A DNA stretch of 63,872 nt, the filler included, from Globobulimina sp. (Eukaryota), in the NCBI GenBank assembly GCA_003354225.1. It is 52 parts of 52 records of this genome, joined end to end, with 100 filler letters (N's around TTAATTAATTAA, not from the genome) between each part and the next. Parts side by side here need not be neighbours in the genome. Positions count along the whole stretch, not along the records: positions 6,156 to 7,286 come from PIVH01022743.1; 51 more parts are not named here. The stretch is one strand, 5' to 3'. Below, one piece after another: positions 1-63,872 of the stretch. The position numbers were made by a program, and so were the translations under genes. Under the pieces are notes generated by a model. The model ran no database searches and was not told the DNA's origin. It saw only the letters and a program-made list of their open reading frames with translations. The stretch's first letter is position 1. Every line of letters starts with the position of its first letter.

Positions 1-2
1 AA

Positions 3-1130
3 GTGTCGTTTAAAAATTCTCACTACTTTATAATTCCATTCTTCCTGTGATGAACGACCTGAATAGGCTGCCAAAAGATCTATTCCTAAATGGACCCAAG
101 ATTCGCGGTCGTAGCGATCCATTGTAACATTTGCACATTCCTGTACAAATATCAAAACTGCCCTCTCATTATTATACATTTTCTGCACCTCTGCTAGAAC
201 CAAAGCATAACATCGAGTATTAACCCATCTCTTGAGGCGCTCCATCATATGTATAGTGTATTCACTTGGTGTAACTTCAGGCATATAAGTCGCAAGCCTA
301 ATGCGTTTTACAGGAATTTTAGCAGCCCTAATACGTTCGTTTATACAAGAAATGTCTAGACGAGAAATAGATTTTGTCTGTGACGATGTAGGTACAGGAA
401 GTATTGACTCCTCTGTCTCCAAAAGATTGGGTTTAGCAGAATCATCAGGAGTATAGATAGTATTGGATGCAGAACATTCCAGATTTTTAGAAATATTATC
501 GATGGTAGGAATAGAAGTAGTAAGTTTGAGATTGAATAGCAATTCCTCAGACGTAATGTACGCTGGGTTTCTTGCTACTTCAGGCAATAACTTTGATGGA
601 GAATCCCTCATCAAACCACCCACTTCCTCCGTAATTGACGACTCGAACAATGACTGATTCGGTGTCTGCATATTATTAACCCCAACAGATTCCGCTTTAA
701 CAGGGAGAAGTGTACCAGTATCAGGTACCGACTTATCTGTTGATAGAATAACAGGTACAGAAACCACAGGTGAGCACTGTACAGATTTATTATCAGGTAT
801 TCCCACTGATACAGTGTCATAATAGGGTACTACCACAGAGGGGACATTATGATTGACCTCAATAGGGGATAATATTTCCCTTTCCCCTTTTTGGTTAGGT
901 TGGACCGGTACTATTAGTATTTTGGGACATAAATATCGCCAATGACCCGGAATATTGCATTTATTGCAAATATAATTTTTATTAGGGATGGGTCTCTTCT
1001 CATATCGACGACCTCGTCGATCAAGATATATTTTCTTTGGCTTAGGGGGTTTATTAGAAACTTTAGCCGATAATTTGGGCAAAGATTTTAATAATTTTTG
1101 GGTGCCCACTGATAGTTTTTGATCGATTTT
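3..1130 (-). CDS. Partial ORF (~376 aa, open across the whole contig) with a CCHC zinc knuckle; gag/ORF1-like nucleic-acid-binding protein
   Basis: Manual translation of the minus strand gives no stop (KIDQKLSVG...RIFKRH). CNKCNIPGHWRYLC at 927-968 fits CX2CX4HX4C. Absent from the ORF track because it has no stop in the window. Confidence 0.7.
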
Positions 1131-1131
1131 G

Positions 1132-1231
1132 NNNNNNNNNNNNNNNNNNNNNNNNNNNNNNNNNNNNNNNNNNNNTTAATTAATTAANNNNNNNNNNNNN
1201 NNNNNNNNNNNNNNNNNNNNNNNNNNNNNNN
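1132..1231. other. Artificial contig-joining spacer (N-run, TTAATTAATTAA, N-run); 51 such spacers, roughly every 1.23 kb
   Basis: Near-identical 100-bp spacers with stops in all six frames; contig lengths fall from 1131 to 1129 bp. Confidence 0.99.
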
Positions 1232-1232
1232 C

Positions 1233-2090
1233 ACTGAATTCTGGGATGAATATGGCACGGATTTGAATGATGATATACAACCAACATCGGATGGCTTAAT
1301 ACAAGGAATATCAAATAATGCATTGCAATCCACCATAAATAAGGAGGAATGGTCGTTATTCTTTGTGTTCAAAGGTGATTTAAATAACAATTCTAACCAA
1401 CGGCATGAGAATAAATTAACCATCAATTTAACAGCGGAAAAAATATTGCAAATATTTATAAATTTACCTGAAGTTAAACTGGCATTCGACAAACATGTTC
1501 CATGCCATTTCTCCGAGCCCCAATTTTGGAAATCATTTCTCCAAAGCCATTATTTTAAGCATGGAACCACCAAAAACATAACACCCAATAACTTGAGCTC
1601 CGAAACAGAAACACAAACTGAAACAGAAATTGATAAGTTATTAAAAAAGTATATGACACAACTGCAAAATGAACAAGATGTGAATAATGAGAATATAACT
1701 CTCAATGTGTCGGATAGTGATGGTGATGGTGATATTGCTATGATGGATACAGAAGCAAATAAACCATTGAAAAGACGCAAGAAATATGCGAAAAAGGGGA
1801 ATAAATTGGATCCTGCCATTGACTTAGCCGCCACAATGGAGAGTTTTGTAGAAGTTATGGAAGATCCGGGTGTCAATGTGGATGGAAATAAAAGTTCGCA
1901 CAGAGATAATGTGCAGAATTGGTTCAATCAACTCAATAAACATGGCACTATGCTATTGGATCAATCCTTAAATCCACGGAATGAAAATACAAATTTCACA
2001 AAAGTCAATAATGGAAGAAACTGTGCAACAAATGATCGTGATGAGAAAGAGGAAGATATTAAAATGGACTCTGACGCAGATTACGACAAT
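1233..2090 (+). CDS. GTF2H1: TFIIH subunit p62/Tfb1 (BSD domains), partial exon
   Basis: TEFW end of the first BSD domain, then LTAEKILQIFINLPEVKLAFDKHVP..FSEPQFWKSFLQSHYF; probable donor GTATGT at 2091. Confidence 0.8.
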
Positions 2091-2809
2091 GTATGTTGTA
2101 TATTTTATATCCACTGCTTTTTTTATGATGATATTTTTTAGACCAAAAGTCTGAGTTTGAATATTTTTTTTGTGTTTGCTGAAATTGGTGCATTTTGTTT
2201 AAATATTAATCAAAATGATGATTTCACGTTTGATGCAAAGATATTTGAGCATGATTAGATACTATTTACGAGAGGTTATATTTGCTGATTTTGTTGCCAT
2301 TGTTTTAACGCATTTTTGAGGTTTTTTAGTAACATTTTGCATGAAAACTTTTTTTTTATTTGNNNNNNNNNNNNNNNNNNNNNNNNNNNNNNNNNNNNNN
2401 NNNNNNTTAATTAATTAANNNNNNNNNNNNNNNNNNNNNNNNNNNNNNNNNNNNNNNNNNNNAAAAGAAAATGTGCAGTTTGAAAAGCGAATGCAGCCAA
2501 ATCCTGAATAAAATGTTCCAAACCAAGTCCGACGGCGCGCGATTAATAGAATTGGAAGCGGAGAAGTTAGTGATTGAGAAATTGTCGCTAATCTTGCAGT
2601 GTTTTGTGGGCATTGCTGTTTGAAAATGAATTGTTATTATATTTGACTAATTGTTATTACCCATCCATCCATCCAACGAGACACAAACGAAGACATTTAG
2701 CTAAGTCTGCAAGAAGTGAGTCATTTATATCGGTTATGGGATGCGGTGGATTTGTGGGTTTGTGATGCGAGCGAACCGAGCCATTTATTACTAGCAAATC
2801 CATACATAA

Positions 2810-2873
2810 GTGATGATAGCTCATTGAGAGCATCTTATTAAATAAGATTTGGGTCCAAATCCCAATCATCACA
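2810..2873 (+). ncRNA. Minimal 64-nt tRNA-like cloverleaf (family B, copy 1)
   Basis: Acceptor GTGATGA/TCATCAC, D arm GCTC-ATTGA-GAGC, arm TCTTA-TTAAA-TAAGA, 1-nt variable region, T arm TTGGG-TCCAAAT-CCCAA, followed by TTTTTT. Confidence 0.7.
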
Positions 2874-3026
2874 TTTTTTCAAGCAATAATAGTATTTTAT
2901 AGTAGTCAAATAAAAGTTTTTTATAGGCGTTTTTTGGAAGAAACAAAATTAAAACGAAAAAAGAAAAAAACACAAAAACAAAAAGCAAAAGCATCGAAAA
3001 AAAATAGGTCCGAACAATAATTTAGA

Positions 3027-3593
3027 TTACAATCTGTCAATACATAAGGTATCTTCTTTAAAATTATCTGAATTTTTTGTGATATTTAATGATATTTTAA
3101 ATTGTGTTTGATTTAATTGATTTAACTCTTTATTCATTAAAATATATTCATTATATATCCAACTACGACCTCCAAACCATCTATCATGTGTTGCTTTTAT
3201 TTGTATACTTTTCAATGATTTATGTTTAAACAAAATATCTCCCCAAAATAAATTAAAAAATGATGATAATAAAAATGGATATGTTACACCCCAATTACTA
3301 GTTGTATAAAATAAGATTGTTTCTAAGTTTGTAAACAATGATAATATGACTGGTTTAAATATATTATTATTTGATGCTTTATTTGCACCGCTTTCCAATG
3401 GATATCGATACATCAATAAACCTAATATTTCTGAGGGAAACTCCCTATTTAACATCGACGTATTTATAATAATATTTTTTTTATTTTGTGTAAATATTTG
3501 CCATGTTTTATAAATATATTCATCATATTTAATATCTGATATTTTATTCAATGAATAACAACATAAATGTTCCAAGAAATCAATATCTTTCTT
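3027..3593 (-). CDS. C-terminal part of a hypothetical protist protein
   Basis: 182-aa-plus ORF ending at 3027; no recognised domain. Confidence 0.5.
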   Translation of the reverse strand, partial: KKDIDFLEHLCCYSLNKISDIKYDEYIYKTWQIFTQNKKNIIINTSMLNREFPSEILGLLMYRYPLESGANKASNNNIFKPVILSLFTNLETILFYTTSNWGVTYPFLLSSFFNLFWGDILFKHKSLKSIQIKATHDRWFGGRSWIYNEYILMNKELNQLNQTQFKISLNITKNSDNFKEDTLCIDRL

Positions 3594-4416
3594 NNNNNNN
3601 NNNNNNNNNNNNNNNNNNNNNNNNNNNNNNNNNNNNNTTAATTAATTAANNNNNNNNNNNNNNNNNNNNNNNNNNNNNNNNNNNNNNNNNNNNTATGTAC
3701 AATTATTAAACAAAGAACAAATTGATAAACAAATGAAATCACAAAAAGATGCACAAAAAATATTGGAAAAGGCAAGAGAATTAGCTATAAGACCAAGTGG
3801 CCCATTGCCTGCGAAATCAAATAAATTATTTTAAATACAATCCATGCCTTCACCAATCACCATGCGCATAAATGTCAAACTCATGTGTATTGTTAAAATT
3901 ATGTGTTGCTTTTGTCAGTTACAGTATTGTTAGAATTATGATGCACAGACGACACACGTGGATGCAATCTCTTTTGTTTTTTTTTAGTTTATATTTTGTC
4001 TCTTCTTTCAGTTCTTTGAGGCTCTTAAAACAAAAATAAAAAAAAATAAAAAAGTATGAATATGCACAGGATAGTTAGACAGTATCTATATTCTACACAG
4101 TTGTGAAAAACAGCATATTTTGAGCATCTACTTTGAACATACTAGCAGTGCGTTGTTAGTACTTTTTACGACAAAAAATGGAAATATCAAATATTATGTT
4201 ATGAATCGATTACCAATGAATATTTGACAACAATGACATTGTTCTTTGATAACAATGTTTTTGACTAAAGTCATAATTACAGGATTGATATTATATTTTG
4301 CAGAATATATTCCGATTAAATCATATTTACAATTAACATCGTTTTATGTTTTGCTGTGTCAGACAAAGAATTATATTAATTACAACAAAAAAGGAAAAAA
4401 TAACAGAATATACAAT

Positions 4417-4824
4417 TTATTTAAATTTATGAATTGATAAAGTATTGGAACATTCACCTCCTCGTTCTGGTGGAGAATAAGTGATTGTTTGCAATGCCCA
4501 ACCTTTTTCTGCAAATTTTTGCTTGTTTTGATCCATGAAATCTTGAATAGAATCAATTGGATCAACAATTTGAAATTTAGTAAATGTAATATTTCTTTCT
4601 TGATTTAATAAATCAATACAACGCATTATCTCAAATACAAAATCTTCATTTAAATTTATTGATGGCTCATAATCACTCCCTGGTTCATTAAAGATTGTAA
4701 ATGAGACTAATTTTGGACATAATTGAATAAATAATGATATTTTCATGGTTTCTGTCTTTGAGGAGGACACAAATATTTGTTTAAATTTACCAAATCCATA
4801 AAAATCACATTCCCACTCATCATC
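4417..4824 (-). CDS. C-terminal part of a hypothetical protist protein
   Basis: 117-aa-plus ORF; no recognised domain. Confidence 0.4.
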   Translation of the reverse strand, partial: DDEWECDFYGFGKFKQIFVSSSKTETMKISLFIQLCPKLVSFTIFNEPGSDYEPSINLNEDFVFEIMRCIDLLNQERNITFTKFQIVDPIDSIQDFMDQNKQKFAEKGWALQTITYSPPERGGECSNTLSIHKFK

Positions 4825-4924
4825 NNNNNNNNNNNNNNNNNNNNNNNNNNNNNNNNNNNNNNNNNNNNTTAATTAATTAANNNNNNNNNNNNNNNNNNNN
4901 NNNNNNNNNNNNNNNNNNNNNNNN

Positions 4925-5738
4925 TTTCCATTCTGTCTAATTCAGCTCTTTCATATTCGCGCAAATATCGCAAATATCCTAAACAGCCAATTGTTACAAT
5001 TACTAATGAAACACCAATGCAAATTGCTGCGATTTTTTCTTTTTTCCGAGTGTCTGCTTCGGTATGAATGTGTGTCTTCGTTTGTGGCGCATCCGCAACC
5101 TCAGAATACAGTGCTATATTTTTAATGCTTCCGATGAATTTGTATCTTAATGAACCACAACAAACATCTTGTCCCAGATATAACACTCCCATATTGTTCA
5201 CGTTACCAAAGCAATTAAAGGTCACTGGTCCAGGAATATCATTCACGTACAATTGAATCCATGCATTGGATATATTGGCACTTGCTTTGTGCCACGTATT
5301 TTTAGATAACAATAGTGGATGCTCTACAAAATCGTAGCTTGGTCCGCTAGCTTGCTTGGAATGCTTACAAGTGCTGTCATTGCTTGCTGGCTTTGTGGAT
5401 ACTTCCATTCTTAATCTATGCACCATTCCTAATGTAATTTTAAATCCTGAGAAAGTTGTTCTATTAATAACGTCAGATAGACCATCATCATTGACAGTTT
5501 TCACCATCAATCCAGCCATAGCCAAATCCAGAGCAGAGTCATCAATTTTGAATTCGAATTGAATGCTACATTGTGTATCATTGCAGTAATTGTTGAGAGC
5601 TGTTGTCGAAGAGGTTAATTGTATTGGTTTGCTGGACTTTGTGAAGCTGTATGGCCCTGAAAACTCATTTGTAAAAATTGTAAAACCAATCACAAAATTT
5701 AACAGGGCCGTAACTGTAATAAACACAGAAAACAACAT
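4925..5738 (-). CDS. Type I membrane protein with a LamG/ConA-like beta-sandwich domain
   Basis: Signal peptide; NTWHKASANI..IQLYVND..LYLGQD..FIGSIKNIALYS LamG-like motifs; TM segment IAAICIGVSLVIVTIGCLGYL. Confidence 0.7.
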
Positions 5739-6235
5739 TTTGTTGATAGAAATAGTAAATATTTGAGTAACTCATAAACTCAGTATACATACACTCATAA
5801 ATGCATCAACAATTTTAACCTATCATTCATAGTGCCAGTGGATGGTGTTGTCAGATGTGTGTGTCTTGATGTTTCGAACTGTGTTTTGGAATACTAGCTC
5901 TATAAAAAGATTTTGAAACGACAAACATATACAAAGAAGTGTTACAGGAAAACAGAATCAAAAACAAAGAAAACAGCATTAATTATTTTCATATACTGTA
6001 CATTATTGCCCAGTAGTAACTTGCGATAATGTTTGATTACAATACATCGCTTCATNNNNNNNNNNNNNNNNNNNNNNNNNNNNNNNNNNNNNNNNNNNNT
6101 TAATTAATTAANNNNNNNNNNNNNNNNNNNNNNNNNNNNNNNNNNNNNNNNNNNNCCAACCAACGATTAGTTTTGTTATACTTATTTAGTTATTTTTCAT
6201 TGGTTTTTTGTATCTAATCAACATACAACATATAG

Positions 6236-7266
6236 GAAATTGGATGTACATTATATTTTGGTGCATTATCAGCTAACAAGCAGATGAAACGAATTATGTA
6301 CACACAAAGAAAAGAAAACAACAGAAAAATCGGAGGGACCGCCTTAAAATATTTGGATATGATCGAATGGTTAATTCAATGCTTAATGAAAGACAACATC
6401 GATTTACATTCATTGTTGACAAAGTTAGGCACATTCCATCAGAGAATGGGTATTAAAATCAATCATTTTGGTTTTTTACTGGAATCAATGCATGAAACTT
6501 TTTCATATTATTTCCCCAACAAATATACAATTAAAGTTATGTGCCGTTCGTTTAATATCCCATTTATCTGTACATGTCCTTATAATATGTCCTATAAATA
6601 CACAACAGATTAAATATGCCATGGATGAAATAGTGAGTCTCTCTGCACAGCTGATGACCGGCCAAGATTTGAAGTGTTCGCCACATTTAAACGCGATCAC
6701 AAAATCTTTTGCAAAGGAAAATACAGTCGATTTTATTAAAAATGTCGATTTTTGCTTAAAATCGACCATTGGAAGAGAATATTTCTATACATATTTACAA
6801 CAAACTTTTTGCGATGAAATTGCTATATTTTTGCAGTTGTTGTCCAAATTTAAGAGGCAATTGCGTAATGTTCAAAGATTTATGGTTGCAAGGGATGTTT
6901 TAGTGACATCAATCCAGCCATCGGCTGAGCTGTCAATTAATATTTCATATGATTGTAGGCAGAGCGTTAAGTGTTTTTGTTGACGGATTTGGTGTTACAT
7001 ACCATTGTTTTTCGTAAATTTGTTTTTTAGATTCTCATTGCTATGAAAGAATTGGAGCTACAGTTCAAGTCCAAGGAGTCGCTCGATATTAATGCTGATT
7101 TTTTCGATGCAGTTTAGTGTACGTTTATGTATATATTTATGTGGTGATTTTGTTTTAATTTTTTTGTAAGGCTGAACAGGAAATATATGAATTAATATTG
7201 GCTAATCATTGGGCAATATTTGTTAAGAATATTAAGGAATTGCATGCAAAAAGCTGTAAATATTGA
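6236..7266 (+). CDS. Globin-RGS domain fusion protein, 5'-partial; exons 6236-6535, 6609-6965, 7031-7111, 7171-7266
   Basis: Globin motif LLTKLGTFHQRMGIKINHF (proximal His), then RGS motifs GREYFYTYLQQTFCDEIAIF..INISYDCR..FFDAAEQEIYELI..HWAIFV. Three phase-0 GT-AG introns join these in frame to TGA at 7264-7266. Confidence 0.85.
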
Positions 7267-8618
7267 GTACAAAGTTGGGTAGCGATNNNNNNNNNNNNNN
7301 NNNNNNNNNNNNNNNNNNNNNNNNNNNNNNTTAATTAATTAANNNNNNNNNNNNNNNNNNNNNNNNNNNNNNNNNNNNNNNNNNNNTAATATAAAGTTCA
7401 AAAACAAGGGGTTAATCACTGGTTTTTGGCAGAATTAGAAAGATAAAAAATCCATTCCATACGTCTCGACCTCAGCTATTTAAATTTACATGCTAAACAC
7501 AATTCCAAGGTTTCCAGTCGGCGCAGTAACGCAAGATGGCGCAAGACGACGCCAGTTTCATTAATACTCTACCAATTTCGATCATTTATGGGTCAAATCG
7601 AAACATATCAATACCCTGGGCACGATTTTGACATCGCTGTAAGACCACTCTAACGTTGGTAGTCGGCGCACTGACGCCAGATAGCGCAAGACGACGCCAT
7701 ATTTATTACTTAAAATTTGTTGTTATTTTTGGAAAAAAATGGTTCAAATTTTTATCAATTTACTGGACTAGGCATCTTAGCCTTACTTGGACTTATAGAG
7801 GTAGTTGGGACTATGACACTGTCCAAATAAGGCTGAATAGTTTTTCATTATGGTCACTTTATGGTAGGCTGAATAGTTTTTCATTATGGTAGGTTAGTTT
7901 TCTTAGCTAATGAACACCGATTTCGAGGACCTTTCGCATTTATAGAAAAATAACTTTATGACTGTGCCTGCCCGATCCATCATAAAATGGCCAAACCCTG
8001 GCATATGTAACCTCTAAGCTTTCCCAATGGAATTTCCCCCAGCAACAAGAGAAAGTGCGGCTGTTCGAACACTTGGTGATGGACTAATGAATGCCATAGT
8101 TACATTTCTAAATATATGCAGCTGCTTGTCTGTTATAGAGTTTTGTTGTCTTTGGTCCATTATCAATTTACATCTGCATCTTCTTTTTCACTATCAGCGA
8201 CTATGAAGCACATAGTTTTAACTGCAATTTTACCAATCTGTTATGTGTCGTTTTGTTGATTGTGCTGTCAGGCTGCTGGAGGACCATGATCAATAAGATA
8301 TTGTCAAAACGCATAAGTTTTTGTGGGGATGGTTAGCATTGCACTGTGTATTTTGCTCGGTAAAGTCATTTGTGGGTCAGATAAATCACAGTCATAGTTT
8401 GGTTCACCAGCTTACACAACCAATTCAACATCTTCACTTTGACAGTGGACAATGACAGTTCTGTAATTGTACCAATGATGCAAGCATTCTTTCCAGTTTA
8501 ACAAGTTAGAAAAATTCNNNNNNNNNNNNNNNNNNNNNNNNNNNNNNNNNNNNNNNNNNNNTTAATTAATTAANNNNNNNNNNNNNNNNNNNNNNNNNNN
8601 NNNNNNNNNNNNNNNNNG

Positions 8619-9748
8619 GATGGCAATTTAGAGAATTTAGACCATGGCCAAAACACTACAATCAATACAAATGACGTTACAGTGATTTTAAACCGCAGTC
8701 ACGAGTCGCTACAAACTTTAAATACGTTGCGCATCGAAGAGAATTTGGCAGAAAGTACGGAAGAGAAAGTAGCAACGTTCCGTTTGCAAGAAATATTTCA
8801 GGCAAATAGAGTTCGGAGGGCGTGGAAGAAGGGATATTGCAAACCGTATTTGCGGCGAAAAAGCAAGAGAGTCAAAGCAAAAAATAAGGTGCGAGCAAAG
8901 CGAAAATGTGCGATTTTGCGTACAAAATGCAAATTGATTTTAGAAGAAGAGGCTTTAGCCATTGCCCCAAAGCAAAAGCTACCAAAAATTGATAGCAATA
9001 TCGCATTACATCCGGGCTTCGAACAATTAGTGGCACGGAGTAGAAATTATGTGGTCAATCCGCGATTTTTTGATTTCAACAATATATTTACGGGTTTGTT
9101 TAATCTGAAAAACAGTGTCCGGAGTTGGTATAATTCGATTTTTAATAATTCTGACTTTGAGAAAAAAGAGGAGAAAGATGCAGAGAATTGGAGCGATTGG
9201 AAGCCATATTTGGTAAACAACAAAGAGCGGAAATATCACTGCAAAGCCTCAGGTAACGTAAATTTAGAAGCTTTCCTGAAAAAGTTCGAGATGGCATTGT
9301 ATGAAGAATGCCAACGTAGGCAATTATCGACAAACTATAAATTAAATTTGTCAGACATTGAAGAGGAGGCATACATGGATTGTATGGAGGAAGCACAGAA
9401 TTTGCAAGACCCAAATCGAAAAGTTGCGGTTAAGGAAGATAAGGGGTCGCTGTATATGGTCACTACGGCGGATATTTTAAATAAAATGGTATTAAAAACG
9501 TTGCCAAAATTAGGTTTTGATTTGGTGACGGATTATGACTGGGATTTGGAGGTAAGAGTATTGACAGAAATACTGTCAAAATGGGTCGACAGAGGAGAGA
9601 TTAAAGAGGAATGGTTTAAGGCGTTACAGCCTCAATTCCCGGTAAAATTTCATTATAGAAACGCGAATTTATATCCATTATGGAAGACACATAAAGCGGT
9701 CCCATCATTACGTTTAATTTCGTCGTTTATTGGCACATTTTGGGAGCC
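8619..9748 (+). mobile_element. Penelope-like retroelement ORF, N-terminal RT region (partial)
   Basis: VKEDKGSLYMV matches the PLE 'DKG' motif; LYPLWKTHKAVPSLRLISS matches YGLPKxHK..PLRPIVS. Confidence 0.75.
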
Positions 9749-10213
9749 NNNNNNNNNNNNNNNNNNNNNNNNNNNNNNNNNNNNNNNNNNNNTTAATTAA
9801 TTAANNNNNNNNNNNNNNNNNNNNNNNNNNNNNNNNNNNNNNNNNNNNAGGCTCTAAGCGTCACGGAATTTTAAAAAGTCAAAAAAAAAATTTCAATTTT
9901 TTCATAAAAATAAGTTTACAAGTGCAGTTTTTAACGCTGAATTCGAAAATGAGATTCATTTTTTACGAAATTCGTCTGATAACACTCCACGATGGAACAA
10001 ATTTCTCGAAATCAAAAAATATTTCACTTTTTCCTCACAAAAATAAGTTTGCTTAGCGCTGACTTGGATTGGAACATGAGATTTATTTTTCATGAAAGGT
10101 CCACATGTTCACTTTAGCATTTCAACAAATACCTAAAAGTGGTGTAAAATGAATAACTAATTATTATGAGCATGTTTAAACTGACTGGCACTTTCCAACA
10201 ACGTAAGACATTT

Positions 10214-10979
10214 TTTTCATTTATCAATTTTAAAATCCATCATTATTGATGAACATATTGTCAGAGCCACAGGTTAAAAATTATATATTGTCTCACATAG
10301 TCACATCATGGGTAAATAAGCCTTCTACAGTTTTAGAGTGGCTAATCAGATTGTGACAGAAGAGCACAGGTAGTCGAATAAAGTACTGTACATATTCTAA
10401 TGTTGGCTGAAGGTCATGATGTAACAACTGCAGCAGAATTTGTGGAAGCAACTGCATCCATCGAATATGTGACATTCTTTACAACCACGATCCATATTTA
10501 TAATGGTTTTATTGGATGCGACAGAACAATATCTGCAGAATCTATGGGAGCCGAATAATCCTATTATTACACATAAACAACATGAAGGGAAACCTATTCG
10601 ATACAAGACTGGACATGAATACAGGCGGCCTGTTGGCACAGATTCTCAAATTGAAAGTGACAATGGATAATGCACTTGTACAAGATACATCTATTGAACA
10701 ACCTGAGGAGAACCAGAAAAATCAGTTGCAGTCAGTTCTCAGGTTGCAGTATTAAACAAATAACATTTTGATTCAGTGTAAATTTCTCAAGTTGTTAACG
10801 CAACCTGAGAACTGACTGCAACTGATTTTTCTGGTTATCCTCAGGTTGTTCCCTAGATGTATCTTGTACAAGTGCATTATCCCATGATGTGACTATGTGA
10901 GACAATATATAATTTTTAACCTGTGGCTCTGACAATATGTTCATCAATAATGATGGATTTTAAAATTGATAAATGAAAA
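10214..10979. repeat. Nested inverted duplication: A(10214-10312), B(10665-10747), B'(10800-10882), A'(10881-10979)
   Basis: A/A' is a 99-bp reverse complement with no mismatch seen; B/B' has a few mismatches. Confidence 0.9.
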
Positions 10980-11079
10980 NNNNNNNNNNNNNNNNNNNNN
11001 NNNNNNNNNNNNNNNNNNNNNNNTTAATTAATTAANNNNNNNNNNNNNNNNNNNNNNNNNNNNNNNNNNNNNNNNNNNN

Positions 11080-12210
11080 CGAAGCAGCTGGTCTAGCCAT
11101 AGTTGTGACACCCGACGAAGAGGGGGCAGTGGACATGGGTACAGTAACCATATTAATCAAAAAAATCGTATTTACATGAGCCGTACTCGTGACCTCATTA
11201 GGACTAGTCTCCATTGGTTCCTCATGGTCCGAACCAAGAATCTCTTCCCTGGTCAGTTCTGGGTCGAGAATTTCTACATCGAGGGACTCTTCATCTCCTG
11301 AACCGAGAAGCGTTTTCTCGTCCATATCGGAGTCACTATCATCACTGGTATTTTTACGTTTACGATCTTTCGGTCCAGCATCCATTCTACTCGATACGAC
11401 AAATTTCCGTAAAGAGGTGGACACTCCGACCTTAACTCTGTCCTCTACCTTCTTCCCTACTATCGTACCTTTACGAGTGGTGACTCGGGTGGTGTTAGTA
11501 GTAACAGAGGGAGGCGCAGAATGAATTGAGAGCAATGATTTTGATTCTTCTGTATTTTCTCCACTTTTTGATTTCACCGTCCTCGGTGAAAGTAATTCGG
11601 GCAAATTGGAATAATATAAGTTCAAAATTTCCAAATGTGCACTTTTGAAAAGCCGAGCAGAATTGGAAACTAAAATAAGAATAATATTATTATCATCAAT
11701 TAACAAATAAGGGAAAATAGAAAAAGTAGACAATTTTTCAATTTGTTGGTTAGGAGCAAACGAAAGCACACGATGGTCAATAGAGAGTCGACTGTCTTCG
11801 GTCTCGTTTGTTTGGCTGTATGACTGAGTCGGTTTGAATTTGGCCTCAGCACTGGCTTTGTTGGCTCGCTCTACATAAGATCGCTGTAATGTATTGTCGG
11901 TCAGCTCGTCGCTGGCCGATTGAAAGCTAGGGACTGGTTTGTTGCCAATCGATGATTTATCGAACTTGGCTGGCTGACGTCCAAAGTGTAATAAATGGGG
12001 CATTAGGAGCGCCGAATTTTGGGGCGTTTGCTGAAAAGCTTCCACCATTTCTAATGCACGAATTCTAGATCCTGCACGCTACGACCATCTGAATCCGGTG
12101 GGAAAAGATAAGAAAGTTATAATCTTTTTCGCCCTAGTGTTTGGATTATTATTGCCAAGCGGAATCCTCTTACTAGTGGATGTACTAGACAATCGCATAC
12201 GTGAAAGAGA
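11080..12210 (-). mobile_element. 5' end of an LTR retrotransposon: LTR end, tRNA-Ser-like PBS, start of a gag-like ORF
   Basis: Minus strand reads ...TTCA-GA-TGGTCGTAGCGTGCAGGAT (12087-12069), followed by a long ORF with an acidic/basic low-complexity region (MDAGPKDRKRK...). Confidence 0.55.
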
Positions 12211-12310
12211 NNNNNNNNNNNNNNNNNNNNNNNNNNNNNNNNNNNNNNNNNNNNTTAATTAATTAANNNNNNNNNNNNNNNNNNNNNNNNNNNNNNNNNN
12301 NNNNNNNNNN

Positions 12311-13232
12311 TTCTGAATCACCAACAATTGTTACAAACGATCCATTTTTAGCCAATACTTTATATGCGTTATCCCACGAATCTGTACCTCCGACACAGTC
12401 AAATATGACATCATAATCTTCTCCTTTTAACTTGTCGTACCATATTGGAACGTTTTTATCTTTGTAATTTAGCACAAGATCAGCACCTAAACATTGACAA
12501 AATGTCACTTGCGACGAAGTTACAACAACTTTTGCAGCTCCATATAATTTTGCAATTTGTATTGCATAAACACCACAACCTGAAGAACCGCCAAGTATTA
12601 ATACCTTACAATCAATCAACAAACAAAATTATTGTACGTTAAATAACAAAAATCAATTCAAAAACAAGTACAAAAAGTTTTTCTAATTCTGAATATGTAC
12701 TTGTTTTTGTGTTTAATTAATATTTTACCTTTCCACCAGATTTAAAAGCACCTTTTTCCATAATTGCCTGATATGCAGTCATTGCGGATAAAGGGATGGA
12801 GGCTGCTTCATTTAATGTAATTTTATTGATTGGAAATGGTTTGCAATGCTCCGGTGTTATGCATATGTATTCTGCCAATGTACCATCATTCTCAAAATGG
12901 CCAATCATGCCACAAACAAATGTACCAATCTGTATACCGTTTAATTTGGTTGGAGTCACTTTGTGACCAATTTTAACAACACGTCCTGCAAAATCCCGAC
13001 CAGGAATCCATGGAAATCTTTTTTTCGATACCATTGATAACCATCCTTTCACCATCTTATAATCGACGGGATTTAATGCGGCAGAATATATTTGAACTAA
13101 TAATTCTTTTGGTTTTGGTTCGGGCATTGCGACTTCTATTAATTGTAATACATCTTTCGGTTCACCATACGCTGTGCATACGATTGCTTTCATCGTTTTT
13201 GATGCTGTATCTGTTTTTGTCTCTTCTGCCAT
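12311..13232 (-). CDS. MDR-family NADPH:quinone oxidoreductase-like protein (RTN4IP1-like), 3'-partial; intron 12605-12728
   Basis: AALNPVDYKM, IPGRDFAG, GTLAEY, AASIPLSAMTAYQA, VLILGGSSGCGVYAIQIAK, YDVIFDCVGG. Confidence 0.9.
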
Positions 13233-13543
13233 TAGCAAGGTTGAGGTACGTTAACAACAAAAACAAACTACAAACAGTTACTTTAGATGTACTTTATTTT
13301 ATATATGTACTTTAGTTACCTGTTAGGGGTTGTTCTTATATTGCGCAATATAAATTGAGACCTAGGACCTAGGTACCATGATATTGCAATTAAGGATGCC
13401 TAGACATGCGACCACTAAGCTCCTTTAAACTAGTCTATTGCNNNNNNNNNNNNNNNNNNNNNNNNNNNNNNNNNNNNNNNNNNNNTTAATTAATTAANNN
13501 NNNNNNNNNNNNNNNNNNNNNNNNNNNNNNNNNNNNNNNNNAT

Positions 13544-14644
13544 AATGAACGGAATGTAGTTAATATAAATTCAATTATGACCGGTCTAATAAATAATACT
13601 TATTATAAAAATGCTTTACTTTTATATGATAAATACAATAATAAATTATGTGATGATACAACTTATTTATTAGCAATAAAAGCATCGAAAAATAGTAATA
13701 ACTTTGAAAAAGGCAAACAAATCCATTGTGATATTGCATTGCAACAAATGTGTGTTCCAATTAAAAATTCCTTGATTGATTTTTATGGTAATTTTGGTGA
13801 AATTAAAACAGCAAAATGTATATTTCAATCTATTGATGATAACGAAAAAGATATTATCACTGCAAATGCTATGATGGAAGCATATTGTAATTGTGGTCTT
13901 AAAATGGAATGTTTGCAGTTATTCAGTACCTTATCATCACCAGATATCATATCTTATGCCATTGCCATAAAATGTTGTACTTATTACTCATTACAGGAAT
14001 TTGGTATTTATATTCATGACAAAATAAAACATAATAATGCACACTGTCACATGTTAAATCAAACGGAAATACAAATAAATTTAATCAATTTTTACAATAA
14101 TTGTGGAATGATAAATGAGTGCAAGCAAATATTTAATAATATACAGGATGAATTTAAAAATAATTCAATTATGACTGCAATGATTAATGCTTATGGCCAA
14201 AATAATGAATTAGAAAAAGCCAAATTGTTATTTGATGAATTGATTCACAAAAATGCACAAAATTATATGGTAATAATTAATGTGTGCAGTCATTGTGGTA
14301 ATATGGATTTAGCACTAAATATTTGGCAAAACATAATAAATAACGACGATATAAAGTTCGATAATAAAGTGATAACATCACTAATTGATTGTTATTCGCG
14401 GGTGGGAATGTTACAAAAAGCGTATGATTTGATATTTCAATTTGAAAATAGATACAAACAACAACAACAATGTTACGATGAGGTAATGTGGTGTTCCTTG
14501 TTAAGTGGATGTAGCAAATATAAAGACATTGGAATGGCACAAAAAGTTTATCAACAAATGGAACAAAGATTTTGTAATAAAAATGAATTCAAAAACACAA
14601 TGACATCGGCCTCTGTCTTATTAGCAAATACATTTGCTTCATAA
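13544..14644 (+). CDS. Pentatricopeptide repeat protein (PLS-like) ending in an E-domain-like segment, 5'-partial
   Basis: Repeats NSLIDFYG, NAMMEAY, TAMINAYG, TSLIDCYSRVG; C-terminal WCSLLSGC...SVLLANTFA. Confidence 0.9.
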   Translation, partial: NERNVVNINSIMTGLINNTYYKNALLLYDKYNNKLCDDTTYLLAIKASKNSNNFEKGKQIHCDIALQQMCVPIKNSLIDFYGNFGEIKTAKCIFQSIDDNEKDIITANAMMEAYCNCGLKMECLQLFSTLSSPDIISYAIAIKCCTYYSLQEFGIYIHDKIKHNNAHCHMLNQTEIQINLINFYNNCGMINECKQIFNNIQDEFKNNSIMTAMINAYGQNNELEKAKLLFDELIHKNAQNYMVIINVCSHCGNMDLALNIWQNIINNDDIKFDNKVITSLIDCYSRVGMLQKAYDLIFQFENRYKQQQQCYDEVMWCSLLSGCSKYKDIGMAQKVYQQMEQRFCNKNEFKNTMTSASVLLANTFAS

Positions 14645-14772
14645 AGTGTTTCCTTTAAGATTACTTCAACATNNNNNNNNNNNNNNNNNNNNNNNNNNNN
14701 NNNNNNNNNNNNNNNNTTAATTAATTAANNNNNNNNNNNNNNNNNNNNNNNNNNNNNNNNNNNNNNNNNNNN

Positions 14773-15903
14773 AAAATATATTGGTACTGTTTGATGGCAG
14801 AACAAAATATGACAGAAAACTTATTACCAAAATGTTTATGCAAATATCTATCGATAAAATAATCCACACTCAACATTTTATTATTATTTGTATCCATTTT
14901 GCATCTAACAAATATATCATTGAATAATGTAAGTAACGGCATATTATTATGTATACCGAGCCGTTGCGCAGTTATAATGTCTTGGAAAAACACGCTTTTA
15001 TCCCTTTTATTTTGTAATTTTGTAGTCCGATTCACAAATATATCTTTTATTCGTTTCTCTAAATCTTTTGGCTGACATTGGGTGTCTTTAAATGTCATAT
15101 TAAAATCAAAATCGTTTAGGGAATATTGCTTATATTCATAATTCTGTTCCTTTTCATCAATAGCATCTCCAGCGACGCTTAAAATGTTTGTTTCGTTCAT
15201 TGAATTTGCTGCATAAAACTTTTTTATTTTAGCAACGCTCAATCTTTGTAATATATCATTAAATGTATTTGGTGCAATTTTGTGCAGCTTTAACAATAAT
15301 TTATATCCCTCGTTTCTTGCATCACTCGAAGCGTCATTTATTAGTATCTTCACTGTTGTTTCAATGCGATTTAATAGCTCTTCTTCTTTTTCATTTGCAT
15401 CAACTTTCTGTTACAAACAGTATTACATATTATTATATATAAACTGCGCATTAATTCATAAAAACATATACCTCCAACAACGATACATTGCGCAGCACAA
15501 AATGAATAAACTCAGCCGCTTTACTTCTGACTGCTGCATGTTTTGAATTTATTAGCTCGGTCATTGTATGTAATAATAACCGGTCAGTATCAAATGGAAA
15601 ACACGCAAATATAATACTTTGTGACAACGCAATTCCCGCTTCGCGCACTGCCTCAATTCTTACTGTTTTCGTTTAATTTATATTAAAAATGAAATATTTG
15701 AGGCAACATATTATAATAAATCATACTTGGCCAAGTTTGTGATATTTGCCTTACAAAATATGCAGCAAAAAAACAAAACCTTTCCGGGTTACAAGTGCAT
15801 AATTTATTAATTTGTGTTTTCATTTCTTTTATAACTAAAGATCTTGTATCTGTGAATTGTAAATTTACACAATATAAAAATTTACACATTTTCAGTGCAA
15901 ACG
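14773..15903 (-). CDS. CLASP-like TOG/HEAT microtubule-binding protein, partial, two introns
   Basis: LQFTDTRSLVIKE, SKHAAVRSKAAEF, ILINDASSDARNEG; GT-AG introns near 15665-15726 and 15409-15471. Confidence 0.65.
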
Positions 15904-16004
15904 NNNNNNNNNNNNNNNNNNNNNNNNNNNNNNNNNNNNNNNNNNNNTTAATTAATTAANNNNNNNNNNNNNNNNNNNNNNNNNNNNNNNNNNNNNNNNN
16001 NNNA

Positions 16005-16685
16005 TCGTCAATCGCCGCGTTACAAATGAGAAATAATGCGCGTATTACCTTGGTTGGTTCACTCAAAATGCTCTCTGACGAATATTATGTTTCGCCCATA
16101 AAATCCAGCGTGGATAGCACCGAATATCCGCGTCCCGGCAACGAAGAGTTCATGGCGTTAATCAGTGCGTGGTCGTTTGGCGAACGTGGCATTTTGCGGG
16201 TAAGCAATGCCACACATCATCAACAGCCACAACATCATCGCGGCGAAGTGATCACTATCAATCCGACCCGGTATCGCATCAAAGATTTGGTGACATTTGA
16301 AGCAAACATTGAGGAATACTCACTTTCGTGCGACTGTTGGAGGCCTTTTACAGGCAATGATGTGCAGTTTGAATTTGTGCGGTTGGACTCATTTATAAGG
16401 CAAGAGATGGAGCACGATGGCAATGGAAAGTATAAAATTGATTTTATGCTACCGGATGTATTTGGAATTTATAAGTTCACCATAAATTATATGCGTAAGG
16501 GGTGGGGCTATTTATTTTATGAGCAATTGGTCTCAGTTCGGCCCTTTAGACATGATGAATACGATAGGTTTTTAACTACGGCGTATCCCTATTATTTTGC
16601 ATCTGCGTCCATGATTATTGGATTCGCGATATTTACATTGGTGTTTTTATTTGGTACGCATAGGAAAAAAAAAGTTTGGGATTGA
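16005..16685 (+). CDS. DDOST: Oligosaccharyltransferase 48-kDa subunit (OST48/Wbp1), C-terminal half
   Basis: QMRNNARI..GSL, YRIKD, DVQFEFVRLD, LPDVFGIYKF, VRPFRHDEYDRFL..AYPYY, C-terminal TM and lysine tail. Confidence 0.95.
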   Translation, partial: SSIAALQMRNNARITLVGSLKMLSDEYYVSPIKSSVDSTEYPRPGNEEFMALISAWSFGERGILRVSNATHHQQPQHHRGEVITINPTRYRIKDLVTFEANIEEYSLSCDCWRPFTGNDVQFEFVRLDSFIRQEMEHDGNGKYKIDFMLPDVFGIYKFTINYMRKGWGYLFYEQLVSVRPFRHDEYDRFLTTAYPYYFASASMIIGFAIFTLVFLFGTHRKKKVWD

Positions 16686-16871
16686 ATTATGATCGGAAAA
16701 TAGAGAAATATATATTGACAAATTTGATATTTTAGTTTTTTTTATTATTAATCATTTACCACAGTTGTAACTTAAGTTTTGTAGCATATGCATTGCAAAC
16801 ACGTACCTGTAATATTCTAGAAACGAAGGTTTTTATAATGGTTTTTTTTTTATTTCCCATTATAAAAAAAC

Positions 16872-17134
16872 ATGTCCACTGAGCGCTTTGCCGACCAAAT
16901 GCGATTTGTTGATGAATCCAGCAAGATGTTAATATCTCAGTTTGTCAGAAATGCACAACAATTACTTCCCACAGATGCTTATTATAATATTGTTCCATTG
17001 ATTAGAATGCTGGTTATTAAATTTTATTACAGCAATGAAATATTTGATAAATCACCAGATGTTATCAACATCAATAAAGAAGGAGATATTGTAAGTTATT
17101 CAACGGCATCAATATCGAGAAAAACAGTTTATGG
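16872..17134 (+). CDS. Protein with the recurring 'GYIR..IP..FY'-type N-terminal motif, probably followed by SPRY (3'-partial)
   Basis: LISQFVRNAQQLLPTDAYYNIVPLIRMLVIKFYY. Confidence 0.6.
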
Positions 17135-17603
17135 NNNNNNNNNNNNNNNNNNNNNNNNNNNNNNNNNNNNNNNNNNNNTTAATTAATTAANNNNNNNNNN
17201 NNNNNNNNNNNNNNNNNNNNNNNNNNNNNNNNNNTACATCTTTCAGCATGACAGTTAACACTGGAAAAGACCCAGGAAAAGACCCAGTTTATCCAGTTCT
17301 CTAGTAAAATCAAGTTGATAATTCACAGATAGTTTTGCATTTAGGCTTTGTAGTTGGTCCATAATAATTTGTTAATTGATTTCGGCGCATACAACTACAG
17401 ACAAAGATTTTATTTATGTACGTTTCGACACGTCCATGCGTGTCTTCATCAGCAATATACAAACACCTAGAAAAGACAAGACAGATAGTTTTGGCGACAT
17501 ACAAACATGGCAATAGAGACAACTGATAGGAATGTCTGGACAGGCACATGCATTTACAACAGTCAAAAAATAAGTAGGTATTTACATACATAATACTTAA
17601 ATT

Positions 17604-18365
17604 TCAAACAGCCGATTCGGCCACTGGGCCAGCTGCACCTCTATTGTCGCCAGTGGGTTTCGATCTGGCACCAGTTTCACGCTTCCATGGTGTCACTTGA
17701 GTAACAGTCGTTTCTGACTTGCAAAACAACACCATGGACATATGTTTTCTAACTACAGAACTAGACAAAAGGATCAAATATGGGTTAACCCATGAAAACA
17801 CATCTAACAACACCGTATAAATATTGATATTACGAATTTGAGCCTCAACATCTTTCGAGTTAGACATGGCATAAGCATAATAACCGAACACAGCTAACAG
17901 CACAAAAAGAACGAAACCAAAAAATGCTAATTTTATGTCAGAATAGAGCATGGAACTCTGGCTGATCACTGATGCGATTGACTTCAACTCATGTCTTACT
18001 GTCCAAAAGACCATGGTATAACAGATGGCGCAGATAATCAACAATGCAACGATCACGCCAATCAGAAAGTTGAAGTATCGAAGCTGAAATTAAACTAATA
18101 TTACTTATTAAGTTAGTATCTTTTGTATTCAAGTACTGACATAATTAGCAATGTGTTTACGGATACTGAAGTGAGTTTACGTCATAGCTTCAGTTCACAG
18201 GAATTTGTGGTCATGGTCATTTGCAATGGTTAAGGTTGGTGACAGATCATTGGAAACCAAACCATTCCCACCACCCAATGGAGCTCCACCAAAGCAGAAG
18301 GTTCTAGCGGGAGAGTAGGAAGAGCAGAACGAGCCTCTTTCCGTTTAGTCGTGTCATTTGTCCAC
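17604..18365 (-). CDS. Nematode-type serpentine chemoreceptor (Srg/Srv-like), 3' part; intron 18084-18140
   Basis: Multiple TM helices; TM7 DVFSWVNPYLILLSSSVVRK; TTTCAG acceptor. Confidence 0.6.
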
Positions 18366-18465
18366 NNNNNNNNNNNNNNNNNNNNNNNNNNNNNNNNNNN
18401 NNNNNNNNNTTAATTAATTAANNNNNNNNNNNNNNNNNNNNNNNNNNNNNNNNNNNNNNNNNNNN

Positions 18466-19596
18466 ATATTTTTTAATTAGCAATTCCGGTATAATAAGTA
18501 CACTCATTAAAGAACCCCAAATTAATAATTTAAATTCAAAATCGCCGTGCCACAAAGTGGTGAATACAAAGACAAAAATTATATTTCTAAATTGATATAA
18601 AATATGCTTTACTTTGGAGCCACCAAACGGAATATAAATATATCGGACATTCCATAAATTAAAACTTGAATGCCAGTATCGCCAAAATCCGATAATTGAT
18701 GTTTGATGAAATACGCATCTTATCATATTTTCAGGAGCCACAATGCCATCGCATAAAGCAATAAATCTTTGATAGCGCCAAATTAGTAAAAATTTAGCCC
18801 ATAAAAATAAAATACAAAAATAACAGTACAATGATAAATATATTATTTTCAGACCGTACTCGTAATCTGTTGCACATTCATCCAAATACAATGGGAATGG
18901 CTTATGTTGAGACATTAGTGGAATGTAAATAAAATGTGACATATACTCAGTAAACATAAATATGAATAGAAATCTTATCAAATATAAAATAATTGAGACG
19001 TATTTTAAATCGGTAAATGAATATGGATTTGTCGATGAAATATTTGCTTTAATTTGAGAGATCCAGTCATGAAAAGATATGATTGGTCCGGTAAAATTTA
19101 ATGGAACATATAATGTATAACCAAAATAATTTAATAAAGTATAATCCTTTATATTTTCAACATTGCTGCTAAATTTAGATTTATATATATTTTGATGCAC
19201 AAAATTATATCGTAGGTCCATATTAAAACTGATACAGCGTAGCAGTATGAATCTAAATGTTTGCGTAAATCACATTCTTTGTCGTATTAATCCATCCACC
19301 CATTTTAAATTTGGATGAATTAAGTATTCAAAGCTCCAGTATATGCGATCAATTTTAATTAGTAAAAATACAATCAACATATTAACGATCCACGAAATTA
19401 TATTCTCATATTTATATTTGTACGTTTTTTTGTAAATAAAATAATTAATTAACATTACAAATAAAATGAAGGTCGCTGTTGTGCCATGAAAATAATATGT
19501 GACCGGGATATTAATCGACACATAAAAAAGTACTAAAAATCTGCTTAAATATGATGTTAAGGAATGATTATTTGATTTGTCAATTTTAATGTATTA
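18466..19596 (-). CDS. MBOAT acyltransferase, GUP1/HHAT-like, with an in-frame TGA at 19270-19272
   Basis: LLRCISFNMD, YVPLNFTGPIISF, APENMIRC, FWRYWHSSFNLWNVRYIYIPFGG, LWHGD; the two listed ORFs share one frame. Confidence 0.85.
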
Positions 19597-19778
19597 NNNN
19601 NNNNNNNNNNNNNNNNNNNNNNNNNNNNNNNNNNNNNNNNTTAATTAATTAANNNNNNNNNNNNNNNNNNNNNNNNNNNNNNNNNNNNNNNNNNNNCCCT
19701 TGTATACCGAAAATTGAAAATTCAATTATAAATTTGTTCTCGATTTGCAAACCCAAGACAAAGTTATAACAAACACAA

Positions 19779-19891
19779 AACAAACCCAAGACAAACCTAT
19801 AGCAAACTGTTTCTGGATTTGCAAAATATCAATTGAATTAAATGTATACAACTTATCGACCAGGGTGGTTATCTTTTGGAATATATCGTTA
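19779..19891 (+). repeat. Dispersed repeat also present at about 22921-23011
   Basis: Shared AACAAACCCAAGACAAA..AGCAAAC.GTTTCTGGATTTGCAAA and CTTTTGGAATATATCGTT. Confidence 0.75.
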
Positions 19892-20144
19892 ACACAATAC
19901 ACAACAACTCAAAAGGCAAGCAAAATGACGAAAGAGTTAGTCAGTTAGTGTGGTCATCGGGAATGTCTATCAACCAAAAGAGAACAGACAATAAAAGTTG
20001 TAATAATAATATAGCATCGAGCATGAAAACCATAAAAAAAAAATATAAACAACGCAATAATCTAACACAGACTCAACAAACACGACAGAAAGAAAAAAAA
20101 AGCAAAATCAAAATCATCCAAACCAAAACCCAATATTCAACACG

Positions 20145-20647
20145 TTATGAATTATCATTTGCAAAAGTTTTCCATGATTTCCACCATGCCGCTTTCTTGG
20201 GTTTTCCACTATCTCTTTTCTCCTTTTTCTCGACAGATTTGTTATTCGATGCTTTGGCTCGCCCCGCTTTCTCTTTTTTATTCAAATATTCCTGAGTCTT
20301 ATACTTGGCGATATAAAAAGCCTCGATGGCTCGCCTTAAATTCCAATCCGATTTCTCTAATATCCGTGTTACAGTCGCATCGTTCAAAGTTGTTATGGAT
20401 TTAAGAATTAACACTTTGGTTTGTCTCGCTCTCTCCGCATGAATCGCCTTATCCATCATAGCAGATTTCACATTGCATCGCTGTAATATCACTCTGCCAT
20501 CACCAGCATGCAAACTCAACCATCCATTATGTGGCGAGGAGACACGACATCGACGGCCATCTATCTCGTCCACAGTCACCACAGTGCCTATTGGCAATTT
20601 ACACACCTCGCCGGAGGTCAACTCCTTACCTTTCTTGCATAAGGCAC
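20145..20647 (-). CDS. SH3b-like domain plus UBA-like domain protein (last exon)
   Basis: GALCKKGKELTS..LPIGTVVTVDEIDGRRCRV..GWLS, then ITTLNDATVTRILEKSDWNLRRAIEAFY. Confidence 0.6.
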
Positions 20648-20927
20648 CTAAACACAACATATACACACAAATTGTTCACAATTCATTGTCTATTTCAGTT
20701 TGAAGCCAAATATTGCAGTTTCAAACTGAAATTATATAGTTTTTCACTGTCGGTACGCAAATTCGCACAAAAAAAAGGGAGCCAGACCCGGATGGATAAC
20801 GACCCTATATTTTGCCGGAAACTTGGCNNNNNNNNNNNNNNNNNNNNNNNNNNNNNNNNNNNNNNNNNNNNTTAATTAATTAANNNNNNNNNNNNNNNNN
20901 NNNNNNNNNNNNNNNNNNNNNNNNNNN

Positions 20928-21044
20928 ATAATCTGTAAAAAACTGTAAATTCAAAGAGTTTACAGTAAAAACAGTAATTTCAAACTGAAAAGCAAAAAGT
21001 TAAATGTTACCTTTAACATTTTATTATTAACCTATTTTCCTTCC
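20928..21044. mobile_element. Right half of a ~210-bp MITE-like element with 32-bp TIRs (left half at 24404-24520)
   Basis: 21013-21044 is the reverse complement of GGAAGGAAAATAGGTTAATAATAAAATGTTAA at 24404-24435; the two contig ends overlap by ATAATCTGTAAAAAACTGTAAAT. Confidence 0.7.
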
Positions 21045-21257
21045 TTTCAGTTTCGATTTCAATTTCATTGGCATTTATGGTTAGATTTTGCAGTTCGGCC
21101 GTGATAGTCTCAAACTCGTCCTCGTTCATACTACTATGGCCCGAACTTTGACTGCTCTCTCCCGAACTCGACAGTGACTGAGACTGTGAGGTCGAGTGAG
21201 AGTGAGAGTGACTCTCTGAATTGTCACAGACGATCAATTTGTTGAAAGGAGTCAAAG

Positions 21258-21683
21258 CAAACCGTTGATGATATCATTGTTGGAATATGGCAATAATCAT
21301 TGCACATTTTTTAAAGGATGAAAAATCATCAAAAAAATCATTAATTATTAAATGCTACCAAAAAAACGCACAAAAACCAAAATAAATCGCTTAAAAAACA
21401 AAAAAATCGCAAGTTTCAATACAATCCTATCAAAAAAAGCAGTTTTACATATTTTTTGTGTGTTTTACGTGTTTTTGCAAACGGCAAAAAAAAATACCTA
21501 CTGTAAATGTCTCACAGATCATCAAAAAAAATACCTAATTTTTGACAAAATCATCGAAAATGTATCAAATACCTAATTTTTGACAAAATCATCGAAAAAA
21601 TCATTGTTGTAATTTGCCAATATTCCCAAAAATCATCAATGATATCATTTTAATGATTTCATGATGATATCATCAACGGTTTG
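21258..21683. mobile_element. 426-bp non-autonomous element with 20-bp perfect TIRs
   Basis: CAAACCGTTGATGATATCAT ... ATGATATCATCAACGGTTTG; internal ~31-bp direct repeat; no TSD seen. Confidence 0.65.
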
Positions 21684-21801
21684 GACTACATATATGTGTA
21701 CATAGAAATTTGATCATATTTATATATGATCACACGACTACATATATATGTGTACATAGACATTTGATCATATCTATATATGATCACATGACTACATATA
21801 T
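21684..21801. repeat. Tandem repeat, ~53-bp unit, about 2.2 copies
   Basis: GACTACATATATGTGTACATAGA.ATTTGATCATAT.TATATATGATCACA repeated. Confidence 0.8.
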
Positions 21802-22159
21802 CCGCACATGACACATCACCACAAAAAATCATACGAGTTAGCCTAAGGTTTCTATACATTTGACTACTTAGTTAGTGACTTAGTTACTCGAGTTGTTTAT
21901 ATTCGACTATGTATGACTGTATGAAAGTAGATGCTAGAGTTTCCCACGTGCCAAAAGGCCACCTTTGAGTGCTCAAGCGTTGAATCATTAAGTATCCTGT
22001 CTGAATATTCCGCTTAGTATGCTGACACAGTGTCATAATCTATCAATAAACTATTATTNNNNNNNNNNNNNNNNNNNNNNNNNNNNNNNNNNNNNNNNNN
22101 NNTTAATTAATTAANNNNNNNNNNNNNNNNNNNNNNNNNNNNNNNNNNNNNNNNNNNNG

Positions 22160-22801
22160 ATGATAATTGATACAGTCACAAATAAAATTGTTGAAAGCAA
22201 ACCGTTTCATTATTATATTAAACCAAAAATACATCCCAAGTTATCTCAATTCTGTACTCAGCTAACTGGGATAACACAGGCTGTGATGGATGGTGAAGGA
22301 GCAAAAAATAGCATCGAATCAGTGGTGGAAGATTGGAATGGATGGTGTTTTCAAAATAATTTGTTATCTCCATCAGAGAATGCAGCAAATGCGTGTATTG
22401 TTACTCATTTTGATTGGGATTTGCAAAAATGTTGGACAATGCAACAGAATGCAGCCAAATGTGTCGAACCTGTTTTGTTCCATTCCTGGATTGATATTTG
22501 TGTGCCAATATATCAACATTTGGAGAGGTTCCGTTGTCAGGCCAATAATTATGGACGTTGATTTAAAAGAGGATTGAAGAAATTATTAAATTATTTAGGC
22601 ATTCAGCATGAAGGTAGACATCATTCGGGAATTGATGATGTCAGAAATATTTGTAAAATTGTGCAGAAATGTTTGGATAAAGGTGTTGTGTTTGATTATA
22701 CCACCAAGAATTATGGAGGGCGACATATCAAAAATGATGTTGTTTGTTTGAAGGAAAAACAAAATAAAAATGTTAAACAGAACCAAGCCACAAAAAAATG
22801 A
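22160..22801 (+). CDS. ERI1-family 3'-5' exoribonuclease (DEDDh), 5'-partial, in-frame TGA at 22559-22561
   Basis: FHYYIKPKIHPKLSQFCTQLTGITQ, DWDL, SWID, EGRHHSGIDDVRNI. Confidence 0.85.
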
Positions 22802-23019
22802 TATTGCAATGGAATTAATGTCATATGCAATTTGCAATGTGTTATTGTATGTTGTGTGAGTTACGGTTAATTTTTGATTGCAAATTAAATGATTTTTGAC
22901 TAGCTCTTCAAGAAACACAGAACAAACCCAAGACAAATCTAGAGCAAACAGTTTCTGGATTTGCAAAGCGTTTCTCAGATAATTGAATAAAATCTTTTGG
23001 AATATATCGTTTAGTGAAG

Positions 23020-23289
23020 TTATGTCACTGTCATTTTTAGTGAATTTGCCTGAATGTTCGACAACAATACTTTCATTGATGCGTTCGTTTGATTGTCAAT
23101 TCCATATTTTTTTTGTATTTCTTGCATAATATTAGCAATACGATCCGCACGAATTATATCATTATTACTACGACATGACGATAATAATGATAATAACATT
23201 TCTAATTTAAATCTATGATAAATATTATCATTTTTACTGCAATACTCTAGATATATATTTTCCGCATTGTCCAAATGATTTATCTGTCC
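23020..23289 (-). CDS. C-terminus of a second PPR protein (E-domain-like)
   Basis: LSLLSSCRSNND..A...ASMKVLLSNI. Confidence 0.7.
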   Translation of the reverse strand, partial: GQINHLDNAENIYLEYCSKNDNIYHRFKLEMLLSLLSSCRSNNDIIRADRIANIMQEIQKKYGIDNQTNASMKVLLSNIQANSLKMTVT

Positions 23290-23390
23290 NNNNNNNNNNN
23301 NNNNNNNNNNNNNNNNNNNNNNNNNNNNNNNNNTTAATTAATTAANNNNNNNNNNNNNNNNNNNNNNNNNNNNNNNNNNNNNNNNNNNNG

Positions 23391-24206
23391 TTTAGTTTCC
23401 TATTTGTGTCATTTTATTAGTTGTCGTGGTTTTTTCACAAAGCATATGCTGTGATGTCTGTATCTACGCCGCCATTGAAAGACGCAAATAAATTATATCA
23501 AGACATGACAGTTAAATATGAAGTGCATGGCCATGGTGAGGCTAATAAGGATGTAGCGGTACAAGAAGATGATGGTAAAAAGGATGAAGTGGCCATGGTG
23601 TTATACGATGAGGAGGATATCAATTTGAATGATATTAAGATATGGTGGGATTTACGGAGTTATGCCTTTAGAACTTTAGCATTATTTTATGAAATATCTG
23701 ATCCGATAATGTCAACATTGGTGTTAGCAGTGGTTGGTTTGACTGCTTATTTGTTGTATGAATTATATGTTACCTTTGAGGAAGATGTGGATTTGTTAAA
23801 ATTGACAATCACAAAGGATCCCATTCAATTTACATTCGTTGTAATCACTGGTGTCGTCATCTATAAATCGTACAAATTATTACTTCATTTTTTGAGACCA
23901 TATTCTGAATTATATGGCCATATTTATACCGCCAAACAGCAAGTTTTATCGATCCAATTTGAGATTGTGAATGAACAAAAGAACTCGAAACGAAAAGGCT
24001 ATTTAAACGAAGTAGTCTCTCTTTATGGAAAGTTGATATCTCAAATGAGTGAGGATGCAAAGAACAAAGCACCCACAATCTTAGGAATCAAAGTGACTCG
24101 AACTAAATTAGCAGCACTTAGGTCGTACATAATATCCTTTATTGTGATATTTGTTGGATCTGTTTGGCAATCATGGTTTAATGCAGCCGATACTTTAAGT
24201 GCATAA
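23391..24206 (+). CDS. Multi-pass membrane protein C-terminal half, possibly 7TM ion channel (GRL/DUF3537-like)
   Basis: Four TM segments; terminal APTILGIKVTRTKLAALRSYIISFIVIFVG. Confidence 0.45.
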
Positions 24207-24403
24207 TAAAAAATAATCTTTGTTTTTGTTTGGTTTGGCTGTGTGTTTTCATATATTTTTGTTTGACGTGTTAGGGGTTGTTCTTTATTGCGCAGTCATA
24301 GTGACTACATTGCAGCTGGTTCACTCATAAAGTATTGGGAAAGTGTAGGCATTTTTGCTTTATCGTATAAATCTTTTTTAAAACAGAAAAAATCAGTTTT
24401 TTC

Positions 24404-24520
24404 GGAAGGAAAATAGGTTAATAATAAAATGTTAATGGTTCCCGATGAAACACAACCTTTAACAATTCAATTTTGACTTTCAATGTTTTTATTTTGAATA
24501 ATCTGTAAAAAACTGTAAAT
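24404..24520. mobile_element. Left half of the MITE-like element at 20928-21044
   Basis: TIR and end-overlap as described for 20928-21044. Confidence 0.7.
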
Positions 24521-24966
24521 NNNNNNNNNNNNNNNNNNNNNNNNNNNNNNNNNNNNNNNNNNNNTTAATTAATTAANNNNNNNNNNNNNNNNNNNNNNNN
24601 NNNNNNNNNNNNNNNNNNNNGCCAAACAGAATCAAGTGATTTGTGCATATCAATTTAACTCAATATGGTTTATCGCACATATAAATTTGAGCAGTGATCA
24701 ACATAAAAATAAAAGATTTATTAATAAAGATGTAAAATTAAAACACATCGGACGTAATGATAATAAATCTCAAAGATCCAAACCGCCCACCAATGAAATA
24801 TCCAAAATTAATTCCCCACAACAAGCATTTATTAAAATATATTCTAAAATATGGCGTGTTTTGGAAGAAGCGGACATGTAATGCTGATGGGAGAGTATTA
24901 TTTTATGCATATAATATTACAAAAACGGCTATGCAAATATTCGACTACGTTACACATAGTTTAATT

Positions 24967-25750
24967 TTACAACAAAACGCATGCTTTTAGTTTTTGAGTG
25001 ATATGTGTTTCGTTTTTGTTTTTATTTTTATTTTTTATGTAACGGTGTTGATGCCAGAAATAGCTTTTATAATCCATGTCATTTCTTGACTTTATCATTT
25101 CTGTCATTTTATAAAATGCTTTGTCAATATTTTCAGAAGTTTTTGCAGAGGTTTCAATGTATTCAATTTTATTGTAAGATAACGATGCATGTATATTAGA
25201 TTCCAAATCTATTTTATTTCCAATGAACAATATTGATGCATTTTCCTGTGCATATTTATTAATTGTATCCAAATATGCAGATAAATGATTGTATGCATAT
25301 GAATATGTGTCTGTAACATCAAAAACAATCAAAAACCCATCAACTCCGCGATAATAATCTGAAACCTTTCTCCTCTGCATTTAAAATATTAATCAACATA
25401 TATTTCTATTGTGAGCAACATAAATATAAAAAACACACATATAGATTTATCTAAACTGCGTCCCAAATTTGTAGTGTTATCAATTCATGTCCATATTCAA
25501 GAGTTTTAATTTTGAAATTCACGCCAATGGTTTGAATAAATGATTCAGTAAATGTATTTTCTACAAACTGTTGCAATATACTTGTTTTACCCACACCTGC
25601 ATCTCCAATTAGCATTAGTTTATATAAATAATCATATTCATCCATCAATTTTGGATACAATTGTTCAATGAGCAAAACTATCTCATTTGGAATGTGGTGC
25701 TGAGTGTCGCAATTCAGTCCATAGCCTTTAATTAACAGTTGAAGTCTATG
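24967..25750 (-). CDS. Divergent Rab1-like GTPase with an N-terminal extension; intron 25375-25456
   Basis: [43 protein letters not shown]-terminal CVLL; G3 region degenerate. Confidence 0.85.
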
Positions 25751-25850
25751 NNNNNNNNNNNNNNNNNNNNNNNNNNNNNNNNNNNNNNNNNNNNTTAATT
25801 AATTAANNNNNNNNNNNNNNNNNNNNNNNNNNNNNNNNNNNNNNNNNNNN

Positions 25851-26762
25851 CTGTTTCTCCCAAACCAATTCTCGCCCTCTCCCGAATTCATATTGTTTGC
25901 AGTTGTTATGTTGGTATTTTTTTGCGGTGTTTCTGTTTTTGGGCGATCCAAAGGTGACACTCCGTGTATGTATTGGTGATTCAATGTACGTTTTATACTC
26001 ATTTATTGGAGAGCTATCCAACGATTTGGATATTCGTGTTTGACGCTGTTGAGGTTGATACAGAACAACATTTGTTTCCGTATCATGTGTGTTGCCGATA
26101 TGTGTGATATTTGAGCAAGATTTAGTTTTTAATTGGTTGTGGAATTCTTTTTGTGATATTTCCATATCTTGTAATAACTGACTTAATTCTTGCTGTGTGT
26201 CGGAATTGCCGTCATCAATAATTTCATCCTCATCATTATTACTCAACTCATCCATTAATTGTTGGAATTCTTTTGGTTTTGCAGTCTGTTTATTGTTGCT
26301 AGCATTTATTTCATCGTTATTGTTATTTATTGCGTTGATATTATCATTTATTTCATTGTTCAAATCTTTTAAAAGCTTTTGAAACTGGGATGGGATTTCG
26401 TTATATTGCTCGTCTTCTTTAATAGTCGTAGTGTTAATAGTGCTTTTGTCAGTTTTTAAGTCTGACTTACTCAACAAAAATGCTTTAAACATGGCTCGTT
26501 TGTCACTTCTGTTTGATATTATTGATGTATTGCTATCAATTGAGTTAGGCGCACCAACTGTTGTTTGATTGGGTACTGGTATTGCTATACTCTCATTATT
26601 AGCGTTGTTACTGTTGTCAATATTTATATTATCGTTAAAATCGTCAATTGAAATGTCATATAATTCTTCATTATCTTTCAAATCATCTTTTAACTGTTGG
26701 ACTGTTTCTTGTATTTCATTTTCTAATTCAAGCAAAGATGATGATATATCAGATACTGACAT
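25851..26762 (-). CDS. N-terminus of a low-complexity (N/D/E-rich) coiled-coil hypothetical protein
   Basis: ~300-aa ORF from ATG at 26762. Confidence 0.6.
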
Positions 26763-27080
26763 TTTGTTTCAAATAGTTTTTCATTTTTGAATTATTGAAT
26801 ACTTACATCTCATAATTTAATTGTGTGCCTCATGCAATATCTGCAAATATATTGTGAATATACTAAAGAAGATTAAAAGTAAAAAGTTTGTGGATTTTGG
26901 ATCTAAAAAGATTACAAGCTGTCGAACATAAGTACAGGATATAAAAATAATTGGTTTGTTCTGGGTTTATTTAAAAAAACNNNNNNNNNNNNNNNNNNNN
27001 NNNNNNNNNNNNNNNNNNNNNNNNTTAATTAATTAANNNNNNNNNNNNNNNNNNNNNNNNNNNNNNNNNNNNNNNNNNNN

Positions 27081-27488
27081 ATGTTTCATATAATAACCAC
27101 TAAATAAGAATTCCTCTCCAAATGCAGCAAATACCCACATTATTAAGAATAAAATAATAAAGCTGGAAAAATCTCCCCTTATTTCATCTATTGAACTTAA
27201 ATCAATTTCACCAAAATAAACCTCTACAAATGGTTGAATACATATATCAATGATAAAAAATATTGCTATTGCCAGTAGCAATCCTTTGAAAATAGTCTTT
27301 AGATTTACCTTTTTTCCAAATCCAAATTTCGCCCAATTCCAACCACTTTGCCACAGTAGAAATAGAGCAACGAAAAGACCAAAAAAATATCCAAAATTTC
27401 TATCTGCAATAGATAATATTGGTGCAATAATCATCACAATTATGACTATGAATGGTTTGGATAGAAATTTATATAATTTATTTTTCAT
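27081..27488 (-). CDS. Bacterial CPBP (Abi/CAAX) intramembrane protease, 3'-partial
   Basis: TM helices and AAFGEEFLFSGY motif. Confidence 0.85.
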
Positions 27489-27505
27489 TCGTTTTATTTA
27501 ATGAC

Positions 27506-27636
27506 ACACAACGATTTGATTATGGTACGTTTGGCATTTAAATGCTCCAATTATTCAATATGCAACTATGTTTATCAATTCCTATCATCTTCAAATTTAG
27601 CACCATAAGCCAAATGCAATATATTTATTGTTATCG
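27506..27636 (-). other. attC-like / Flavo-1-like imperfect palindrome between two co-directional bacterial genes
   Basis: CGATAAC (contains the upstream stop codon)...TTTGGC...GCCAAA...GTTGTGT; 131 bp. Confidence 0.6.
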
Positions 27637-28210
27637 CTTGTTATTTATAATCTTGGGAATATCTACAAACACTATTCTGTGATTACCTAGATCGGCAATC
27701 CAAATCTTATCTTCTTTAACCAAAACTGCTGCAGGTTTTGATAATTTTCCATTTCCTATTCCTTTTTCTGAATTTCCGGTTATAGTTGATACTTTCCCTG
27801 ATGTTATATCGTATGCCAATATCCTGTTTTCGTACATATCAGCAATTACTATATAACTGTTGTCTATCATAGAAATACCATGAGGCATTGCAATATCTGC
27901 TTTAGGAAACGGTGTTGATAACCCTTTTTCTTTATTCCATTTTCTTATAGTCAATGTTCCAGCATCAGCAATCCAAATGTTTCCTTTCTTATCTGAAATA
28001 ATATCCATCGGATATTTTAGTGACCCTGTAATCAAATCTCCATCAGTTTTGCCCGATTCGTCTCTACCAGCTATAGTGGATGTTTCTCCATTATGAATCA
28101 TTCTAATTCTGGAGTTACCGATATCTGCGACAAATAATTCTCCCTTATGTCCCCATGATACAGAATGAGGGGAGATAAATAAAGCACTCTTATTTTCAAA
28201 ATAAGATAAA
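27631..28210 (-). CDS. Bacterial NHL-repeat beta-propeller protein, 5'-partial
   Basis: LFVADIGNSRIR, PMDI..IWIADAG, PHGI..IADMYENRI, PAAV..IWIADLGNHRI. Confidence 0.85.
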
Positions 28211-28335
28211 NNNNNNNNNNNNNNNNNNNNNNNNNNNNNNNNNNNNNNNNNNNNTTAATTAATTAANNNNNNNNNNNNNNNNNNNNNNNNNNNNNNNNNN
28301 NNNNNNNNNNAAATTAATATCAGCAACTGTTAATA

Positions 28336-29106
28336 ATGGATGATAATAAAAAGAAAAGCGATTCATCAATGCATGTGATTGCAATTGGCGTTGATAACGG
28401 AAAAGAACCACAGACAATGCCATCCCTATACAAAATCACAATGATTCTGACGATGATGGCATCCATTATAATCCCACCATTTATGGTAATAATATATCTT
28501 CATTCATTGTATAAAACAGATAGCTCAATATATTATACTTCGTTTTCAGCCGTTTTATCAAAAACTAACGCCTTTATTAGTATTGTTGGCTCATTCTTTA
28601 TTGTTTCAGTCTCAATATTTCGGAATTTTCAATTACAACTAATCTTCAACAAATATGGTATTCATCATCGCCACGCGGCAATGTTTTCATTTTACACAAA
28701 TGCATTAGTTATTGCTTCATTTATGATATCATTCATAGTAACAGCTGTCACCGACATTAACAATCCCAAACAACAGTTATTACATATCATATCTGCAACA
28801 TTTTCTTTTCTTTTGTCCTGTTTAACCATTTCGAAGCTTACTGTTTTAACTTACTCTCTACGGTCTTATCAATGGCAACATGGCTGTGATGCTGATGCAT
28901 TCACTCATTATTTTGATGTGATTTATTACTGTTTGACAACGGCTTTGGCGTATTTTGGAATATTCTTTTATTTGACTGGCTTTTTGTTGAATGATTGGGC
29001 TGAAGGGGTCTTTTATTATGGTGAATGGCTCGCTGTTTGCTCCATTTTTTTGCATTTTGTAATGTATTCGCATACATTATATCATGATTCAAAAATTATG
29101 TTATGA
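28336..29106 (+). CDS. Frag1/DRAM/Sfk1-like six-TM membrane protein
   Basis: Six TM segments; LLHIISATFSF and YYGEWLAV motifs. Confidence 0.55.
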   Translation: MDDNKKKSDSSMHVIAIGVDNGKEPQTMPSLYKITMILTMMASIIIPPFMVIIYLHSLYKTDSSIYYTSFSAVLSKTNAFISIVGSFFIVSVSIFRNFQLQLIFNKYGIHHRHAAMFSFYTNALVIASFMISFIVTAVTDINNPKQQLLHIISATFSFLLSCLTISKLTVLTYSLRSYQWQHGCDADAFTHYFDVIYYCLTTALAYFGIFFYLTGFLLNDWAEGVFYYGEWLAVCSIFLHFVMYSHTLYHDSKIML

Positions 29107-29542
29107 TCAATTTCTGCTGTTTGCAAATATAAATAAGAACTAAAGAATGTTATATTAAATCAAAAAACAACATTGTCTTCAAGCTGATGCACGATGCAGA
29201 ATCATAGATTGTCGCTTATAGATTTCGATCAAAACAAGTTTAGATTTTGGTTAGCTTCGAGGTTTCCATTTCATCACAATGTTCAAGTTGTGTATGGTAA
29301 GTACAACATTATTTTTTCGGTTCGCTTTGTAAAAACTGAAAATTATCACTTCATTCTAAATGATGTAATTTGTTATTTTTAAAGCGAGATTCTATAATTA
29401 ACACCTTTTTAAAACGTGTTTCGAGGAGTCATAAACATGCNNNNNNNNNNNNNNNNNNNNNNNNNNNNNNNNNNNNNNNNNNNNTTAATTAATTAANNNN
29501 NNNNNNNNNNNNNNNNNNNNNNNNNNNNNNNNNNNNNNNNAA

Positions 29543-30670
29543 AATTCGTATTGGTGTGAACAATGCAACAAAGCATTTGATCATGCAGAACGTCATCCCT
29601 GCAAAGACAAGTGTTCCTGATGTCTCCATTCCCCTCCCTGTCAATTCGTTACATGGATGGATTGTGCTGACTGCAATCGATACTTCTTCAGTCAAGAATG
29701 CTACGATCATCATAAATCAAACATTTCCGTTGTCAGCGAACAAGGACGAGGAGCCAAAGAACGACGTATCGAGCCAGTTTGTGACCGATTGAAACGATGC
29801 AAAGATTGTGGAAAACTCAAAGAAAAGGATCACAAATGTGGAATGCGACGGTGTCCTGTCTGCAAGAAAATGGTCGAATCAGGAAACCATCAATGCTACA
29901 TCCAACCATCAGAACCACCCAAGAAGCAGAAGAAAAGAGTCCCAACATTCATATTCTTTGACTTCGAGACCAGGCAAGAGAAAGAAATGAAAGAGAACGA
30001 TTATGGATCGGTAAATGAACATCAAGTCAATTGCGGTGTCAGTTCAAAAGTCTGCCATGATTGTTGGAGAAAACCCGAAGATCCCTGTCAGAACTGCGGC
30101 GACAATAAACTCATTGAATTTTTGGGCGAAGATACATTGGATCAATTCTGTCAATACCTTTTCAGTCCCCAGAACAAAGGATGTACCGCCATCGCTCACA
30201 ATGGTCGGTCCTATGATTGCCAATTCGTATTGAAATACATCCATGAACAAGGACGTAAACCTGTCGTCATCAACAGAGGTCTGCAGATCCTCTCATTGGA
30301 ATTCGAAGATATCCGAATTATCGACAGCCTCAGTTTCCTTCCAATGCCTCTCGCCGACTTGCCCAAACTCTTTGGTCTCCCTTGTGCCAAAGGTTATTTC
30401 CCCCATTTCTTCAATCGAGCTGAAAACTGGGACTATGAAGGAGATTTGCCTGATGTGTACTTTTATGGACCCGGTGGAATGAAACCCAAACAACGGGACG
30501 AATTATACAAATGGTGGAACAAAGAAAAGAAGGAAATGAAGGAGACAGGGCAAAAATTCATCTTCAAGAAGAGTCTCCCAGAATATTGCAAAATGGACGT
30601 ATTTGTGCTCAGAGATTGCAGCATGACTTTCCGTGAACTTTTCATAGCTGTATCCAATGGAGTCGACCCT
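29543..30670 (+). mobile_element. Polinton/Maverick protein-primed DNA polymerase B fragment (Cys-rich region plus exonuclease domain) with a premature TGA at 29618
   Basis: FIFFDFET, AHNGRSYD, IIDSLSFLPMPL..LPKLFGL..KGYFPHFFN, YCKMDV. Confidence 0.9.
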
Positions 30671-30840
30671 NNNNNNNNNNNNNNNNNNNNNNNNNNNNNN
30701 NNNNNNNNNNNNNNTTAATTAATTAANNNNNNNNNNNNNNNNNNNNNNNNNNNNNNNNNNNNNNNNNNNNTGGTTATGGACAAATTGTTGAGCTGGAACC
30801 ACCATTTTATTCATGGAATGCCATCGTAATCAAACAAAAA

Positions 30841-31669
30841 ATGGCATGGGCGAACTGTGCATGTCCTCATGGTTGTAGAAAACCAGTGATTCCATCATGG
30901 ACACAAGCAATAGAAAGGTTAACTCAGCAAACAGAATGGTGGTATGAGGCAGGTTTAACTCAACAAACACTTAATGAAGAAATAGAGGCAATCGATAAAC
31001 GCGCATCAGAGTGTATGCTGAATCAAAATTGGAAAAATAATGGTTATATTGTTGGATATATTTGTTATGTTTTAAGTGTTGTAATTACTGTCAGTGCGGT
31101 AATAACAAATTTTATATTATTGGGACCAAACGTAACTCTATTTTTATTTACTTTAATTTTTAGTATGCTGTCGATTGCTTTTATAAATCTTGCTGTTTGT
31201 GAGTGGCATAAATATTTATGGAATATCTGTCTCAAAGATATAGAAAATAATATTGCCAATGACCTGAATGCTCGATATAGTGAATATAAATGTTTGGTCC
31301 GTTCATTCCAGAATGGTACAACATGGAAGTTCGCAAAGAAGCGGAAAATATGGAAGTACGAATGCGTATAAAAGAAAATATGTTGATATTATATGTGTGC
31401 CTGGTGATACTGTTGGTGAATATACAGTTGTTTTTCCGAATGGCGCTGTATGTCGAAGCGGAAAGGATATGTCATCAGAAAAAGTTTGTGTAATATCGAT
31501 ATGGACAGTTGTGAAAGTTGATGAAATCGATGGGCGTCGATGTCGAATATCAGAACCATTTCAAGGATGGGTCTCTTCGCATACAAATAAAGGACAGTTA
31601 ATATTGCATAAAGGACAGTTAATATTAACTGAAGAAGAACAAAATCAAATGGAAATACATGTTCAATAG
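30841..31669 (+). CDS. Two-TM protein and an SH3b-like domain, split by an apparent frameshift near 31300-31330
   Basis: Overlapping ORFs 30841-31371 and 31268-31669; second contains GAVCRSGKDMSS..TVVKVDEIDGRRCRI..GWVS. Confidence 0.55.
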
Positions 31670-32000
31670 ACAGCAGACAAGATAAAATATTTTCTTTTTT
31701 AATCTGTTATATAGTTGACTTTTTAGGCTTAAACTTCAATTTGTACCATATAAATAATAATAATTTCTTTATCTATTTTCACTTAATTATTTATTAGTAT
31801 TTGTCTATTAATTATTGGTTTTGATTTTGATTTGTCGCGTATAAAATTAATTAGTTTGTATATTTCTTTTTGATTTGTCAATTAAATTGATTAATTTTGT
31901 NNNNNNNNNNNNNNNNNNNNNNNNNNNNNNNNNNNNNNNNNNNNTTAATTAATTAANNNNNNNNNNNNNNNNNNNNNNNNNNNNNNNNNNNNNNNNNNNN

Positions 32001-33130
32001 GCTGAAACGTTATGATTGAAGGGCATAATAATTGATCCAGATATAATGGACACAAATATTCCCGGTGATGCATTTGCCAAATTGAAAATTGTTGTGTATA
32101 ATGCACGCTTATTCGTATTTGTTTTACTATCACAGCATAGTGTTTTTGTTACAATTGTCCAACCAATGACTTTTGATGTAGATAATGGAAAACTGCAGCA
32201 TGAGATTAATATGATTGCAATCTGTGCTTTTATATTTATATTTATATTATCCATTACACACAGTAACGATAATGTTGCCATCACAGAACAATACACCAAA
32301 CACGACGTAAACCATACTAACTTTGAGCCAAATTTTTGACATAATTTCGGCAGTAATAATGATATTGGAATAGACAGCAAAGACATTAAAAATAAAGCAA
32401 AAGTGGCGTATCTTACTCCTTTCTGATATAATTTCACACTTTGCGTATCATTGGAGATTGGCTCGCCATCCATAATATTTTTACCAAACCAATCTGTTAA
32501 ATACATTGCAATGCAACAATGTGCATAATGCACTAAAAACTGCACAATAAATGAACGAAATATTGGCGTTGGCATACAATATATCGCATCAATAACAATC
32601 CGGAATTTTGATCCATCCGTCTCATCCTCATCGAGTTGAGCATTATTTATTGAACTTGTAGCTATTAAAGGTGTCAATTCATCATTGTGGTTCGCATCAA
32701 TTTGCAATATCCGCTCATTCTTACTCCAATATAATGTAATAAAAGAAGCAATTAATATAATTAACGAAGCAACACCGTACAATATAGATATTCCGCCACC
32801 TAAACTGTCATTATATGATAGCACTGCGCCTAAACCATATCCGATGCTGCAGCCAATGCCATTAAATAAACCAAATAAAGAATTTGAAGTGGAATGAAAT
32901 TGTGTCGGGATAATGTCTGAAATCAATGCTCTTAAAGGTGCTTGGACCATATTTACAGAAATGTCCTGAAAACAAAATGCGATGATACCAATTAATAGTC
33001 CATAATTAGAAAACAATCGAGAAGAATTGCTGAATAGTAACAAACTTATAATTAATGATAGTGTACCAAATAGAATGAATCGTCTTCGTCGATTATTTTT
33101 ATTTTTTATTGAATCACTCCAGACGCCCAT
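32001..33130 (-). CDS. SLC45/sucrose-transporter-like MFS protein, partial
   Basis: GVWSD..RRRRFI, DISVNMVQAPLRALISD, YLTDWFG..GEP..YQKGVR. Confidence 0.9.
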
Positions 33131-33653
33131 NNNNNNNNNNNNNNNNNNNNNNNNNNNNNNNNNNNNNNNNNNNNTTAATTAATTAANNNNNNNNNNNNNN
33201 NNNNNNNNNNNNNNNNNNNNNNNNNNNNNNTTTGAGTCGTGTCTTTAGGAATACTATTTACTTGATGCAACATATATTTAATTCCCTATATCATTCACCT
33301 TATTACTATTAATATTTAGATCATTCACTGATTTTACATCCATTGTACGTCTGTTTGTTATGATTACTATTAACATTCAATGCATTCATTATCTGTTTAT
33401 ATTTTGAATGAATGTAATAATTAATATCATGTACGCATTAGACCAAAGTCAACTAACTTTTTTTTAACTCTACTACTTAAAAGGTAGATTACATGTCACT
33501 TCCGCTTTAGTTTGCCAACTTTAAATCGGTTTCCCATTAATGAATTTAACCCAATTTAGTATTAAATTCATATGAAACCGATTTAAAGCAATCTAAAAAT
33601 AGCCTCTCCAGATTACTTTTTCAAAAATGGTAAATGCAAGAAATAAGAAAAAT

Positions 33654-33743
33654 GAGCACCTAGCTCAATTGGCAGAGCATTGGTTTGAATGGAAAGCAAA
33701 CCAAATGGATTAATGGATGTAGGTTCGAATCCTACGGTGATGG
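33654..33743 (+). ncRNA. tRNA-derived element (family A, copy 1) inside a larger dispersed repeat
   Basis: A-box TAGCTCAATTGG, D stem GCTC/GAGC, T arm GTAGG-TTCGAAT-CCTAC; extended anticodon arm; only 4-bp acceptor. Confidence 0.7.
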
Positions 33744-33850
33744 CATGGATATGGATATGGAGTATATGGATATTATTATATTATTTAATTAATATGGAGC
33801 CTCTGCTATGACACGCATGCTCCGCAAATGCAGTATATATCAAACTGCTT

Positions 33851-33940
33851 GCAAATAGCCGGTCCATCCCCGGCGTAGAAAGCAGTGCAAATAGCCGGTC
33901 CATCCCCGGCATAGAAAGCAGTGCAAATAGCCGGTCCATC
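33851..33940. repeat. 36-bp tandem repeat, about 2.5 copies
   Basis: GCAAATAGCCGGTCCATCCCCGGCRTAGAAAGCAGT. Confidence 0.85.
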
Positions 33941-34460
33941 CATATAATAAACCATAGTAATAGTTATACAAAAACACTTATACATAACAGCATTACATTT
34001 TTCAATGTACTTGTATTTCACTAATTCAATGTAGCTGTATTTTCTGAAACAATTGTATAAAGTATATTGCATTAGTGTTTTCCTAAATAATTGTATAAAT
34101 TAATGTATAGAAGTATTTTCTGAAACAATTGTATAAAATATATTGCATACGTGTTTTTGTATTGTTGTTTAGCATTATTATTGATCATAACAGCCAAAAG
34201 TTTTTTTTCTGATTTGGTAGTTTTTAATTTAACATAATGGCACCTAGTCAAGCAAAGATATTGAGATTGATCAATATCGTGTTTCTTACCATAATTCGTA
34301 GTGCAATATTTAAGCAAATAATGGCATCGGCAATCATAATATATGTATTTATAACATTATNNNNNNNNNNNNNNNNNNNNNNNNNNNNNNNNNNNNNNNN
34401 NNNNTTAATTAATTAANNNNNNNNNNNNNNNNNNNNNNNNNNNNNNNNNNNNNNNNNNNN

Positions 34461-35168
34461 AAGCCACAAAGGTTTTTTGTGTTCTATATTTTTCTCAGGG
34501 GTTTCATATAGTTCATTGGAATACACTTCCTCATCGGTTACTTTATCAAAAACAGAAAAGTAGAATTGATCTCTGGCTACCGATTGTATCTTTGGCCCTA
34601 AATTTTCTTTAATAAATCCCAGAGTTTTAACAACAATCCCACAAATGATAACCTTGGTATCAGATTGTTTGATGGCAAACAAAAAAAGACTATGGTTGGG
34701 AAAATCAATATCCACAGGTTGAATTTTACGGTAACCACCCTCTATATATTGAATTAACCTCTTAATAATCTTGCTATTATCATTAATCACGCTCAATAAA
34801 TAATCTTTATTCAAATCAGAAATTTCTATGTTATCTTTTGTATGGTAGATTTTCTTAATCGTAATCGAATCTGCAACAAGCAATAGTTGAATGGATGAGT
34901 TTTGAGTAATAAAACCATCTACATTTTCCTTGATAACAGAATCTTGCTTTTGAATATCATTCTCCAGTTGATTGGCCCATCTGCTAACGATATCATCAGA
35001 ATATTGGTTAATTGAAAATATAACCGACTCCAGCTGTCGTGTATATATTGAATCAATCATTCTTTCATTCTGATATAGGTTACCTATTTCATAGGTAGTA
35101 AAAAATAGTGGAGGCAGAATAATGATGAGTAATAACAGAATACCAATATTTGCCAAAGGCTTTTTCAT
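34461..35168 (-). CDS. Bacterial sensor histidine kinase, N-terminal TM and periplasmic sensor region (3'-partial)
   Basis: N-terminal TM followed by a Cache-like region; intronless; kinase core not in contig. Confidence 0.55.
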
Positions 35169-35350
35169 TGCATAATATTTGAGATTCTAAAAATAATGCT
35201 TTTATATAAAGGATCTAAAACAATTCAAATATGGATAATTTATCAATGATTTTGTTTACTAATGCCAATTGCTAAAAACACATAAATACGTGATATTAAA
35301 CATATTATAGTGGTCTCTTACATATCCGTTCGTGCCTCTGAAAAATTTTC

Positions 35351-35390
35351 AAACCCGGTGTAAATCAACAAGATATACATCGGGTTTTTT
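35351..35390 (+). terminator. Rho-independent terminator-like hairpin
   Basis: AAACCCGGTGTA...TACATCGGGTTTTTT. Confidence 0.55.
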
Positions 35391-35690
35391 GTTTGGTCGA
35401 CGGCTAATCTATTTACTAACATAATGTGTTATTATTGAAACCAGAAAAATGTAAATACATAAAATGAGATTATTTTACCATACCATACCGTCATTGATTA
35501 TAGCAATTAATGGGAAATCAGAGTTTCATGAATTCATAAAAATGAATATAATAAGTGAATAAAGTGAAACGACTGCATCTTGTTGTAATTNNNNNNNNNN
35601 NNNNNNNNNNNNNNNNNNNNNNNNNNNNNNNNNNTTAATTAATTAANNNNNNNNNNNNNNNNNNNNNNNNNNNNNNNNNNNNNNNNNNNN

Positions 35691-36101
35691 TTTCTTTTCG
35701 TAAAAACACACGTTAAGAAAAGAACAATCCATTTGGTAATGGAATAAATCAATTGAATTAAAATGGAACTAATAAATATATTACTAATAGTATTGCTTTG
35801 CTGCAGAATTTAAATTTTAAATCATCGGAACAACCAAACTTAATTTCTAGGCATTACTAGCTTTCCCCGTAGATTGGTTCGAAATGACTACAGATCAGAA
35901 TTTCAGATATTAGAAAGTACACTGAACTTAAGTCGTCTAAATATAAATACGAGCGTAGAGTACGCACTCTCCACGCCCCAATTATTGACCTTCCTAATAT
36001 TTATCATCGAAAAATAGAAACTGTTCCATTTTAATTCAATTGATTTATTCCATTACCAAATGGATTGTTCTTTTCTTAACGTGTGTTTTTACGAAAAGAA
36101 A
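35691..36101. repeat. Perfect 79-bp inverted repeat (35691-35769 / 36023-36101)
   Basis: Arms are exact reverse complements; the left arm is cut by the contig start. Confidence 0.9.
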
Positions 36102-36263
36102 CAAATTGTAGTTTGTACAGCCATTTTCACATTGGATGAAATTGTAATAATAAAAACCCGGAAAACCTGAAAGTTACTCGTCCATCCACCCATCATCTCG
36201 TCGTACTAATTTTAGTCTAATTTGACAGAATACGTCCCAGTCCCACCAACGTGCTAAGGTATC

Positions 36264-36764
36264 ATGTTAAGGATCATGCCAACGGATGAAGCTTTAGAAG
36301 GATTTGAAAAAATGAAGTTGCGCCATAAAATTGCGTTTATAGTCTTTAAAGTAGCGCGAAAAGATGAAGATGATAAAAAATGCAAAGACGAAGTGATTAA
36401 GATCGACGTCGTAGCGACTAAAGCAGACGTTGGTGATGGTTATCTTGGGGCGTTTATTGAAGCAACAAAGAATGCAGGTATTGATATGTCTGATTTGATT
36501 ACGCAAAATCGCATAAATAATCTATCCTATATTTTACATTAAAAAAAAGGTACATGCCGTTATGGAGTCGTTGATTGGAATAACAAATTACTTTTTGTTG
36601 CATGGTCGCCAGATACGGCAAAAGGAAAAGATAAAATGGTGTATGCCTCCATACGAGAGGCCTTTATTGAGGCTTTGGTTGGCATTCAAATCAAAATCCA
36701 ATGTACCGACGATGGCGAGTTCTCAGAGGAAGAAATTATTAAAAAAACTCAGAGCAAAGTATAA
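36264..36764 (+). CDS. ADF/cofilin; intron 36478-36549
   Basis: CRYGVVD, KLLFVAWSPDTAKGKDKMVYAS, GIQIKIQCTD in the spliced frame. Confidence 0.9.
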
Positions 36765-37079
36765 ACAATTTATCCTCAATCATTTGTTTCTGATCAATAC
36801 TGCACAAATTTATATATTTTNNNNNNNNNNNNNNNNNNNNNNNNNNNNNNNNNNNNNNNNNNNNTTAATTAATTAANNNNNNNNNNNNNNNNNNNNNNNN
36901 NNNNNNNNNNNNNNNNNNNNACATAAACAGCAACAATATTTATGAAATTTGTTTCTATATTCATTGAATGGTGTTGTTAGACGGATAGTAGATGCAGAAA
37001 ATGTGGAATATTCATGTGTTCCGTGATGGTTAGGAGCAGACATGTGATGCTAGCAAGGAGTTTTTGTTATTATATATAA

Positions 37080-37745
37080 ATGTCAACGGTCGTGTTTGGT
37101 TACATTCGAAATATTGAACAGCAATTAGCAAATGACAAAACAGTTCCAGATGTAATCTTCGATATTATAACATTGTTTTTTTATGGACCTATGAGATTTA
37201 ACAGAGAGATATGTGGAGATAATTTGTGTTTTCTCAACGATTCTAAAGTGAAAAAGATTGATAGTGATTGGCCGTATTCTATTTGCACATTTGGACCAAC
37301 AATATATTGTCGAGAATTTAATCAATGTGATGTTCACATAAAATGGACAAAATGTGTGCTTGGTTTTTTTATGGGATTTATTACGTCAAATGATAGTGAT
37401 GCAATATTGCAAGTTATGAATCGGAACCACAAATTGGGAGATTCCGCAAATAAAAGTTGTTCGGTTGGTATATATGCAATGAAAGGCGGTCATAATTTTT
37501 ATTTATATGATGATAATAATTGGAGCGAAAAATTACATCCTCCAATATCCACTGCCGGATTTAAAGAAACAGATATATTCATAGTGTCATTTAATTTTAC
37601 AAATCAACAAATTGCAATATATCACAACGGGAAATTGCAACACAAACTGCCGTATAAACCAACAAAAAAAATACTCCCTGCAATAGCAGTGGGTGAAATC
37701 GATGAAGAAATACAGATAATTAATTGTGTCTTGTCACAACTTTAG
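37080..37745 (+). CDS. SPRY/B30.2-like protein with the N-terminal GYIR..VP..FFY motif
   Basis: VVFGYIR..VPDVIFDIITLFFY; FFMGF; FKETDIFIVSFNF..IAIYHNG; ILPAIAV. Confidence 0.75.
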   Translation: MSTVVFGYIRNIEQQLANDKTVPDVIFDIITLFFYGPMRFNREICGDNLCFLNDSKVKKIDSDWPYSICTFGPTIYCREFNQCDVHIKWTKCVLGFFMGFITSNDSDAILQVMNRNHKLGDSANKSCSVGIYAMKGGHNFYLYDDNNWSEKLHPPISTAGFKETDIFIVSFNFTNQQIAIYHNGKLQHKLPYKPTKKILPAIAVGEIDEEIQIINCVLSQL

Positions 37746-38150
37746 CAATTGGCCATGGTGCATTTGTGTGTGATCTGATTAGTTTCTAAATAGTCACTAA
37801 ATAGTAGCTAAATAGTTATATACGAGTACTAATCAGGTTTCCCAGCCTCTAAAATCATTTAAAAAAATGCTCTCTCCTTTCAAATATGTCTCCATACAAA
37901 CAAACAAATAATATGTTTTTGCCAACTGTATATTCCTAAAAGCAATTCCTTGATCAATCACATTTACTTTATATCCCATTTCTTTTTTTTCAAAATCAAC
38001 TCTCATTTCAATTACATCACCGGCACCCCATTCAATTCCATATTCTTCACNNNNNNNNNNNNNNNNNNNNNNNNNNNNNNNNNNNNNNNNNNNNTTAATT
38101 AATTAANNNNNNNNNNNNNNNNNNNNNNNNNNNNNNNNNNNNNNNNNNNN

Positions 38151-39165
38151 TTCGACAATTATTATTTTATTAACTATCAAGCATACAAATTCAAATGTAG
38201 GCAAACAACAGCAACCTATGCCAATGGTAGCAAAAAGATTAGATTACATAAGTTATATGCAATCAAATGATATTTATATGTGTGTCAATTCAACACAATG
38301 TTCGAATCAAGCCATTAAGAGTAACAACATATTTTGTTATAATTCTGGCACCTGTTCACACTCTAAACTAGTATCATTGTCATCGTCGGGTTCGATTAAT
38401 TGTATTTCCGAGAAATCGTGTTTTTCTGCAAATTTATTACTAGCAAATGGATCAAATTCCACTATAAACTGTGCGGCAAACAAATCGTGTATGCAGATTG
38501 CAAACGGAGTGAAAACATCTGGCACTTTACATTGTGATGGAACCAAATCGTGTTACAACATAAGTTCATTAGTTCAAGCGACATATATTCAATGTTCAGG
38601 TATTTTCTTTTACAATTTAATTATTATACACTTTTCCTGTATGTTCTACGCCAACTAAACTAAAGGAGAAAAATCATGCGCAGCAGATGGTATCCATGCA
38701 GATATTATAAACTGTTCAGGTTCCTGGTCATGCTCAAATGCATTTATTTATGCAAAACAAGTTCATGCACTTTCTTCCATTTATCCGATTACGAAAACTG
38801 ACATTTTTGCAGAAAACACGGATAATATTAGTGTTTATTTACATGATGATTTAAGTGGCAGTTTTGGAAATATTCGATGTAAAAATGAATCAATATGTAA
38901 TGTATATTGTTATACAGAAACAGCTTGTGTTGACTTGAATGTATTTGTTTATAGTAATAAAACTGTACTAAATCTGTTCTGTGATGGCAATATTAGCTGT
39001 CCTGATGTTTGGTATATGGATGGTTCGAGCACCGCACCAAATTATGAATTTGACAATACACAGTTGTTTACAGATAACCATGGATTTACGCTGAATGATG
39101 AAATGTTTGATGTTGGTCGTGACTGGATATTAGAGGGTGATTTCAATCTTAATATAACTTTTCAG
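38151..39165 (+). CDS. Cys-rich repeat surface-protein-like gene, partial, with an intron near 38600-38665
   Basis: Repeats of IxCxxxxSC. Confidence 0.6.
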
Positions 39166-39166
39166 A

Positions 39167-39280
39167 TCAAATCAATGGCGATATCGTGGTCGATGTGATA
39201 GTATACAATTTAGTACGGATCGCCGCATTTTCGTTGCAGGATTCGGTCTTTATGGCAGTAGTAATGGTGCAGCTGAATAC
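39167..39280 (+). CDS. Exon of a BTBD3/BTBD6-like PHR domain (animal-type)
   Basis: SNQWRYRGRCDSIQFSTDRRIFVAGFGLYGSSNGAAEY following TTTTCAG. Confidence 0.85.
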
Positions 39281-39380
39281 NNNNNNNNNNNNNNNNNNNN
39301 NNNNNNNNNNNNNNNNNNNNNNNNTTAATTAATTAANNNNNNNNNNNNNNNNNNNNNNNNNNNNNNNNNNNNNNNNNNNN

Positions 39381-40510
39381 CAGAATGGATATTGTTTGGG
39401 ATATTCAATGTTGATGTTAAGTGTTGATATTGTAATTTATTTAGCATTCACATGGTTTTTTGATCAGTATATACGCTCTGAATTTGGTCAGAAATTAAGT
39501 ATAAAACAGATATTATCGCAAATATGTTGTTGTAACTTATGTGAATTTAAAAATAAATATTTTTCGTCATTATCACCAGCGGGCAATTACGTGCCATACA
39601 AACCATTATCAAAACATCAAAGACATTCGGTGATATCCGACGATTCCGACATATTATTATCACCAAATGACATTGAAATGAATGTGTACGCACTCGCTCA
39701 AAATGAGAATCAAAGTGCGGAAATACACAAAAATGTCTCCATTCAAATGATCAATTTATCCAAAACATATAACGGAAATGGTGTGTCTTCGAAATGTGTC
39801 AATGCTGTCAATAATTTATCGATGAATATTTATGAAAGTGAATGCTGTGCCTTGTTGGGACATAATGGAGCTGGCAAAACTACGGCAATTGTTAAGTATT
39901 TGTGTGACAATTCCTGCTATATTTTAGATGCATGGCTTTTACATAGAATATGTTGACCGGAATGATTGATACAACCGCGGGGACTGCGAATATCAATGGT
40001 TACAATATAAACCACGAAATGAACGAAATCAGGCAGTTTTTGGGTGTTTGCCCGCAACATTCATTGCTATGGCCGATGTTGACAGTGTATGAACATTTGT
40101 ATTTGTTTGCAAATTTGAAGAATATGGATAAAGCTCAGATTGACGAAGAAATTGATCTGTTATTGCACGATGTTGGTTTATCTGAGAAAAAAAAATCATA
40201 TTCATCCACTTTGTCTGGCGGACAAAAACGAAAATTGAGTCTGGCGATTGCGTTCATTGGCGATCCAAAAGTTATTTTTTTGGATGAACCAACGAGGTAA
40301 AGATTTATTTTTTGTTTGTTTTGATTTAAATATATTGGATGTTTACAGCGGAATGGATCCAGTCTCACGTCGTTATACTTGGGATTTGATAGAGAAATAT
40401 AAAGAGAACAGATGCATTGTGCTGACAACACATGGTATTCTGTCTATATTTTATATGTGAATATGCATATTGTGTATCAATGAAAAATCAGATATGAATG
40501 AAGCAGATGC
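39381..40510 (+). CDS. ABCA-family transporter, NBD1 region; introns 39891-39946, 40297-40348 and about 40435-40491
   Basis: [48 protein letters not shown]. Confidence 0.95.
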
Positions 40511-40610
40511 NNNNNNNNNNNNNNNNNNNNNNNNNNNNNNNNNNNNNNNNNNNNTTAATTAATTAANNNNNNNNNNNNNNNNNNNNNNNNNNNNNNNNNN
40601 NNNNNNNNNN

Positions 40611-41740
40611 TCTCCTGAAAAGACAGCAGCACAGTTCTTATCAGACAGAATACCTTGTTCACCGATCTGTGGGGCTGTTGATTGCTCTCCATTTGTGGCA
40701 GCCCCCACCAACTTCGTTGAACTGAGAGTCTTCTTTCGGTGACATGACTTGACAGAATCACTGGACGGCGTTTTACATCCAACTGAGATGCTAGCTAGCT
40801 TCTTGTTGCCTCCTCCTGTCATTTGACACTGATCAACATCCACAGATGAGCAAGAACTGATCCGGGCCCGGCTGTTTGCTCCTCCTGAAAGTATCTGCGA
40901 TTTATCAGCATTATACAACGATTTGTCACCTAATACTATAGCTTTTGAATGAAATGAAGCCAAGCTATCAGACTTCGACAAAAAAGAGTGTTGTCCAAGT
41001 CCCTTATCCGAACTGGACTGTGCTGCATGCATGACCATTGCATCAGCTTGATAGATACCATTGATTTTGTGGCCACACAATATCACTTGACCACACTTGG
41101 ACACGATTGAGGCAGAGTTTTCACTGAACTCAGCCTTGAAACCACTGTTTGCCATAAAAGCACTGATTGACATGATATGACAGGGCAACTCAGGGACATG
41201 TAGGCAATTTGATAACAAAATGTATGAAATAATGTTACTTTGAGTCACTTGTAGGGTCATAGTACCGGTTCCAATAGCTGCAGCATAGGTACCATTGTAA
41301 TAAGACACCAACTTAGGAACATTGAATTTCTTGTAGCCTGACAATGTGTTGCCATCGAATGTCATATGACCATGAACTCCAGAATCCATTACCAGAGATC
41401 TCGAGCCACTGGAAATGTTTGAAGCAACAATGGGGGTACTGTAATGGCGACCATTTTCACTTGAAAACGAATGTTTGTGTTTTCGATATGGAACACGACG
41501 AAAAACGGTGCACTCACTGCGAAAATGTCCTTTTTCACCACATCTCCAACAGGTAATATGAGATGGAAAGATACTGTACCTTTTACTTGACGAGTTGCCA
41601 CGATTATCAGAAAATTTCGACGAATCCCGCTCATTTCTGGCAAAATTCGGCTTTTTGACATTTTGTCTTTGAATAACTGGCCGAATTGGGTAAAGAGACG
41701 AAGGTACCATGTACTGGGGACATTCCTGAGGCACAACGGA
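40611..41740 (-). mobile_element. Ty1/copia gag zinc knuckle and protease region
   Basis: CWRCGEKGHFRSEC, MDSGVHGHMT, LHVPEL..IMSIS, GIY. Confidence 0.85.
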
Positions 41741-42001
41741 NNNNNNNNNNNNNNNNNNNNNNNNNNNNNNNNNNNNNNNNNNNNTTAATTAATTAANNNN
41801 NNNNNNNNNNNNNNNNNNNNNNNNNNNNNNNNNNNNNNNNCGATACAGACAAGATATAAAAGTCATATGCATAAGGACTGCTGCCGAGTGCTGCACAATT
41901 TCAAACAGGTTTAAATTTTGTGTTAGTGCAAGGATATCATATCCATATCACTTTGGTCGCATTAACACAATAAAATGTTGTTATTTCTACAAAATTTAAG
42001 T

Positions 42002-42526
42002 CTATGCTCTTAATAAACATCGGCCTCCAACAGATCTTATTTTTTCTTGCGCTCTTTTTGAGAAATACCTCGCTCTGACAACAATTGGTTGTTTTGGCAT
42101 TCTTCCCTTTCCGAGAACTTTGGAATATCCCTTTTTGAATTGTTTATTGTTCATTGTTATGAGTCATTGAATAAATTTGCGATTTTGCGAATGAATGAAT
42201 GAATGCTTAACTGCTTCAACAATATCAACTAACGGCGCGTTACCGTCTGATGCTAAACAATGTTTCTTTATTTTGTCTGGAACTAATCGCCATATTTCAT
42301 TCACATTGATCGTAGGACACCAGGTTCGATTTGGCAAAATATGGTAATGCACCATTCCCCTCTTTCCAAAATATCCAGGATGCCATCTATTTATCCAGGT
42401 CTTGTGATGATGTTTGGAACCTGCCATTCCGCGGCCACCTGGATGTTTGTGATGATTTCCAACGCGGCCATAGCCCATCTTACGATGGCCACGCTTTTTA
42501 CGACATTTATGTAATCTGGTTGGCAT
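42002..42526 (-). CDS. RPL27A: 60S ribosomal protein L27a (uL15); intron 42131-42211
   Basis: [30 protein letters not shown]; exon 2 [21 protein letters not shown]. Confidence 0.97.
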
Positions 42527-42644
42527 TTTTAGTAAATATTATTGCGTAGCTTTGATTGCGGCTACAAACCAGGATCCAATACTAAAAAACTGTTTTGCTA
42601 TTTTCAACAAACTAAGCACCTTCAAATCATCAAACTACTGTAAC

Positions 42645-42970
42645 ATGGCAGAAGAAAAGAAAGTTGAGGTTGAAGTTGGACACAGTGACGAAGAACCATG
42701 GAATGATTGGGATTTTGAAATGCCATCTTGTTCCCAAGAGGTCAAATGCCCAGAATACAATTCATTGAATGCACCTCACTTTTTACGACAAATATTATCC
42801 GAAGTGCGCGCCAAAATATTTGCCATGGCATCCAAAACATTAAAACACAACAAAAATGGCGCTATTTTATTATCTGGCGGCAAAGCATCGACATTTAATT
42901 TCTACGACAACGATACCAATATCAGTTACTTTCGCCAAGAACCATTTTTCCGATACATTTTCGGCTGCAA
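42645..42970 (+). CDS. Xaa-Pro dipeptidase (prolidase) N-terminus
   Basis: ILLSGG..YDNDT..FRQEPFFRYIFG. Confidence 0.75.
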
Positions 42971-43070
42971 NNNNNNNNNNNNNNNNNNNNNNNNNNNNNN
43001 NNNNNNNNNNNNNNTTAATTAATTAANNNNNNNNNNNNNNNNNNNNNNNNNNNNNNNNNNNNNNNNNNNN

Positions 43071-43419
43071 TTGAGATATCAATGCTTTCTTCAATTTCTT
43101 CTTTTTCTTCTTCATTTTCTTCATCTTTTTCTTCATCTTTTTCTTCATTTTGGACGCATTGTCTTCCATAACACATTAAAATCGAACCAATACTTGTTGC
43201 CATTTCTTGTCTCTCTTCTTCATTTGCCACTATTTTAGGAATCTCACTATTTATTTTTTCTTGTTTGATTTCTAATGATAAATTTTCAAAAAGTTCATAT
43301 GCATTTTCCGGTTTCTCTTCAACTATTTTTCTTGAAATTGCTGCAATATGAGAATATATTGACGTTCCACTATTATCAACATGTTTTGATAAATATGATT
43401 TAACTTTTTCAAACTCCAT
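43071..43419 (-). CDS. Flagellar radial spoke head protein (RSPH4/6-like) N-terminus
   Basis: KSYL..GTSIYSHI..KIVEEKPENAYELFENLSLEIK, then an acidic stretch. Confidence 0.7.
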
Positions 43420-43670
43420 TTTGTTACAAAAGAAATTGATTACGTTTAACTAAAAAACGTTTTTTTTGTTTTCTTTTTTTTTTCATCTGACACATACGTC
43501 CTACGCACAAGGCAAAGTTTTCAAATTCTGTGTTTGAAATGATTTTCTTACAGTTTCTGATTATTTTTGTGACTTAGAATGATTTTCTGACCACAGTTTC
43601 TTTTTTCTAAGAGCATCCTGTCTTCAGCGTAAAAATAATATAGGTTTGCCTTCGTTAAAGTTCGTTTGTC

Positions 43671-43786
43671 AGAAACAATAAAAATCTGACGCTGAAAACA
43701 TGATGCTCTTTTGTACTAGAAAACCTCAGAAAATACTTTTCAGACAAAGAGCATCAGGTTTTCAGCGTCAGCTTTTTATTGTTTCT
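43671..43786. repeat. Imperfect ~41-bp inverted repeat
   Basis: AGAAACAATAAAAATCTGACGCTGAAAACATGATGCTCTTT versus AAAGAGCATCAGGTTTTCAGCGTCAGCTTTTTATTGTTTCT. Confidence 0.75.
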
Positions 43787-44049
43787 GTGTGATATTGGCC
43801 GTATTTAATGTGTATATTTTGGGCGTGTTTAATATGTTCATTTTCTAGTGAATTGGATTGGATGCATATTGCTGGGATGAGTTAGTGTTGTTGACTTGGG
43901 TCCATGCAAATGCCAAAAAGGTTTTTGAAGTTTGAACTTACTTTAGTTAGTTAGGAAATGTTCGAGCATTACGTAATTAGAATTGATACCTAGGGCCTAG
44001 GTGTCATTAATTAAAGCAATCTACTTTTTAATAGAAGAAATAAGAAAAA

Positions 44050-44131
44050 TGGTACCTAGCCAAATTGGTAGAGCATTGGTTTGAATGGATTATAAACCAA
44101 ATGGATGTAGGTTCAAATCCTACGGTGAGAT
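44050..44131 (+). ncRNA. tRNA-derived element (family A, copy 2)
   Basis: Same layout and the same flanks as 33654-33743. Confidence 0.7.
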
Positions 44132-44374
44132 ATGGACTGGATGATAATTATTATTTGATTAAACACGAGCCTCTGCTTAGTCTGCTATGACACGCATGCT
44201 NNNNNNNNNNNNNNNNNNNNNNNNNNNNNNNNNNNNNNNNNNNNTTAATTAATTAANNNNNNNNNNNNNNNNNNNNNNNNNNNNNNNNNNNNNNNNNNNN
44301 TATATCTCGACCCCCCCCCTTGTCTTTTTGCTTGATCAAGACAAGCTCGTTAGTAAAATTAAAGTTTTACCATC

Positions 44375-45430
44375 ATGTCCATCTCAGGGTTTTACCATGT
44401 GGAAATGGAGTACTTCAGTCATGGCATGCCGCACCGGCGTCGTTCCACCATCTTAACAACACATAAAATATTTTTAAACAATGCAGTGTATAGATTAGCG
44501 TTATTATCCTTCTTTTTATCTATTTATTATGGAATAAATGTTTGGTATTACAACACATTCGACACATATGATGATAACAACTGTGGTCACCGTCATTTAT
44601 TAGTCTGGTGCAATGTGCTGGAATCGAAACTATTTATTGCCTCTACCACATCGATATTAGTTGGATGCCTAATTATTTTGGTATTTGTTGCCTCAATGTA
44701 TAATACATATAATTACGAACAATCGTTCCATACAAAATACAACAATCTTTCATATGTGACCATTATTTTAGTACCGTTTATATTGACCATTTCGTGCCTC
44801 ACTTTAATTGTATACTCCTCCTTATATCTTGTTTCATATATTTCGCAACATCATCTCAACACATTCCATGCAAAACATTTTATAATCCGTCAAAATGTGA
44901 AAATGTTGAATGAAATATGTGCAGTATTTATTTTGGCATTGGATTTGTTGCATTTTCATCATTGTTTGCGAGGCATCAAAGTCTTAAATGTAATGTCCAA
45001 CCAATCCTCGCGTATAGCATTGATGAGTGCCATTTTATTTGTCATCTCCTTTGGCTTTGTAATGTATCTTCGAATGGATTCGCGCGAAGTGGGCATTTAT
45101 AATGGAATGAAAGAGTGTGGCTTCTTAATCAATGCAGTAATTCTAATGTTTATATGTTTAAAATATGCATTTCAAAAATTGAACACTTCAAATCAAGTCA
45201 TTCGGCACGAAACAACGGAGAGCGGAATGCAAAGGTTAATACCAAATGATTTGAATGTAATTACATCTCAATCTCAACAGTATAGCTATAGAATACGTTT
45301 GTTATTTGGCATTGTATTTGTATTCATTTTGATTGTTGGAATTACTTTGATTTGGATTGGCAAAATTTATGATGTCTATCATTATGATATAACTAAAAAT
45401 ATTGATATCGCTGTATTCATATCAACAGAA
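44375..45430 (+). CDS. Hypothetical multi-pass membrane protein (about 7-8 TM), 3'-partial
   Basis: 350-aa ORF with repeated hydrophobic helices. Confidence 0.65.
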
Positions 45431-48400
45431 NNNNNNNNNNNNNNNNNNNNNNNNNNNNNNNNNNNNNNNNNNNNTTAATTAATTAANNNNNNNNNNNNNN
45501 NNNNNNNNNNNNNNNNNNNNNNNNNNNNNNTAGATAGTAGTAAGTTTATAATCTCAACAATTAGTCATCCAGCGCTCCTTAGTTAAAATTTTCATAATAT
45601 AAATTCACTAATATCTTCGGAAGGAAATCTATATCCTTGGTAGATACGGCCAAAAACTGTCGCTAGGGTTATAATCGGTATCGGTCATTCTAGAACCTAT
45701 AAAAAACGAGAATCGCGTGATAATAGGTATATATAAAGGAGCGGCGATGCGTAATACTGCCATTGTTGACACTATGGAAAGTGCAACTTGTTATTGTAAT
45801 AAAAACCTTTAGTCGAACCAATATAAAAAATTAAAATAATTTTAAAAATAATTTCTGCATACACTCTAATAATAATATAATATGACGCTTTCGACAGTTT
45901 AATTTTGCAGCGATAATGAAAAACCTACATTATTTCCAAATTTACTAATTCAAACGTTCTTAAGTGTGTACGATTAATTTTTGGTCGATAATGTTTTCGC
46001 CAAAACACTCTATTATGTACTACGAAGTAGAAATCACTGCACTGAATAATCAGAAAGGTGGAAAAGTTAAACATATTTTATGTAACATTATTCGTCATTT
46101 CAGAGTAACGTGAGTAGTGAGCCACCACCCTAGAACGCTCTTAGTCGTGCAGTTTCTGATGTGACGTGGCATGACAATCGTGTTACACACCTCGTACACT
46201 TAACTGAGAATTGTGTTGATCAATAATGTTTCATTAAAGTTGTATAAGATTCTATTTACACGAATCTATTGTTCGTAAAAGTGGCATTAAACAACACTGC
46301 ATGCCTCCAAAAAATTACTTGGTTTTGATATGTTTCTGTTGAACATTGGTAAAAGTCGTGCGGGTGTTAAAATATGGTCGGGTTCTTGACTATTTTACAT
46401 AAAAAGGTTACATTTGCATTCTCTTTCAACATCTCTGATCGTTATCGGTTATGTATGCATGATCATCGATGCATCGGGGCTGAAACAGCTTATAGTTTTA
46501 CAAACAAATTTTTGCAGCAAACCTGTACCCTTATTACATTCCTACACCTTTTTGATATTGACGCTGAGTTTTCCTCATTGATTTGGCACATGTTGATAAA
46601 TTATAATAAATAAATTTGTTACATTTTATTTATTTCCAAAATAACATAAGTATTATGCAGNNNNNNNNNNNNNNNNNNNNNNNNNNNNNNNNNNNNNNNN
46701 NNNNTTAATTAATTAANNNNNNNNNNNNNNNNNNNNNNNNNNNNNNNNNNNNNNNNNNNNTTTTATAGTATTTAAATGCTTGATGCATTTTCAGATCCTT
46801 TTGTCTTTGCGTTCGTCTCCCTTTCTTAAGATGTGCCTTTCGCGATAAATATCTCATTACACCCTTTGTTTTATTTTTTTTCACAAAAATTGTTGATTTT
46901 TCTGTTTTTCGTGGAATGTTTTCTGTTGTGATTCCATGATCTTTGCTGATTACCAGCCGTTTCCTTGGAATTGGCATTATGGAATTTGTGAATTTTTATT
47001 AGCTGATTGTTCAAACTGTTCTATCGCTCCTATTGTAAAAAATTGAGTTGAGTAAAACTTCAAAGTTTTAATTAAAGTGCAAAATCTACATTCTTGCGCT
47101 TCTATTTAGGCATCAGCACACTAACTCTGTCGTCATTTTGCTTGCTTTGTGCGTTTGATATTGTGTGTGTATTGTATCAATCAGACAGGTTCTAAAAGGA
47201 AAGACTTCAATTCCTCGAATTGACAAAGTTAGCGATGACATAATTTCTCTTTTTTAAAAGTTTAAATTTGAGTTTGTTATTTGAATACAATTTAAATATT
47301 CAGGCATCATATGGAATATAGAAAGCTATGGAACTAATTCCAATCACTTTTATTTCAACGGATATTATGAAGTCATTGCTGATGGTTTATGTATACAATC
47401 AACATCAATTATCAATTATTGTTATCGATTATAGTGGTGATATTGAATCAATTCATTCATGTAATTCATTCATATGTATCAATTGGAAATAGCTAATTGA
47501 ATTCCAACAATAAAAATAAAACTACAGCTACTTAAAATTATGCGCATGCTGACAACAGCTGCAGCTAACGAAATAATATAAGACATGTATTTTGTTTTAC
47601 AATGCTGTATGAGAGTTGTTACAAATATTTTTAAACATAATATTATATGGGTTTCAAATGTTATATGTTTTGTTTTCGTTATTTTTGCATGTAATAACAT
47701 ATGATGAATATAAGCCAGAACATTGCTTACAAGCAATGAAAAAAATGGCATAGTTTTGAAAAAAAGTAATATTAAATACAGTATAATAATAATATAACAA
47801 CATTATTGTGCTTCAGTATATGATGATAACATTAGGGGTGTCCGATAAGTACTGATTTTTTCAAAAACTTTTCAAACAGCCTTTTTTTTTNNNNNNNNNN
47901 NNNNNNNNNNNNNNNNNNNNNNNNNNNNNNNNNNTTAATTAATTAANNNNNNNNNNNNNNNNNNNNNNNNNNNNNNNNNNNNNNNNNNNNTTATGATTTG
48001 TGAGGTTTGAATTATGACGATAATTAGTCATTAATTATCACACAAAAAAACTTTTTTCTGTATAATTTAGCAAAATCAAGTTCAAAGCACTACCAAAAAA
48101 AATATTTTTGGCACAATGAGTTTCCAGGAGGCAAGCAAGCAAGTGGTCCATGATATATAGAAAAAAAATTTTTGCACCTCCTGTGTGTTTGTTGTATTTT
48201 TCTTTGCTTTGTTTTGGCAATAAATTCGCCTTTGATTTGATGTGATAATCTTTGATTTTTTGAGATTTATATTCTTCGTCATGTAATCCATTCGATTTTG
48301 ACTGTATTTTCCATTCGAAAGAATGGCATCTAATTGATTCCATTCGAAACAATGGCATCTAATTCATCCAAAGTATCCAATCCATTCAATAAGATTTCAT

Positions 48401-49222
48401 CTGTTGTTGCTTGAATAATCGATGCCGTTTTTGTTATATTTGACTCTGTTTTTGTTGGCATATTCGACTCTGTTTCTTTTTTGATATTGATATTGTTAAA
48501 TGCATTAATTTTTGCTTCCAATCCAATAAACATATTATTGTATAATATATCTTGTCGATGTGGATATATTTCTTGATCGACTGGTCGTATGATGACCGTT
48601 TGTTGCGATGGCAACCGTTGATTGACTGCCTTCATCATAGAAGGACTTGGCATAGCGACGCCTAACCATGACATGCTTTGGAAAGCAGAGTCAAGATGTT
48701 TTATTCTGAATTAAACTAAGTTTTTTTTCTTAAAGATGTCAAATGTTGGTTGAACTAATTAAGTAAATGGACAAAATAAATATACAAATTGCAAAATGGA
48801 TAACATTGATGCAAAATGTAGAGAGAAAAATTTGGATAAAGATCAACAAAAATGCTTTATTTATCGTAAATTATTAGGAAAATTGCAAAAGGAGAACGCC
48901 GTAGCTATACTGGAACATTATGCGCAATACTTTTATTTTAATAATCATTTATAGATTGGTATCTTATTTAATGTCATTTATTTCCTCACACAAAGCTTGG
49001 TCAGACTTTGTTATTTTTGTTTGTTGTTTGTTTATGTGTTGTGTGACAATGCTTATGTTGTGTGTCATTCAGCAATGCGTTTATTTATTAAGTTAATGTC
49101 CGAGCACTTGTGTGCCACTTNNNNNNNNNNNNNNNNNNNNNNNNNNNNNNNNNNNNNNNNNNNNTTAATTAATTAANNNNNNNNNNNNNNNNNNNNNNNN
49201 NNNNNNNNNNNNNNNNNNNNCT

Positions 49223-50350
49223 AAGGGAACAGAACTAAAACCAGTCGATCGTCCTCCTCGAGTTCAAAAAATCGATGTGTCACGTCGTCCACCAGAAGAC
49301 TGGAGACAACCAAGGAGAAAACGGGCGAGACAGACATTCGAATCCGAGGAGAATACGCTCTCATTTCGTGGAATATTTGTACCAGATCCAACAAGATTTA
49401 CAGATATGTACAATGGGGATTTGGATTATCAAGATGTGGAAGGACGAGCAGCCAATCCAAGCAAATACTATGGCCCACGAAAAGGAGAGTTTGAAACAGA
49501 AGGACAAGTAACGGTACATGTGAACAATGGAATGGTACAACCACCTAAATGTGGTCGAAAGCGGTTGATAATACCATCAAGGAATCGGAAAGTACAAGCA
49601 AGAACGTGGCAGTCATATGAGACTTGCGTCCAAGCAGTGGAATCAACGTTCGAAGATGGTGAACAGCTGAAGAAAATTGTGGAGTTAATGGAAGAAGGTG
49701 GACAACAAGCAGAAGCAGAAGTGTATGCGATAATTAGTGGGTTTTCGGATGCATTAAAGGAACGGTGCGTGGATACAGTACCAAATTTGGATACAACAAG
49801 AATACAGTTACCAATAGTGCAAGAAGATGTAGACATGGACGTTGATATTGAAGAAGAAGACATCGAAGGATTGGAAGAAGTATTTGAACGATTGAAGAGA
49901 CTTTACCATCTGCACCAATTCGATGTAGTGATCGATCTGCTGAAGGACATAAACGAGAAAGAAGTTCGAAACAAACTATTGGAGAAACTGTTGAAAGACA
50001 GCGATTTGGCTTTTATGCGGAGATCACCATATGTCATGTTGATGGAACTATATGCAACTGATGCTGAAAAGACAATTAGAACTTACACACCAAAGGAGTG
50101 GCTACAGGACAGCGAAGAGAACGTCGTAGCATCCACACTGAATTCAATTATTAATTTTGGACCAGGATTAGCAGAACCAGAAGATCTGAGAGAACAAAGT
50201 AGACCATTATTTGGGAATGCATTGGACCCACCAGACAACAAAAAGACATTCGACGTAACAGCAATGATATTGCATGCAAGTGCAAAGGTAATTGTTTTTC
50301 GGTTATCAGACGGATCATGGAAGAGAGTCAGTGCATTAAGTCGTATGACG
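49223..50350 (+). CDS. Unknown intronless ORF open across the contig; possibly mobile-element or viral
   Basis: No stop over ~376 codons; purine-rich strand; no motif recognised. Confidence 0.55.
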
Positions 50351-50450
50351 NNNNNNNNNNNNNNNNNNNNNNNNNNNNNNNNNNNNNNNNNNNNTTAATT
50401 AATTAANNNNNNNNNNNNNNNNNNNNNNNNNNNNNNNNNNNNNNNNNNNN

Positions 50451-51066
50451 TTGGGGTGCATGGAGCTCGATTTTCGGCATTGGGCGATCGATTATCGCCA
50501 TTCTCGTCATTGTTGATACTATTTCTTCTCTTTTTGGGCTGGTTGTTGATGTTTGGCATACTCTGCCTTCTGTTGATTTGGCATAGCGGCGATTGCGATG
50601 GTTGCTGTTGAGAGTAATAAGATGTATCAGTGTCAGAGTCAGAGTCATCGACTTCGATCTCCGTCTCAAATGGGACCTGGGTTTCGATGATTTCTTCTTC
50701 GGTCACTTCGGTGTCGACATAATCGGAAACCATCTCTGAATCTTCGTTGTCTGATATTATCTCTTTGCGTCGGTTGATGGCATGGAAGCCAAATGAATTG
50801 TTGTGTTGGTGGTTGTTGTTGTTGTTATTCACATCATCACTGCTGATATATTCTTGTGAGTATTGTAATTGCACTTGTTTGGCCCACGCTGATGGAGATG
50901 GTGAGGTGGATTCGTCTGTTATTTGTGTTTAAAATACGGCAGAATTAGAAAAAAGACACGCGATATTAAAAAGGATAAGGAACAAACCTTCTGAATCATC
51001 ATTGCCATACACATTTTTGCTGATTTCTCTTAAAGCTGATGGTCTGTGATGTCTTCGTGTTGCCAT
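50451..51066 (-). CDS. N-terminus of a low-complexity protein with one intron
   Basis: MATRRHHRPS..DDSE, then GT-AG intron, then an acidic/N-rich exon. Confidence 0.5.
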
Positions 51067-51200
51067 GGTATTAAATTCTAGTTAGGGGTAGTTAGTGTAA
51101 CAGGTTTTTTTTTGTGATTAAAATCATTAAATGTGATGACGTACTAGAGCACTAGATTAATAATAATATATATTTTCAAATAAAGAGTTTTGAAAACATA

Positions 51201-51580
51201 ATGGGTTGTGTTAATGAGACATTTCCTGAAAATGATGAAACAACGAATGACACAAATTATAAGAAAGAGAAAACAGTTGCCGCGGACAGAGAAGACCCTA
51301 TCGGTTGTGGTCACTCAAAAGCCATTGATACAACACATAATCCACAAAATAAAACCCGTACCGTTGACTCAAAGCCAATTCATGATACAACGCCAAGTGA
51401 TCATGAAATTGATTTACATTTATTCAAACAAACTGAGATGAATTGCAATCATACAACAACTGATATTATCGCTAACTGTCAACATTTACAACGCTTAGCC
51501 TTTGCGTTAAAATATTATAATAATAATAAGGGGAATAAGTCGGTGAAAGAATGGCGTAATTTTTGTTTGACTGTGTATGG
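51201..51580 (+). CDS. N-terminus of a lineage-specific protein (C..I..C.HL motif; similar segment at 55062-55269)
   Basis: CNHTTTDIIANCQHLQRL versus CDSISACVHLGAL. Confidence 0.45.
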
Positions 51581-51681
51581 NNNNNNNNNNNNNNNNNNNN
51601 NNNNNNNNNNNNNNNNNNNNNNNNTTAATTAATTAANNNNNNNNNNNNNNNNNNNNNNNNNNNNNNNNNNNNNNNNNNNNC

Positions 51682-52659
51682 ATTGCAAAGCAGTATAAAT
51701 TACAAATCATATTTGTGAGCTTAGACCGTTCCGCCACCGCAATGATGGATTATTACCACAACCATCACGGCAATTATTTGGCCATTAAGTACGCCAATGG
51801 CGACAGGAAGGATTTATTGAGCAATATATTCGATTGCGAATATATTCCACATTTATGTGTCATTAACAATGAGTGCAACTTATTAGATCTCAATGCGAGG
51901 AACACTTTGGATGAGAAGCAGTTCATTCCTGCGTTGCAATTCTGGTCCGAAACGGATATGAAATTATGCAGACAGTTAGCGATAAAGAAGCGGGACAAAC
52001 AAATTGAACAACAGCTACAGGATAACATTATTGCGCAGTATGAAGATGCCGACGCGCTGATTGTGAATGGATACATTCATCAAAGTTGCGAGGGGTTGAA
52101 TTTTGAATGGATTATGCCAGCGGCCATTTTTTCAGTTTGCTTTGAGTTTTATCATGTTTGTTATAGGCGGTTATTGAAGCTATGCGGGGACAAATTTGTG
52201 CGGCGAAATGGAGAGACCGTCAATTTTACGGACGGTGTGAAGGGATATGATATGGTTGGATTCTATTTTAGTGCCATTTGGTGTCCTCCGTCGAAGGCAT
52301 TTACACCAAAATTAAAGCAGGCGTTTGATGCTGCGAATGTGGCCAATGTTGACAGTGAGGATAAGGAGAATTGCAAGAGGTTACAAATTGTGTTTGTGTC
52401 TAGTGACCAGTCACAGGATGAAATGATGAGTTATTTTAAAAATTATCATGGGGATTATGTGGCGGTGGGCTTTGAGGATAAAGCTCGGAAGGAATTGTTA
52501 GGCAAAGTGTTTGAATGCGAGTATATTCCGCATTTGTGTGTGGTGAGTAATCAGTGCGAAATGTTGGATTCTACGGCGAGGAATACGGTGCTTAATTATA
52601 AGGAGAAAGCGGTGGAAGTGTGGGGCGAGAAATCAGTGAGTGAGTTGATGATACAATAA
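51682..52659 (+). CDS. Nucleoredoxin/tryparedoxin-like protein with two Trx-like repeats and a WCPPS active site
   Basis: GFYFSAIWCPPSKAFTPKL, LQIVFVSSD, duplicated CEYIPHLCV. Confidence 0.85.
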   Translation: MAKQYKLQIIFVSLDRSATAMMDYYHNHHGNYLAIKYANGDRKDLLSNIFDCEYIPHLCVINNECNLLDLNARNTLDEKQFIPALQFWSETDMKLCRQLAIKKRDKQIEQQLQDNIIAQYEDADALIVNGYIHQSCEGLNFEWIMPAAIFSVCFEFYHVCYRRLLKLCGDKFVRRNGETVNFTDGVKGYDMVGFYFSAIWCPPSKAFTPKLKQAFDAANVANVDSEDKENCKRLQIVFVSSDQSQDEMMSYFKNYHGDYVAVGFEDKARKELLGKVFECEYIPHLCVVSNQCEMLDSTARNTVLNYKEKAVEVWGEKSVSELMIQ

Positions 52660-52910
52660 AAACAATATTAAATTATTAATGTTTTAAATAGTATTTATAC
52701 GCATTATGTCATATAATAATTAACGAAAAATCAAAAACCAATTTTGATTATATTAAGATACTATATATATATGTATTAAAATTGTTGCTTTTATTATTTT
52801 TGTATGCTTTNNNNNNNNNNNNNNNNNNNNNNNNNNNNNNNNNNNNNNNNNNNNTTAATTAATTAANNNNNNNNNNNNNNNNNNNNNNNNNNNNNNNNNN
52901 NNNNNNNNNN

Positions 52911-54040
52911 GTGTCTGGAATGGACGGGATTGACAGTGGAAAGTTATCGGATACATTGGAGATATTGGAGCGAGAGAACTATTCCATTCGGAGACAGCGC
53001 GAAAAGTGCAAAATGGAGATCGAAGAGCTGGGCAAAGTGATTGAGAAGAAACAGCAGTTCGTGGTGAGCTGGAGGATGCAGCTCAAATTGCGGGAGAATG
53101 AGAGCATTAAATTGCGAGATGCCGTGACTGAAGAGATGGTGAATGGAGAGTGTTTGCGGAATGAGATCATTGATAGATATGAGCGGGAGGAGAAAGAGAG
53201 GAAAATGTTGTTGTCGGACCCATCGTATTTGGTGGAGGAACACATAAAAAATATGGAATTGCAGCAGCAGTCGCAGCAAATGATGGATTTTATCCATCGG
53301 TTTATCGACGATAAGGATAACAAGTTCCGCTATGATCAGTATACAAAATGGAAGAATACGTACCAGATTTTAGTGGACGAGAACGAAGAGCTACGGCAGG
53401 AAATGAGCGAGAATGAAAACGAATCGTTGAAGTTGTTAGCTGTGAAGGAAAAAATGGTAGAACCGAAAATCGAGGAATATGAGACGAAGGTTATAGCGCT
53501 GAATAAAGAGATGGAACAATATAAGAAAAATAAGGAGACGCTGCAGGAAGAGATTGATTTGTTACACAACAAACAGAACGATTTACAGAATAATTACGCC
53601 GAGCTGGAGTCGAAAATCCAGTTAGAAGAACGCAAATATTTGATGGAGAAACAAGCCATGAAAGAAGAGTACGACAAACAGCTGGAAAATATGCGACAGG
53701 GCGCGGTCAGAGCACTGGACTCGAACAACGAGCATACGATGCAGATAAAGATGCAAGTGACCCAATTAAACGCCAAAATGGAAGCGACTGAGAAGGAATT
53801 AATTGACACACAGTCTCAATACAGACAACAGACCAAAGAGTTGCAGGCTGTGGGTATGCATTTGGATGAAAGTAAAAAGACATACGATGTGTTATTAAAT
53901 ACAAGCAATCAGCAAATGGCGGAGATCGTACAATTGAAGGAAACCATTGCGGAAATACCCAAATTGCAGCAGAACATTAACCAATTAGCGGTTGAACAGA
54001 ACGCAAATCAGTCGCTGCTGAAGGAAGCACAGGCAATCAA
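52911..54040 (+). CDS. Long coiled-coil protein, internal fragment
   Basis: E/K/Q-rich heptads across the contig. Confidence 0.7.
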
Positions 54041-54141
54041 NNNNNNNNNNNNNNNNNNNNNNNNNNNNNNNNNNNNNNNNNNNNTTAATTAATTAANNNN
54101 NNNNNNNNNNNNNNNNNNNNNNNNNNNNNNNNNNNNNNNNC

Positions 54142-54979
54142 GCAAGTGCAGAAAACACAGAAGAAGAAAAGAAATCAATTGCCTCCCCTCAAGAAATAAC
54201 TCGATACAACACAGAATACGATGAAAGCGGCAAAAAATTAGAAAGCTATCTTGCCGAAAAGTATGAAAAAAAGATAAACTCATTCGAATTCTTTCCAAAT
54301 GATATTTTGGTTCGTTTTGTATTTGGTTACAAGCATGTCGACAGTTACGATCGCAGACTGGAAGAAACAGAAAAAGTGTTCATTTATTATCTTCAATTTC
54401 ACAAGGAAAGCAACTATGACACGATCACTTCGTCCTTATCGGAATCACTATGACGACGGAGGTCATTATCACAGCAATGCTGATTTATCCATATTTTATG
54501 ACGAACAAACTGGTGAACCTGACGAAAAAATGATGGATACTTGGCTGGCATTTGAAGGTAAATTCATTCATGAAACGAAAATTAAAAATAACAAAAAGTA
54601 TGGGCTGCAGAATGATAAGGTTGGCATCTATCAGCACATTCAGATTATTGATTTGAAGAATGCATACATTCCGAAATTTTTTAAAGAACGGAAAGTGTTT
54701 GAATATCTGATCAAGAAAGGGTCCAAAGTATATCCCGAATATTTGCGCAGAATGTATATTATTAACAGTCCTTACATGTTCAGGATTGTGTGGAATATTC
54801 TCAAACGTTTTGTGCATCCAGTCACTGCAAGTAAAACATGTATTTTGGGAAGTGATTACATTGGGAAATTGACAGAAGAGATTGATATTCACATGATTCC
54901 GGAAAAATACGGAGGAGAAGGTAAATGGAAAATAAGATACGGAGGTGCTCCTGAAGGATTCTATGAGGAAACTAGTTGA
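54142..54979 (+). pseudogene. CRAL-TRIO/Sec14-like gene with a frameshift or deletion near 54430-54450
   Basis: N-terminal frame (DILVRFVFGY..) stops at 54451; C-terminal frame has IIDL, YPEYLRRMYIINSP, IPEKYGG. Confidence 0.65.
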
Positions 54980-55917
54980 CTGTAATCAAACTAATACTTG
55001 TTTATAAAGTGATTCTTGTTTTTAAATTTCGTTACATCATCTGTAGTTCAGACAAAAAACTTTGACAATTAAGGAAGAGACTATGCTTTGCGTAACGGCA
55101 AACGCAGAACATTGTGATAGCATTTCGGCATGTGTTCATTTAGGAGCTTTAAAAGCCATAATTAACATTGAGAATGTATTGAATCAATTCTTGCATTTAA
55201 TGTCAGTTCACAACAATGCTAATGAATTTAAGTTTATTCATGACACATTAGGAGGAAGATATTTATCATNNNNNNNNNNNNNNNNNNNNNNNNNNNNNNN
55301 NNNNNNNNNNNNNTTAATTAATTAANNNNNNNNNNNNNNNNNNNNNNNNNNNNNNNNNNNNNNNNNNNNATTTTTTCTTTGTCAAACACTTTATATTCTT
55401 AAATGTATATTCATTAGATCCCGTTTGCTTTTCTTCAATTTGTGTCATTATATTATATTTCAAAAGCTAACACCCCTCACTACCGGTCGATAAGTTGTAT
55501 ACAATTGGTTCAGTTATACTTTGTGGTTTGTTATAACTTTTTATTTTGTTAATGTATTCTTTGAAAATGCTGCTATTAATATAGCATCAACGGTATCAAA
55601 CAACAACAGATTAATTGATTGCATATGTTTGATTGTTTGTATACTTTTGTAATTGTATATAAAAAAGATGGGTTACCCAATTTTATACTAAAAAAACCAA
55701 TGGCAATCGTTTACGGATTCGATATAGAGGGAAAAATACACAAAAAAAACAAATATATTAATAACATTATGCACACATTCACACATAATATACATAATGG
55801 TCACAAAAAAAACAAATATATTAATAATATTATACACGCGCATTCAAAACAAATTAATACATAGACAATTAATAATAAAAAATAAAAATACAGAAAAAGA
55901 AAAAGAAGCTACTCACT

Positions 55918-56498
55918 TTAGTCCACTGCAACAACAAAATAATCATCAACTTGCTCTGTAGATGATGGTGTTAGCTGTCGAGGGGTTGTTGCTATTAAAC
56001 TATTTATAGCAGATGCTGACATTACAGAGTTTATTTTTGTTATTAACGGACTGTTTCCCTTTGACCTAAATGATGTTCGTTCATTTTTATCGTTCTTAAC
56101 ATAATTAAGTTTGTATGTATTACGGTATCCGTACATGCGACAAATATAAACATATCATACCGCGATAAGACATTGTATTGTTAAGGATAAGTCCATTTTA
56201 TTTTGTTTCAAGGCTTTTTGTGCCATTTTTGATTTAAATCCCATATTTGTTAAATGATGAGAATTGACATTTTTTAATACATTTTTGGTGACAGTCCAGG
56301 TCATTGTAGATGTCTCACTGATTTGATTTATAAATATCTGATGTTGAATAGCAATAATTTGTTGCGTAATTGTTGCTATTATTTCATTCCGAAAGGAAAC
56401 ATCCATTGCATCAAAGTGATAGTCGTATTCAGATGGTATATTAATGCTAAATTCTGCAGATGTTGATGATGTTGTAATGGATGCAATGTCTAATAAGT
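55918..56498 (-). CDS. C-terminus of a UBA-domain protein with one intron
   Basis: LTNMGFKSKMAQKALKQNKMDLSLTIQCL. Confidence 0.55.
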
Positions 56499-56748
56499 NN
56501 NNNNNNNNNNNNNNNNNNNNNNNNNNNNNNNNNNNNNNNNNNTTAATTAATTAANNNNNNNNNNNNNNNNNNNNNNNNNNNNNNNNNNNNNNNNNNNNCT
56601 CAAAATTATTTATCTATTTATCCAAAAAAATTCGATTTTTCCCTAAATTTCAAAAATTTGACCTGTGCCGCGGCACAGCTGGCACACGTGAAATACCAGA
56701 ATTAATGGAAAAAATGAATGACCAGTTGATCAAAATCAGTAAATAGCT

Positions 56749-57727
56749 TATGCTGGTTATGCTGATGATTTGGCTTACATCAAGAAAGCAGAAACTGTGA
56801 CTGAGCAGCTAGATATTGTGCAAGACACCAACGCCATTGTCAATTGTTTTACTAGCTTGGGTTTACCAATCAATGTCAACAAAACTGAAGCCATGCTATT
56901 TACCCTATCAAACACTCAAGTCAATTTCGAAATCCATCCTAATATAAAAGGCCTCAATTTGAACATTGTCTCTAGCTATAAGTACCTTGGCATCTGGCTA
57001 GACCCTAATCTTTCATGGTCTGTACATTCAAAGAAAGCTGCCTGTAAAGCACGACAAGCAATCGGTGCATTTTCCAGACATTGTCGAAATTTTGTGCCTC
57101 AGCCTGTATTCAGTCATCTCTATAAATCTGTTATTTTACCATCTCTATTATATGGCTTGACTGTCGCATATCCTATCAAAATGAATGATCGTGGGCGTCT
57201 GGAACGTGTTCAATTGTATGCCGCACATACAGCAAGCAATTGTTTTACTACCCCTTCTGATCAGCTTCTTTCTCAGTTGAAATGGAAAAGTATTTCAAGA
57301 ATTGTAGAGGATAGGCGATTGTGCTTACTCCATCATTATCATCATGGCACTCGCTACCTCCCTGCAGGAATTCTGAATCCACAAAAGGACTTTGTTGGTC
57401 GAAACACTTTGGCCAATTCAAACATTCAAAACGATTTCTCATATGATCGTCCTTTCCCAACACGTAATCGTTGTGGTCATTCTTTCTTTATGGACTCTAT
57501 TGGTCAGTGGAACTTTTTAAATAATGAGCAGATTTTGTTGAGCAAAGAACGTTTCAAATTATTTGTAAAACGGCGAAATTTGGCAATTGTTAATAATTCT
57601 GATGATCTATAATTTTTGTATCATTATGTTACTCTAATTTTAGTATTTTAGTATTTCTATATTATATATGTAGTGTTGTATTACGGTCTGTATGGACTAT
57701 TTCAGCACTTAAAATAAACGTATCTAT
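56749..57727 (+). mobile_element. 5'-truncated non-LTR retrotransposon (CR1/L2-group-like), RT C-terminus and 3' end
   Basis: YADD at 56758, NVNKTEAM, YKYLGIWLD, LERVQ; ends AATAAACG-TATCTAT. Confidence 0.85.
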
Positions 57728-58900
57728 NNNNNNNNNNNNNNNNNNNNNNNNNNNNNNNNNNNNNNNNNNNNTTAATTAATTAANNNNNNNNNNNNNNNNN
57801 NNNNNNNNNNNNNNNNNNNNNNNNNNNTAATAGAAATTTATGGAGATGAATTGGATTTTTTATGTTGTGCATATTTGGTGTTGTCACTGAATCACTGTCG
57901 TGCATATTTTGTTGTTTTGTGAATATTTTTTGTTTTGTGCATATTTTTGGTTTTGGTTTTGGTTTGTGTTTATATGGTTTGGGTTTGGCAAACTAGCTAG
58001 GCAAACCTACGAAAAACGTTTTTTGTTGTTAGATTCGCGGAATGCTGAAAATGACAATTTACGAAAAGATTTGCAAGTGAGGATGAAGGAAAATAAAAGT
58101 ACGGAACTTATGTTGCAACATGCAATTGATAGTAAAATGAGATCGTTGGAACAGTCACAAGCTGAAATACAAAAATTAAAAACAATGTTACAAAATAGTT
58201 CACTGACAACGCCACCATTACCGAATGGATATAATTTAAATGTATCAAATACGGCATCTCAATCAAACAAAAAGAAAAAAAAAGCGAGGCATTTAAGCCA
58301 TTTAATTGGTGATTATTAAACTAATAAATTAGTGTCTTTTGTTTGCATGTAAACCTGTGTAATGTTGCTGTTTTGTGATGTTTCAATATTTTTTTTTATA
58401 CACTGCAGCTCAAAAATGTTACCAAATTACTTGAGGTGCGGGTTACTACAGTTCACCAATGGGCGCGAATCAGGCTCTATTTCTCAAACAATGAGAATCT
58501 GAAGGTATGGGCTGTTACATATTTAGAAGCTCACATTTCTTTAATTTAATCAAAAAGTTGATGAGAAGAGCAAATCTTTGGAACAAGAAAGAAAACGTTG
58601 TGAAGATTTATTAGATGATGCGTGTTTACAAAACCACCAAACAATTACAGATTGCAATTCGTTTAAACGCATAAATAATATATTAGAGTTAATATATATT
58701 TTTTTCACACAATATAATATAGGCAGTATAGAGAGTGGCAAGATAATTGCAAACAAAATAGGAAATATAAGCGTAAAAAAATAGGAAATATAGAATAGGA
58801 AATATAAGCGCCACCAAAAATAGGAAATATAAGGTCCAAAAAATATACAATATATTGTATTGCTGATTTTATATTGCCTATTTTTGCTGTTTTTCGCTAA

Positions 58901-58956
58901 TGTGATGATTGGGATTTGAACCCAAATATTCTTCAATAAGACGCTCTCTTTGAGCT
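58901..58956 (-). ncRNA. Minimal tRNA-like element (family B, copy 2), cut by the contig end
   Basis: AGCTC-AAAGA-GAGC-G-TCTTATTGAAGAATA-T-TTGGG-TTCAAAT-CCCAA-TCATCAC-A. Confidence 0.65.
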
Positions 58957-59056
58957 NNNNNNNNNNNNNNNNNNNNNNNNNNNNNNNNNNNNNNNNNNNN
59001 TTAATTAATTAANNNNNNNNNNNNNNNNNNNNNNNNNNNNNNNNNNNNNNNNNNNN

Positions 59057-60091
59057 ATTTAAAAACGAAAGGAAAACCGGATTGGCCCTGTCGACGAACT
59101 TATTAATATTTGTAATACGTAAGTCACTGTTTAACATATTCTTAAAATATAATGTAGACGATTTAAGGCGAAATAGCCGCTCCGATGAGAATCCATTAAA
59201 ATGCAACAAAATATCATGAGGACATATGCAATATAAGCACCAATGTCGATAAGATTCCCATTTTGGCTTAAATTGATACAGCATTATCAAATTATAGCAT
59301 AATAAATGTCCATAATTGGAGCAATACTCACATTGAACAATCTTGTGTTTATATTGATCGCTCCGCCAGTTTTCTTCAGGGCCGCTGTTACAGCAACATA
59401 GCCAGTGATCGTCGCCCCATTTTACTGGTTTCTTAGACCGGGTAATATGACACAAACGGTCCGCGGGTTGACGAACGAGATCTGACTGCATCGTCGATGA
59501 ACGCTTGTCATTTGTAATATGAGAAACATTGACAAAATTCGGCAAAAACTGATCCTTATTACGGGCATTGTCATTGTCGATTAATCGTATCTCCGATGAG
59601 CGAGAGGAATGAGATGAAATGGATAATGAGTGGTTTCTGGAATTCGTGCGGGAAATATCATTGGCGCTGTGATTGGAGTCTGAAAGTGCAATCTGTTGGG
59701 CGCTCAAACTAGACACGGAATGTGTCGCTAATACTATTGGTGATAAAGCGGGTGAATACTCTGTAATATGATGGATAAAATCACGATTATAATCATCTGA
59801 AAGTGTGTCAGATCGTGGTGTGTTATTTGCGGTGGAAGGTGCATTTACTGTGGAATTGGATAAATTGTTGTGATTTATGACTGCGACCAAATCCAACGTG
59901 TCATCTTTATCAATATCAGGTCGTAGTGCGTCAAGCACTGGATTCTGAATGACAGCAAACTGCGACGGAGAAATGTTGGAATTTAATATAACAGATTGTT
60001 GGATTTCTTCTTGTAAATTGATTGGATCTGCGGAATTATTCGACAGATTCGATAAAGTACGATTTGCGATGCCATGATTATACGACAACAT
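59057..60091 (-). CDS. Low-complexity protein with a PHD finger; possibly mobile-element ORF
   Basis: LCCC..IVQCEYCSNYGHLLC..WCLYC (C4HC3). Confidence 0.6.
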
Positions 60092-60285
60092 AATATGAGA
60101 ATTTGATGACTGTGGTGACCGCGCAAAGGCACCATCATCATTAAAGCAGACAACCCCCAGTTTGTGTTCATTTGAAAAGTTGTTCNNNNNNNNNNNNNNN
60201 NNNNNNNNNNNNNNNNNNNNNNNNNNNNNTTAATTAATTAANNNNNNNNNNNNNNNNNNNNNNNNNNNNNNNNNNNNNNNNNNNN

Positions 60286-61315
60286 CCATATTTGCGATTT
60301 GATCCGGTATCGAGCCCTCCATCAACAATGTTTCAATCATCATATCTTTCCCCGACTCAATCTCTTCAATATCATTATTTGCGGCACCTCGCTCGGCAAT
60401 AAACTGTCCCACTTTTAATCTGACCGCAATTTTATCAAACGGCAAAGTAATATGTTGATATTCATCCGCAAATGCCAAGGCACGTAAAAATATTGGTATT
60501 GAATCATTAAATCTATTCAAAAATTGATAAGCCGTGGCCAGCATTACCATTTCACGCAAATATGCATGCATCGGATCGGATTCTTTTTTTAGTTCCGGAC
60601 TCATTTCCGGATCCACTTCTCGTTTATGGTCAGATTGTGCCACTAATTCAAGCACACACTCTAAATATGGCAAGGCAGGTTTTGCTTTATTCGGATCAGG
60701 CGCCTTTCGACCATGTTTATCGGGTTCGGAGCCGCTAAGTTCCACGTAAATTAATTCTCCGATCACCATCTTCATGGTTAATATATCATTTTTATTCGAA
60801 TAATCGCCAAACTCTGCTTTTGCATCTTTTATTCGCGCCATTTCTAATGTTTTGTCTCTGTTTGTATTGGCATCAATGGTTTTGGTCCGATCCATAGCTT
60901 TTTTCTCATCCATGTCACTATTTGTATTTGCCTCCAATTCTTTGATTAATTTATCCAATATCATTTGTGCTATTTTTGGTTGTTTTATTTTAGCGTATAA
61001 TTGTGCCGTTTTTGCAGCAGTTTGTTTGGGTAATTTCTGACATAAATCCGTGGCGTATTTATCAATGGATTTCTCATCATCAGTTTCGGCAATTGCAATA
61101 TTGTCGATATAGTAGACATTTAGTAAGGAATTTAATACTTTTTTAGCATCGTTTAGCATGTCATGATGCAATAAATTTGAAAATAAAGTGTTTAATCCAC
61201 GAATATCTCTCGAATATGCTGCATTATCATTGGAAATATCTGATAATATTTGCTTACATTCAGCAATTTTACCCTGTTTGGATAGAGTGACAGACAAATT
61301 TAATTTGCCCAGCAT
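60286..61315 (-). CDS. TPR-like helical repeat protein, partial
   Basis: LATAYQFLNRFNDSIPIFLRAL and other TPR-like helices. Confidence 0.55.
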
Positions 61316-61573
61316 ATCATTTGGATCTAATTCTAAGGCAGAAATTGAAACCTATTCCAGTTGAGGAGGACTATAAAAAAGCAGATCCTGATAGTATCAA
61401 AGAAAAAGGAGTAGNNNNNNNNNNNNNNNNNNNNNNNNNNNNNNNNNNNNNNNNNNNNTTAATTAATTAANNNNNNNNNNNNNNNNNNNNNNNNNNNNNN
61501 NNNNNNNNNNNNNNACACAATGTCCGACGACGAATCAATGGAAAGTCATTTATGACATTCCAATCATTTAAGA

Positions 61574-62643
61574 ATGCGCGTTTCTGGCCGTTACCGCTCA
61601 AAAACGCCGCCTCCGCAATCGACCAATAAATATAAAGAATATAGATCAAAAAATCGCAAATTCCCCAAATCTATATTCAATAAAACTGAATTAAAACGAC
61701 TTCCATTCATTGTACGTATTATTGGCCATAAAGGGCGTAATTATACATTGGATAATCCATCGATTGATATTTGGTCAAAAAACTTGAAGCGCTCAAAAAC
61801 CGCTTTCAAGAAACGTTTATCTTTACATTTTAATAAATTATACAAAACAGATAATCGTAATTCAGATTTAGAACTAAAAAATGCGTATAGTTTTTTAGAT
61901 ATTAATTTCAATCAACACATTAATAATAAGAAAAGAAAATGCTTTTTCGATAGAAACTATTTCAATTTGAAGCAGAATACAACGAAGGCGGTTCGTGGTA
62001 TTTTGCGAGAGTTAAAAAACAATAAATTTACAATTATTGAATCAGATAAAAAGATGGGAAGCGTCTATATTGATGTTTGTGTCCTGGACGCCGAAGTTCT
62101 GAAATTTTTAAACGGCAAACAATTTCAAACAGTCTACGCCTCCGACATCTCGGTGGCCGTCAAAGTCGCGGATCTTATACGGAATCTTACGTACAAACAC
62201 ATCAATTATTTCCGTGATGATTGGCAAAACAATCCCATTTTTAGAGACTGGCAGAAGATCGATAATGACGTTAAGATTTTGCCTCTGCCAAAAATTAGAC
62301 CGATGATGAAGTTACACAAAGTTGGCTGGCGATTTATATTCAATCCCGGCAATTTTTATACATTATTCGTGTCTGTATATACCGGAAATCTTTTAGATGA
62401 AATGTTGATGCTTTATCAAGTAAAAAAGAATCAGTTTATAGTTCTAAACAATTCATTTGAAGTAATTAACAAATATAAAATCATCAACAACGCAAATCAT
62501 CCTTTTATAAATACCGATAGATACAGTTTTGACTCAGATGTAGTCGCATTGTATGATTCCATGATTCTGGATCAATGCATAGAGATTTTGCAGTTTATTA
62601 AAGATGATTTATGTTACAATCACTTTAAATCTCATTTCCAAAT
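61574..62643 (+). mobile_element. Second, divergent Penelope-like RT ORF (partial)
   Basis: IIESDKKMG, MMKLHK..WRFI, DSDVVALYDSM (RT motif 3-like). Confidence 0.7.
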
Positions 62644-62743
62644 NNNNNNNNNNNNNNNNNNNNNNNNNNNNNNNNNNNNNNNNNNNNTTAATTAATTAAN
62701 NNNNNNNNNNNNNNNNNNNNNNNNNNNNNNNNNNNNNNNNNNN

Positions 62744-63358
62744 GGCGATGAATTGATGGCAAATTTAGTGGTGTTTGACGATAGTAAAAAGGGCGAAGCA
62801 TTTGCTTATTTTAAGGAGCATATATTGCCGGATTCCTCCATCATATCTATGGATGGAAAGGGCGAGTATTTTTCACATAAATCATCCAAATCTGCGCCTT
62901 GTAAGATGAAGCAATGGGCATTGAGCAATATATTAGGAATAATATCGGGATTCATTGTGATGGTGCTTGTGTTTAGTATGTGGTGTAAATATAAACGCGG
63001 GAAATGGGAGAAAAAGGAAATTGATGCCATGGTGGGTAAAATTTATAATCTTTTGGAGGAATTTGAGAGGTTTAATAAGCAGAGATATGTCCCAATTGAT
63101 GTGATTAAACAGAGAATAAAACCAAAGTCAAACAAATTATGGAAGTGTGTGGATGCATTGGTTCAGAAAGATATAAATATTCAGAAATCGATAAGAATGA
63201 TTGATGGAATGCAAAAACGATGTTTAGCATTGTCATCCATACAAAGTGGGGCCAATAACCATAATAATAATCCCTATGATAATAATACACAGCAACAATG
63301 GAATCAATATGATGACCAAAGGAGATTCCCAGCACACAGTAAACGTCCTATGTTTTAA
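62744..63358 (+). CDS. MAN1/Src1/Heh-like inner nuclear membrane protein C-terminus
   Basis: TM segment then YVPIDVIK..LWKCVDALVQKDINI..IDG (MSC winged-helix-like). Confidence 0.65.
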   Translation, partial: GDELMANLVVFDDSKKGEAFAYFKEHILPDSSIISMDGKGEYFSHKSSKSAPCKMKQWALSNILGIISGFIVMVLVFSMWCKYKRGKWEKKEIDAMVGKIYNLLEEFERFNKQRYVPIDVIKQRIKPKSNKLWKCVDALVQKDINIQKSIRMIDGMQKRCLALSSIQSGANNHNNNPYDNNTQQQWNQYDDQRRFPAHSKRPMF

Positions 63359-63872
63359 TAAGGTTATACAAATACATTGACATTGTGACAGTATACATTG
63401 ACATTATATTTTTTTTTCTTTTTTGAGTTTTGGGGTTTTAGATATTTGCTTTTTTTTTTTGAGGGTACAGTATGCAGCGCAAGTTGTGTATTGTAGTTAT
63501 TTATTATTATATTCATCAAAAATTTCTTGATTTTAGTTTAACGACACATTTGACCTATTTCTTGGGCAGTGAGGCTTTTCTTCAATTATGAAATTATGAC
63601 GCTAATTATCTTATCAGACTCAGCTACATTTACTGGACTTAGATGGTTTTTGAGTTGTACATGTAATATGGTACCCCCTTTTTTTTATTTTTCCCTGTAG
63701 ATTCTGTAGCTTCGCTACTCAGACTTAGATGGTATATATTGTGGAAACTTCAGTGGCGTCTTAGATAGTGAATGTTCCGGAACATTTGGCACACTATATT
63801 TAGTGATTATAACTTTGTGATTATGATATGGAAACTTTAGTGGTACTTAGGACTTTAGGGTGTATATTGTTA

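Follow-up and report, generated by a model that had tools for sequence, protein, structure and literature searches.

A family of foraminiferal proteins joining a globin to an RGS domain, possibly an oxygen or nitric-oxide sensor

The gene described here encodes a complete 3-on-3 globin which a short linker connects to an RGS domain behind it, and it is not a one-off but one member of a large foraminiferal multigene family, which is possibly an oxygen or nitric-oxide sensor. The window, i.e. the whole stretch of DNA that was analysed (63,872 nucleotides), is made up of 52 contigs, each 1129-1131 bp long, with linkers (N/TTAATTAATTAA) between them, and the gene sits on a single 1131-bp contig at 6156-7286, which covers four fifths, counted from the 3' end, of a spliced and intact gene of a foraminifer-like protist. 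We favour as the best explanation overall, while stopping just short of calling it probable, a membrane-tethered haem globin which modulates the action of its own RGS domain on G-alpha. We know of no dedicated eukaryotic sensor protein through which oxygen or nitric oxide directly controls heterotrimeric G-protein signalling. Foraminifera are notable among eukaryotes in that, according to PMC8153729 and PMC13561418, they live, move and respire in oxygen-depleted sediments, and a conserved and expressed globin-RGS family with many paralogues is a concrete and clonable candidate for sensing such conditions. An earlier reading of this DNA, made from its letters only (hereafter the sequence-only reading), knew of no characterised globin-RGS protein, and this agrees with the literature searched, in which we found no paper describing such a fusion, though the RGS architecture supplement of PMC3971589 could list the combination. 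The main texts checked for it make no mention of a globin, and those searched on foraminifera do not address how they sense oxygen-depleted conditions.

Gene structure, splicing and family

The contig carries the following features, all on the + strand:

6156..6169 (+): end of the upstream exon, 14 nt, reading ..NQRL in frame (frame and translation checked)
6170..6235 (+): inferred intron, 66 nt, GT..AG, phase 0 (boundaries read from the sequence)
6236..6535 (+): exon of 100 codons encoding helices B to G of the globin (Pfam Globin match and residue mapping)
6536..6608 (+): intron, 73 nt, GT..AG, phase 0, at the globin G/H boundary (skipped in 4/4 runs)
6609..6965 (+): exon of 119 codons encoding the H helix of the globin (until about 6668), a linker of about 22 aa and, starting near 6735, two thirds of the RGS domain from its N-terminal side
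6966..7030 (+): intron, 65 nt, GT..AG, phase 0 (skipped in 4/4 runs)
7031..7111 (+): exon of 27 codons encoding the central part of the RGS domain (gapless orthologue junctions; covered by joined contigs)
7112..7170 (+): intron, 59 nt, GT..AG, phase 0 (skipped by the run X5 contig)
7171..7266 (+): last coding exon, 31 codons and stop (7264-7266), encoding the C-terminal helices of the RGS domain
7267..7286 (+): beginning of the 3' untranslated region, to the contig end (the run X5 contig reaches 7286)

The sequence-only reading had proposed four exons, joined by three short phase-0 introns into one frame, and both the coordinates and the splice joints confirmed this arrangement; every globin and RGS motif which it had quoted was also found in the translated frames. 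Splicing was examined in contigs of four public runs from three studies, the library kinds being unknown or guessed. The predicted splice from 6535 to 6609 was made by contigs in all four runs, as was the join from 6965 to 7031, and the join from 7111 to 7171 was made in one run (X5). Runs X6 and X7 showed an equivalent join, 7112 to 7174, with two other letters between; the X6/X7 sequence is a variant about 92% identical to the window gene, and among the codons changed between the two 23/36 are synonymous (37 of the 46 listed substitutions were usable). Orthologous transcript proteins run uninterrupted through the position of the 6536-6608 intron, and in a three-way alignment of the spliced product with P0001 and P0002 all three exon junctions are gap-free.

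The N-terminus, which had been reported as missing, indeed lies off the contig, as the globin A helix, the low-complexity N-terminal region and the start codon are all beyond its 5' end and the upstream exon is represented by its last 14 nt. In runs X5, X6 and X7 the contigs have loose ends before 6236 whose final 14 letters match 6156-6169 with one mismatch, and the family consensus at the point of this exon end is QLEIGC. It is from these loose ends that we infer the intron at 6170-6235; the stretch 6156-6235 itself had no cover in the four runs. Of the upstream part of the gene, the public contigs contain roughly 250-290 nt.

The spliced product of 277 aa matched 28/28 family proteins in BLASTP, the best match having 54% identity over 274 aa (E 4.7e-112), and foraminiferal transcript proteins align to it over 274 residues with 49-54% identity. 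At E<=1e-30 the family comprises 104 cluster representatives. Every species examined has several paralogues, and the named members come from Foraminifera only, among them Nonionella stella and Bolivina argentea. Globin followed by RGS in one chain was found in 75 of the 171 sequences examined, namely the window product and 74 database sequences, and in 4/27 family proteins both Pfam domains had already been labelled automatically by public pipelines. When P0015 and P0005 were searched against the window with tblastn, no further exon or paralogue was found on the other 51 contigs (only other match E 0.86); an ESM Atlas search gave no usable match. In the relatives a long low-complexity region, initiated by Met-Gly, precedes the globin, and the Met-Gly start is present in 23/28 family proteins, which suggests N-myristoylation for the family, a prediction drawn from the first residues of relatives only.

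RGS domain and its G-alpha-facing positions

Pfam RGS (PF00615) matched the exon 6609-6965 alone with E 2.8e-4 and 21.7 bits (cut-off 23.9; profile 6-74 of 117), and Pfam Globin (PF00042) matched the exon 6236-6535 alone with E 7.9e-4 and 20.4 bits (cut-off 22; profile 26-96 of 117). These single-exon scores of the window fall below the cut-offs because each exon carries only part of a domain: the rest of the RGS domain is encoded by the exons 7031-7111 and 7171-7266, and the globin H helix is encoded on a separate exon from helices B to G. On the orthologues P0015 and P0002 the RGS scores of 31.7 and 34.1 bits are above the cut-off, and RGS was matched in 27/28 scanned family members at E<=0.01. 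The family profile matched RGS2 with E 8.5e-8, the values for RGS2, RGS16, RGS1 and RGS18 spanning 8.5e-8 to 5e-6, and Axin with E 0.04 only.

The whole-protein results are those of orthologues at about 50% identity. The structural model used was the AlphaFold model of orthologue P0015, which is 51% identical to the window protein and has pLDDT block means above 90 over about 120-420, except for 86 at 171-180 and about 70 at the linker (271-290). Its RGS part gave Foldseek target-normalised TM values of 0.81-0.86 to RGS16, RGS1, RGS8 and RGS4, with rmsd 1.6-3.1, and the RGS structures matched include chains solved with G-alpha. The globin and RGS identities assigned from sequence were thus borne out by the family profile matches and by the folds of the P0015 model.

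The G-alpha switch contacts in the RGS4-Gi-alpha-1 structure we take to be Ser85, Glu87, Asn88, Asn128, Leu159, Asp163, Ser164 and Arg167, and their equivalents were located through the RGS2 alignment together with the RGS2/RGS4 correspondence. In the window three stretches cover most of them:

6810-6821 (+): Cys-Asp-Glu-Ile, at the RGS4 Ser85-Asn88 positions
6939-6941 (+): Asn, at the RGS4 Asn128 position
7204-7212 (+): Asn-His-Trp motif, at the RGS4 Asp163-Tyr165 positions

Taken in the above order of contacts the residues encoded in the window are Cys, Glu, Ile, Asn, Leu, Asn, His and Ile, so that the Asn of the 'EN' pair, which the sequence-only reading had held to be replaced, is Ile here. 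Across the 75 two-domain sequences the Ser85 position is Cys in 69, the Glu87 position Glu in 69, the Asn88 position Asn in 1 (nearly all others are hydrophobic) and the Asn128 position Asn in 61; Leu is found at the Leu159 position in 53, Asn at the Asp163 position in 56 and His at the Ser164 position in 47, and the Arg167 position is variable. The canonical contact set is only partly kept, because the equivalents of Asn88, Asp163, Ser164 and Arg167 are replaced or variable. Compared with R4-type RGS proteins (RGS2, RGS16, RGS1 and RGS4), the domain has the same nine-helix fold (TM 0.81-0.86, E 8.5e-8 to 2e-3), a Cys at the Ser85 position as in RGS2, and conserved equivalents of Asn128 and Glu87, whereas it differs from them in the replaced equivalents of Asn88, Ser164 and Arg167 and in the globin and long N-terminal region attached to it.

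RGS-homology domains serve as docking modules in Axin, GRKs, sorting nexins and AKAP10, and it is conceivable, albeit unlikely, that here a haem-binding globin is joined to an RGS domain which is not a GAP. Such a domain would place the globin at G-alpha or at another signalling complex, or it would be an effector-like binder by which the G-protein state controls the globin. The single Asn among 75 sequences at the Asn88 position, the variable Arg167 position and the change of Ser164 to His are what this explanation would lead one to see, and the family moreover has a conserved motif set of its own (Cys 69/75, Trp 72/74 and Phe 73/73), which suggests a specialised partner surface. The docking explanation is weakened by the profile being nearest to the R4 group, whose RGS proteins are true GAPs, and far from Axin, and by the retention of the Asn128 and Glu87 equivalents in 61/75 and 69/75 sequences.

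Globin domain and its haem pocket

Pfam Globin was found in 8/28 scanned family members (E<=0.01, best E 2.9e-7), the other 20 failing, and the family profile matched Hell's Gate globin I in the PDB with E 1.9e-10, as well as neuroglobins and plant and annelid haemoglobins. The globin part of P0015 (model range 127-270), compared with Hell's Gate globin I (3s1i) by VIA, gave Z 16.5 and rmsd 2.0 with 131/131 residues aligned, and in the Foldseek comparison its TM to 3s1i was 0.84; the full eight-helix 3-on-3 globin fold is present in the model. The nearest solved relatives of the globin domain are all haem-binding, of the Mb-like or F-type.

Haem-pocket positions were assigned through a HMMER alignment to 3s1i and the family alignment, and the residue counts cover the 75 two-domain sequences, window included. 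The proximal His F8 of the window is at 6437-6439, and this position is His in 69/75 sequences and Tyr in the other 6. At B10 the window has Tyr (6254-6256), a residue shared with 25/75 of the two-domain sequences, whereas 35/75 have Phe. Phe at CD1 is, to our knowledge, nearly universal among haem globins; it had appeared substituted in the sequence-only reading, and the window indeed has Met there (6296-6298), the family having Phe in 24, Met in 23 and Leu in 18 of the 75. The E7 position is highly variable, and the remaining pocket positions are hydrophobic or aromatic throughout the family.

These residues bear directly on an explanation which we consider improbable, namely that the globin fold is free of haem and works as a regulatory or dimerisation module, in the manner of the non-haem globins of RsbR or the photoglobins, the protein being an RGS specific to this lineage and preceded by a helical domain. 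Globin families that do not bind haem are documented (PMC8717448), and the loss of the CD1 Phe in 51/75 sequences, the variable E7 and the weak or absent Pfam Globin match in most members (8/28 match) would all fit with one more such family. However, a proximal His in 69/75, with Tyr, also a possible iron ligand, in the other 6, speaks against it, as do a pocket otherwise lined with hydrophobic or aromatic residues and the fact that the closest solved relatives all bind haem.

Equally improbable in our estimate is that the globin is a membrane enzyme or buffer, such as an NO dioxygenase, a nitrite reductase or a scavenger of ROS, with a constitutive RGS domain which the fusion merely co-localises. 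A Tyr at B10, which the window gene has, typifies globins that are tight-binding or NO-reactive. The Met-Gly starts in 23/28 proteins recall membrane-anchored globin X as described in passages of PMC7475203, and the relatives Nonionella stella and Bolivina argentea are among those studied for life in anoxic marine sediments according to the text of PMC8153729. Against mere co-localisation, the domain order and the short linker have been kept in 75 diverged sequences and the paralogues have expanded, and therefore a functional unit is favoured.

An open frame arisen by chance, a chimera of the assembly or a pseudogene, to which the shortness of the contig (just 1131 bp) and the cutting of the gene at its 5' end could point, is extremely improbable and was ruled out by the BLASTP match at E 4.7e-112, the 74 database sequences with the same domain order, the spliced contigs from four runs and three studies, the intact frame with its stop and the mostly synonymous changes.

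Putative mechanism and comparison with known systems

Haem binding, GAP activity and sensing are what we infer for the family, and the membrane-tethered haem globin modulating its own RGS domain would work as follows. N-myristoylation would anchor the full-length protein on the inner side of the membrane, a step proposed because the relatives start with Met-Gly. Haem would be bound to the globin domain by the conserved proximal His, within a mostly apolar pocket that has Tyr as its B10 residue, and the ligand or redox state of this haem (O2, NO or CO bound; ferric versus ferrous) would alter the engagement of GTP-bound G-alpha by the RGS domain. Such engagement would speed GTP hydrolysis by G-alpha, and heterotrimeric G-protein signalling, with outputs that may include the steering of pseudopodia and metabolism, would then track the local oxygen or nitrogen-oxide regime. 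A complex prediction of the P0015 globin part against the RGS part with haem gave a score of 0.00 and a mark of 0.34, which speaks neither for nor against contact between the domains. As for the signalling partners, text of PMC3971589 credits rhizarians with most components of the GPCR system and with a radiation of RGS proteins, and more than 30 G-alpha subunits are reported for Bigelowiella natans in passages of PMC5784254.

A more far-reaching proposal, which we put forward as doubtful, is that the family is the first haem-based gas or redox sensor acting directly on heterotrimeric G proteins, in which the O2, NO or ferric-ferrous state of a membrane-tethered globin would set how active the attached RGS domain is as a GAP. 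The globin might possibly be a GDI like neuroglobin, making with the RGS domain a GAP-plus-GDI pair similar to RGS14, and the expansion of paralogues in Foraminifera would then be the signalling basis for tracking oxygen and nitrogen-oxide gradients in sediments and for surviving anoxia.

Globin-coupled sensors are known from prokaryotes, where they control kinase, cyclase and chemotaxis outputs. The bacterial and archaeal proteins (HemAT, globin-diguanylate cyclases and globin-kinases) resemble the present family in having an N-terminal globin and a C-terminal signalling output, and the control of that output by gas or redox state is like the one proposed here; on the other hand, the present proteins belong to a eukaryote and have an RGS domain of the eukaryotic type as their output. 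Their globins belong to the sensor/protoglobin lineage, according to passages of PMC7475203, whereas the family gave Pfam Globin and Mb-like matches, and Protoglobin was absent from the five Pfam families matched at E<=0.01 in 28 members. Membership of the globin-coupled-sensor lineage was therefore ruled out, as the globin comes from a different lineage and the likeness is at most in the manner of working.

A cofactor-binding sensor fused to RGS in microbial eukaryotes is also seen in the helmchrome or RGS-LOV proteins of stramenopiles, haptophytes and Botrytis (BcLOV4), as text of PMC8017926 describes, and among the sensor domains fused to RGS the globin now joins the LOV domain of helmchromes. 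Their sensor is a flavin LOV responding to blue light, and BcLOV4 acts through light-regulated membrane binding (both in passages of PMC8017926), whereas here the candidate sensor is a globin; LOV/PAS gave no Pfam match at E<=0.01 in any of the 28 members. With globin X the family shares a Mb-like globin fold and the Met-Gly start suggesting N-myristoylation (passages of PMC7475203), but globin X, unlike the globin-RGS family, is without a signalling output domain.

Lastly, the family is an evolutionary parallel to the debated link between neuroglobin and G-alpha, in which the ferric haem redox state controls binding to heterotrimeric G-alpha, as text of PMC4842972 has it. Neuroglobin, a single domain, acts in trans and as a GDI, whereas here a canonical RGS domain is linked covalently to the globin. 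In structure, neuroglobin was one of the neighbours of the P0015 globin domain, with TM 0.64-0.79 and Z 15.6-16.0.

Gene model and splicing

The sequence-only reading had proposed four exons, joined across three phase-0 introns, which encode a globin followed by an RGS domain, and all the motifs it named are present in the sequence and stop-to-stop frames of the contig, from which the exons below were placed.

Exons and additional intron of the globin-RGS gene (window positions)
6236-6535, plus strand: exon 1 of four
6609-6965, plus strand: exon 2 of four
7031-7111, plus strand: exon 3 of four
7171-7263, plus strand: exon 4 of four, with the stop at 7264-7266
6170-6235, plus strand: fourth intron, 66 nt, GT..AG, phase 0

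The three introns between the four exons (73, 65 and 59 nt) are all GT..AG and phase 0, with an AT content above that of most exons. This structure is backed by two independent lines, relatives and public sequencing runs. The spliced 277-residue translation gave BLASTP matches to 28 of the 28 family proteins then in hand, the best with 54% identity over 274 residues (E 4.7e-112) and most over 274 residues with 49-51% identity, and its three-way alignment with transcript-derived P0001 and with P0002 was gap-free at all three exon junctions. As for the runs, the join of 6535 to 6609, which had been singled out for checking, was observed in intron-skipping contigs of all four runs compared, as was the join of 6965 to 7031, while that of 7111 to 7171 was seen in run X5. 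Runs X6 and X7, which carry a variant about 92% identical to the window, join 7112 to 7174 with two other letters between; the junction is the same, and the codon differs. A single 813-nt X6 contig spans all three junctions. 'Transcript' denotes here our reading of contigs which are consistently without introns, from runs with no recorded library type.

Upstream of 6236 the run contigs extend for 105-255 nt with letters absent from the window, the last 14 of which agree with window 6156-6169 at all but one position. The start of the contig is therefore the tail of another exon, followed by the fourth intron. Against the variant, 23 of 36 changed codons were synonymous (37 of the 46 listed substitutions being visible), which fits purifying selection on the window gene. 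The variant covers window 6236-7276, occurs in three runs (X6, X7 and X8), one of which shares its organism code with the best-matching DNA runs, and is longer by 6 nucleotides at 6320/6321, a site within the loop that joins the CD region to the E helix. It represents either an allele, a sister strain or a close paralogue.

Domain content and the family

Pfam scans of single exons, each of which contains part of its domain only, fell just below threshold for both Globin (E 7.9e-4, 20.4 bits, cut-off 22) and RGS (E 2.8e-4, 21.7 bits, cut-off 23.9). Whole-protein domain and structure tests were run on relatives of the window protein, and their Pfam, profile and structure matches bore out both proposed domains. 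Among the 28 entries of the alignment A1, Pfam at E<=0.01 recognized RGS in 27 and Globin in 8. Searched against PDB sequences, the A1 profile matched, at positions ~105-230, Hell's Gate globin I (3s1i, E 1.9e-10; 3ubc, 2.6e-9), annelid and plant haemoglobins and neuroglobins; positions ~235-335 matched RGS2 (E 8.5e-8) as well as RGS16, RGS1 and RGS18, with Axin reaching E 0.04 only. We also used the AlphaFold2 model of P0015 from Nonionella stella, the closest full-length relative (51% identical to the window protein), in which the first ~100 residues are disordered and block means of pLDDT exceed 90 over ~120-420, except for 86 at 171-180 and ~70 at the linker (271-290). Foldseek gave the model target-normalised TM scores of 0.81-0.86 to RGS16, RGS1, RGS8 and RGS4 and 0.84 to 3s1i, and VIA-align of residues 127-270 with 3s1i gave Z 16.5 and rmsd 2.0, with 131 of 131 3s1i residues aligned. 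The globin fold of the relatives is thus complete from helix A to helix H, and ~22 linker residues separate it from the RGS box; since the window protein aligns to P0015 residues 153-426, it is without the A helix and the preceding part only.

Homologue searches returned 27 proteins at E<=0.001, of which 24 carried a precomputed RGS label and 4 both RGS and Globin labels. Searched with the profile, 1.84 billion cluster representatives yielded 662 matches at E<=0.001, 209 at <=1e-10 and 104 at <=1e-30. In a sample of 171 sequences (170 fetched plus the window product), both domains were covered to at least 70% in 75, the rest comprising globin part only (41), RGS part only (17) and partial (38); many single-part sequences are short fragments. 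The source-named members, from Elphidium margaritaceum, Ammonia sp., Nonionella stella and Bolivina argentea, are all foraminiferal, two to four paralogues being visible in each species, and the remaining members are environmental. Of 28 family proteins, 23 start with Met-Gly and three of the other five are evidently N-terminal fragments; a low-complexity Ser/Thr/Pro-rich stretch of ~100 residues lies between the N-terminus and the globin. A Met-Gly start with a small residue at position 6 constitutes the N-myristoylation signal, and Gi-type alpha subunits carry it. Globin X likewise uses such a signal (PMC7475203).

Several relatives depart from this layout. P0063, P0090, P0100, P0139, P0149 and P0153 (910-2461 aa) match the family globin part in 5-14 tandem stretches, with six Pfam Globin domains in P0139 (E 1e-138) and five in P0153; this suggests polymeric chains of several globins akin to the family's own. 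In P0080 (908 aa) and P0110 (725 aa) Pfam RGS lies at ~310-490, upstream of the globin part (from ~510-580), so that some members are RGS-globin(-RGS) and not globin-RGS. P0001, an Elphidium margaritaceum transcript protein, has a ~40-residue internal repeat in its RGS domain, the stretch starting FCDEIAIF occurring twice, either by a transcript-assembly artefact or by exon duplication. P0002, a predicted protein (ENA, 231 aa), is family-like up to the residue matching window 6965 and then continues in unrelated sequence starting Val-Lys, which is also the window reading if intron 6966-7030 is read through; the position of this intron is probably common to another genome.

Key residues and the proposed mechanism

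Residues were counted in the 75 two-domain sequences, with globin helix positions from a HMMER alignment to 3s1i, whose Tyr29 and Gln50 we take to be B10 and E7, and RGS positions from the RGS2 profile alignment, for which we assumed an RGS2-to-RGS4 residue correspondence.

Key positions in the window protein and in the family (of 75)
F8: His, 6437-6439, plus strand; family His 69, Tyr 6
B10: Tyr, 6254-6256, plus strand; family Phe 35, Tyr 25
CD1: Met, 6296-6298, plus strand; family Phe 24, Met 23, Leu 18
E7: Thr; family variable, Thr 14, Leu 14, Gln 13, His 4
E11: Tyr; family Phe 30, Tyr 22, Leu 14
RGS4 Ser85: Cys; family Cys 69, same as RGS2
RGS4 Glu87: Glu; family Glu 69
RGS4 Asn88: Ile; family Ile/Leu/Met 60, Asn 1
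RGS4 Asn128: Asn, 6939-6941, plus strand; family Asn 61
RGS4 Leu159: Leu; family Leu 53
RGS4 Asp163: Asn; family Asn 56
RGS4 Ser164: His; family His 47
RGS4 Arg167: Ile; family variable

The residue caveats of the sequence-only reading hold, one hallmark being lost per domain (Met for Phe at CD1, Ile for the Asn of the RGS 'EN'). As judged from the alignments, the proximal haem ligand and the equivalent of RGS4 Asn128, the residue that stabilises the catalytic Gln of G-alpha, are retained in the window gene and the family.

The data demonstrate the globin-RGS architecture, its conservation and, from intron-less contigs whose library type is not on record, its expression. Beyond these we infer, tentatively and with slightly less than even confidence, a membrane-tethered GAP that senses through haem. 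N-myristoylation would tether the protein to the membrane; His F8 would bind haem in a pocket that is mainly apolar and has Tyr or Phe at B10; a change of haem ligand or redox state would reach the RGS domain by way of the H helix and the short linker, and altered engagement of G-alpha-GTP would change how long the G-protein signal lasts. Several papers give supporting context: rhizarians have most GPCR-system components and their own RGS radiation (PMC3971589), Bigelowiella natans has >30 G-alpha genes (PMC5784254), helmchrome and RGS-LOV are known sensor-RGS fusions (PMC8017926), and ferric human neuroglobin binds Gi-alpha-GDP, acting as a GDI (PMC4842972).

An RGS domain serving as a non-GAP docking module, for which Ile at the Asn88 position speaks and against which Asn at that of Asn128 does, is unlikely. 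Somewhat less probable still are a haem-free globin fold, for which Met at CD1 speaks and against which His F8 in 69 of 75 sequences does, and, to the same degree, a membrane globin in an enzymatic or protective role beside a constitutively acting RGS domain, a reading that the Met-Gly start favours. Given intron-skipping contigs and the BLASTP match to relatives at E 4.7e-112, an artefact is hardly credible.

Known systems and the rest of the window

The working proposed for the globin-RGS protein resembles that of globin-coupled sensors, but it falls outside their lineage: its globin matches Pfam Globin and is of the Mb-like type, closest to Hell's Gate globin I and neuroglobin, rather than of the protoglobin type. 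Helmchrome and RGS-LOV follow a similar logic with a different sensor domain, and R4-type GAPs are nearest to the family's RGS domain, whose contact set is lineage-specific. No description of a globin-RGS protein was found in the literature searched, a scope outside which lie the supplementary architecture figures of PMC3971589, Anantharaman et al. 2011 and the Reticulomyxa genome paper; exact globin/RGS pairing phrases returned 0 papers, and the main texts of PMC3971589, PMC8153729 and PMC13561418 nowhere use the word 'globin'. Automated pipelines have already placed both Pfam labels on some members. The globin-RGS protein is a variant, not previously described in the literature searched, of known sensor-coupled signalling proteins.

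In the whole window, 52 separate contigs of 1129-1131 bp follow one another in order of length, with N runs around a TTAATTAATTAA linker between them, and the globin-RGS feature is confined to the one at 6156-7286; its neighbours, coming from other, unrelated contigs, do not give its genomic context. One of them (4925-6055) has a minus-strand open frame of ~280 codons at 4869-5771, which reaches the contig end; its N-terminal part contains Cys, and a hydrophobic stretch lies close to its C-terminus. Another (7387-8517) shows, by eye, a G+C-rich direct repeat of ~38 nt (7518-7555 and 7662-7699, ~144 nt apart) and one of 24 nt (7830-7853 and 7866-7889, 36 nt apart).
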